Assembly: GCA_951406725.2 (NCBI GenBank) | Contig: OX597819.1 | Coordinates: 76,198,001-76,262,000, forward strand | Length of the DNA: 64,000 nucleotides | Direction of reading: 5' to 3' | Source: Octopus vulgaris | Taxonomy: Eukaryota | Shown: one piece after another, positions 1 through 64,000 of the stretch | Layout of the letters: every line of letters begins with the position of its first letter | How positions within the stretch are numbered: the first letter of the stretch is position 1 | Program-made: the position numbers and the translations under genes | Notes under the pieces: generated by a model | What the model was told of the DNA's origin: nothing | The model's database searches: none | Seen by the model: only the letters and a program-made list of their open reading frames with translations

Positions 1-23
1 ATGTGCATAAATTCTTATGTATC

Positions 24-57
<34 letters not shown>

Positions 58-375
58 TGTATGTATGTATGTATGTATGTTCTCGTCTGTTTTTAAACAT
101 TTAAAGTCTTCAAGCTGAGGAAGGAGCTGGTTTCTAACAAAGATACAAAGCTTCATTGTTGGAATGTATATAACGAAAGCAATGTCACGTTACCTTTCGA
201 CTTACAGATTGTAAGTTTATAATGTGCTACTTAATTGGCTGATGTCATATATTTTTATTATTTTTTGTAAGCTTATCAAGACAGTCAGTTTGGCATTTTT
301 TCACAAAACCAAGAGCACCAATTATTATTGGTATAAATGTAAATTTGTAATCTGCATAAAGAAACGACAGGTTTC

Positions 376-760
376 AGGAGTGGCTGTGTGGTAAGTAGCT
401 TGCTTACTAGCTATATGGTTCCGGGTTCATTCCTACTGCGTGTCACCTTGGGCAAGTGTCTTCTACTATTGCATCGGGCCGACCAAAGCCTTGTGAGTAG
501 ATTTCGTAGACGGAAACTGAAAGAAGCCCGTCGTATATATATATATACGTGTGTGTGTGTGTTTGTCTCCCTAACATCACTTGACAACCGATGGTGGTGT
601 GTTTACGTCCCCATCACTTAGCGATTCGGTAAAAGAGGCAGATAGAATAAGTACTAGGCTTACAAAGGATAAGTCCTGGGGTGGATTTGCTCGACTAAAG
701 GCGGTGCTCCAGCATGATCACAGTCAAATGACTGAAACAAGTAAAAGAGTAAAAAGAGTA
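376..760 (+). mobile_element. tRNA-derived SINE, family A, full length
   Basis: The head has box A/B-like sequence (TGGCTGTGTGG...GGTTCATTCC), the body has an internal (TA)n(TG)n tract, and the tail is GTAAAAGAG-type. The same sequence recurs at 40237-40630, 49047-49429 and 59659-60113. Confidence 0.9.
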
Positions 761-764
761 TAGT

Positions 765-1650
765 TATCCTCTGTCTCTTTGATTTTCAAAGAGATACTCA
801 CATCAGCAGGACAGCTGATCTCTATGATGATACATATATTTATTTCTTTGTTCGAAACAATAATATCCGGTTGTTACGCTTACACTAGTATTCCATCTTT
901 TGATGTTTTTTATACTATTTTTATGTTTTTTTGCAACAACGCTGTGTCGCATAGGGCGGTACTATCTTGACGATATGTTTTAGCAGTTGCTATTTACATG
1001 GGCAGAAATATGACATAGTTTGCATTTTCTGTTGCAGCTTGGAAGCCCAAAGAATTTCACTGCCACTTTTGTTTAATAAGTATTTAATTGCAAGCTGTTC
1101 TTGCAGATATATAACCTTCGAATTGTGATGTGTCATAGCGTTCACGTGTCCACGAAAGGGTTCGCTTCATGTTGATATTGCTCTCTATGCAGAGCGTTTC
1201 ACATCCAGGTTTCTTTGGGATATATTAGTCCGGCTGATTTGGGAATATATGGGAAGTTATCAGGAAGAGATTGCTTCCAAGAGAGCTCACTTCCAGCACG
1301 TAAGAAATTGTTCTCTTCACATTTCATCACTAAGCGAATGTATTTTATGTTTGCTGCTGTTTTTTATCAAGTGCTGCCTGAAAGGGAGACTATATAACAT
1401 ACATAGGCTGTCTGCACTGATCTCAAGCCTCTACCTGCTTCATCTATTCTTGAGTAGAGCTGTCGGTATTCCTATTTTTGTAAAGAATTCCAGTTCATGT
1501 CAGAAACTTGCGGGTTTTAATATCTATGAAGTGGATTTCTTCTACAGACTAGTCAAGTCACATAAATGTTAGAATCAGCACTGGTACTGCAAATGTATCG
1601 TGAGGAGAATTTCGATTGCCATATTTTTCGAAGTCTAGCGTAATATTCTC
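765..1650 (-). mobile_element. Degenerate R4/Dong-like non-LTR retrotransposon (late RT, zinc knuckle, restriction-like endonuclease)
   Basis: Manual minus-strand translation gives fragments 'LYSRIDEAGRGLRS', 'CKLCH', 'PMRHSVVAK' and 'QPDIIVSNKEINICIIIEISCPAD', matching the PD..D-type RLE region of R4/Dong elements. There are many stops and frameshifts. Confidence 0.7.
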
Positions 1651-1714
1651 GGGAATATGTATGTTTGTATGCATGTATGTGTGTATGTGTGTACACCTAG
1701 CTATGTATGTACGT

Positions 1715-1755
1715 ATATATGTATGTATCTGTATGTCTGTCTGTCTGTCTTTCTT

Positions 1756-1846
<91 letters not shown>

Positions 1847-1905
1847 ATCTGTTTGTGTGTCTGTGTGTCTGTGTGTCTGTATGTCTGTCTGTCTGTCTGT
1901 CTGTG

Positions 1906-1990
<85 letters not shown>

Positions 1991-2085
1991 GTCTGTATGT
2001 CTGTCTATCTATCTATCCATCTATCTATCTATGTATCTGTGTGTGTGTGTGTGTGCATGTATGTGTATATGTGTGTGCGTGCATG
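1715..2085. repeat. Compound microsatellite (TCTA)n/(TCTG)n/(TG)n
   Basis: Directly visible. It explains the YLSI-repeat ORFs at 1616-2160. Confidence 0.95.
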
Positions 2086-2101
2086 AGTGCCTTCGTGTGT
2101 G

Positions 2102-2500
2102 AAACCAATATATCAAGCTCTACAGATCCATCAGGACGAGGCCCTTCGTCTAAGCTGTAGTTTCCAGCTTGGAATTTCTGGAACCACCGTTGACACTGGC
2201 TTACGCTTATTGTCCGATCCCCATACACTGCATTAACATTCCTCACACTTTCCTTTGTGTTGTTGCCTTTATTGAACTCATAAAGCAAAATATGCCGAAT
2301 ATTCTCCTATGTCACTTCCATTATAACTTTGAAAAAATAACTGTTAAAATCGAACTGCACTCTTCAAACCTTGCACTAAGAATAAATACAAGGTAAAATT
2401 ACTACCTGCTTTTATAGTAAGTTGATAGAGGTAGTATATCTCGTCCTCCTCCGACTTCTAGTTCATGCAATTGAAAAAACCTCATTATTTATGGGATTTA
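2102..2500 (-). mobile_element. mariner transposon 5' fragment (N-terminal HTH plus terminal sequence)
   Basis: ORF 2025-2288 'MLYEFNKGNNTKESVRNVNAVYGDRTISVSQCQRWFQKF...DEGPR' is a Mos1/SETMAR-type HTH. The DNA is homologous to about 4300-4630. Confidence 0.85.
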
Positions 2501-2767
2501 TATTACTTAGTAGTTACTCGTGACATTGCATTCTCATTTTTTATACATATTTCGTTGTATATAAAACTTCTTAATTGGGTTTTAAAATCGACATATACTA
2601 TATTTGAATGCATCTCTTTTTATTTTACTTGAAACAAAAAGTATATTGCTATGTTTGAAACTGATAAATGTATCAATATTGAAATGACTGCTTTAAAATT
2701 TTTGTGGCCTTGAAAATTTATTTCAAAGCAATTATTCTTCACTTTTCTTCTCATCTCGTTTATATGG

Positions 2768-2856
2768 ACTGCTTTGATATCGTACTTACTAAAATACTGC
2801 TTTGATATCGTCCATGCTAAAATACCGCTTTGATATGAGCCATGTTAAAATACCAC
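2768..2856. repeat. 28-bp tandem minisatellite, about 3 copies
   Basis: Units of the form ACYGCTTTGATAT...TAAAAT start at 2768, 2796 and 2824, with a partial unit at 2852. Confidence 0.8.
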
Positions 2857-3483
2857 TAAATATAGTTTCCAATCTGCCTAATTAGTTCATGTCGACGAAA
2901 ATGTTACTCTCTATCTGATTATACGTCTACATGGCCTGTATTTTCCACTTACCTCATTACCCTAAATTAAATCACATTTTAATGTTTTCATCAGGTTTTA
3001 TTCGAATCTTAACCCATTACCAGAAATAATATTTAATACGAGTTTTGTTTTACTTCTTCATAAATAATACCCTGAAAGCATATTTCTGCATTATTTTCCT
3101 AGTATAAGCTATTGGAGTGCAACAGTATGGCATTCCGCTTTCGGTTAACATAAACAACTGAAGAATGGTAAAGGCTTGCGTACAACAGCACGTGACCAAT
3201 AGCCATAAGGTACACGAGTTATTTTTCTCCGAAGGCACACTAGTTCGGTGATCGTCAAGAGATACTGGAAGAAGTCGGTGGAGATATTCTAGAGAGACCG
3301 AGCTAGAGCAGTTCTTAACCCACTGTAATAAGTGTAGTCACGAGAAACTGTTCAAACTCTCTACCTCCCTTTCTTTCTTTCTCTCTCTTTTACTATACGT
3401 GCGTTTATGCGTGTGTGTATACATACATACTTACATACATATGCGTGTGTGTGTGTGTGTATCTATGGAGATATGCAAACGAC

Positions 3484-4628
3484 TGGGTATCCCAAAGAAA
3501 CCGCAATTTTGCAATATTATTTTATTCACTCAGTTTCACATATTTACACTTTTATCGCCTTCGAAGTATTCTCCATTTGAAGCGATGCATCGGTCCGGGC
3601 GCGTTTTCCATAAATATATTCTCCTTTATTTTCTACAAATCTCTTCCATCTCTAGTAGACTTGCAAGGCCCTTGTCCGTGACGAAAAATAATCCTCCAGT
3701 AATGTTCTGACCTCGTCTACAGAAGTCATATTTTCCCGTCTAAATGATTTCGAAGACAGCAGAATAAAGGATAATCAGATAGGGCAATGTTCGGCAAATA
3801 AGGTGGGTAGGGAATCATTTCCCATCCAAATTGCTCCAGCCTTTCAAATGTCGTCCTCGCTGTATGTGGTTGAGCATTATCCTGATGGAAGAACACCTTT
3901 CGTCTTGAAACCAAAGATGGTCGGTTTTCTTCAACTGCTGTCGTAAGCCGCTCAAATTGATCGCAGTAGATCTCCTTTGTTATCGTTTGGTTTCGGGTTA
4001 AAAGTGCAAAGTGAACTAATTCTTTCATATCCCACCGCTTGAAATTTTTATAGAGAACCTATTTCGGTCCAAAAGAGTTTTATTCACTATTCAGACCAAA
4101 AGATGTGACAGCAAAATGAGCATGCATTCATTCTCTGCACGCGATTAGACTCGGGAAGTTTGTGAAGAAACCATTGTCCCACTTTGCTGACTTTTCCGAT
4201 GACACGCAGGTGTTGATGAATGGCTGAATGACCAAATCCAAGATTCTCTGCTAGTTTCTCAACAGTTACAATGGTTCTTTGGCTCTACCAGGGTTTGCAG
4301 GACGTCCTCGTCGAACTCTACAGATCTTCCAGGATGAGACTCGTCCCCTAGGTTGTACTTTGCAGTTCGGAAATTCTGAACCACCATTGACACTGGCTTA
4401 TGCTTTTTGTCCGAGCCCCAAATTGAAATCGTAAAGCAAAATATGCCTTTGTCATTTTCAATATAGCTTTGAAAAAATAACTGTTAAAATCTAACTGCAC
4501 TTTTGAAAATTTGCACTAAGAATAAATATAAGGTAAGATTACTACCTGCTTTTATAGACAGTTGATGCAGGTAGTTTATCCCACCCACCTCCGACTTTTA
4601 GTTCATACAATTGACAAAACCTCATTAT

Positions 4629-4630
<2 letters not shown>
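3484..4630 (-). mobile_element. Degenerate near-full-length mariner transposon
   Basis: ORF 3726-4028 contains 'FFHQDNAQPH' and 'PYPPYLPNIALSDYPLF' (mariner HDNA and YSPDLAPSDY motifs). An HTH remnant lies near 4300-4410, and the terminal inverted repeats are eroded. Confidence 0.85.
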
Positions 4631-4698
<68 letters not shown>

Positions 4699-4709
4699 CT
4701 CTCTCTCTC

Positions 4710-4771
<62 letters not shown>

Positions 4772-4860
4772 TAGCTATCTATCTCTCTATCTTTTGCTAA
4801 CCCTTCATCTAAGAAATTCCTCTTACAAAGACTTGAACGAAACCAATATAAGATGTGAAT

Positions 4861-5980
4861 AGTTAGTTAGTTAATTTTTTGGCTCAAAAAGCAAAAAGCA
4901 AGGCCATGTAGGGGGACATGGAGTTATGTACAGGGTGGTGTTCATGTAAAGAGTTCAGGCCACTTGAAGTCAAGGGAGACTTTGAACCGAGCGGTCGTCG
5001 GCATCTTCACCATCTCGTCTGGCAGCTTATTCCACGGATCCGCAACCCGGACGGAGAAAGCCCCTCTCCTTCGATTGAGATGAAATCGTCGAAGATAGAG
5101 CTTTTCGGAATGACCCCGCAGCCGACGCTCTGGAGCAGGAGTGAAGAACAGCTCTTTCGAGAGGTTACACTTTCCGCTTATGATGTTGTGAGCAAGAATG
5201 AGATCTCCACGGCGTCGTCGTTTTTCTAGAGAATAAAGATCGAGCGCCTTCAGCCTTTCTTCATAAGACAAATTCTTGAGACCAAGAACCATGCGGGTAA
5301 CCAGCTTCTGGACTCTTTCGAGATGCTGTATGTCTTTGAGGAGATAAGGAGAAGAAGCTTGAATCCCGTACTCCAATATGGGTCTCACCAGCGTGACATA
5401 GAGCGGTAGGAATATGGCTGCTGTGAGCATTCCGAATGACCGTCAAATCAAGAACAGAATTCCGCGTGCTTTGTTGGCAGCATGAATGCACTGGGCCGAA
5501 GGCAAAAAGGAGGAATCCACCAAGATACCCAGGTCCTTTACCTGATCGGTCCTCTCCAGCAGCAGACCACCCGGCTCGAAATCAAGTTAAGTTGCAGGAG
5601 GAGAGCCAACAGGCAGATGACAGCACTTTGACACGTTCAGGGACAGGTCCCATTCGTTAGACCATCTCCAAATTTGGTGGAGGCATCGACGAAGATCCTC
5701 TATATCACCGCGAGGAGCGACCAGTTTGACATCGTCGGCAAATAGAAGGGTGTGTTGTTTGAGGTCGTCGGGCAAGTCAATTATGAAGACTAAGAACAAT
5801 AAGGGCCCAAGCACTGAATCTTGAGGCACGCCACTGCTCGCACTGGAGACGTCGGACCGCGAACCATTAACTTGGACTTGGAAGGAGCGATCTGAGAGGA
5901 AGGCACCAACCCATCGTACAATATCCGGATGGAAACTATATGCTTGAAGCTTGACAAGTAGTAGGCGGTGGGACAATTTT
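4861..5980 (-). mobile_element. CR1-clade LINE, 5'-truncated (RT C-terminus plus 3' UTR), disrupted
   Basis: Motifs 'SGVPQDSVLGPLLFLVFI', 'LFADDVK' and 'LERVQKLVTRMV..LSYEERL...RRRRGDLI' are present, with a (TAAC)n tail at 4861-4872. A premature stop lies at 5587. Confidence 0.92.
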
Positions 5981-6302
5981 CCATGATCCCAGTTTGAACT
6001 GAAAACGCATGTTTGCGAATTGATCTTCTTAACTAGCTGACTATCCTTGCGTCTGTACACTTTAATCTAAATTGTCAAACAACTAACATTTGCAATATTC
6101 CTAGTGATCCTGTACACACATGATAAGAGAATGTCTCCCCATCTCTTATCTCATCTTCCAGTGAAGACCATTGTGCTTAGAACAATGATGTCTCTTCCCC
6201 AGTGTCTGCAACTGACTCTCCCCGCCTTACCTTGCTTTAACATATTTCCATAGACTGTATTCATTTTGCTTCATTTTGCTATTTCGTTTGTTTTTTGTAT
6301 AT

Positions 6303-6363
6303 TTCTTCTTCTTCTTCTTCTTCTTCTTCTTCTTCTTCTTCTTCTTCTTCTTCTTCTTCTTCT

Positions 6364-6419
<56 letters not shown>

Positions 6420-6425
6420 ATCATG
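6303..6425. repeat. (CTT)n-(CGT)n compound trinucleotide microsatellite
   Basis: Directly visible. Confidence 0.95.
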
Positions 6426-6477
6426 ATGATCATCATTACATGATACTTCCTTCTGTAATTACTGTACTTCTTCCTTT

Positions 6478-6512
<35 letters not shown>

Positions 6513-7564
6513 AATACTACATTATGATTGTTAATCAGTTAGGCGCAGCATGTCATCCAATCTTTGATGTTTTGGATGGCAGTCGGGAAATTTGCATGAA
6601 ACCCACATTCAATAGTCAATTCTGATTTTATTGTGAGTAAATTCGCCTTATTGATCGTTTTGTAAGAGTCAGCTTCTACTGACTCATCTTACTCGAACCA
6701 TGCCGATAATGTTGAATGAATCTGATTGGCTGAAGTTTTCTATACACTTGGTTGATAAAAGGAGAGAATATATAGAATCTATGATAATGTCTACACAGAC
6801 CACATTGAATATATTGTAAACTGTAGTGGAACTAACTCAAAAGGGTCTGAAAGATGATGGTTAGAAAGTAAATAAAGATCCAAAGAAAATGACTTTGAAG
6901 CAATACAAATTTGTACGCAATCTGCAGACACAAAGTCATATACAGTACACGCACGTACATATTTGGGTCATACTGTATAATCCATATTCTTTTAGTTTTT
7001 ACGTGTTTCCCCATTTGGACTGGGTTCATACTGAGGCACGTCCTTGAAGGGGTTTGTTGGGAAAATCGTCCCTGCGTCTTCTTTTATAAGTCTGCTTCTT
7101 ATTTGTTTCTCTTTGGCTGAACTCTTAACTAGGGGTATCTGAAGAAACCAAAGTATGTGGTGTAGGAGAAATGCAAGCACGATCGCACACACACACATAT
7201 GTACTGATATACACAAACACATACATATATACGCATATACGCATATAGTTCATAGATGTTCTACGTATAGAATAGACTTAGTAGTGCTCAACAGATTTAA
7301 ACTTGAGCGGGCAGAGACGTAAATATAGGGATAAGCAAATTAGACAGATGAATATATAAAGTATATTAAATACATGAAATACAAAAATATGTATATATGT
7401 ATACACATAAAACGGTCCAACTTACACAGAGTACAAATAATATAGATGACACGGAGAATTAAAGGGATGGATCTGTCTAATTTGCTTATCCTTACATTTA
7501 CTTCCACATATATACATATGTGTGTATATCTGGGCGTATGCGTGTGTAAGAGTTTAACACTATT

Positions 7565-8235
7565 TCTCAATAGTGCAGCGTAGATATTCTCTTATTCACT
7601 GATCTTCAGCTTTATGTTAACATCCGCTGGGCAGCTAATTTCCCCAACTGTGCACAGTTTCTCTTCTCTATCCCAAATCATTATATCAGATCTGTTGAGC
7701 TTACATTTTATTGAAATCTTCCCTGTGGCATTCCACCAGTACTCTTTTTTTTAATTATTAGTGGTTATGGCTTTCACCACACTGTGAGTTCTTATTTCTT
7801 TATCCTCGGGGGTTATCTTTCCGACAAATAACATAACAGAATGTCCTAGCTAAAACATCATGTCTCATCGGTAGATAATACCGTGCTGACAAATGCATAT
7901 ATTATCGATGGTATCTTCGGTGTTAACTCCACAAAGTCTGCATCAGTTGTCACATTTTACTGCGTTTCCTGCATTTCTATCCCTTTTGAGCATCACGTAT
8001 TTGGTTGATATTTCTTGTTCCTGGATTGCATGCGCATAACCTTCAAAGTGGAGGTAATAATCCGGCTTTAATGATCAATATTACTGTCATCTCGGAGAGG
8101 TTTCTATTTACATATTCATGCATAGTCTTCTGCTGATACAGGCTCATCCTTTCATCTGATAATATGTTGCGGTAAGCCGTGCGTCTTCTTTGGACATATA
8201 TTCTAGGTTATCAGACAAGGAATATTCCTCAAGAA
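7565..8235 (-). mobile_element. Degenerate R4/Dong-like LINE C-terminus (CCHC knuckle plus RLE)
   Basis: Minus-strand fragments 'QEQEISTKY', 'CRLCGVNTED', 'YYLPMRHDVLAR' and 'SDIMIWDREEKLCTVGEISCPADVNI' are present. It is related to 765-1650. Confidence 0.8.
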
Positions 8236-9135
8236 ACATGTATGTATATATTTATGCATGTATGTATGTATGTATGTATGCATGCATCTATGTATGCACG
8301 AATCCATGCATCCATGTATGTATGTATGGATAGATGGATGAATCCATGGATCGATGGAAGGATGGAAGGATGTAAATACCGTAATATTAATTACAGACCA
8401 ACTATTTTAGTCTATCCTTTGTAATGTGCTATATAGGAACATTGTCAACCTTCACTTTCATCTCTGTCGTGTTTCTTTGAAGGTGATTGTAGTTCAACGA
8501 GATCACTTATCTTTTCCTGAAACTTCTCATGTGTTAATGATAGCAAAATTAAAATACGAAAAAGCATAAAGAGAGGAAAATATATAGAATACAAACTTAA
8601 GAGGAATGGACGCATCAACAGTAATTGGAAGCGAACATGTTAGCGCTTGGATAAATAGGTGAGTATATGAGGGAGGTAAATCAAGAAAAAATATAGGAAT
8701 AAGGGTGAAGATTAGAATAAAACTACGAAACAGCTTATGATTAAAAGAAAGAATACGGAACAAGAATAAAGAAAATCAAAGTGATACGATTGCATGTACT
8801 TGTATATTTGCGTACAGTTATTCACTTGACGGTGATTTAGTTCATTAATGGAGATTTTTCTTTTCTACTGCAATGCAATGAACATTTAGTTTCTATTTAT
8901 ATAGGGTTTAGACCTTTCGATAATTTCAGATATCGAATGCATTTCAGGCATGTCGAGGTACACCTCAACAATTGAATAAATCTCTGTACACGTTGTTGTT
9001 ATAAATGAACTAGCTGATGTTACCGACACTGTCGTAGGTTGGTAGATTTCATGTTGTTAGTATGATTTAAAATTGTAGAAGGATGAGCCGAAAGTAATGC
9101 AAATAACGATTACATTACTTTGTGAATGGCTACTA

Positions 9136-9256
9136 TAGGCACAAGGCCTGGAATTTGGGGGAAGCAGGTAAGTCGGTTTCATCGACCTCCCCTCAGTGCT
9201 GGACTGGTACTTAATTTATCGCGCCCGAAAGGATGAAAGGCAAAGTCAACCTCGGC
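9136..9256 (-). mobile_element. SINE family B, 5'-truncated
   Basis: It shares CTGGTACTTAATTTATCG..CCCGAAAGGATGAAAGGCAAAGTC with 27601-27832. Confidence 0.75.
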
Positions 9257-9275
9257 CCCTTTCATCCTTTCGGAA

Positions 9276-9752
9276 GAATAATAGTAGCAACAATAACAAC
9301 AACTAAGACGACGACGACAACAACAAGAACAACAACAACAATAATAATAATAGCAACAACAACAACAACAACAATAATAATAATAATGAGAGGAGCATCC
9401 TCCCATACGACCAGCAATAAAGTTATCAAAGCGCAACGTAAACAAACAAAAATGGCTACTAGAAAGACATCGCATTCCAGTGGCAACGTAAAGGATAGAG
9501 CTGCAGTATCATCATCATCATCATCATCATCATCAACAACAGCAACAGCAGCAGCGGGCAAAAGCAGCAACAGCAGCAGCAAAAGCAGCAGCAAAAGCAG
9601 CAGCAGCAAAAGCAGCAGCAGCAAAAGCAGCAGCAGCAAAAGCAGCAGCAGCAGCAAAAGCAGCAGCAGCAAAAGCAGCAGCAGCAGCAAAAGCAGCAGC
9701 AGCAAAAGCAGCAGCAGCGGCAAAAGAACCAACAGCGATGGCGGCGGCAGCG
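9276..9752. repeat. Compound trinucleotide repeats (AAT, AAC, CAT, CAG with AAA interruptions)
   Basis: Directly visible. It generates the poly-S and poly-L ORFs at 9233-9781 and 9262-9732. Confidence 0.9.
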
Positions 9753-10449
9753 GTGGATATTTTATGACTGGTAAGATTTAAGCCTTTGGAAGAGGACAGA
9801 ATAAAGGGATATCCAAATTATATCTACCGCCAAGGAACATGTTACATTAGGGTGTGGTGCCAGATCTCTACTGAAAGGTTTAAAGAGGCCATTTCTGATA
9901 CCGTTCGTAGAACTAGCGAACGTAGCACTTATGTTAAAAACAGAGAAAGAGAGTAATACGCCTATCTATAAACTGGTGTTCCGATGTAGGCAATAAATAA
10001 ATCTATAAGTCATGCTCTAAAAAGGTAGGCGAGGATGTAGACTTTATTGTTTCTTGAGAATCTGACTCGCAAAGAATGTTAATAGGATTCTCAAATATTG
10101 ATCGTCGGACCACGGAAACGTTGTGATATTCGATTATAAACAGATGTATAAGATCTTTCGGCAGCATATTGCCCGCCTGTTATAGAAAATCGCCAGACTA
10201 GGAACGTGGGCTTCGATACGTATCTCGACTCTGCACTGTAAGTCTCGATGGCAGATTGGAGCAATGACAAAATAATGACTAGATAAATAAGCAAATGAAT
10301 AAACAATAAAAGTAAATAACCAATTTTATTTTAACACCTGAAAGAAGATGAGAGAGTGCTCAATTTTATGATCCGGGTGCGTGTGGTGCTGTCGAGGAGA
10401 ATACGAATAAAGCTATTTTAAGATCATAACTCTGTTCAATGTACCCATA

Positions 10450-10800
10450 AAAAATTCTGGCCATGTTACTCGCCAAGAATTTTGCACTTATTACTTACTG
10501 CCACCGAGCTCATGAACATCTATACTTCCTCGAACAATCTTCTGGTCATACGATACAGTATTTTGTAGTCTAGAAATGATATCGGTTGCAGCTTTGGGCA
10601 ATATGTATCAATCAAGGTCGTTGGATTATATGAATTACTTGTTTATGATAAAACTGCGCAGCAGAGCTGCTAGATAAGAATGGTCGCTGTCCAGGAGTTG
10701 AATGATTGCAGTCAACAGTGGAATCAGCGTACTACTAGTCGTAAATGATAACCTACAGAAACTGTATGCTGTCAAGTGCTCGGCCAGTCAAGGAAGTTCT
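10450..10800 (-). mobile_element. Possible old LINE RT relic (L1/Tx1-like)
   Basis: Minus-strand 'LQPISFLDYKILYRMTRRL' resembles the RPISLLNxDYKIL motif. The rest is degenerate. Confidence 0.4.
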
Positions 10801-11743
10801 CTATCAACGTTTCAGTGCGCTTTGTTTCTGAATTACTACTTTTGAAGTAACGGCTTACTTTACAAATGAAAATTAGAAATTTAATTTAATATATGCAGTA
10901 TCAGTGCGCCTGTTAGTTATAACGCATAGGCAACTATAATACGGTTGCGTAAAGTCGAACATGACCTTCATCGTTCATAAATTTCTCATGAAACAGTGAA
11001 CGCTATCTCTCAGCAACAAGCTGATGTCGTCTTCATTGCCATTCTCATCTTAATCTCCATACTTACCCTCATTCTGTCCCTATTTTTCTCCTACTTTCTC
11101 AATTCCTTCTCTCCGTCTGTATTTCTGAATCTCTCTCTCTCTTTTCTCTCTCTCCCTATCTATCTATATATATCTACCTACCTATCTATTTGCCCCATAT
11201 ATATATCAGGATTACAACATGAAACAAAAAACACTGAAAGAAAGACAAGTTTTACTGTTCTTTGTTCTTTCCCTTTAATTCTATAACAACGATTTTAGTT
11301 ATAAAATCTAAACATACGTATCGATCCGTACTATATATACCTTCATATTTCCACAAGGATTAAGAGGTCTAAACAAACTAAACGATGTCTGAAAGCTGTT
11401 GTACTCACCATCAATATGTAGGCCTATCTTCTCATTTCCTTACGCACGATCATTATACCTTTGATATATCGGGCAATTGAATTATATGAAATTTGTTTCC
11501 GGCAATGTAATTACGCATCAAATACGAATCGTATTATATCAGAATCGAGACTTCTATAATATCTTGTTATCTTTGTAATATTTATAAATTATGAATAAAT
11601 TCCTGTATATCACTGTGTACAATCAGAATGAAGTAGGAGATTTCTATCTGTGTCTGTCTGTATTCACATGCGGCCAAATAAACGCATAAATTATGAGTTA
11701 CATGGTTAAATATTTTTATTATCTCATATACATACATACATAC

Positions 11744-11833
<90 letters not shown>

Positions 11834-12259
11834 GCCTTTTAATGTAACTAGTGAATTGTTGCATGTTACTATATCCCTTGTTTTGTAAACTATCATTGAT
11901 ACCGTTTTCGAAAGTGGACGATCTTTTATAGTAGCAAATGTTCTATTTAAAAACTCAATACAATCAGCAAAATATATATTTGTGCATAGATATTGTGAAT
12001 AGTACAGTGATTGAGAGTTTAAGCCAAGTGAAAAACTTTCAAGCAACCATATCGATTATGGGTGATGTAAGAATCGATTTTGTTATACTTTCAATAAAAT
12101 ATCTTGGATACTGGGTTACAAAAATAAAACAAGTCTTACAAAGAGCTTTCAAACGAAATCATTGCGCTTTTAAGTTTATTTTTGAACAAAAGACCGTTGC
12201 GATATAGCGCCACTTTCACTTTCGTTATCATCATCGTTATTGTCATCATCATCATCACA

Positions 12260-12304
<45 letters not shown>

Positions 12305-13742
12305 GTTATTGTTGTTGTTGTTATTATCTCCTCCTATCTTCTGTCTATATATTCTTTGTGGAATCATACTCAAGTTTTTGTAGCCGAATATTATACGTTA
12401 CTCAATACTTTCATTTAATCATCTAATTTTGAGAGTTTACTCCTTCGATTTTTTTTTATTTGATCTTCCAAACTTCTCCTTCTTCTCCGAAGAGTATTGA
12501 TTCTTCCTTTGATCCTCTACAGCATCAACAATATCATATCTACTATTTATTTCACGGATTTTATCACTTATTCTGTATACCATTTCGCAAATTACAGAAT
12601 TTTCCAGTCTGCGAAGAAAATAGTGTTTTGTGTTTTAAGTTTTAGAGCTCAATAAATAAATAAATAAATAAATAAAAAGATCCAACTCTCCACATAATGG
12701 TGGTAATAATAGTTGTTTCTAATTTAGATACAAGACCGGTAAAGCCGATGGAAAGCTTAGTCAATTATATAGACACCTATACTTGACGGATTAGTTTTAT
12801 TAATTAGCAATTTTGACCTTTGCGCGATTTGAACGCAGAACATAAAGATCCTTTACTAAGACGCTTGAAAGATTCTTCTTATTCACCTTCTTCATCAGGG
12901 ATCACAAAAGACTGTCTCGGTAAGCGTCAAAATCTCCGCTTACGAGATATACCTTCCCAGAAAGTGATTGTAGATGTGTTGCTGGAACATCACACAAATG
13001 TACCTGAGACACAACAGCATGCACCTACAGTACTATGTCAAAATCTAATAAATGCTTTATTACTGAGTCATGTCTCTGTCACCTAGCCCTACGACAGCAC
13101 TTTTCGTATCTGCGTGTCTAATATCACACATCTTATGTTTGGCAATACAACCAAGGTACTACCCAACGAAAAAGCGGTTTGGATCCTGTTTTTGAAACTA
13201 GAATATTGGTCATGATGTCTTTCGTAATCGCCTCTTCAAATGTTCTAGCCACCATATGTATATGGTGAAAGACCCAAGGGCTTTATTAGATTAACGCGTT
13301 TGAAAAATGGAATAAGTCTTCAGTGTTCCGAGCTTACGCTCTTCTACCGAGAGGAAGGAGTAGAGAGACAAGATGAAAACAAAGAAAAGGGGAGAGAGAA
13401 GAACGTGTCTGAATTAACGATTATCATACGTTGTACAGATCAGAAGGAAGGAATTGGCCAGAAGCATGGTCGGCAAGGGACACTACTATAAACTAGCAAT
13501 GGTATGTGCGTGCAAGCATGTGTGTATGAGAGAGAGAGATAGATAGTGTGCGCACCTGTATATGTGTGTATGGGCGAGTGCGTGTGTATGTGTGTGGGCT
13601 AGCAGGTCGGTGTGTATGAAGATTACGTGAGCGTGTAGGGAGAGAGGAAGAAATACTATTGATACATACGCTTAAACATACGCTCATATAATGTCGTGGA
13701 TATTTTTAAACACATACATACATACATACATACATACATACA

Positions 13743-13853
<111 letters not shown>

Positions 13854-13864
13854 AAAGTTAATCG

Positions 13865-14055
13865 AAGCATGAAAACACAAAGAGAAAACACAACAATGCA
13901 AGGACGTGGAACAAGTATAGTGTTATTGGACGCTCAGTAAAGGAAAGAAAGAAGGAGGATCTAACGTTTCGAGCGGAGCTCTTCGTCAGAAACATAGGAA
14001 AAGGAAAGATCCAAGGAAGGGAAGACGGAGGAAAAAAAATCGCCAACGATACACA
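13865..14055 (-). mobile_element. Short non-coding element carrying a minimal hammerhead (probable solo Penelope pseudo-LTR)
   Basis: It sits beside a (TA)n tract and contains the HHR at 13960-13992. Related degenerate sequence occurs near 42475-42555 and 33520-33570. Confidence 0.6.
13960..13992 (-). ncRNA. Minimal type I hammerhead ribozyme motif (C3-G8)
   Basis: Minus strand reads uuu CUGACGA a gagc-ucc-gcuc GAA ACGU U aga. It has an intact core, a 4-bp stem II, a palindromic stem III and a weak stem I. Confidence 0.7.
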
Positions 14056-14249
14056 CACATATGAAATGACAAACTATGAACTCCTATCGGAACTTACCAT
14101 GGACAAGAAGCATTTCTACCACTTCTACACACCACTTTCCTTGGGTAATGGAACTGCAATATATTTTAATTTTTACTTTTATTCTCTTATGTGCTTTTAT
14201 ACTTCTTCCATCCTTTTTTAACTTTATTATTTCCCTCTAGTTAACCATT

Positions 14250-15969
14250 TCACATCGCCTTTGATGAAGGGATATTCCTAGAAACTAACATAAGACTAAC
14301 AGGTGTAACACTAACATTCTCTTTATAAATGTCTTGAAACTTCGACACAGCCTCAATTTGTTGTCTCATTTTATTTACCATATAGATTTTATACACTATA
14401 TACCGATTCCGAATACTGCTGCTCCTGAAGCCGCTGGCGCTCATTCTGTCGTGAACTCCTCTGAGTGTTCCTCGACGGGATTGTTAATGTTTCCATCATC
14501 AACCTCGATGCCATGGACTTGCCAAGACATACTATCTCCTCGACTACAAGTGTCTCAAACTCAAACCCCTCGAATTTCCTCCATGCAGAATTCAGCGTTC
14601 TTCCCGTTATACCCTGCCAGGCCATATCGATGACTTTTCAGGCAGTTGACAATGTTGTAGTGCTCCTCCCAAAATCCACGAAGGTTAGATTTATATTTTC
14701 GGCGAAACAGGTGTTAGGTGTACAATTTCTTAAAATTAGAAATCGCATGTTGGTCCATGGGATGCAAGATTGGAGTGGTGTTGCGTGATAGGTACAGAAC
14801 ATTTATAAATCTTCGAGGTTAGAAGGTTGAGCAGGAGCATTGTCGAGGATGGGGATGACCTTGAGTAGAAGATTGTTCTCTAGAAGGTACTTTTCACTGG
14901 TGATCCGAAGACAAGTTTTACCCACTGGGAGAATAATTGCCTAGTGATCCAGGCTTTAACGTTTGCCCTCCACATGACTTGCAGCTTCTCCTTCAGGATT
15001 TTGTACGACTTGAGCGTTCGTGGATTTTCAGAACGATAAACAAAGGACGGCTTAATCTTCAAGTCTCCACATTCATTGGCAGAAAGGGCGAGAGTAAGCC
15101 TATCTTTCATAGGCAGTTATGTAGGTTTTTCTGGGTATTTTTTCCCAAAAACCTCAGTTTCATAACAGTTGAATACTTGTGCGATGCACACCTCGGCTGC
15201 GATGAGTTGATGGAATTAACACACGAAATCTTCAGTTGCCTTCGTTTCAGAACAGGCTGCTTCTCTATTACTAATGACACTATAAACACCAGCCCTCTTC
15301 TTGAAATTATCAAACCAGCCGCGACAGGCTTTAAATGCATCTGCTGATATCTCCTCCGTCGATGTTCCAGGGTTCTGCTTCAGGATATCCTCATCCCCAT
15401 ATAGCGCTCCTGCTTTCTCGCAGACGATGGTCCCCGTAATTGTATCACCTGCAAGCTGCTTCTCGTTGATCCACAGGCGAAGCAATTTTTCCATCTTTTC
15501 CTGGATAGATATGCGTTGTAACGGCCTTGATCTCGTCTTTTATATTCAGGATGCTGCAAATCGTCGACGTGCTTCGGCTATATTGACGTGATATGTCCAT
15601 TAAACGCACTCCTCTCTCATGTTTATCAATGATTTCCTTCTTCAAATCTATAGCAATCAGCTTTTTCTTCTCAGCACTATCCTTTACACTAACCTTCTTA
15701 AGACACATAGCTAACACAACTATTATAAAATAGTAGCAAAAAATGCACAAAACTATAAGAATCACTGAGAAAAACACAACAGGGATGCTGGCACAATGAG
15801 ACAAATATGAAAACTGAACGAGCAGAGACCGCACCTGCTGGGAGAGCGTGCCCTGAGCTCAGTGCCGACTAGCGGTCGCTTGAACGAAATTCGCTCGTAT
15901 TGCGGATTTCAGCGCGTACTTCAAGACAACAATTCGCACGAATCTCAACTCGTGCAGCAAATTACTCGT

Positions 15970-15970
<1 letters not shown>
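14250..15970 (-). mobile_element. Tigger/pogo-like DNA transposon, degenerate
   Basis: CENP-B-type HTH fragments ('LKKEIIDKHERG', 'MEKLLRLWINEKQLAGD...FKACRGWFDNFKKR') and a DDE_1 fragment ('MKDRLTLALSAN..GDLKIKP..VYRSENPR...WRANVKAWIT') are present in frameshifted form. Confidence 0.9.
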
Positions 15971-16014
<44 letters not shown>

Positions 16015-16579
16015 AGTGTATATTTGTATGCATACTTGTGTGTAGATGTATGTGTTGTGTGCTCATATGTGTGTGTGTATGTCTGTGAGTATATGCTCGG
16101 AATTTCTTAAAAGCTTGCGTGACAAAATTCTTATGCGGGATGCGCAGTTGATACTTCAATTATTCAAATACATTACGATAAATTTGATTGTATTCTCTGT
16201 GTAGTTGTCCTGAGATCTTCACTAAATCTTTTACGTCTAGATAAACGGGAAATGCTGCTTTGCTGCTTTGCTGTGCTTTAGAAATGGTATCGAGCTTTGG
16301 CGGCAACGCTTTTCATTGATTCACTTCCATCGCCAAATTATTTTGTAGGCTTCTCACTTAAAACTGTCTCACTTTCATAGAAATATATATTCAGGAGGTA
16401 TGTATGTATATGTGCACATTTGTATGTCTTACAGTTCTATATTTGAGAGATGAGGAATTGTATACATTATTTATATTATTTACATTTGACGGATATTTGT
16501 CCTCATCTTTTTTGTTGTTAATACTCTCCAGCCTTCATGTCTCTTTTCTATCTTGTTGCTCTTGTTGTTGTTGTTGTTG

Positions 16580-16659
<80 letters not shown>

Positions 16660-16660
<1 letters not shown>

Positions 16661-16718
16661 TCACTTAGAATCTTGGGGTTAATAGCCTGCGCTCTTACCA
16701 CTACGCCATATGCCCGTG
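16660..16718 (-). mobile_element. tRNA-like SINE head fragment
   Basis: Minus strand GGGCATATGGCGTAGTGGTAAGAGCGCAGGCTATTAACC has box A and an anticodon-like arm but no complete cloverleaf. Confidence 0.5.
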
Positions 16719-16937
16719 GGCAATTATGGAGTGAATTTTGGGGTTTATAAATCAATGGATTTATAATGCGAGCGTGAAAAGTTCACTCAGGATAAGTGTT
16801 TCTTAAATACTAAACATTAATAGAATATACTAACTGCCATAGGAACAATTCCCGCGAGGATGCCTCCCCACGCACATGTGTGTCTAAAGGATTGTGTATA
16901 TATATGCATATACACACATACTTACATATACACATAC

Positions 16938-16987
<50 letters not shown>

Positions 16988-16992
16988 TTATT

Positions 16993-17114
<122 letters not shown>

Positions 17115-18950
17115 GAGCTGTATATACACATACATATTTACCTACCTGCAGTCCTACCTATCAACCTAGTTTCCAGTAAAACTGGTAAAATATTTACATA
17201 TTTTCAGCTGGAGTACGATCAAGCTGTCGTGCACTATCACACCTATCAAAGCTTGTGCTGACAGCTGCCTCCAGCAGATATAACGTTGCTAAATATAATG
17301 CCGCAAACTACCAAAACGGGTAACTCAACGGGCAGCCCGAAGTAAGCTACAACCACAATTAAGCATATCATTGTGCTTGCTCGTTTGGATCACACGGCAG
17401 CATAAATGACTACTAAAATGTGGGATGTATCGAGGATACTGTCGATACGGATTAAAACAGTCATAAATTACACCAACCATGCTGTTATCACATTTAGAAT
17501 GACTAATAGACCTATCGACCTTAGATTCCCAACACTGAGATGTAACTTCAGAACTGCCGATTTTCCTGGACGTTCACTGCGTATATACAAAAGGTAGGCC
17601 ATAAACATGGAGTACTGGCACACAGCTGTTGCAAATATTACATAGGTGTTACGGTTAACTCCCGTGAAGTAACACTTGTATATGCATAGGAACACTTTCT
17701 ACAACCCTATATGTATATTCACAAATTCATGTGCAGAATATATCCTTATTTTAACTTATACAATGACTAACTCTAGATTGAAATTGTTCGTGATGGGATT
17801 TGTTATGCGCTAATGCAGAAATAGACGTTCTTCAGGGTTATGTACTAAAGACGGATTAAAGATCATATCAGCTAAATGTAGACACCAGTGAACGTAATGT
17901 TTTAGAAATTTGCTCCATTTACAACGTCTTAACTATGACGAGAATACGCAAGTACACAGTGATCAAAGTAACAGTATTTTCGTGGACGTATTAAATTTAG
18001 TATTGTTTGGTACGATCCTCTGCATGAGCATAATTATGCTCAGACATCTGCACCACTTCTACTTCATCCTATCTACTTTTGTAAATACTCCAGCTGTGCT
18101 TATATGAACAACATTCTGTGAATAGTCGATGATACCACGGCTATCATAAACAACGTGGCGCATACTGTAATGCATCGTAATTGACAAATTAGTGAACCAG
18201 CTGGCCTGAGCATTGACTGATAAAGCATGAACAATACCTGGAGCAACGATGTTGCTCACACGAATACATACTAGTATGTATGTTTGAGTATGTGTGCTCC
18301 GACGTGTGTGGAGTGCGGTTTGTTACCTGCTGATGCTTGGGATTCACAAAAACGTTTACGAATTTCACATCTCAAACCATTTCTGCCTTCGAAGAATAAT
18401 TTTGTTTCTGGTAAAAAATATCTGCCAGAGACACAAACCTTCTGTATGAGATGTGCTGCTGACTATTCACGAAGTAGCTGCTATTATGACTGTTATTATT
18501 GTAAAGATAATTGTTGTTGTTATTGTTCTTATCTCTGAGATTTTGCTACCTCAAAGTTAGTTATTTCCTTTTCTTTTCTCATTGTGTACATATGAGCGGT
18601 TTCGAGTATCTTTTTCCATGCGTGCCTGCCTGTATGTCTCTCTGTATCAACCTTTTATCTGTCTCACTTCTGTCAACACCGTCCTACGACTTAACATTCA
18701 GTCACCCACTTTTGATCTTCCATACTAATGATGTTTGAAGTTTCATGCTTAGCTGGCATATATATTTAGGCAAGCATCCTACGTTGATTTGTATTTTTCG
18801 CTGCAAACGCTGAAGAGCATTACGACAGCTTGCTAATTGCCTCGCGTAATAATGATAGACGGTTTACCGTAAAAACATGTATGTTTTATAAAACATACAT
18901 ATGTTAAAAGACCATTTACGTTTTCTGGGTTTATTGTTGCTATGACGTAA

Positions 18951-19370
18951 GTCGGCGAGCTGTCAGTACCTTTAACATGCAGACAAAATGCTCAGCAGCT
19001 TTTCATCCATCTCTACCTTCTGCGCTAAAATCTTACCGAGGTCGACTTCGCACTTTATCATTTTGGGGTTGATAGAATAAGTACCAGTGAAGCACTTGGG
19101 CCGATGGTGGAGGCATATGGCTTAGTGGTTAGGTGGTTGGATTCATGATCGTAAGATTATGGTTTTGATTCCTGGACCAGGTGACGCGTTGTGTTCTTGA
19201 GCAAAACACGCGTTGTGTTCTTGAGCAATTTATCACCATGGAAACCGGGTAACCGTCCATTATGAACCAGCATGTCTGGAGAAAGCAACATTCCTTTTTA
19301 CTGGGGTTGATGCAATCGCCTCGCTTCTTCCCCTATGATTCTAGGACTTGTGGCAATAGTAAAAACGTTT
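18951..19370 (+). mobile_element. Diverged SINE family B interrupted by a SINE family C insertion (about 19107-19295)
   Basis: Family B sequence runs to GTACCAGTGAAGCAC near 19095 and resumes with CTGGGGTTGATGCAATCG near 19301. The insert has a tRNA-like head (GGCATATGGCTTAGTGGTTAGG) and a 21-bp internal duplication at 19184 and 19208. Confidence 0.65.
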
Positions 19371-19967
19371 ATAACTATAACCTGGTTAGAATTCTGCACA
19401 TTAGAAAATTCGGAGTTTTGGTGGCCTTCATCTAACCGCACTGGAATGGACATAAGCTGTGGTTACTTGCTGCACTTTCTATCGCACTACTACATTGTAT
19501 ACGCACAACAAAACACCCTACCTACACAACCAACACGCCCATATATCTCTAAATAGAGAGATCTGGGTGGCTTCTAAATTGCCACATAAAATGTATGTAA
19601 CCTAATTTTAGAACTACTGCTTTTTTTGTCGTTTCAATTACGAAACATTATCTTATTTTAGCATTCACTCTGAACGTTATATTCCTCATTTAACACTTAT
19701 CTGGACCATTTCCTAAATGTTGTTTGCTTATATATTTTGCTATTTTTTTATGTTGAAGATTCCTTGTACTTAACAAGGGGCGGGTCGCTTCTTGCAGTTA
19801 ATGTCCTGGAAACTTCACTGATCTTCTATGATATTAATATATTTTGCTTTGTTCTCCGTCTTTCTTCTTTACTGGCACACATAAACATAAATACATGTTC
19901 GTTATGGCACAGGTACTTTACATCATCACTTGTACTACATATAACTTCCAGGCGTGCATACAAACGA

Positions 19968-20413
<446 letters not shown>

Positions 20414-20551
20414 AACAACAATTATATGTAAAAATACACACACACAATACACCCCTCCACACACACTTTGATGTTGTCAGTTGTTATCATTTCTGAGAAG
20501 AATATAATATACAGGAAATCAACATCTTATATAGGACTTATTGCAAAATGT

Positions 20552-20588
<37 letters not shown>

Positions 20589-20807
20589 ATACTACTACTA
20601 CTACTACTACTACTACTATGCATGAAAGGAAGCGCACATGGTAACGTCACTTCCCATGATATTACGTGCGTGTACGTGTATGTTTATTTGCGTGCGCTTG
20701 TGTGAATGTGGGTGCCTGTAAATGCACTACAGAAATTATTTCAAGCTATGTTTAATTATTTATACCATCGTACAATGTGAAACCGATGAGAATTTATACA
20801 TATAAGG

Positions 20808-21165
20808 ATGGCTGAAGGGCAAAGAAGCTCGTTTTGCAAACCACATGGTCTTAGGTTCAGTCCCACTGCTTGGTATCTTGGGCAAGCATCATCTACTTTA
20901 ACAACTCCGGGCTCACTAGCGCCTTGTGAATTCATTTGACAAAAGGAAACTGTATCGAAGTCTGTCGCATTTTTGCGTTTGTGTTTGTTATCCTACCATT
21001 TCCCGACCGGTGTTGGTTTATTTGCGTACCCACAACCTAGCAACCCGGCAACATAGACGATAGCATAAATATCAGGCTTAAAATTATGTACTTGGGTCCA
21101 TTTGTTCGATTAAATCCTTTAAGGCTGTGTCCAATCATGGCTGTTGTCCAACGACTGAAAGAGAT
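20808..21165 (+). mobile_element. SINE family A, diverged
   Basis: AACCACATGGTCTTAGGTTCAGTCCCACTG...TTGGGCAAG matches the family A head, and the body is degenerate. Confidence 0.65.
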
Positions 21166-23117
21166 GGGAGATGAAAGGTAAATATAACAATACACAAATG
21201 AGTAGAGACTCACACACTCACATACAGGTACATACAATGTGACAAAAATATCAAGCAATCAATACGAGGAAGTTTATGATAATCTTCATCGAAGAACATT
21301 ATACAATGATCTTCATGAATTTGAACAAGATTTTATGCAGTGAGTAAAGAAATATCTAACATTTCAGTTCCAAAGAATTTTCATATCTCATATGAGGGGA
21401 ACATACACGCTACTCAAGTGAAATACCTTTTCTCCCAATGGCAGGGAAAGTTTCACAAGCTCATGACCTTTACATCTACTGAGATTACACTCGATAACAT
21501 TTAAAAACGCTTTCATTCAAAAAGTAAGTTAACACACGGGCCTATAAAAAACAAAACAAAACATTACACAAACTAGCATATGGATAAATATACGTGATGT
21601 ATTCGTGCTTCTGTACATTAGCAGCCCTTGAACGGAAATACTTAGACTCCATGTTGTTCCCTTCAATTCTAACGGAAGTAGCTTCCGCTTCATTTGTCTT
21701 CCGTCTTTTATAACCCAGTTCTCATAATATATTTAAAAAAGATTGCTCTCACTAACAATCAGAAAGTACACACTAGCAAGCACTCACATGAGCGCACACT
21801 TACTCTCTCACACTCACACACTCACACACTCACACACACACGCACTGTTTTGTTTTCCGTCATTTCTGGATCGATAATCTTAATTTTATGATTATACCGG
21901 GATCGATTCAATACACCACTTCTACAATTTTTCTGTTCGGGTCATGTACTCTCTAAATGATTGTTGTCAGGATGTTTCTATAAATTAAGGGGGAAAAAAT
22001 GCTAGATGGCTATTAATAGTACGAGAATATTCTCATTCATTTACACAGACACAGTTAAATGTGTTGCGTTAAATGTTTAGGATCGATTTAAACGGGTCTG
22101 TAACGTTTTGACCGATTTTTGCGATTAAGCAAGCAGACATGACTTCTGTCCTACAAATCAGCAAAGCGTATGTTAACTATCAATAAGTAGAAAGCGGGTT
22201 ATAGATTGATTGAAAACTATCAGTTCGTTGGTTGGAACAACACTAGAGTATCATACAAAATGCCTGGTGATCTTTGGTTACTCTCGCTATTTTCTTAGTT
22301 CAAATCTAGCAGATGCCAAGTATGTCACCCATCCGGGGTTAATAAAATAGATTAACTATCGATAACTGGGATATACAGAATTTCCTGTTCCTCTCAAAAA
22401 ACACCAAATTTCTGACTTTGCTCCTAAGTAAAAAATCAAATATTTAGTTAAATCGCTTTATATTGTAAATTTGAATCCCCCAGAGATCGACTCTTTCTTC
22501 GAATCTGCTTGAGATCGATAAAATGAATTCCCAGTCAAGTAGTGCGTTTGATTTAATCTTTGATATCCTTCTTCAAAGACTATATTTAGTTGAGTCTCTT
22601 TAAGTCCTCCGTTTCGAGCTCCGTCAAGGTAGTGGAATATATCTTGTACACCTTCAAAATTAATAGAATAAATAGGTTGTTGTCTCCTATATCTCCTGTT
22701 CACGGCTTTACGGGAAATGAACTGCTGAAATCCTGGCCATACACGCATTGAGAATAAATATTGAGAATAAATACATCTCCTAAATTCAAATAACGATCTA
22801 TAACGAAATATAGAATCCATAGATTTACATATACAGAAATAGAATATTTCAAAGAATAATTTAGTTTTAATAATTGTTAATTTACCATTTATTCATTCAT
22901 TCCTTCTTTTCTCCATTTTTTTTTATTATAACTGTACATTTCCGTGTATCCTCGGTTTATTCATTCTATTTTTCGGTTTTCTTTCCTATTTATTTTTCTT
23001 TCATTCACTCTTTTGGTTCTTTTTGTTTGTTTGTTTGTTTCTATCTGTCTGTCTCTGTGTGTTTCTGCCTGTCTGTCTCTGTCTGTCTCTGTCTGTCTGT
23101 CTGTTTGTCTGTCTATG

Positions 23118-23230
<113 letters not shown>

Positions 23231-24019
23231 CTTACTTTCTTTCATTCTCTTTTTCTCTCTCTCTCTGTCTCAGTCTTTGTTCATTTTCTCCCTTATATAT
23301 GTGCTTTCTTCTGCTCGAATGTTCCCATACAAAATTATATTTATCATCGTTAATTTCTTCCTGGCGATGCTCAAAAGAGAAAAATAACATAAAAAATATG
23401 TTCTAGTTTATAAATGCAATTTTTCCCTTCTTTCTTTTCAACGTCAAAGGAAACACCTAAAATACAATCACAATACCTTTTCCATTTAATCACATCATTG
23501 AGAATATTTTGCTAACTATCAACAAAAAGACAGAACAAAAATAAAAAGGATAGCTCCAAAGTAAAACAAAATAAAAGTATGAAAGAAAAGATACAGAAAA
23601 TCTTTGATAACAAAAAGAAACCCAGAATATGTGTGATGTTCAATTATACAAAAAGTCTATTTATATATGCTATATTTTTAAAAATATATTGTAATGAGAA
23701 AGACGAAAAAATATTCTCGTTCATGTCTAAAACAGAAGTGAATATAAATGTGAGGCAAATATTTCCTGTATATTCTAACTTGGAGATAAACGAGGTTTCG
23801 TCTTTATACGAGAAATAAAATACATAAAACTTCTGAAGAAGAAACAAAAAAGTAAAAATAATGAAGAACAAGAAACAAAATAATATAGTAAAGTAGTCTA
23901 AATCATTATAGTTGATCACTAGTTTAAGATGGTGCATTTTCTCGTTCACATACTTCTCTCTACTACGTTCATGTTTTATATGTATATGTAAACAATCAGA
24001 CTCAGATTAACATACGCAA

Positions 24020-24050
<31 letters not shown>

Positions 24051-24117
24051 TATATGTGTGTACGTATATACTTACGCCCAGAAACAGATTTCTATCTATG
24101 TATATATCTTTCTATCA

Positions 24118-24163
<46 letters not shown>

Positions 24164-24390
24164 ATAAACTAACACACGTGCGAGTATAGATATATGTGCA
24201 TAAATGTATGTTTGTGTTCCTCATGGAAATAAAGTGAATCGTTGGTTAAATTCAAATTATGTTCTTTCGTCAAAGCACTGCAGCATTCACTTGACTTGAA
24301 GGATCATCGTCGATGATACTCCTTTGTAATCTACATACATACGCACACCTATAAACATTCCTATAAATAAACATAATACATACATACATA

Positions 24391-24482
<92 letters not shown>

Positions 24483-25339
24483 TTAAAGCGTATTCCATTA
24501 GGAACGTATTAGCGCACAACATAGACCTCTTTCACCCTTAGAATTACCAGAGAACCGGAAAGCATCGGAAGACTAGGCTTAGGCATTTATCGTGTGTGAA
24601 AAATAAAAATTGAATAGAGTTAACTGGAAGGAGTACGTTTTGACAGCTATTTAATAAACACTACACATGGTTCGGTACAACATAGATCGAAATATACACA
24701 GGATTTAAATTAAGCAACGGTTTAGCTGTATAATGGGATCCAGTTGTATTTCCTCAGGTTACATTTAATCGCTTTCCCCGTAAATTAATCTTTGACGTTG
24801 ATGCCAGCACACCCAACAGGCTCCTTTGAATCTAGTAGACGATGGCAGTTCCATTCAGCTCGCTGTCAACGTGCCTCTATACGTTCGAATTAAGCAGCAT
24901 TGTATACATTGGCTGTCCACTTTGCTTCGCAGGTTATGTAGCTCATGGTTAATTTTACTATTTCGCAAGTACACTTACACATATGCTCATACATACACAG
25001 CCAGACACATATACACACAGTTACATCGCTGGGCGTCCTCATACGTACATACACACACACACATACACACACATACACACACATACACCACACATATTTA
25101 TACATATATATACGTATATACATATATGCACCAACCCCCACACATATATCGATCAACAAACACATTCACACCTATACATAGACGTACATACATATATCTA
25201 TCCATATTCATGCATATAGGTATACCGCTGGGCACTCCATCATATATAGAAACACTCTATCAAATATATAATCCTGAGATGGAAAGGATGGGTATGGTGA
25301 AATAGAATAATAATTATTTTAATTTTTATACACTGCTCC

Positions 25340-26415
25340 ATCTTGAAAATACATATTTGGCGCGGTGGTTAAACCCTAGAATGTTTCCATCATGCTTGTT
25401 TACCAGGTTCTCATTAATCAGTAGTAAACTCAATGTTTCCTCAAGGCAAAGGTCACATTTGTCGGATAGCGAATTACATGGTTGTACATTTTTTTCTTAT
25501 TGTTGACCATTTTATTTCGTATTTAATTTTTGGTTGTGTCAGCCCCCAGGTCTGCCAGTGAAGTTGCGTGTCGTCTGTTTATTTTTCGGAATGACGAGAT
25601 GTGGTTGCGATAATGGACTTTGAATTGGTTTTTCGGGGCACCTATATACACGTATTTATATTGGGTCGTAGAGATTGTGCATTTGTATACTATGTTTTTA
25701 TGGACACATTGGTTCATGAGCAGACACGCAGATTTTCTACGGCATGTGCAGTTATTTGTATTATTATTTTTATGTTTATCTGGTGGCATTTTGATTCTGA
25801 TTTCGCGATGTTCTGCTTGATTGTTAGTGTATGGAGCATTGTGGAATCGGCCATCTATTTTGCTGGACCTTTTTTGATGATTCATTTCAATTTTGTTGCC
25901 ACCATCTTTTACGTCATCTGAGTGTTTGCAGTCTGTTGCTTATTTTTGTTATTGGCTTTAAACCCTGTGATGTTTTGATTCGTTTGTTCTCTGCCAGTAG
26001 ACGTTGTTTATATGTTTAAATTCTTGTTGTATTTATGTAAGTAGTACTCCTTGTGTGCTTGTTGAATAAACGGTAGTATTTATGAGTTTTAGGGCAGCAT
26101 CTATTTAATGCTGCAATGAATTGCTTACTTATCTTGGACGATATTTGGAGACCAAAAATCGGATTATATCATAGGACCTCTAAATTTTTGTACCTTTTGT
26201 TAGGTGTTTGGTTCCTTCAACGTATCTTGTTGCGACCATGAACGTTTGTATTCCAATTGTTTCTATTCTTTAAGGTTGGTGGCTATGTTCTTGAATATTC
26301 CGTTGGCTGTGGATGGTGAATGATTTGAATTGACATTTATGTATCTTAAACACTCATTAGTTATGTGGTATGGTTCATTCATACCGCTTCCCAAGTTAAG
26401 AGTCGCATCTAGAAA

Positions 26416-26420
<5 letters not shown>
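25340..26420 (-). mobile_element. Penelope-like element 3' part (RT thumb plus GIY-YIG endonuclease), degenerate
   Basis: Fragments 'FLDATLNL...[10 protein letters not shown]', 'CTCRRKSACLLMNQC..NIVYKCTI...VYIG...FKVHYRNHISSF' and 'CDLCLEE' are typical PLE motifs. Confidence 0.85.
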
Positions 26421-26480
<60 letters not shown>

Positions 26481-26580
26481 TATACATACTTATGTATGTG
26501 TATGTATGTATGTATGTATGTATGTATGTATGTATGTATGTATGTATGTGTGTGTGTATGTGTGTGTGTGTGTGTGTATA

Positions 26581-28100
26581 CACAACATTTCCCTGGCCGA
26601 GATCTCGGCCCGTCGATGTTTCCGACGCCGCAAATAAATCATCATAAAACCGGCTGACGAGGGTGGAGCGGTGGTGCTGTAGCGCGCACACCTCTATAAA
26701 GCAGAAGCTCTCCAACTACATCAAGACACCTCCTTCTATTGCTCTCTGCCCTCCAACCCCACTACCAACAGACTGTAACTGCCTCACAGAATTGATCGTT
26801 ATATTGATGACTTTCGGTATGACCTCACTCTTCTGCGAATAACTAGACTCACTCCACTCTTTCGTCCAATCCTTCCATTCTGCCATCGAATTCTTCTGCA
26901 CTATTTCCAACACTTCCGTCGAATTTCTTGACATTTCTGTAAACATGACACCATTCAGCCTTCACTACTTCCATCCATTACAAATATATCGACTCACATT
27001 CACAACTTGACTTCTCCTCTCACCTTACCCACACCAAGCTCTCCATTCTTTACTCCCAATTCTTCCGTCTGTGCAGGCCCTGCAGTTACAACCATGACTT
27101 TGAGACTCAGTCTCACTTCAAAGCTTGCCACTTCAGCCTTCGTGGATATCCCCTCACCACTATCCGCACAGCCCTTGACAGATCACGTTCCGTGGACCAT
27201 GCCTCTGCTCCCTCTCCCTTTACCCACCACGCCGTTGCCCGTCTCCACTCTGTCGCTCCATTTCCGAGCCTTCCGGTGACTCCATTCCGATCCCTCCACC
27301 TCGCACATCTTCCCCAGCCTACACCTGTCCACTTTCAAACAAGTCCACAACCTACGTAACTTCCTGCTCCACAGTATTTTCCCTAACCCCATCTCCCAAC
27401 CTGGTTTGTTCCCCTGCTCCCGCCTACGCTCCCACACTTGCCCTGCCTCCCCAACAACACCATCCTCACAGGCACCCATCATCGTCCCTATCATATCACT
27501 GACTCTTTTACCTGTCCTTCTCGCAACGTCATTTACTGCATCTCCTGCTCTTTCTCTCTTTCTCTGTACATCAGTCAAACAGGACGCCGCTTGGCTAACC
27601 TATTTCTTTATTACCCACAAGGGGCTAAACATAGAGGGGACAAACAAGGACAGACATAGGTATTAAGTCGATTACATCGACTCCAGTGCGTAACTGGTAC
27701 TTAATTTATCGACCCCGAAAGGATGAAAGGCAAAGTCGACCTCGGCGGAATTTGAACTCAGAACGTAGCGGCAGACGAAATACCGCTCAGCATTTCGTCC
27801 GGCGCGCTAACGTTTCTGCCAGCTCGCCGCCTTTCAACCAGTTGGCTAACCAGTTGACGGAGCACCTCTGAGACATCAGATGCAGCAATGACACCCCGGT
27901 TTCGCGCCATTTCCGCTCTACCGATTATTCAATACAACACTTGTCTGTGTTCGGATTGTCTTTGCACAGGGGCCATCCAGTCTTCCGCCTTCGCAGTGAG
28001 CAGGAGTTTAATCTTCTCTCTTCGCTCCTTTGAGTTACATGGGCTCAACTCCCCTCCTCTCTTCATCTGTCACCTATTTCCTCTCTTCATTCCTAGCCAC
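26581..28100 (+). mobile_element. Penelope-like element (second family), RT plus GIY-YIG, degenerate, split by a SINE
   Basis: YIDD lies at 26800-26811, followed by 'EFLDISV', 'YSQFFRL' and 'FTCPSRNVIYCISC...LYISQTGRRLA'. After the SINE it resumes as 'EHL*DIRCSNDTPVSRHF'. Confidence 0.85.
27601..27832 (-). mobile_element. SINE family B, full length, with target-site duplication
   Basis: The minus-strand head is GGCGGCGAGCTGGCAGAAACGTTAGC...GAGTTCAAATTCC (box A/B). TTGGCTAACC is duplicated at 27591-27600 and 27842-27851. Confidence 0.9.
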
Positions 28101-28777
28101 CTTCTCCGTTCATTGCTCCACCCATACCCCTACACGTCCACCACACACACACATCCCCCACATCCCCATGCCACAAACCACACCACACACCACCACACTG
28201 AATTAAAGCTAAATGGTAACATTTATCTCTTATCACAGAATTTTGTTAGAAAACAGAATACTATATTATTTGCCGTTATTTACTTGTACATGTAATTACG
28301 TTTATATTGTTTACGGGGCACAATCGGCTATTGCGACCTCCAGATCTGGAAGATCACGTGATTTCGTCCTTCCTTGAGCTTCTCAATGGCAGAGATCTGC
28401 CTAGACACAGCAGTCGAATTCTCCAGTCAGCAATATATAAGAATCTTAGCGTCTACATCACATCACACCTCCTCACACCACTTCACACATACTAGCACTG
28501 ACCACATCCTAACAACCGCACCAAACACCAACATCTGCACACCCGCATACCATCATCTACACACTCACACACCATGATCCACACAGCCACACATCACAGA
28601 CGCACACACTTACACACGCACATATCCGCATGTCAAAGTCACAAGCCCACTTCTTTCTACTTCTGTCAAACCTTGTTTTTCTCAACCAGTCGTCATGCTT
28701 GATCGCTATATCCACAAGTTTTTCTTTTATTCTCTGGTTATTTTCTCGAAAACAATTGCAGTGTAGAAGGTGTTTAT

Positions 28778-29026
28778 AAGCCATTTAAGAAACTCACAAA
28801 ATCGTTAGATTTACTTCAACATTTAAATTTAATTTGTCAAAATATTTCGTCGCTTTGAGCCCGCGACCTGTTCACTGACAAAACTTCGTGCTACATCTTC
28901 GTGCAGATGCAGCACGAAGTTGTGTCAGTGAACAGGTCGCGGTGTCAAAGCGACGAAAATATTTTGACAAATTAAATTTAAATGTTGAAGTGAATCTAAC
29001 GGTTTTGTGAGTTTCTTAAATGGCTT
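28778..29026. repeat. Fold-back palindrome with about 121-bp arms and a 6-nt spacer; each arm carries a hammerhead motif
   Basis: 28778-28898 is the reverse complement of 28905-29026 with few mismatches. Confidence 0.95.
28923..28969 (+). ncRNA. Minimal type I hammerhead motif, G3-C8 variant
   Basis: It reads uguca GUGAACA g gucgc-ggugucaaa-gcgac GAA AAUAUU U ugaca, with a 5-bp stem I, a 5-bp stem II and a palindromic stem III. A mirror copy on the minus strand at about 28833-28882 is one A shorter. Confidence 0.7.
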
Positions 29027-29041
29027 CCACGCTGCTGTTGT

Positions 29042-29132
<91 letters not shown>

Positions 29133-29133
<1 letters not shown>

Positions 29134-29772
29134 GTTGTCACTAAATTGGTGGAGGATGCTAGTAAGCATCAGCATTGCTAGAAATAGGAGTCAAAACAAC
29201 TCATAGCCACGTGAGAGCACTTTTCTAACGGCTGACAAGATGGAGTTATTTCAGCACTGATTTCAGATATAATCACTCTTCATCCGTGACCAATTACTTT
29301 GTCGCCGATGGTTAAATAACCTAAGTCACCTTATCAGCGTTATACAGAATGCTGATGCTTACTAGCACCCTCTGTCACTTTAGTGACAACTGTATTTGTG
29401 GCCTATCGGTTTTAAATTCCCAATATCCACCTTAATATTTTATAATTCTCACTTCACCATTTTCGAAATTAGTCGATACTTCCAATGGTGTTCTCTAGAA
29501 GGCTGACAAGGTGACTTAGGCTCTCTAATCCCCGGCTATGGGGTGATGAGTCACTGACGAAGATTGATTAAATCTGAAATCAGCGCTGACATAACTCCAT
29601 CTCGCTTGTCTCCCGTATCAGCCGTTAGAAAAATGTTCTCACGTGGATAAGAGTTGTTTTTTACTCTTATTTCTAGCAATGCTGGAGCTTACTAGCGTCC
29701 TCTGTCACTTTAGTGACAATTGCACTTACTGCCTATCGGTTCTAAATTGCGAATAGCCACCTTCATAATTTA
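29133..29772. repeat. Complex inverted and direct repeat element with two hammerhead-like motifs
   Basis: About 29133-29340 is inverted relative to about 29500-29722, and about 29349-29440 is directly repeated at about 29678-29770. It is flanked by TA/TG microsatellites. Confidence 0.8.
29548..29597 (+). ncRNA. Hammerhead-like motif, non-canonical at position 16.1
   Basis: It reads gaguca CUGACGA agauu-gauua-aaucu GAAA ucagcgcuga CA uaacuc, with a palindromic stem III. A more degenerate mirror copy lies at 29243-29291 (-). Confidence 0.5.
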
Positions 29773-31898
29773 TGTGTGTGTGTGTGTGTATCGCATACAC
29801 ATAGGACAATACAAATAGACTATTTGAAGAAATGTTATTCATGTTTTGTACATATTTTACCGAGATACGTGCTGGTAAACAAGCTGTATTCAATACAACA
29901 TTCAGAGGCACATCGTCATGGAGGTACAAATAAAAAAAGAACTGAAATTCACCTAATATAAATTTATTAATACTCTTCCGTAAAATATCATGCCATGTGT
30001 GTCGCCGGCAAGTAGAAACCTCACAGAATCGAAACACGATCTATTTTTGTTTAGGAAAGTACTGCAAAGAATGATTGCAAGTAGTCGGAAGGTTTGATAT
30101 AATTTTGTCTTCAAGATAACTGAATCGCTTCGTTAAAGTATCTTATATTTCAGATATATAGAGCGCTTTTACAATATAAAAAGACAATGTTTTGTAGACT
30201 AAGAGAATACGGAGAAATTTCAGGTTATAAACATGAAAATAGCTATTCCTGGGTTTTCTCATTTAGATAAATTTGTATAATTTTCGTTTGAATCTCAACG
30301 GTGGGCACTGCAAAGATCCCCCACCCCCAAAAGCCATTTTACTACAGTAAAAGTTGTGTCGTGGTCAAATATACCATGAGATATACTATTTCTTTTTAGT
30401 TAGTGTATAAAACATTACATCATAATATAATCCTTAAATTTTTTTGTTTATAGGAACTCCTTCAGAGATTCCACTTATAGATTACATTCCGGTTGTAGTT
30501 AAGAATACACACACACACGCACGCACACACATATGTATATATACCTACGCACATACATTTATTCATACACATACACCCACACATTTAGATATATCGCAAA
30601 ATTTGACTGATACGTTCAATCAGATGTTGCTGTATAACACAAATTATATAACTATATTAAAATCATTGGAATCCGATTCGCAGAGCATAATATTTGAATA
30701 TGTTAGAAATATGAACCAATCCATTACCTAAAATGCATACTAAAATGTAGACAATTATAAGAAACATATGCTAATTGTGTATCTACTTCAGTAAATACAG
30801 AATTGGTTTTCATATGAAATACGAAATATCTAATGTATCGTCGAAATATTATCATGACGTTTCAGATATCACAAATGAAGCAAAACTAATTTGTTTCTTG
30901 TTTTACACTAGGTTTCGAATCTCACTGTTATTTGCTATCACGTTTGATTTATATTTCTCATTCTAACTGATTCGGTGTGTCGAGTAACATACACTGTTTT
31001 TATTTTATTTTATTTTTTTCTTATGTGTGTAAGAGATATAAGTCTCCTGATACTGTTGAAGATATTACTTGAGTACATTAGGTATACGTGATATGATATG
31101 ATATCGATATTTATAATTTTGCATGAGAAACAATGAAAAGCACATAGTTGTGGGTTCAATACATAATATGCTACCTCTCTTACGAGGGAGACACTGGCTT
31201 TCATATATTCCATGCACGCGTAAAATAAATACATTGAAATAGCCGAGTATTCGTGATCAGAGGTTTTCTAAAATAGTGGCTAATATATTTTGTTGAAATT
31301 TATGCAGGCAAGTAATACAGTGATGGGGTTAAGTTGATAAAATGAGAAAACTGAAGACGGAGAAGAGTGCAGGAAGATGGAGTGAAAGAAGAACGGGGGG
31401 AGAGAGAGATAGAGATAGATAGAGAGGGAGGATAAAGAGAGGGAGAGAGAGTGATGTTCCGGTTTTGCGCTATCGAAATTTGACATATAGATTACTCAAA
31501 ATATAAAAATCTGAAATAAAGAGTCACTCACATTAATTATGCAATGATTGCATATTCGTTGACATGCCCATACTCGTAAATAGATAAATGAGAGAAAGAG
31601 GCTGGAGTAAGAAGAGCTGAATCTAGGCTTTCTAGTTTGAAGAATTGGAGATTCATTGAGCTGCAGATAATTGCTTTGCGGACAAATCAATTATCCACAG
31701 CTGAATGCATCTTCATAATTTTTGTTCAGCTAATTTAGAAAACAAAACATTTTGGAAAACCTTTGAGAAATATTTGTAATGTTATTTTATTTCAATATTT
31801 CACTATCCATTTAATCGCTGTTGCGATGAAATAGAATACGATGCTTGGCGAAACTGTTCTGATAATGGATTGAATTAACATGATAAAACAAAAGCTAT

Positions 31899-31963
<65 letters not shown>

Positions 31964-32208
31964 AACACATGGTAAGTTGCGATATGGGTATTTTTCACAA
32001 CATAACATGTGGAAAGGTGTGCCTCTCAGTTGACAGGATTGGAAAGGCATGTCAAAAGAGCTCATACAATGGCACCTGCTTCTTCTGCCAGCATCCACAG
32101 CTGTGCATTACGCAATACAATGTGAAAATATTTGGCCAGGCTCAAGAGTCATACAAGGGCCTCATATATATATGTGTGTGTATATATATATAAATATATA
32201 TATATGTA

Positions 32209-32308
<100 letters not shown>

Positions 32309-32649
32309 TAGATAGATAGATATTGGTTATTTATGTATTGGTTTATGTCTATCACTGTTTGAGTTGCATAATAGAGGTTTTATCTCTAATTTATATATAT
32401 ATATATATGGTGAAAGCCGGTGTGTATCGGCTTCGTTGGATATATAAAAAGGAAATCCAAGGTTCGCTTTGCAGGCAACCAACCAGGACTCTGATCAGGT
32501 AATATACTACAAAAATGTATTGGGTCCAGAGATAAAATAGACCACTGACCATGAACTTTGAACGCCTAATGTAGTGAATATAAACAATGCGTAAGAGTGC
32601 ATTAAAAAACAAAAAGGGATTGTTCCTTGTGTACACTGTATAGAAAAGT

Positions 32650-33000
32650 TACCCAGTAAATCTGTTACCTGAGCTGAATCTGGGGTTCCCATGGTAATGT
32701 CGAAGTTGTTAGGGGTGTCTTTTCTTACCCAGCCTTTATTATCGAAACTTTATATCCTTCCTAGTTAATTGGGTACGAATATAAGAGCGCTATTTAGGAT
32801 CGTAGGATTAATAGATGAATAGTAATCTACTATGTCTATTTGTAGGAATTTGTAGTTTATCTTGTTTTTGATTCTGGAGAGCGAGTTCAGGGTTTCATAT
32901 GAGATGGACCATAGTTCTAGGGCTATCATATACTAATTGAGGTAATTACCAGGAGTTCCTTTGGATATATCTATCCCTTAGATGCTTTAAACACCTCTAA
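32650..33000 (-). mobile_element. Penelope-like RT fragment
   Basis: Minus-strand 'NFDITMGTPDSAQVTDLLG' matches the PLE FDxTMGS..GAE..ELVG motif. Confidence 0.6.
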
Positions 33001-33563
33001 CTTATGCACATATATATATATATATATCCTCTCCTCTCTTACCGTGACAGCTACTTACTCTATAATCCTACCCCTTCTCCCTTCATCTCCACGTCACCCC
33101 CACACATCCCACTCCCACATACGCTACCCCTACCCCCACATCGTCACCCCAAACCCACACCCTACCCTCAGTTGCCCACACCCTAACACCGCCACACCAC
33201 ACATCACTACACCACATCACACCTCTCTCACTCTAGTACTGAACACTTCCCAGCCCTCACGCCATCACCCACAGATTACAGACGCACACACTTACACACG
33301 CACACCTCCACACGTCAAAGTCACCATCCTCTATTCACAAACACACACACACATACACAAAAGCACACGCACCTTTGTTTTAAGATCATGAATATATTAT
33401 TATCTCCCCTTCTTCCTGGTTCTTCTGTCTAACTTTGTCCAGCCAGTCGCCATGATTGACCGCTAACTTTATAAGTTATTTTTTAATTCTCTTTCTGATT
33501 ATTTCATCGTGTTCCTTTTTGTTGAAGAGCGTAAAAGACTTTTTCACTTTCCCGAGCCCCAAA

Positions 33564-33606
<43 letters not shown>

Positions 33607-34865
33607 TTTCATACATACAAACATGTAAAATGTTATCTGTTTGGTATCTTCTGAATTTTCAGAATGCATCAGTTGGACATAGGGCAAGTGTTTCAAACTT
33701 GCTACATTTATGTATATACAGACTTTGCTTTTATTTTAGGATTCCGAACAATGACAGTTCACTACACTAACAGAAATTTATGTCATGCACACTCGACCTA
33801 GGGAGAACGCATCGAAAGGAATTAGCTACTGGAAGATGAATGCGTCGTTTCCGACGTGTAAATTTTACAGTGACAGGAAAAAAGCATTTCTGTAGGTAGT
33901 AATTAATGGAGGTCGTTATCAAGAAACTTTGGCGGAGCGCTCCTTAAGATAGTTATTTGCAGATATTCGAAAAGATTCATAGTATAAGCTACATACCAAA
34001 TAAAAAGGGGATAGAAGAGGCATCACGACCGACGTGCTACCACCACCATCATCATCATCACCCTTATCATTGTATAATTTTTGTATAATTTATGAGAAGG
34101 TTAATACGAAACAGCTGGGCCCTATGGAATTTACCGCATTCTGGTGATGGTTTAATAATATTACATGTTATCATGATGGATATTAGTTGTAGTACTGGTG
34201 GCTGTATGATAGTGTTAGCGGTGAGGGAAGTTACTGCAGCGGTAGTATTGGTAATGATTTCATGGAAGGTGTGATGGAGAAGATGTGATGATAGTGTTCT
34301 AAGGGCGATTATAACCGTGTTGAATATCATGGTGGTGGCGGTCGGCATTAAGTATATTTGATGGTACTGATAGGATTGGAAACAAAGTATGCGTAATATG
34401 ATAATAGTAGCAGTGTTAGTGGAGGATAGTTATAGTAGTAGAAGGAGGAGAGATATTGGTAGAATCCGATATGGCAGTGATTCAGATTGTGCACTCAGAA
34501 ATGATAATGATGAGAGAAGTGGTGATGGCGCTGTGATTAAGAGTTGTGGAAGGGTGCGTGGTAAGACTGACTAAATACGTCGTTTTTGCTCATGGCGCCA
34601 ATAGTGCAAATGGACGGAAATCTTTCAAGTGAGATTGAATTACCAGAACGTAAATGTTTCAAGACAGTTTGCACGTGACGTTCATTCATTGAAACACAAT
34701 GGATATTTGTCACGCTGTTGCATATGCATTGTTGGTATTAGTAACGAAACTGGTGGCGGAATTAAGTGATAAATGGAAAAAGCTGTAATGACTAGATGAT
34801 TGAAAGGAAAATAAATAAATAAATAAAACTGCATTGCTGTATATATCTTTTATCTTTTAGCATTT

Positions 34866-35225
34866 ATCTTTTACTTGTTTCAAACTGCGGCCACGCTGGG
34901 GCACCGCCTTCAGTAATATTAATCGAATGAATCGGCCTCAGTGTTCATTTTAAAAGCCTGTTCCTTATTCTATTGGTCGATTTTTCTCAAACCAATAATT
35001 TACAGGAACATAAAAAGACAAACAGCGGTTGTCAAGCAGTTTTTGGAAGCAAACACAGACTCAAGGATATAAACACATAGATATATATATATACAATGGG
35101 CTTCTTTTAATTTCCTCTACAAAATCCATCCACAAGGATTTAGTCGGCCCGAGGTTCCACGCAATGAGAGTGAATCCAGAACCGTGTGGTTGTGAAAGAA
35201 TCTTCTTACCACACAGCCACGCCTA
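34866..35225 (-). mobile_element. SINE family A, diverged and internally deleted
   Basis: The termini CTTTTACTTGTTTCA...GCACCGCC and CTTACCACACAGCCAC match family A. Confidence 0.75.
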
Positions 35226-36544
35226 ATTATTTGCTGTTTAGTAAAATGTTATTTGTTTTGTTAGAGTCGGTATATATTAGTGGTTCTTAATGTACAGTGA
35301 ATCTGAATTGTACAGATCAGCAATATTTAAGTACAGGAGTTCGCAACGCTCTTGTACCTTCTCATTGTGATTTCCATAATCTCGTTGAAGGTGACATCTT
35401 TTGTAGAGTTATTTGTTTCTGTATATGTGGTTTTATTTGCTTAGTTTATACATATTCATAGTTTTAATATATTAATAGATTTCTGTCGTTGAGTTACATG
35501 TAGAGAGGAAAGCCATCTAAACACAGCTTAATTTCTCATTAATAAAAGTCAAGCTAAAGTTGTTTCAGAAGATACACTCTTCTCATTTCCATTGTTATTT
35601 TCATAATCGGGAATATAACCAGCTTTTTTTTTATAGATCGCAAAGTGCAGATGCATTCAAATAAAGGTGGGAATTTTAATAGATATATTTTCAGGAGTGA
35701 GGCACTTAGAAAATCACCAGTCCTAAATTTATCCCAGACAACAGTGATAATAATGAAGCAGTTCCCAGTAGCTTGATAAATTGGCTTCCCTCTTTCTTCT
35801 TTCTTTCTTTCTCCCTCTTTTTCAAAGTGTTTTCACCTCTAATGCTGAATGGTGTGGGCAACATCATGCAGGCTGTTGACTCCTCAGCCATATATCGTCA
35901 TATCATTGATTCGTAATACACAATTTATTGTCAACTTTAAGGTACATGCTCTAAGACACGGGTTAGGGGCCGAAAGCTGCTCGGTGGGCCTGAATGCCGG
36001 ATGTGTAAAATGGAAATAAATCCAAAATACGTAGACGTGGTTGGGTGCATATTACTCAGGATCGAGCATATTTGTGTTGAATTTCAGAAACACTTCGCTC
36101 AACTATTTGAGGCGAATGGTAGAACAGAACTAAGGATGGATTTCAATGCCTCTTGACGACAAGGAAAGCCAAGCGTTGCAAAACGCCGATAACAGCCGCT
36201 GAAATATGGGATGCGATGATGAGCGAAAGCGGTGATATCGCCTCTTTTGGATGGTTTTCCGCACGAGCTTTATTTTATATGCCATACGTGTTTGGAGGTT
36301 TCTTAGCAGATGTCTACTGCACCTGACATATGAAATAAGGGGGATGATCTAGAAAATTTTAGGTAAGTAACCTTGTTAAAGGCAGATATCAAAACTTTGT
36401 CGAAATGTCAGCCACATTTATTCGTAACTAGCAAAGATACCTGACGTTGCTCGGGGATTAAAGTGGCATAGTTTTTTTTTAAAATTCTTTTACTTGTTTC
36501 AGTCATTTCACTGTGGCCATGCTAGATCACCGCCTTTAGTCGAA

Positions 36545-36960
36545 CAGAAAGGAAGAAAGAAAGATTAGAAAGAAAGAGGGAGAGAGGGAGAAAGAAAGAG
36601 GTGATGAGAAAGAAAGAAAGAAAGAGGAAAGGATGTGGGAGGGAGAAAGAGGAAGGGAGAGAGAAAGAGAGAGGAAGAAAGGAAGAAAGAAAAAAGAAAG
36701 AAGGAAAGATCTTTATAAGTAAATAAAGAAAGAAAGAAAGGAGAAAGAAAGTGGGATGGAGAAAGAATGAAGGAAAGAAAGAAAGAAAGAAAGTTGGAAG
36801 GAAGGAAGGAAGGAAGGAAGGAAGGAAGGAAAGGAAGAAAGGAGGCAGAAAGGAAAGAAAGAAGGACGGAAGGCATGCAAGATAGAAAGAAAGGAAGAGG
36901 GAGAAAGAAAGAAAAATGAATGAAAAAAAGAAAGTAGGAGAAAGAAGGCAAGAAAGAAGA
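36545..36960. repeat. Polypurine (GAAA/GGAA)n low-complexity tract, preceded by a SINE A 3' fragment at 36485-36545
   Basis: Directly visible. Confidence 0.9.
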
Positions 36961-38089
36961 CATAGACACAAAGAGAGGAACTATTACAGTGGGTGGGATA
37001 AAATATGTAAGCAAGAGAAATAGAAAATGAGAAAAAAGAGAGAATCGGTTGAAAACTGTAGAAATGCATGCGTATTACACACACAGAAACACACACCGAT
37101 ATCTATTGTTTATAGATTTATAGATGCTTAATAACAAGTCACTGTGGGAGAATCTTTGTGGTCGCCCAATCTTCTAAAATAATATTCTAATGATCATCAG
37201 ACCACACCATCGTGTCTTAATAAGAGTGAAACACTTTAGATATAAAGTCGTTCTAGATGCACCGTGCCTGGTAATAATACTGAAAGTTTACGCCTGGAAA
37301 GAAGTCGTTTGATCATAAGTAATCAGCATACGACAATATAAGAACAATATCAACTACAATAAACAACATCAACAGCAACAACAGTAATAAAAAGATCAAC
37401 AACAAAAAAACAATAATAAGAACCATAACCTTCGAACTATCGAGAGAACCTCAACGCAATTGTTCGACATGCTAAAAGTTGAAACCAAACTCAATCCATT
37501 TTGCTTCGGCCATCTTAAAAGAGGAAGTCATGTATCAGAAAATGTGGTACTAGATATACTAAAAGATGAGACGGTTATGGCTGGAATGCTTTTTTTTTTT
37601 TGTAACAAAGGGTTAAACAACTGCAACAAAATAAAATTTTCAAAGATATTTGAGAACAGATGACATAATACAAGAATAGATTTTATAGATTGTCCCAAGT
37701 AACTCGCCGTGTTTCTTTTCAAGAGAGTAGATTGTGTTGGAGATTTGGTTACTATTTTCAACAGGTCGAAAATAAAGGCGTAGAAACTGTCATGCTTAAT
37801 TTGAGTACGATAGTTTCAAACTTTTGAATCATGCTCAATACATTCATGACGAAAGGGAAATTGTACTTCTCACTCATAAAGAGACGGAAGCGGCGAGCAG
37901 GCGGAGTCGTTAGACCATCGGGACAATTGGTTTTCTCCTGCACTTTACATTCTGAATTCGAATCCAACCGATATTCGCTTGCATCACTCCGGAGTGGTAA
38001 ATAAATTACCAGTCAAAGACTGAGGTCGAAAGAAAGCCGAAACATTTTGTTTGGCACATTGTTTCACACCATTTTGCATGAAGACACAC

Positions 38090-38153
<64 letters not shown>

Positions 38154-38204
38154 TTCGGTACATAGACACAAATTAATACTACGTCTCTCTCTTTATCTAT
38201 CTTC

Positions 38205-38280
<76 letters not shown>

Positions 38281-38292
38281 ATATATATATAT

Positions 38293-39139
38293 GTTAGTTA
38301 GTTAGTTAGTTAATTTGGCTCAAAAGCAAATAGCAAGGCCATGTAGGGGGACATGGAGTTAAGTACAGGGTGGTGTTCATGTAAAGAGTTCAGGCCACTT
38401 GAGGTCCAGGGAGGCTTTGAACAAAGCGGTCGTCGGCATCTTCACCATCTCGTCTGGCAGCTTGTTCCACGGATCCGCAACCCGGACGGAGAAAGCTCCT
38501 CTCCTTCGATTGAGATGAAATCGTCGCAGGTAGAGCTTTTCGGAATGACCCCGCAGCCGACGCTCTGGAGCAGGAGTGAAGAACAGTTCTTTCGAGAGGT
38601 TACACTTCCCGCTTATGATGTTGTGGGCGAGAATGAGATCACCACGGCGGCGGCGTTTTTCAAGAGAACAAAGGTCGAGCGTCCTCAGCCTTTCTTCGTA
38701 GGACAAATTTTTGAGACCATGAACCATGCGGGTAGCCAGCCTCTGGACTCTTTCGAGGTGCTGTATGTCTTTGAGGAGATAAGGAGAAGAGGCTTGAATC
38801 CCATACTCCAATATGGGTCTCACCAGCGTGACATAGAGTGGCAGGAATATGGCTGCTGTGAGCATTCCGAATGACCGTCGAATCAAAAACAGAATTCCGC
38901 GCGCTTTGTTGGCAGCATGGACGCACTGGGCCGAAGGCGAAAAGGAGGAATCCACCAAGATACCCAGGTCCTTTACCTGATCGGTCCTCTCCAGCAGCAG
39001 ACGACCCGGCTCGAAATCAAGTTGAGTTGCAGGAGGAGAGCCGACAGGCAGATGACAGCACTTCGACACGTTCAGACACAGGTCCCAATCGTTAGACCAC
39101 TTCCAAATTTGGTGGAGGCATCGACGAAGATCCTCTATA
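38293..39139 (-). mobile_element. CR1-clade LINE, 5'-truncated, open reading frame retained
   Basis: ORF 38377-39189 gives about 250 uninterrupted LINE residues ('LNVSKC', 'KDLGILVD', 'LVRPILEYG', 'RRRRGDLI'). It has a (TAAC)n tail and is closely similar to 4861-5705. Confidence 0.93.
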
Positions 39140-39147
39140 CTACACAC

Positions 39148-39181
<34 letters not shown>

Positions 39182-39204
39182 ATACACATTTATATATGTG
39201 TGTA

Positions 39205-39275
<71 letters not shown>

Positions 39276-39993
39276 TGTGTGTATCTAAATGTGTGTATAC
39301 GAATATATGTAGACGAATTTCTGTACAGTTTCTAGCTATCACATTTGTCTCACAAGACATCGAACAGTCGGCGAGTGCAGTAGAAAGGAAGAGGGAGAAA
39401 GATTACCGCGCTGTGGGTATGAGTTTGGAGCCATGTGCTTTCAAAATTATCACTTTTCGAACAAACATGCACAATTATAAAGCGGTGGGTTTTCGTTCGT
39501 GGACAGATTTGAGCGCTGTTTCCATTTGGCGAGCGACTACGATACAGATGACGTGGTAAGCGTAGGAGAGATTTCAATTTAACGGGATGGGAACCAAATA
39601 TATTCATTGCACGACATGTGTTAACTGATGACGTTAAACGAGTGTTGTTACGTTGTAACCATTGTAAACAATACGACTCATTAAATATTCATAACCACAT
39701 TTCCAGCTTTAATTACATCATTCTATACAGTATCATTTATGTGTTCTTTTTTTTTCTGCGCAGTTTTAAAATGACTAGTGTTATTACTGATAGTAGAAAT
39801 GAATTTCATTTCAGCATATATAATTTATGTAAATGACGTAACCACAATGCATATATGGGGAAAGTAATGTCCTTATTCGAAAATAAACAAAAATCTTCAG
39901 TGCTTTCATACAAGCACACCCGCTTCCATACACGTGCACAAATTTCTACATATATTTAAAAAGCGCTCACACACACATGGATAATATATATAT

Positions 39994-40220
39994 GTTTTTT
40001 ATTAACCACAAGGGGGTAAACATAGATGGGACAAACAAGGACAGACAAACGGATTAAGTCGATTACATCGACCCCAGTGCGTAACTGGTACTTAATTTAT
40101 CGACCCCGAACGGATGAAAAGCAAAGTCGACCTCGGCGAAATTTGAACTCAGAACGTAACGGCAGACGAAATACGGCTACGCATTTCGCCCAGCGTGCTA
40201 ACGATTCTGCCAGCTCGCCT
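39994..40220 (-). mobile_element. SINE family B, full length
   Basis: It is highly similar to 27601-27832. Confidence 0.9.
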
Positions 40221-40236
40221 TATATAAATATATATA

Positions 40237-40630
40237 TTCTTTCACTTGTTTCAGTCATTTGACTGCGGCCATACTGGAGCACCGCCTTTAGTCGAGCAAA
40301 TCGACCCCGGGACTTATTCTTTGTAAGCCCAGTACTTATTCTATCGGTCTCTTTTGCCGAACCGCTAAGTGACGGGGACGTAAACACACCAGCATCGGTT
40401 GACAAGCATTGCTAGGGAGACAAACACAAACATATACACACACGTACATTTATATATACATATATACGACAGGCTTATTTCAGTTTCCGTCTACCAAATT
40501 CACTCACAAGGCATTGGTCGGTCCGAGGCTATAGCAGAAGACACTTGCCCAAGATGCGACGCAGTGGGACTGAACCCAGAACCATGTGGTTAGTAAGCAA
40601 GCTACTTACCACACAGCCACTCCTGCGCCT
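40237..40630 (-). mobile_element. SINE family A, full length
   Basis: It is the reverse complement of the 376-760 family. Confidence 0.9.
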
Positions 40631-40965
40631 ATATATATATATATATATATCACAAGTAATTTGGTTTTTTGACACAATACTGATTTTACTCCGGTAAACA
40701 AATGCATGCATGCATACACTCACCCACACATACGTACGCACGCATACACACATACGTTCACACACAGACACGCACATACACACATACATACACAAACATA
40801 CACACATACACACACACACACGCAAACATACACACGTGGCTGAGGTGCGCTTGAGAACCACGTAGTGTTGAGTTAGTTCGAACTACGCTGCACATTGGGC
40901 TACTGTACCATCGAGTAAACAAGTGCATTTCAAGTGATTTTTGTAAACTGTGGAAATTCCGTGTC

Positions 40966-41055
<90 letters not shown>

Positions 41056-42587
41056 CATCTGTCTATTTGTCTGTGTGTCTATTTGTCTATCAAAAATATT
41101 AAAAGAAAACAATATTTATAGTAACAGGATACTAGGTGTTGCCTAGGAAAATGACAAGTTAGTGGCCTATTGCTTGAAAAATAAAACAATCAGAATTAAT
41201 CTGTATAAATACATAATTTGAAATATTATTTTCATTCAATAATAGAAAGACATGTTTCAAAACGCCATTACATCTGTTGAAGCAAAGATGAACAATTTCC
41301 AGGGACGAATTTCATGATAAACCAATATACTTAAGCTTTTCTTTCCCACCTGAGCATTGAACCTAGGATTGTTCTGGTTGCTAACAATTGTCCGTCAGTG
41401 CAGTATGATTTCCAAACATCTGACTTCGGTATTTATAGGTTGAAATTACGTATAGTTAGACAGCAGGTATTGCAGGATGTGGAGTTAATTGAACTGAATA
41501 ATTTATCAAGACGTACAAAATGCATAGGTGTAAAACGTTTATAGAGCGAAATGTTTAGTAATCTGATGTCATTACATTGAAATCTTTAGAAAATACGAAA
41601 TCTTCACACAGAAAGGATTATACAATAGGATAAAAACTCATTTGGAAAATATGTAGAAAATAATAATCTATAATAGTATTTTAACGAAATACAAAAGAAG
41701 CAAAGCTATTAAGAATTCAAAATTTTCTATACACATATGTATTCACACGGAAAGAAAACTCTGCTCCTGAGAAATATATCGGAAGTCTTTTGTTTCTAAC
41801 GTTATTTTAAATAATACACCTAAAACTACATCTTCGAGAAATTTTATCCAATTTTTTTTACATGACAAAAAGCTACATGTGCCATTAGTTATTTAATTGT
41901 TATTTAATGAATAAACGCGCACATGTTGTTGCGTGTATGTGTGTGTATGTGCATGTGCGCGACGTGTGTGTGTGTGTATGTGTGTGTGTGGTTGTGTTTG
42001 TGTTTAAGTAAGTATGTTTGTTGCTTGTATGTTTAGAGTGATCATACGTGTGTATTTGAATGTACTAACAATTATAGAACCTCACACCCATATCCTTACA
42101 CGCACTCTTCTCCCCTATTCCTCTCACATCACTTCTTTCATACATCCGCACCCACTTTCGCCTTAATCCACGCTTTTCCCAGACACTTATCGATAAAAAA
42201 TACACCAACCCCACCACAACCAATAAAACACGCAACTATATTTCCGTACCTGCACACTTCTTCGTACATATATACAAACACCAGAAAACCACATACGCAA
42301 AAATGCCATTTACGTCAGCTTAATACACGGATACAACCATAATCGTGCACCACCTCGCACCTTCTTCTTTTCTTAGCTTCCCCACCAATCTCCCAAGGCC
42401 CCTAATCTTTCGCCCGTTCTTTCTTAACAACTTTAGTCTTTCACTCTCCTTTTCTTTTCTTCTACTGTTTCAGCATTATGACGAATTAGCGTCCGAAACT
42501 TTAAGACACTTTCGCTTCCGTTTTAAGCGTGCAACTAATGCAGTATTTCTTGTCCCTGCTGAGTTGTCTTTTTCTTTGCCTTCGCAA

Positions 42588-42660
<73 letters not shown>

Positions 42661-42723
42661 CATGTATATAATATATATGTGTGTGTATGTGTGTATGTAT
42701 GTACACACACACACAAACACACA

Positions 42724-42775
<52 letters not shown>

Positions 42776-44762
42776 CTTATATATGCATATATATAAACTT
42801 ATATGTTCTTATATATTTATGCATGAGATAGATATTGTAAGGCCGATGAAGAAAACGACAAAAGTCAATATACGCGCGCACACACGCACACACACAAACG
42901 CGTTGCGCACACGCATGCACGCACACGTCTACACACATATATATATATATATATACTTCTTAGCAAATGTCTCTAAACTAAACGTACTTAGATTAGTAAG
43001 ATGGATTAGATAGGTATTGCTAAGCTGAAGTCACTATAGCAGGACACCTGTTTTGTTAGTAGTTTATTGAATTAAGTAACTTGAGAGTATCTTCGGCTCT
43101 CTTTGAATAATAAAAATCCTTAAGTGCTAGGGATATCAAAAAACACCACTGTACCCCAATCGCCCACATATCATATGCAGCACGCAGCTAAAGACCTCAT
43201 GGACACAAGTGCTGGCCCTCACTATATCCAATAGTTTCTTGTCGCGAAAGCACATCTTTACCAGAGCCACAAGGAGTACTGCTCACGTATCTTTTACGCG
43301 CTGCAGATACACACACAAATGCCCTGGACTTCATTCCCAGAAGGACCATTCGATTGATTGGCATTAAATCGTTAACAAACACAGTCCAGTTTCATAGAAT
43401 CCGTCAGTCTCCATTTTCTCTCCCCTCTCTGTCTTTTTATTGCTTCTTGCAAGTGAATCTATTCCACGGAATTCTCTATATGCTTTCAGGACCACTAGTT
43501 GCAAGAAATTCCTCCTCCACCTTGTACTTGCACAACCTAGTACTCTCAGTCCTTTCTACATAGAAAATAAACTCTCTGGAATCTTCTTGTTCGTGTTTGT
43601 CTTACTTGGAAAAGATTAACTGCATCCCTTTCACCTTTCTCAGAGGTCCTGAAAAGATTATGAACCCCCTTTTTCCAGAGACAGCAAATATAGAATATAA
43701 AAGAGAAAAAACAAGTAGATAAAAGAATAATAAATACTTCATTGAGCTCTTTTCTTGTACGATTTATTATGAAATCACGACAATACTGTCCTCTTGCTGA
43801 TATCGATCCAACAAAATACAATTTGTGATTGAACGAATTCTTTCGCACACAATGTAGTTGGTAGTAAAAAAAACAAACCGAGCAATGAATAGTTGTTACA
43901 AACACCACCTCAGACAGCCAAGCTAACTAGAAATCGCTGCAAAGTGGGATGGTTGATGTTTCTTTTTGGCTTAGAAATGAAGAGAGGATTATCAAACTGA
44001 ATATATATGTTACAGTGAAATATAATTAAATAATAATTAGTGTATTGATTGCAGCACTTATCTTGTATTTTAAATTATCAACCACAGAAAAATAAAAGGC
44101 AGAGTTGGTGTGGAAAGGATTTCAACTTAGAACGTAAAGAAGACGAAGTGATACTAGAAGGAATTTTGTTCTACACTCTAACTATTCTACTAGTCCATAT
44201 AAGGGAAATCCTCATATTTCAATGCTACTCGCCTTAACACCAATAACATCCAACGCTAGAAATAGCTGACAAATGTCGTGTAAAATGCGTCCTATTCTTT
44301 CAAAAAATAAAATAAAATGCATTAGATATTGTAGTACTATATAACACGAATATACACAGATGGCCTCTGCTGGAATGCTTTTGATCACAGACCTGCTCAT
44401 CAATGTTGAAATGGAGCCAAACAACCAACTACAACAGTACAACCACTACCACGGCTACCAACACCATTGATAGCAACAATAACGATTGCAACAGTTACAA
44501 AAATAAAAAAAAAAGTCCACCAAAATTAACATCAGCATCACTAATCATTATTGAATGTGAATCGAATTGTACTGGAAGAACTTTGCTAAAATAAACCTAC
44601 GCGAAACTCAGTTCTGAAATTATAAGAAAAATAGACCTACTTGGTTGTAATTGCCCATTTAATATAGCAATTATAGAAAAATACCAGTAAATATTAGATT
44701 TTCATTCGAATATAATTGCTGTGAAATGATAAATGAAATATATGGTCCCGTAAAACATCCAG

Positions 44763-44837
<75 letters not shown>

Positions 44838-45609
44838 GCACATAATTATATACGCACAGAAAATATGTATAGTTATGTGTACATATGTACACATTACACG
44901 GCACACACACAAACACACACAGAGACACAAACACACACACACACACATATATATATACATATATGTAGACATATGCATACATACATATATACGATATATA
45001 TATATATATATATGGATATTATAATTATTATACACATGCTTCTTACATACATGTATATACGCATGTGGATATATGTATGCGTAAGTTTGCGTGTATGCGC
45101 ACAAATATTTAACATGCACACGAACCCGATCAATACAATCTTAGTTTAGGTAAGCGAAGTGTTTAAGTACTACGAGTACACACATACTTAGCATGTAGTC
45201 CGTGCTATGATGTCACGTCTAAGCGTGAATTAAATGGGGAAAAGTGGTGCTCCAAAATACACAAAACAGAATGTGTAACATAAGCTATTCGCCGCAAGTA
45301 ACTTTACGCAGTATTTATATGTTTCGGAGATTATTCATGTCTTCAGTGGCGGTTGAGCAGTAAACATTTGTTGGTTTAAACATACAATATACAACCGTTA
45401 TTACAGTTAGGAACGGTTGATATATATATAAATGGTATAGAAATGGAGAAAGAGGAGGCATGGTTCCATTATATGTCACCGAGAAATGATAACTGTCTCG
45501 GATAGTTAGTGAAATATAATTGCAAGTGATTACTGGAAGAATATTAGTTGCGTAGGTTAAATACAGAAAGGTTTCCTCCCGCAAGCCACCCTCCCTCATT
45601 TTGTCATTC

Positions 45610-46310
<701 letters not shown>

Positions 46311-47059
46311 TTAATGTACCAAATTAAAGGTCTCGTTGCTTTCATTTGTTGAGCAATTTTTCATGGTACATTTCGTGAATTGTTTCGATTAGTTCCGTCT
46401 AAAATGATTATATATGACTTCGTACATACAGATACCCCCTCTCTTTTGCGCGCATGCGCGTGAGTGGTTGTGTGCATAAATAAATGTACCGTTACACATA
46501 AACGTCATTAATCCCCCCTCTCATTTAGAATGTCCCTTATATCTCTGTGTCAGTGATTCTCTCTCTGTCTGTCTCTCGCTTCACACGCGCACACACTCAC
46601 ATACAAACACACACACGCACATATGTATGTATACACATAATTTCGTAGCATTATTATTAAAAGATGTACTCATTGAAATAAATACACATAGACTCACACT
46701 CATATATGCATTTATATAGATAAATCACACACACACACACCGACACAATCGTATATCTAATTCATGCGCAAATTAATGTTTAAAATCGATTATTAATGAA
46801 ATATGTCTCAAGTACTCCGCAAGACCTATTAGAACGTGAAAGCTTTTATATAAATTTAAAGGCTAACGTATATGCAACAATGATCTTAAGAGAACGAGAA
46901 TCATTTTCATGGTCGTAATTATATTGGTAATTTGCCTTGATGAGCCTTGTTATCGCTCGGGTATCAGACATAATTCCAGTGCGGAAACGAATATCATAAA
47001 CAGCAACAACCACTACCACAACAACAGCAAACACAACAGCCATAACAATAATAACGATT

Positions 47060-47232
47060 TAAAATTTTGGCACAATGCCAGTAATTTCGTGGAAGGGGTA
47101 TGTAAATTATATCTTAACAGTGATGTTCAACTGGTACGTATTTTATTGTTCCCGGAAGGATGAAATGTAAAGTCAGCCTCGGGGGAATTTGAACTCAGAG
47201 CTTAAAGACGGATGAAATGCCGCTAAGCATTT
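47060..47232 (-). mobile_element. SINE family B, diverged (further copies at about 47695-47870 and 47895-48068)
   Basis: The blocks GGATGAAA..AAAGTC..CCTCGG.GGAATTTGAACTCAGA are conserved. Confidence 0.7.
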
Positions 47233-47249
47233 GTGAAAGGCGTGGGCTT

Positions 47250-47686
47250 CGAAATCGAAAACAGGAGGCATCTGAAGACGGTTACAATGCCAGTGATTGT
47301 AGGAACACTTGGAATGATCAACAAAGAAACTGAACATTATTTAAGATTGAATCCTGGCTCACCATCCATGTAGGAAATGTAAGGTTGTTTTAACTGGTAC
47401 GTCACACGTAGAGAGGAGAGCATTGTTGCTGTGAAATGTCTGTCCTTTTACCCCACCTTTATTTTATTTGTTTACTTATTCATTTTTCTTCTTTTTTCTC
47501 TCTGTCTTCCCCTTTTTCTTTTCTCTATCACATGACTTTGGATTGTTTATTTTAATGACTAACCAATGTATACAGTACGTTTCTCTGCTCTAGGTATCAG
47601 GAAGTGACTCGGCAAGAAATGGAAACAAAACTGAAAGACGATGCTAATGGAAATAACAACAACAACAACAACAACAATGATAATAA
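47250..47686 (+). mobile_element. R4/Dong-like LINE extreme 3' end with (AAC/AAT)n tail
   Basis: 'EIENRRHLKTVTMPVIVGTLGMI...PGSPS' matches the C-terminal PVVVGALG motif. A 3' UTR and a trinucleotide tail follow. Confidence 0.7.
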
Positions 47687-49046
47687 TGTTTTCTACTATA
47701 AGCACAAGGCCTGCAATTTGTGAGGCGAGTCTAGTCGATTACATCTATCCCATTGCTTTATTTGTACTTATTTCATCGACCCCATTAGGATGAGCGGAAA
47801 AATTGAACTCGGCAGGATTTGAATTCAGAAAGTAAACATAGCAAAACCTTTCTTTCTGGTGCTCTAAATATTCTCTCAGCATTTGAAAGGATGGGCTTTG
47901 TCGACGCCATTGACTCTACTACGTGACTGGTACTTTATCTTCTGCATCTTGAAGGGTTGAAAGGGAAAGCTGACATCAGCAGGAATTAAACTTCGAACAT
48001 AAAGAGTCGGTGGTTATGATGCATGGCATTTTTCCAACGTTCTAAAAAATTCTGCAAGTTCACCGCTTAAATTTTCTTTAATTTGCTACAAGGAACCATT
48101 TCATCGCACAATAAAGCATATACAAATGCGTTACAGAACGTGATTTGGAGTATATTTGTATGAAAATGATAGGAGGACTAAAGATGTTACCCAATATTTT
48201 CAGTTAAAGCAAGTCCATACAGTTGCTGTCGTATTTCTTCAACAACTGATTTTACCTTTCACAATCTCATCTTTCTGGTCACTCACGGTTCTATAGGGAA
48301 TAAAATTATGGAATAACTCCCATTTCAGTGTTTCATGAGCGACTATGATTTCCTACGCAAGATTACGTGTGTCGTTGGCTTTAATAAACTCTTTCGATCT
48401 TAACTTGTTTCTTTCTAATAGAGTTCAATGCCCCCAACACCTGTTATTGTGTTCGCTAATGAAACCAGGAAAATGATTTGATAGACGACGCCTTCTCAAG
48501 TAGAACTAGATTGCGTGGTTACAGCTAGCAGGTTTTCATCTACCTGCAATGTTGGTAAACTCACCTTTATATGATTTTTTTCCGTACACAAGAAATAACT
48601 CGTAAATTATCCAACTGAAACAATTATTGTAAAAATTAATAATGATAATTCTGCTTCAATCCCTTTACCTCAATGACGGAGAAACAATGGGTACGGGGTA
48701 AAATTAGGATATCTATATATATACATTATTACTTGTATTCGTAGGTGTAATATAATTGCTTATTTTTACCTGTAAATAGTGTGGCACTGTCCTCCTTTAG
48801 CACTTGGAAAGAGAGGTGATGGTGGAGAAGGCAGTACTCTTTCCCAGTGAATTTGTCAAAAGCTAGGTACTGTGGGAAAAATCATGAGCGAGAATGGAGC
48901 TACTCTACGCATGTGTTTATAGACTGGAGAAAAACAGTTGGATGGTGTCTTGAGCCGTTGGCGGTCAGGTCGATGTTGATTTGTGGAATTCTTTTATTGA
49001 CTCTATTTGGAGTTTCTTCTGTATCAGAATGACTGTAACATCTACA

Positions 49047-49429
49047 TTCTTTTATTTGTTTCAGTCATTTGACAGCGGCCATGCTGGAGCACCGCCTTTA
49101 GTCGAAGAAATGGACCGCAGGACTTATTCTTTATAAACCTAGTACTTATTTTAACGGTCTCTTTTGCTGAACCACTAAGAACGGGGACGCATACACACCA
49201 ACATCGGTTGTCAAGCGATGATGGGCGGAGAAAGACAGACATACAAAGATATATATATATATGCGAAGGGCTTCTTTCAGTTCCTATCTACCAAGTCCAC
49301 CCACAAGGCTTCTACTATAGCTCGAGACTATAGTAGAAGGCACTTACCCAGGGTGCCACACAGTGAGACTGAACCCGGAACCATGTGGTTGGTAAGCAAG
49401 CTACTTACCACATACTAATTCCTGCGCCT
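49047..49429 (-). mobile_element. SINE family A
   Basis: It is homologous to 40237-40630. Confidence 0.88.
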
Positions 49430-49651
49430 ATTCACATATTCACATATTTTGTATACAATATATAGTCACCTATTCCTCTTCTTTTCTTACACCCAACTTT
49501 TTACGTAACCCCCTCCAACACAAATTATAAACTCTCCTTATAATGTCCTGCTGAGGCCTTTGTGCCAAATAGAAGAAATCATTATTATTAGAGTTGTATA
49601 ATTATGATTTAGTCGTTGTTCTCTTTTACTGAGAGATAAAGTCATACTAAA

Positions 49652-49733
<82 letters not shown>

Positions 49734-51550
49734 GTATCTATCTATCTATGTATCTGTCTATCTATCTATACATATAATTGAATGTGTAATATATTATGAA
49801 AGAAGATTCCCTTACAATACGAGTAAAACCAAAGCGATTATGTAATGTATTAAAAGGGTTAGAAAACCTATTACAAGGTAGTAATACATTACAATTTTAT
49901 CATAATAAAACTCTCTGATAGGGGACTAAGGATCTCTAATATTATTCCTGGAAAGCACAAAATGGTAGACATTAGGCAGACAGTAGTAATCGGCAACTTA
50001 ACATGCTTAAATTCCTCCATTCAAAACCTCTGTGGCATTTAAATAAACATAATATATTGGACAATATTGTCCTCGTATGAAAAATATTGCCCATACAAAT
50101 GCCTTTGATCAATTTTAACATATGCAACGATTTATAAAGCAAAGTGAAGTGAAGGGCCGGGGAAAACAAATGACAAAGCCAACCGGAGATTCGAGACGGT
50201 TCAAATGTATTCCATAGTCATATTTGCTGCTTTTTTTTATCCCCAAACGAATCTGTTTGAGCAGGCTTATTATTGGAAAGTGCAAAGAGTCCTTCGTTTC
50301 ACCAGATGCTATGGTATGATTTTAGGTAGGTTTGTTGCTATTTTTAGCAGGTCGTGCTGCAGCGTTGGATCTCCTGGATTTGATTTGAGTACTTTACTTT
50401 GTTTCTCTTGATTCCAAGTTAAATTCTACTCAATTCGATTATAACTTTCATCATTCAACCAGGATGACTTTAAAAGAATATCATGCATGTAATAGCATGA
50501 AAATTTTTTCATTAGTCTCCAGAAGGCTTTATCGGATTTGGTACAGAAATGCAATATTGAGAGCGCCCGAATGTCGACGCTTTTATTGTGTGTGTATATG
50601 ATAGAAAAGAAACTATTTAGAAGGCATGAAACCGATTAATAGAAGATTAATAGAATTATCCTAAATCCCGAGGCTATTCAAATGTTTGGCCATTAACTTT
50701 CAATTGCTTGAAACACCGAATCGAAAACATACAAGAATAATACTTCGTTGGCTCAGAGAATGTGTGTTGTGTCACCAAGCGTGAATTAGAAATAAGAGGC
50801 TCGACTACAACCGCTAAAAATGAAAATAAAAATATCAATAATAAAAGCAAAGGACAAAGTATTAATAATATTCAATTATCACCATTAATGTTTTCATTTG
50901 AGACAAACCCATTTAACGCAGAGTGAGTAAAAAGCGTGAAAGATTGTGATAGGAAGAGTCAAAAATAATTGGAAGGAAACACGAAATATTAATATACAAA
51001 AGTTACAAGCATACTGAAAGGGACAGGTATAATGCAAGGTAGAGTATACACACACGAGACAAAGAAATATGTGGAGAATTGGATATGTACTAACATGTCA
51101 GTATTAGCATATAAGTGTATTCGTATTTTTCAAATCCTATTTGAACCACAATGACCTGTTGTATAATCGAACCAAACGAAACCGAGCTTATTGAGCGAAT
51201 AAATTTTTGAAAAAATCACACGACATCTGAACCGAAGGATGCACCATAACCGGTTGCATAGTATCTCACAAGCGAGTAATCGATGCAACATAGGTCGAAA
51301 GAATCGTTGTGATTAATAAAGAATCGCATGAATTCTATTTTCTGCTTCCCTCATTTGTTATATACTCGACGAATACATATGTATTTTGTATATGTGGAAT
51401 AGTATTATAACACCTCCTATCTATCTCTATATACATACACACATATACATACACACACACACACACACACACATACACACATATATATGTAATTATAAAT
51501 ATTGCATTTCCAAATCTCTCAGAGAGAGTTATGTGGTAGCAGCACGATAA

Positions 51551-51724
51551 AGTGATGAGTTAATGCCAACTTAATGTGCCAGTTCCAGGAAAGGGAAGAA
51601 TGTCACTACTGTTTAGCCCAAGAAACATGTAGTCAAATTGAAACGGTATTTCTTGGGGTTAAATAGTAGTAGCAACAATCCCTTTCCTGGGACTGCCATA
51701 TTAAGTTAGCAACAAACCATCTCT
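51551..51724. repeat. Imperfect inverted repeat with about 75-bp arms (MITE-like or fold-back)
   Basis: GCCAACTTAATGTGCCAGTTCCAGGAAAGGGA...CCCAAGAAA pairs with TTTCTTGGG...TCCCTTTCCTGGGACTGCCATATTAAGTTAGC. Confidence 0.75.
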
Positions 51725-51733
51725 TTGTATATA

Positions 51734-52866
51734 TAGGGCGCGTATGGTATTTGAGGACATACATTTTTTTGTTTCATTGCTGCATTTTTTACTAACTCTG
51801 TATACTCTTTGTTTCAGAAAATAATAAGAAAACCTGCCATATCTTTCGTCTGCAAGGTTTGTAAGGAGATTGAGACTGAAGCCAGTATCAAAGCATAAAA
51901 AGCATTCTAAAGGTTCTGGAATCATCAGAACACTTGAATGTATCCAACATGTTCAACAGACCATTGCTTACAATCCCAGAAAATCCATGAGGTCATTTCC
52001 AAAAGATCTCCATGTATCAGAAGGAACAGTCAGAAATATTGTCCACGAAGACATCAGATGTAATTCTTATATGATGAAGAAAGGTCAATTTGTTAGAAAA
52101 GCAAAAGAAAATCACTACATCAGATGTAAAAGGCTTTTAAACAAACTGAAGAATCCATTAGAAAAATATTTGATTTGGTTTCTCTGAAACGAGAAAAACT
52201 TCGACCAAAATCAATAAGATAACACAAGAAATGACAGATGGTTATGTGCAGACCGTTCCGAAGTTCCAAATGTTATGTATACAAAATTTCTGGCTAATGT
52301 TTTAGGGCTTGTCAGCAATAAAGGACATATGATGTCTCCTTACCTCTTTCCACAAGGCGTTAGAGTTAACATTGCCCTCTACATCAAAGTCCTGAATATA
52401 ATTGTTAAGCCCTGGATGCAATAGAAGGCCATATGTGTTTCAGTAACACTCTGCACTTACACATGGCTCTAGTAACACATGAATGAATGGCTGAAAATTT
52501 TCATAATCACAACCCCTAACATTTGGCCTTCCAATTCCCCAGATTTCAAGCCATTGGACTATTGCATGTGGAGCGTTGTTGAGAGAGAGGTCAATGAACA
52601 CACCGACAACCCCAAAGATACTTTGAAAGCTGTCATATTCAGAGTAATGTCCAAGAGGAACCAGGGCCACTTGATTCGAGCATGTATATGATTTATATCT
52701 CATATAAAAGCAGTTGTTGAAGTTGAAGGTGGTTTATTGAATAACACTACAGAAAAGGAGGTTTATTTTTATCTTCAAAGCATTTTTTGGTAAATAAAGT
52801 TATCTGTTATCATATATCTGTATTTTTATAAACAAATCTGTGCTCAAATATCTTACGCACCGTGTA
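51734..52866 (+). mobile_element. Tc1/mariner-superfamily DNA transposon with TIRs, degenerate
   Basis: The TIRs are about 30 bp and TA-flanked (TAGGGCGCGTATGGTATTTGAGGACA and TGTGCTCAAATATCTTACGCACCGTGTA). Transposase fragments are 'NPRKSMRS..KDLHVSEGTVRNIVHEDI' and 'WPSNSPDFKPLDYCMW'. Confidence 0.88.
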
Positions 52867-52902
52867 TATAAATATATGTACATATAAACATACATACATA
52901 CA

Positions 52903-52947
<45 letters not shown>

Positions 52948-53114
52948 AAATGTATGTATACATATGTGTGTATGTATTTATATATACATATATATATATA
53001 CAGACACAGCGTATATATATTTATATATATATATGTATATATATATGTATGCATTTGTTTATATGTTTATCCATCTATATGTATATTTTTAGGTGATGCA
53101 TGAATATACATACA

Positions 53115-53255
<141 letters not shown>

Positions 53256-53390
53256 ATCTCAATGACTCATATATTACATATCTATACAGCTCCCCACAAC
53301 TATCCCTACCGCATTAAAAAATACATATATAAAGACGTTATCATTTAGAGAATAGACTTTTAAAAAAACGGTATGATCACAGACACACCA

Positions 53391-53449
53391 TCAAACTACA
53401 CACACGTCAAACTACACACACGTCAAACTACACACACGTCAAACTACAC
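53391..53449. repeat. 16-bp tandem repeat TCAAACTACACACACG, about 3.7 copies
   Basis: Directly visible, with perfect units. Confidence 0.9.
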
Positions 53450-56400
53450 GCACTAACAAATACAAGTGCTGCTTTATACTCCAAGTTGTTCACTTATGAA
53501 CATCAGCAAAGCACTTTATGTCGATTTCCTTGTTGTCTATATTTTTCTTGTTTTTACCCATTGTGTTGCTTACGATTCGACTTTCAGTTCCTTCAAGCAC
53601 TGGCGGCAGTGTGCAACAGTAATACGATTCATAAAAATAAGAGGTCAAATCCCACGAGACATCAAAGAGGATAATGAAGAATGTCTGTTGTAGGATGAAA
53701 CGGAAAGTGCAAACATATGAGCGTCAAGGTTAGTGTTTTTCGAAATTTGCATGAAGTAACTTATACATTAAGTAGCTCTTTCGATTTTTAACACTATATG
53801 CTTGGGACTGATTTCAACAAACTTAGATATTCGTTGGCATTTCTATTCTTCTGTATGGAACCTCGCATCATTTCTCTGTTTCAACGTAATTCTGATAGGT
53901 TAGTACCTCTCCTGGAGTTTACAATACCTTCTCTCAGATGGTCAGTAGCGTTATTGTGTACAAGTCGAATAATTCTGCGCAGATGTAGAATAATTCTACC
54001 ACATTTATGCACAAATTAAAATTGATTGTGTGTCTCAGTGGGAATACTATCCTAACGTCAATAATATCGTTGAAGAAACGGTGTGAATCATATTTCTTTT
54101 TTCTGTTTCAATATTATTATTTGTCTATAATCTATTACAGTCGTCGTAATCATTGTTGTCGATACCACTGCAGCCATTGTCATCCTCGTCGTGGTCATTT
54201 TCCTCATTGTGGTCGTTGTCGATGTTATAGTTATCGTCGTCGTAGTATTTCTCCTCCTCCTCCTTTTCTTCATGCTCATCATTACCGCTCGCACTAACAC
54301 CTCCCCACCTCCTTAGCTACAGTATCCCGACTCTATTTGAATTTTTTTTTAATATTTTGAAAAGTGGCGATTTCGCATAGTCGCTGGCACGCTAGCGGTA
54401 ATTCGTTCGTCTTTACGGTCTGAGTTCAAATTCCACCGATGCCCACTTTACTTTTCACCGTTTGAGCACTGGGGTCAAAATTTGAAACAAACATTTCTGT
54501 AGTAAGACTTTGGCTGATATGCAAACTCGAAGAAAATGCTCTGTAGTTATTAATTATGGTACTCCCTACCTACTGGGTTTCGATATCATCGAAGTAAAAT
54601 TTGCATCTCACGTTTCCAGGATCAATGAATTTTATACCAGTCAGATACTACGGCAGAATTAATCGATATAATTTTCCATACAATTTGTATTTTTGTGCCA
54701 ATGTTGAAAAATCATTCGATTCTGCTTGGAACTCAATCCCTGCGGAAGTGATTAATCAATTGAAAAACATGACTATTATCGATGTTTTGCAGTAATGATT
54801 TCCCAATTGACGAAACTGCATTAATTATCTTTCCTTTGATCTTTGCTGCATTTAATATCTCAAAAGCACCTCAAAGAAATTGAAAGTTTTACTGTTACAT
54901 GAGTCTATGCGAAGGTGTTTATACAGAATCATGAAAGTTTTCCATTTTCAATCTTATTTGTTGTATTTTTTGTAATGTTTGCATTAGGATATTGCCTCAT
55001 ATTATTATATTCATATGCACATTTGATCTTTGAATGTAATAACCTTTTAAGATGTCTATCTATTGAGATTAAAAGAATTTACTATAATGTAAAATTATTT
55101 AAATGATATTATCTTGGCATGTAACATGTATGCTAATAAGCCAATGTATATAAGTATATGGGAAAAACCTAGCAATATATGTATTTTATTTCAAAGGAAA
55201 TTTATGTAATTCTGCTCCTATGATTTTTATTATTTGTTGCATATCAGCATATCAGACATTTTCAATATTCACGTCCAATATCGAATTCAACATATAGCAT
55301 AAATTGCTGGTTCACTGAGTTCCCAAACTGTTCTCGATTGACAATAGCATATTTACTCTTCTATCTCAAATAGCTACATACCTGTACGCAGTATCAGAAG
55401 TTCAAGCAGTAGATATCTGGCCTCAGGTCAATTAAATAATGTATCTGGTATCCATTCTTTCCTAGTTGAAATTATATGCTTTACCAAAGGCTATAAGCCA
55501 CACATTTTAGGGGAAGAACTTATTGGCGATTATATAGACCAAGACATAATTTGTACTTACTTTATCGAAAACTCGAAATGCAAATTAATGCCTCTAAACA
55601 CTGCAATGCTTTTTAATCAACCCTTTATGTCTATCATTTCAACTAATCTAGTGGTATTTCTGTTTGAAATAATTGATTCTAACTTTGGCAAAATACCAGA
55701 AATTTGTGCGAAGGATTTAGTCGATTAAATCAACAGAAGTTAATTGATATTTTATTTTGCCTTCCCTAGAATGATACAAGTCAAAGTTGACTCAAAAGTA
55801 TTTGAACCCAGAACTTAAGGAGCCGGATGAAATAATGTTTATCCTTTTCATACGAAATTGTCGTTTCGTTCTCTTGCGCGAAAATAATAAATACGGCACA
55901 TTCCAAATTTTAATAAAAAATTTGAATTCACTCCGTTTGTTACCAAGGTGATTCCATGCGGCCTCTTTCACAATTTTTGTTTTTAATGAGATTAAGTTTA
56001 TTGGAGAAAAGGGAGTTACAAAGGTTACTCATTTTGGTTTTAGAGTAGGCTGGTCAGTTTGGACTTTTCGATAGTTGAATGGGCCTCATCTAAAAGCTCA
56101 CATAAGAGTCTCTACTCTATCTTCCTAGCGAGGTATCTTCAGTAATTTTCTTACGCCATTTATTTACCATTTTCAAAGGTAAATTACAATCGAAATTGTT
56201 TTAATAGTTCATCTTTCTGACATCAATATAACTACCAGTAATGTGCCAAATAGTCAAGATTATCCCTTTTGCCTATAAACGTGGCACCCTTCTGTGTTAA
56301 TGGATGGTAGGGGATTGAATAGTAAAAGTTTTGATGTTTTTCTGGCAGTGCCAATCCAGTATTTTGATGAAATTACTTCTTCAAATTAGTTTACTTTACA

Positions 56401-58239
56401 TACATTGATGAGGCTCTTCACAAAAATGAAATTATCTTCAATATCACGGTGTTTCGAGCAACCTTGCCTATCTTATAGTACTTTTCTGTCTAGACATTAA
56501 AAAAAAGCTATTTTTTTAAAATGTTTTCCTCCAAATTCCCAGCAATATCTGTTATTTCCCTCGAGTATGGCTCGGTCTGGATATAGATTAATGCTTATTT
56601 TATTTCATTCGTAATATGAAAAAATACTACGAGTGGGAGTTATAACTTCCTTCTTCCCTATAGTCACATGAAATACTACTATATATTATGCTTATCCAGT
56701 CAAAATCACCTGTAAATACGTAGAATTGAAATTAAATAAAATTATCTCAATATACAAACCCAATGGAATCTAAATCATTTTTAATTATTAATTATTTTCA
56801 GAAGGAAATAATACATTTCCAGAAAATTAAGCAATGGAAAAACTAAATAAGACGGTTGACGAGGCTCATGATTTCTGCGTGTAAAACATAGGATTAAATG
56901 TTACATGCAAAATATTGTATTAAAAAGTAACTCTTATTAGATTTTTATTATAGATTTAATATTCTTACAAATTGTTCCCATTGTTATTGGTTTCTTTTTA
57001 TATTTTTACATAAAATACGGTAGAGAATACAAATGAAAAAAAGGCAATGAAGAAAATAAAACCCAAAGAACTCCCAACCCAGAACATCAAAATTAATTGC
57101 TTTCAATTGATGATTTCATTGAAGAAGGCTTCCGTAACATTGAAAACGGAAATTTTTAATATCCGGTTCTTTGGTAGCTGGTGCTAATACTAACGAGTAC
57201 TAGCACTTAATATCTAGCGTGTTGAAGTTGGTTCAGCTGGAAGCTAGATTTGTAGCTTCCTATAAATGCTCTTTATGATGAAGTTTTAATAATTTTACAA
57301 GCAATGAATGTCAATCTGAAGATTTACTTATGTAATGTAAGTTTTGTATATGTTCAACACAATAAACGAATTCACTTTATCTCATGGTGTTTATAAAGTC
57401 ATATACTTTATTGCAAAACCAGGTGAACCACTGTTGATTAAGCTTGTATGGAACATATGTTAAATATCGACTGGAATTTACGTTAGCAGACCAGTCCACC
57501 ATCTAATTATATTAAATGAGGAATGAAGTCCGAATTAAGGCAGTTGCTAGATTATGTTCGGTGGGTGGGGTACTTTATTAGTTTCTGGTATCGTATATAG
57601 ATTGAAGGGTGAGGAGAATTTGCTTTCTGCAAGACAGAGGTCACATACTTTGACCCACTCTTAAATACCTTCGTCATAAGGCATTGGTGTAAAAAACCAA
57701 TACTTCAAAATATTTCCCTCAGTCTATTCAATGAATAAAAAAAGTAAAGAGAGTAAGTAGGAAGTGAGATACAGCTGGAAATAAATGCGTCTAATGAGAT
57801 AAATTGCCATAATGCAGGAAAAAATCGGAAAAAAAGGTGGAGAGACGGCCGATATCCAGTTATAGAGTTTTGTCTTTTAATGTGAAAATTCCTTGAGAAA
57901 ACCATTATATATTGGGCTGCTATCTTCACCCGCAACATGACAAGCTACATAGATATTACTACCACTGCAACTTGTTCGTATATTGGTCTCAAATTTTGGC
58001 ACAAGGTCGGAAATCTTGTGGGTGGAGAGAAATCGATTTGCGTCGATTCAAGTGGTATTTATTTTATCGACCCGGAAAGTATGAAAGGCAAAGTCAATCA
58101 CGCACGCATTTGAATTGACAACGTAAAGTCAGAATTGGAGCGGCGGAAAAAGCCGTCGCCACCGTCGTCGTCGTAGTAGTAGCTTCTGCTTTTGTTGCTG
58201 TCCATGCCGTAGTAGTAGGTATGCTGGCTTCTATATGAA

Positions 58240-59110
58240 TCTGCCATTAGAATCAATGGCTTCTTCAATACGGGGTAGTAAGCGTTGACATTGACATACC
58301 CGAATCAGATAATCCGCATCAATTTTGGAGAGAGTGCTGATTATGGTAGATTTCAGAGATTGTACGTTGCTATGGCGTTGCTGATTAACCTCTCTCTTTC
58401 TCTCTTAACTACACCCATACGTAATAGTTCAGTGGAATGAGGTCTGGTGAGCTAGGAGGCCACGTATCTTGCTAAATGTAATCATGGATAATGGCTCGCA
58501 TCTGCCTGGTGCTATTAGATAGTACAGTCTTGTTGAAAGATCAATGGTTTTTCTTCCGCTGTATATTCTTTCTATCCAGGACCTCACAACTTTCTCCTGT
58601 ACTTCTGTGAAGATAGTGGCATTGAATCTTAAGCCCTGTGAAAGAAGGTGAGGTGTCATGACATCTCCGTAATCGCTGATCACTTCGAGAACCATGGGAA
58701 CTTATTATGAATCATAGTCTCTGCAGTTTACATTTTGGTCCAGATCGAATTTTTTTCTATTTGGAGAAAAGTCAAAGCATTCCAGACTCTTGGTGTTTTA
58801 ACATTTTAGCAAGCTATTTGCACGGATCGAACGATTCTCTTATGTCACCTCCGATATAAACTGACCCTTCCATACCACATACGACTTACAACTCTTCTGA
58901 TGGGACATTTTGGAACCTAGACGTTTTTTAAAATGGATGATTGACTTTCCAGGCTTTTATCGATTTGTTCTTTTTTCTCCTTTTTTTTTGTTTGTATGAA
59001 GTTATGTCTTCTAATGGTATTAGGACCCTGTGCTTGCGTTTTGCGATTAGCTACTGATATTGGACTCCCGTCAGAAGCTTCCAACTCCTCCCGATCTTTC
59101 ACAGCGAAGG
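58240..59110 (-). mobile_element. Older Tc1/mariner relic related to 51734-52866
   Basis: ORF 58429-58695 'MVLEVISDYGDVMTPHLLSQGLRFNA...VVRSWI' parallels the region at about 52295-52420. Confidence 0.7.
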
Positions 59111-59177
59111 ATTAAGAAACTTTCAGAAAGCGAGTTATCTCTATATCATTATGTTGTGCTTTTATAGAAATGAGTGA

Positions 59178-59510
59178 AGGCGCATGGTTTAGTGGTTAGA
59201 GCATTGGGCTCACAATTATGAATTAGTGAGTTGGATTGCCGGACCAGGTCGTGTGTTGTGTTCTTCAGTAATGTGGTTTATTTCACTTTGCTCCAGTTCA
59301 CTCAGCTGTAGAAATGAGTTGCAACATCCCTGGTGCCATATAGTATTGGCCTTTGCCTTTCCCTTGAATAACATCGAAGCGTGGAGAGGACAGGCTGGTA
59401 TGCATGGGCAACTGCTGGTTTTCCATAAACAACCGTGCCCGGACTTGTGCCCCGGAGGGTAACTTTCTAGGTGCAGTCCTATGGGCATTCACGACCAAAT
59501 GGGGGCTTTA
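59178..59510 (+). mobile_element. tRNA-derived SINE family C
   Basis: The head GGCGCATGGTTTAGTGGTTAGAGC...CCGGACCAGG..GTGTTGTGTTCTT is shared with the 19107-19295 insert. Confidence 0.7.
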
Positions 59511-59658
59511 CCTTTTTTACATTAGTTTTTATGATATTGATTTGTGTGACTTTTCATTTACTGAGTTGACCTGATAACATACCTTATTTCTCTGAAAATT
59601 GAGTTAAAAAGAAAAAATGTAAACGGGTTGATTATGCAGAAGCTGTCATTCATACTAA

Positions 59659-59822
59659 GGCGCAGGAGTGGCTCTGTGGTAAGTAGCTTGCTCACCAACC
59701 ACATGGTTTCGGGTTCAGTCCCACTGCGTGGCACCTTGGGCAAGTGTCTTCTACTTTAGCCTCGGGCCGACCAAGACCTTGTGAGTGGATTTGATAGACG
59801 GAAACTGAAAGAAGCCCGCCGC

Positions 59823-59916
<94 letters not shown>

Positions 59917-60113
59917 GTTTGTGTATCTGTGTTTGTCCCCACAACATTGCTTAACAGCCGATGCTGGTGTGTTTATGTCCCCGTAAATTAGCGGTTCGGC
60001 AAAAAAGGCCGATAGAATAAGTACTAGATTTACAAAGAATAAGTCGATTTGCTCGAATAAAGGCGGTGCTCTAGCATGGCCGCAGTCAAATGGCTGAAAC
60101 AAGTAAAAGAGTA
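59659..60113 (+). mobile_element. SINE family A with expanded internal (TA)n(TG)n
   Basis: It is homologous to 376-760 with a longer internal microsatellite. Confidence 0.9.
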
Positions 60114-60830
60114 AGTTCGAAAAATACTAACTCACCCTGTATACACCCAATTTTCATTGCACCTATGAGTGTATATGTGTGTTAGTATGTGCTTATCTTT
60201 GTATGTGTGTGCGCGCGTGTGTGCATCTGTATGAATCTATGTGTATCAAATTACCGCGTATTTAAGAAAAACAGCATACAAAATGCACCCGTTTTATCTC
60301 TGATTATGTATGTAATATTTATCTGGATGTCTGAATAATACAAAGAAATATCATCACCCAAGAAACAACGAAACATTTTCTAAAGAAGGATTATTAAATT
60401 GAAAATTGCTAATAAAGAACTAGTTCAGTATTGAAGTATTCTGGCAGGTGTTTAGATGTAGAATATATTTTCGTCATTTTATAATTGAATCTAAATACGC
60501 CGAGTTAGTACATATTTTCATTGAACAATACATATTGTTGATAACATGGATGAGATTCTATTGTTCTTTGAATGATCAGATATAAAATCTACTATATTAT
60601 TACATCCAGACAGTATTTCAATTCAACAGCAAAATATTGAGCTGCAATAGAGTATGTACGTGAGTGGGTTTGTGTGTGTGTGTGAGTGTGCGTATGTGTG
60701 CGTGTGTGCATGTGTGTGTGTGTGTTTGTATGCCTGTGTGTGTATGTATGCGGGTGTGTGTGCATTGTGTGTGTGCGTACATGCATGTATAGAATATACA
60801 CATGTAGAAAGACAAATGAGAGATAGAGGT

Positions 60831-60956
<126 letters not shown>

Positions 60957-61216
60957 GGATAGAGAGAGAGAGAAATGTGGTAGAAATCTTGTGAGAGAGT
61001 TACACACACCTGATAGATTTGTTAAAGACGTTTTGTGTTAGAAACACAAAGATATTCAGGTATTGACGTGCACACACACATACACACACACATACACACA
61101 CACATGCACAAACACACTAGCTTTGTTCAATTACACACATAGACATATATATATATATATACGAAATATTGTAATGAATAAGTATAGATACATTTTAATC
61201 ACCTGTGTACCTGCTA

Positions 61217-61247
<31 letters not shown>

Positions 61248-61320
61248 CATCTATCTATCATCTATCTATCTACACGCGCACACACGCACCCTATATACAT
61301 TCATACATACACACATACAC

Positions 61321-61364
<44 letters not shown>

Positions 61365-61377
61365 CTGTGTGTGTATG

Positions 61378-61436
<59 letters not shown>

Positions 61437-61449
61437 ATATATATATATA

Positions 61450-61590
61450 CTGTTGTGTATGGGGAGAGTCATTCTCTTTTAGTACCCTATAATTTAACAC
61501 ACTCACCGGTAAAATTTCCACTCATTTCCTTCTTTATTTTTCTAAAATTATCGTTGCATCCTGCAACCTTTTCAATAGTTGTTGACTCTG
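61450..61590 (-). repeat. Copy of the U3-A8 hammerhead-bearing repeat (GAAA mutated to GAUA)
   Basis: It is the reverse complement of about 62210-62346. The motif at 61542-61578 reads cua UUGAAAA g guugc-aggau-gcaac GAUA auuu uag. Confidence 0.75.
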
Positions 61591-62113
61591 TCCGTTATTC
61601 ACACTGCCTATATATATACATATATACATATATACATATCTAGATAGGACATGTGTACATGAAATATGATATAATCAAAAATTTAAGCTCTGTTATATGC
61701 AAATATGTAAACAACTGTTGGGAGTGTCTAACAGATCGATGAAAACGACAGAATACTATCTCTATTATTGATCAACATAAGTTCCATTAATAACCACTTT
61801 CTTCGGAGATGAGGGTGAAAGTTCCACCGCGTGTGATTGATCAGATATTTCCGAGAAATTGACGTGATGTGTAGGAGTTAGCAAACCGTGGTGAACCGAA
61901 ATTCTTATAGTTCAGAATGTTACAACGCGATAAAATTCCGTCTGTGTTGGTTGGCTTAAAACTAGTCATGAGGCGTACAAAACCAATCAGGCCATGGAAA
62001 ACGACTCTATATTTTTGCTTCCGACTATTTTGGATGCCCGCAAGGAAAGGCTTTTACAGTAACGTACTCAGTTTGCAAGATTCTTTATATGAGTTCGTGT
62101 GTTGAAGCTTATT

Positions 62114-62346
62114 CTGTTGTGTCTGGGGAGAGTAATTTTCTTTTTGTGCCTTATAATTTGACACACCCATCGGTAAAATTTCCTCTTATTTCTCATTTCT
62201 TTTGCGCTAAGAGTCAAGACTATTGAAAAGGTTCCAAGACGCAACGAAAATTTTAGGAAAATAAAAACAAGATATAGTAGAAATGTTACCGGTGAGTGTG
62301 TTAAATTATAAGGCAAAAAGAAAATGCCTCTCCCCAGACACAACAG
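62114..62346. repeat. Fold-back repeat (about 70-bp arms) enclosing a hammerhead motif; probable PLE terminal repeat
   Basis: CTGTTGTGTCTGGGGAGAG...CGGTAAAATTTC pairs with GAAATGTTACCGG...CTCTCCCCAGACACAACAG. Confidence 0.85.
62220..62256 (+). ncRNA. Minimal type I hammerhead motif, U3-A8 variant
   Basis: It reads cua UUGAAAA g guucc-aagac-gcaac GAA AAUU U uag, with a palindromic stem III. The one stem II mismatch is correctly paired in the 61542-61578 copy. Confidence 0.6.
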
Positions 62347-62360
62347 TATATGTATATATA

Positions 62361-62898
62361 TATAATTTCAACAATTGAGGGTAAAATTAATTAGTTATTA
62401 ATCAATTTCACCAAGTGTTCAGTATGCAAAGGGACCATTTAAGGCGAATTCAAATTATTACATTATATAAAAGGGCTTAGTAAAATAAATTACTTCGCCG
62501 CATACTGAACTCATTAGAAATAGCAGCTAAAAAACTTTTTTAAAGCTATTTCTAATACTTAAAGAAAATCTCTCTCATATATAGCGTTTGCTTAATTCAA
62601 CTCACAAAAGTTTGGGGTAAGGACATTAAAAAATCAAATGCTAAGGTTATTTGAGTACGTACGTTTCAAGATTAGTCAAAACAACATTTCTCTCTTCAGC
62701 TCAGAAATTCCTTGGTTTGGATTTGGAAACACTGAAAGCAAGAACATACCCTTTCGAAGATCCGCTCTTAACTAACAGTGCCAACAAACCCAAAATAAGC
62801 AAGTGAATCATTTCTGTTCTCCCCTTTCCACCAGCGTGGGTTAAAATCATCAAACGCTATGCTTATTTCGGTAAAATCCGAAGCATTAATTAGAGGGA
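62361..62898 (-). repeat. Inverted near-complete monomer of the 546-bp repeat
   Basis: It is the reverse complement of 63086-63624 apart from a 1-nt deletion (GGGG at 62614-62617 versus CCCCC at 63367-63371). Confidence 0.95.
62652..62703 (-). ncRNA. Type I hammerhead ribozyme, inverted copy
   Basis: It is the exact reverse complement of 63281-63332. Confidence 0.85.
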
Positions 62899-63280
62899 AA
62901 AAAGTTTTTTAGCTGCTATTTCTAATGAGTTCAGTATGCGGCGAAGTAATTTATTTTACTAAGCCCTTTTATATAATGTAATAATTTGAATTCGCCTTAA
63001 ATGGTCCCTTTGCATACTGAACACTTGGTGAAATTGATTAATAATTAATTAATTTTACCCTCAATTGTTGAAATTATAATGAATCTCCCTCTAATTAATG
63101 CTTCGGATTTTACCGAAATAAGCATAGCGTTTGATGATTTTAACCCACGCTGGTGGAAAGGGGAGAACAGAAATGATTCACTTGCTTATTTTGGGTTTGT
63201 TGGCACTGTTAGTTAAGAGCGGATCTTCGAAAGGGTATGTTCTTGCTTTCAGTGTTTCCAAATCCAAACCAAGGAATTTC

Positions 63281-63332
63281 TGAGCTGAAGAGAGAAATGT
63301 TGTTTTGACTAATCTTGAAACGTACGTACTCA
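63281..63332 (+). ncRNA. Type I hammerhead ribozyme; predicted cleavage after GUA at 63328
   Basis: It reads ugag CUGAAGA gaga-aauguuguuuugacuaa-ucuu GAA ACGUACGU A cuca. The core is canonical, stem III is palindromic, and stem I extends through AAGG/CCUU. Confidence 0.88.
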
Positions 63333-63826
63333 AATAACCTTAGCATTTGATTTTTTAATGTCCTTACCCCCAAACTTTTGTGAGTTGAATTAAGCAAACG
63401 CTATATATGAGAGAGATTTTCTTTAAGTATTAGAAATAGCTTTAAAAAAGTTTTTTAGCTGCTATTTCTAATGAGTTCAGTATGCGGCGAAGTAATTTAT
63501 TTTACTAAGCCCTTTTATATAATGTAATAATTTGAATTCGCCTTAAATGGTCCCTTTGCATACTGAACACTTGGTGAAATTGATTAATAACTAATTAATT
63601 TTACCCTCAATTGTTGAAATTATAATGAATCTCCCTCTAATTAATGCTTCGGATTTTACCGAAATAAGCATAGCGTTTGATGATTTTAACCCACGCTGGT
63701 GGAAAGGGGAGAACAGAAATGATTCACTTGCTTATTTTGGGTTTGTTGGCACTGTTAGTTAAGAGCGGATCTTCGAAAGGGTATGTTCTTGCTTTCAGTG
63801 TTTCCAAATCCAAACCAAGGAATTTC

Positions 63827-63878
63827 TGAGCTGAAGAGAGAAATGTTGTTTTGACTAATCTTGAAACGTACGTACTCA
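63827..63878 (+). ncRNA. Type I hammerhead ribozyme; predicted cleavage after 63874
   Basis: It is identical to 63281-63332, 546 nt downstream. Confidence 0.88.
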
Positions 63879-64000
63879 AATAACCTTAGCATTTGATTTT
63901 TTAATGTCCTTACCCCCAAACTTTTGTGAGTTGAATTAAGCAAACGCTATATATGAGAGAGATTTTCTTTAAGTATTAGAAATAGCTTTAAAAAAGTTTT

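Follow-up and report, generated by a model that had tools for sequence, protein, structure and literature searches.

Introduction

In L1 twin priming, both nicked strands of the target prime on one RNA, and the resulting inversion is joined by microhomology. Synthesis starts at the poly(A) end of the L1 RNA, with the second primer annealing at a variable site. Among Penelope-like elements (PLEs), those of the EN+ type contain an inverted truncated copy, have a tail of 30–40 bp, often at one end only, and target (TA)n; the origin of the tandem and inverted structures and of the one-sided tail is called undefined (PMC8557442). The purified Penelope protein PAc, of the Anolis Poseidon element, cuts and extends both strands from two internal starts whose spacing equals the tail (PMC11167929). 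The term ‘twin priming’ was absent from the Penelope papers searched.

Animal non-LTR retrozymes are non-coding, low-GC tandem units with one type I hammerhead each (PMC7229834; bioRxiv 10.64898/2026.07.22.740005) and are dispersed alongside coding PLEs (PMC7229834). A circular RNA template with mobilization by PLEs has been proposed for retrozymes, and minor circular dimers are mentioned for axolotl (PMC7229834). The 2020 definition of a retrozyme specifies a canonical hammerhead with loop–loop contacts. The 2026 preprint (10.64898/2026.07.22.740005) accepts minimal motifs and leans to local tandem amplification after insertion.

The locus studied in this work lies at the end of the window, the 64,000-nt stretch of DNA that was analysed. 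With a probability of roughly 60%, it is read as a young non-coding hammerhead-motif repeat inserted into (TA)n by a Penelope-type reverse transcriptase-endonuclease, starting at two fixed sites on one RNA that was probably circular. The element represents a new member of the class comprising animal retrozymes and non-autonomous Penelope-like elements. Unlike L1, it starts at two fixed internal positions and may have both arms longer than one unit. With retrozymes it shares tandem, non-coding, low-GC units that each carry a type I hammerhead motif, a dispersed distribution alongside coding PLEs, and the lack of both LTR and ORF. Its unit of 546–564 nt contains a minimal PLE-type motif recognized by eye and without an Rfam match, whereas the retrozyme of the 2020 definition has a canonical one. 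Two-armed insertions, fixed starts and haplotype tests are not described in the covered text of the animal retrozyme literature. The (TA)n target, the one-sided tail and an inverted 5'-truncated copy beside a direct copy, with microhomology at the junction, are shared with EN+ PLEs (PMC8557442, PMC3846280). In contrast to those elements, it has no ORF, a tail of ~98 nt rather than 30–40, and arms that are arrays of whole units, up to 14 units long. As with PAc, for which a dimer is predicted, the target is AT-rich, both strands would be cut and extended, and the spacing of two internal starts would set the tail. However, the PAc template was linear and uncleaved, while that of the element was probably circular, and PAc showed no start-site difference between strands in vitro, while the two arms of the element almost always use different sites (PMC11167929).

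Structure of the locus

Units were numbered U1–U546 on the direct copy at 63079–63624, and the features are listed in Table 1. The inverted 538-nt copy reported in a preliminary description of this DNA is real. The reverse complement of 62361–62898 matches 63086–63624 with 0 substitutions and a single C missing from the run at 63363–63367, and arm A lacks the 7 nt ATGAATC (63079–63085). Its ends had been placed about 240–300 nt from the ribozyme site, with the copy running through that site, and lie 243 and 296 nt from the predicted cleavage position, U250/251. The direct array does begin in a different phase at 62898, as had been described, namely at U366. It has a period of 546 with a single mismatch, at 63045, and overruns the window by 618 nt, to the equivalent of 64618 (L031:4119), giving an element of 2258 nt. 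The outermost 4–8 nt of arm A at 62361 are indistinguishable from the flanking (TA)n, within which target-site duplications are likewise indistinguishable. An ORF with reverse transcriptase and GIY-YIG domains is absent from the element and from the window.

Table 1. Features of the element and of related loci (window coordinates unless a locus is named)
Feature	Position	Strand	Remarks
(TA)n-rich target, left half	62347..62364	.	right half comes after site B, outside the window
Arm A	62361..62898	-	538 nt; outer end U546 = fixed site A; inner end U8
Hammerhead motif copy in arm A	62652..62703	-	
Head-to-head junction	62898..62898	.	one base common to both arms
Arm B	62898..64000 and beyond window	+	3.15 units (1721 nt); inner end U366
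U167 G	63245 (also 63791; C at 62739)	+	in all 4 covering units, both arms
Minimal type I hammerhead motif	63281..63332	+	stem I TGAG/CTCA; core CTGAAGA...GAAA; palindromic ACGTACGT; predicted cut after 63328
Site B (U440-459), internal copy	63518..63537	+	putative reverse-transcription start
98-nt 'tail' between sites B and A	63527..63624	+	
Site A (U538-546), internal copy	63616..63624	+	putative reverse-transcription start
Second hammerhead motif copy	63827..63878	+	
Arm B outer end	equivalent of 64618	+	fixed site B (U448), in (TA)n
Coding family loci	L331:3070-5403; L348:706-3048		778 aa; 781 aa
Coding family loci	L345:3020-5452; L347:987-3404		about 811-843 aa; 806 aa
Related-family examples	L117:2505-2794; L206:1440-2020; L136:292-517; L279:2611-3143		

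Family and sample

The host assembly is 2.8 Gb in size and microsatellite-rich, and the terminal 25-mer has 2322 exact copies in the genome. A small and partly biased share of the family was mapped, consisting of 124 elements at 118 loci: the 39 loci matching the window unit best, 39 further ones drawn from the first pattern matches on contig C1 (40 stretches, with one overlapping stretch left out) and 40 loci chosen for long arrays. Because the C1 set requires the A-site 25-mer, short elements with two B ends would be missed in it, while elements with two A ends would not. L301/L302, L312–L314 and the pair of elements at L092 each appear to be one event present in duplicate; these were kept in the end-site counts, and L302, L313 and L314 were excluded from the analysis of array-wide variants.

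Recurrent inversions, anticipated from the window alone, were confirmed. Within the sample, 87 elements are two-armed in head-to-head orientation, 36 are single-armed and one is complex. A scan of 78 loci revealed no long ORF joined to the unit. The ribozyme-to-tail region of the unit recurs, at 59–72% identity, in at least three further non-coding families. Related non-coding families likewise show the two-armed form, among them family F2, with 1795 first-look candidates. L104:4392-6588 is the sole element with nested inversions (four arms). The roughly 13 units of L037:1854-8806 are identical at all 40608 pairwise sites compared and lie between N gaps; this array is either very young or an assembly collapse.

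Outer ends are fixed and paired

The outer ends of the arms fall at site A (U538–546) or at site B (U440–459), which are about 98 nt apart with B upstream. One end of each kind (A+B) was present in 80 of the 87 two-armed elements and two A ends (A+A) in none; six of the remaining seven have one displaced end, and the other (L082) has an interrupted A arm. Independent choice of site by each arm would give A+A in one third of the A-bearing elements, and the probability of the observed pairing would then be (2/3)^80, or ~1e-14. (TA)n follows 170 of the 174 outer ends. The copies had been taken to start in arbitrary phase, which is incorrect for the outer ends: U546 is reached by 107 of the 110 A-class ends, and 62361 is itself site A. 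The start and end phases, which the preliminary description had suggested plotting, with fixed ends speaking against its proposal, turned out to be fixed at the outer ends and variable at the inner ends, so its expectation held for one end of the arm and failed for the other. Random permutation of both ends was ruled out by the fixed outer ends.

Its suggestion of Penelope-type integration, on the other hand, is borne out by the A+B pairing, by the (TA)n at the outer ends and by the same behaviour in 12/12 opposed pairs of a coding family (see below). That Penelope-type machinery carried out twin priming at two fixed sites is regarded as very probable. Neither strict A+B pairing nor the haplotype test is described in the papers that literature searches listed; the supplementary figures S9 (PMC7229834) and S2 (PMC11167929) may be relevant here.

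The inner ends are scattered across the entire unit, with a small hotspot at the internal TATATA (12 vs 1.9 expected). Neither one full lap (7 vs 6.4 expected) nor the ribozyme site (3 vs 3.5 expected) shows an excess of inner ends, and a length of 525–567 nt is seen in only one of the 80 A arms, that of the window. The near-monomer length of this arm, originally put forward as evidence for a circle, is therefore no such evidence. It is a matter of chance, the arm having started at a fixed site and stopped 7 nt short of one lap. An apparent stalling after one lap, seen as a cluster at U1–8, was due to BLAST cutting at the unit boundary and vanished on re-mapping.

Junctions between the arms are varied. 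Microhomology of at least 2 nt was present at 29 of the 51 filler-free junctions, against 19% by chance, and filler occurs in 36/87. Eight of the 87 are hairpin-like, with inner ends that agree in phase to within 10 nt (P 0.02). This would fit a proposal made for rotifer Penelope elements (PMC3846280), in which the second arm forms when the first cDNA, or an antisense RNA, folds back and primes itself. However, the other 79 junctions lack this hairpin-like form, the lengths of the two arms show no correlation (rho -0.15, 80 pairs), the lengths in 16 of the 80 pairs rule out either arm as a copy of the other, and the arms of L072 have no shared sequence. Fold-back self-priming is in this way largely refuted for most copies, and is a very unlikely origin of the second arm.

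The junction at 62898 was bridged by no contig among those listed for four public runs, which probably derive from other individuals, and so rests on the assembly together with the 86 other two-armed copies. The lack of a bridging contig, which could be cited for an assembly or library fold-back artefact, is uninformative. Arms made by such an artefact would not be expected to stop at fixed sites with (TA)n next to them, nor would an artefact account for 87 two-armed copies with nearly all different junctions under one A+B rule, and it is scarcely credible as the source of the inversion.

Coding Penelope-like families

Coding partners were searched for with a GIY-YIG profile and three protein queries. 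A young coding family of this genome, with a 778-aa ORF, served as a control: in 12/12 of its opposed pairs one end is long and the other short, with a spacing of 147 nt. A fragment of this ORF matches RVT_1 below the cut-off and the full ORF is without a Pfam match; on reading the sequence, the ORF appears to have a GIY-YIG-like end. Since the A+B rule holds for coding elements as well, the rule itself requires no circle. Partial tandems, too, occur among coding elements. Comparison of the unit with the 3' regions of coding families of 778, 781, 806 and ~843 aa, and with the other GIY-YIG loci fetched out of thousands of candidates, showed no homology. A walk upstream of F2 in search of a coding partner ended with F2 being recognized as another non-coding tandem unit. 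In all, four young coding Penelope-like families with intact ORFs were seen (778, 781, about 811–843 and 806 aa). The 147-nt tail of the 778-aa family far exceeds the published 30–40 nt.

Probable single template per insertion

The arms of one locus differ at 51/17426 sites (0.29%), compared with a median of 3.5% to other loci (43 loci), and in 27 of these 43 no other arm matches as well as the partner, with ties or small overlaps elsewhere. Among 45 young loci there are 23 shared-site haplotypes, with each array near-uniform. These comparisons of arm sequences suggest one template RNA per insertion.

Divergence within an arm (0.24%) is the same as that between arms (0.23%; 33 loci), and 215 of the 254 substitutions counted in columns with at least four units are confined to a single unit, the other 39 being shared (66 elements). 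This is in keeping with arrays made at full length from the start, and they look homogeneous from birth. A different history, in which short two-armed insertions grew later by unequal crossover while gene conversion equalized their arms, would draw on the 39 shared substitutions (7/25 in adjacent units) and on two groups of loci: L290 and L305, with partial period-3 blocks, and L089, L295 and L323, where variants are shared across the arms in register with the centre. The partial patterns of several long arrays (L290, L305, L306) are compatible with duplication of the DNA after insertion or with an error of assembly, and the variants shared across the arms with palindrome gene conversion, which could homogenize arms too. 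However, growth by crossover is at odds with a within-arm divergence that is not below that between arms and with the predominance of single-unit substitutions; sharing between adjacent units is at chance level (7 vs 6.3), and the different mutation spectrum of the array-wide variants, described below, is left unexplained. Such a history is considered improbable.

Hammerhead motif

Each unit carries one minimal type I hammerhead motif, defined according to PMC4209133, in which helix III is palindromic; this is the form described there for Penelope-like elements. No hammerhead match was obtained in Rfam at the gathering score, and the weak matches are hairpin matches. The hammerhead core is conserved across subfamilies. 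In the related family F2, the arms of stem I differ yet stay complementary (CCCATG/CATGGG and CCTATG/CATAGG). The circular monomer folds at -150 kcal/mol with a z of -7.8 (40 shuffles).

Circular or linear template

As the preliminary description had noted, copies run through the ribozyme site, and the seam (U245–256) has 0 indels in 338 units. The template was therefore continuous there, which fits a circle and a linear multimer equally. Cleaved linear monomers as the main template were rejected, given neither a pile-up at U250/251 nor seam indels.

If twin priming used a linear multimer instead, long, uncleaved and produced by read-through of a donor array, a circle would be unnecessary. In addition to the seamless ribozyme site, the partial tandems of coding elements are in line with this, as is L056, where same-rank units of both arms carry one private variant. 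Minimal hammerheads cleave weakly in vitro (PMC4209133), with no cleavage in 8/9 Xenopus dimers, and the Anolis element in vitro needs no ribozyme cleavage and uses unprocessed RNA as the dominant substrate, which also speaks against a circle (PMC11167929). Copying from a linear multimer, however, has no means of making arrays longer or of carrying a new variant into all units, whereas variants present in all units and absent from the six nearest loci occur in 40/79 young loci, many of them resting on 2–3 units. Under a strict ‘private allele’ test, to which the nearest-six test is looser, such alleles were seen in only 7/34 loci. Given the many haplotypes of the family and the near-uniform arrays, linear copying would need a one-unit bottleneck followed by re-amplification. 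Nested inversions, in only 1/124 elements, also count against the linear multimer.

The array-wide variants differ in spectrum from those of single units. On the ribozyme strand, A>G makes up 25/69 of the former and 15/206 of the latter (36% vs 7%; P 5e-8), and the enrichment has a P of 0.002 in a polarity-free test. The strand bias of A>G over T>C among array-wide variants is weak (P 0.035), and the 5' neighbours of the variants showed no clear editing preference. One such A>G-type variant is carried by the window locus, where U167 is G in both arms, against A in the closest loci, L032–L034. One reading of the A>G-rich array-wide variants is RNA editing; they could also reflect selection for G–U-tolerant changes in a folded RNA. 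If a linear multimer were edited unit by unit, A>G should appear in single-unit variants, yet it is scarce there. Across all arrays, T>C outnumbers A>G in such variants on the ribozyme strand (35 vs 15, P 0.017), possibly through reverse transcriptase misreading U as C by G–U wobble.

Fully periodic variant patterns, expected from multimeric circles, were found in 8/25 cases against 3.8 expected (P 0.02), a modest excess, the other 17/25 not being periodic; homopolymer sites were removed from this set except that of L058, retained after inspection. In L057 the pattern is G,A,G,A with the other arm in register, and in L051 three alleles recur with period 3. Contigs of presumed-RNA runs cover parts of the unit, and such contigs cannot reveal circles.

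Haplotype uniformity, the A>G spectrum and the periodic variants favour a circle whose one unit was re-read many times. From these sequence patterns a circular template is likely, and the uncleaved linear multimer is a good deal less probable. The circle proposed in the preliminary description thus stands as the likely template, but on arm identity, spectrum and periodicity, the reasoning first given for it having failed.

Proposed mechanism

In the mechanism proposed, tandem copies would be transcribed, and the predicted ribozymes would excise monomers, sometimes multimers, that would then be ligated. A protein dimer acting in trans would nick both (TA)n strands, one subunit beginning synthesis at A and its partner 98 nt further upstream, at B, with each subunit rolling an independent distance. 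The two cDNA 3' ends would finally be joined, often via 1–8 nt of microhomology or short filler. The most specific form of this scheme takes the insertion as the fossil of a ribozyme-made RNA circle, rolled simultaneously from two fixed starts by a Penelope dimer, with edits carried into all units of the two arms and circles of 2–4-mers giving the periodic variants; it is tentative, at somewhat under even odds.

The ~2,300 near-identical copies provide a prediction, namely one RNA, two starts, one per strand, and rolling synthesis. If the circular reading is true, they would be direct genomic evidence for rolling-circle retrotransposition and would explain the origin of Penelope inverted repeats and tails. 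If edits are fixed in this way, there would be a route for RNA changes into germ-line DNA.

Neighbouring sequence

The 546-nt element sits in (TA)n at the right end of an older inverted and direct repeat (61436–62360), whose parts at 61436–61589, 62110–62192 and 62210–62360 are ~85% alike and surround a 0.5-kb spacer. This older repeat is present in 5/318 fetched loci and has good coverage by contigs of presumed-RNA runs. Elsewhere in the window, a 270-aa open frame at 38380–39189 (-) resembles a LINE reverse transcriptase fragment by eye. Unrelated minimal hammerhead motifs are numerous in the flanks of loci L031–L329, frequently in opposed pairs with a few hundred bases between them.
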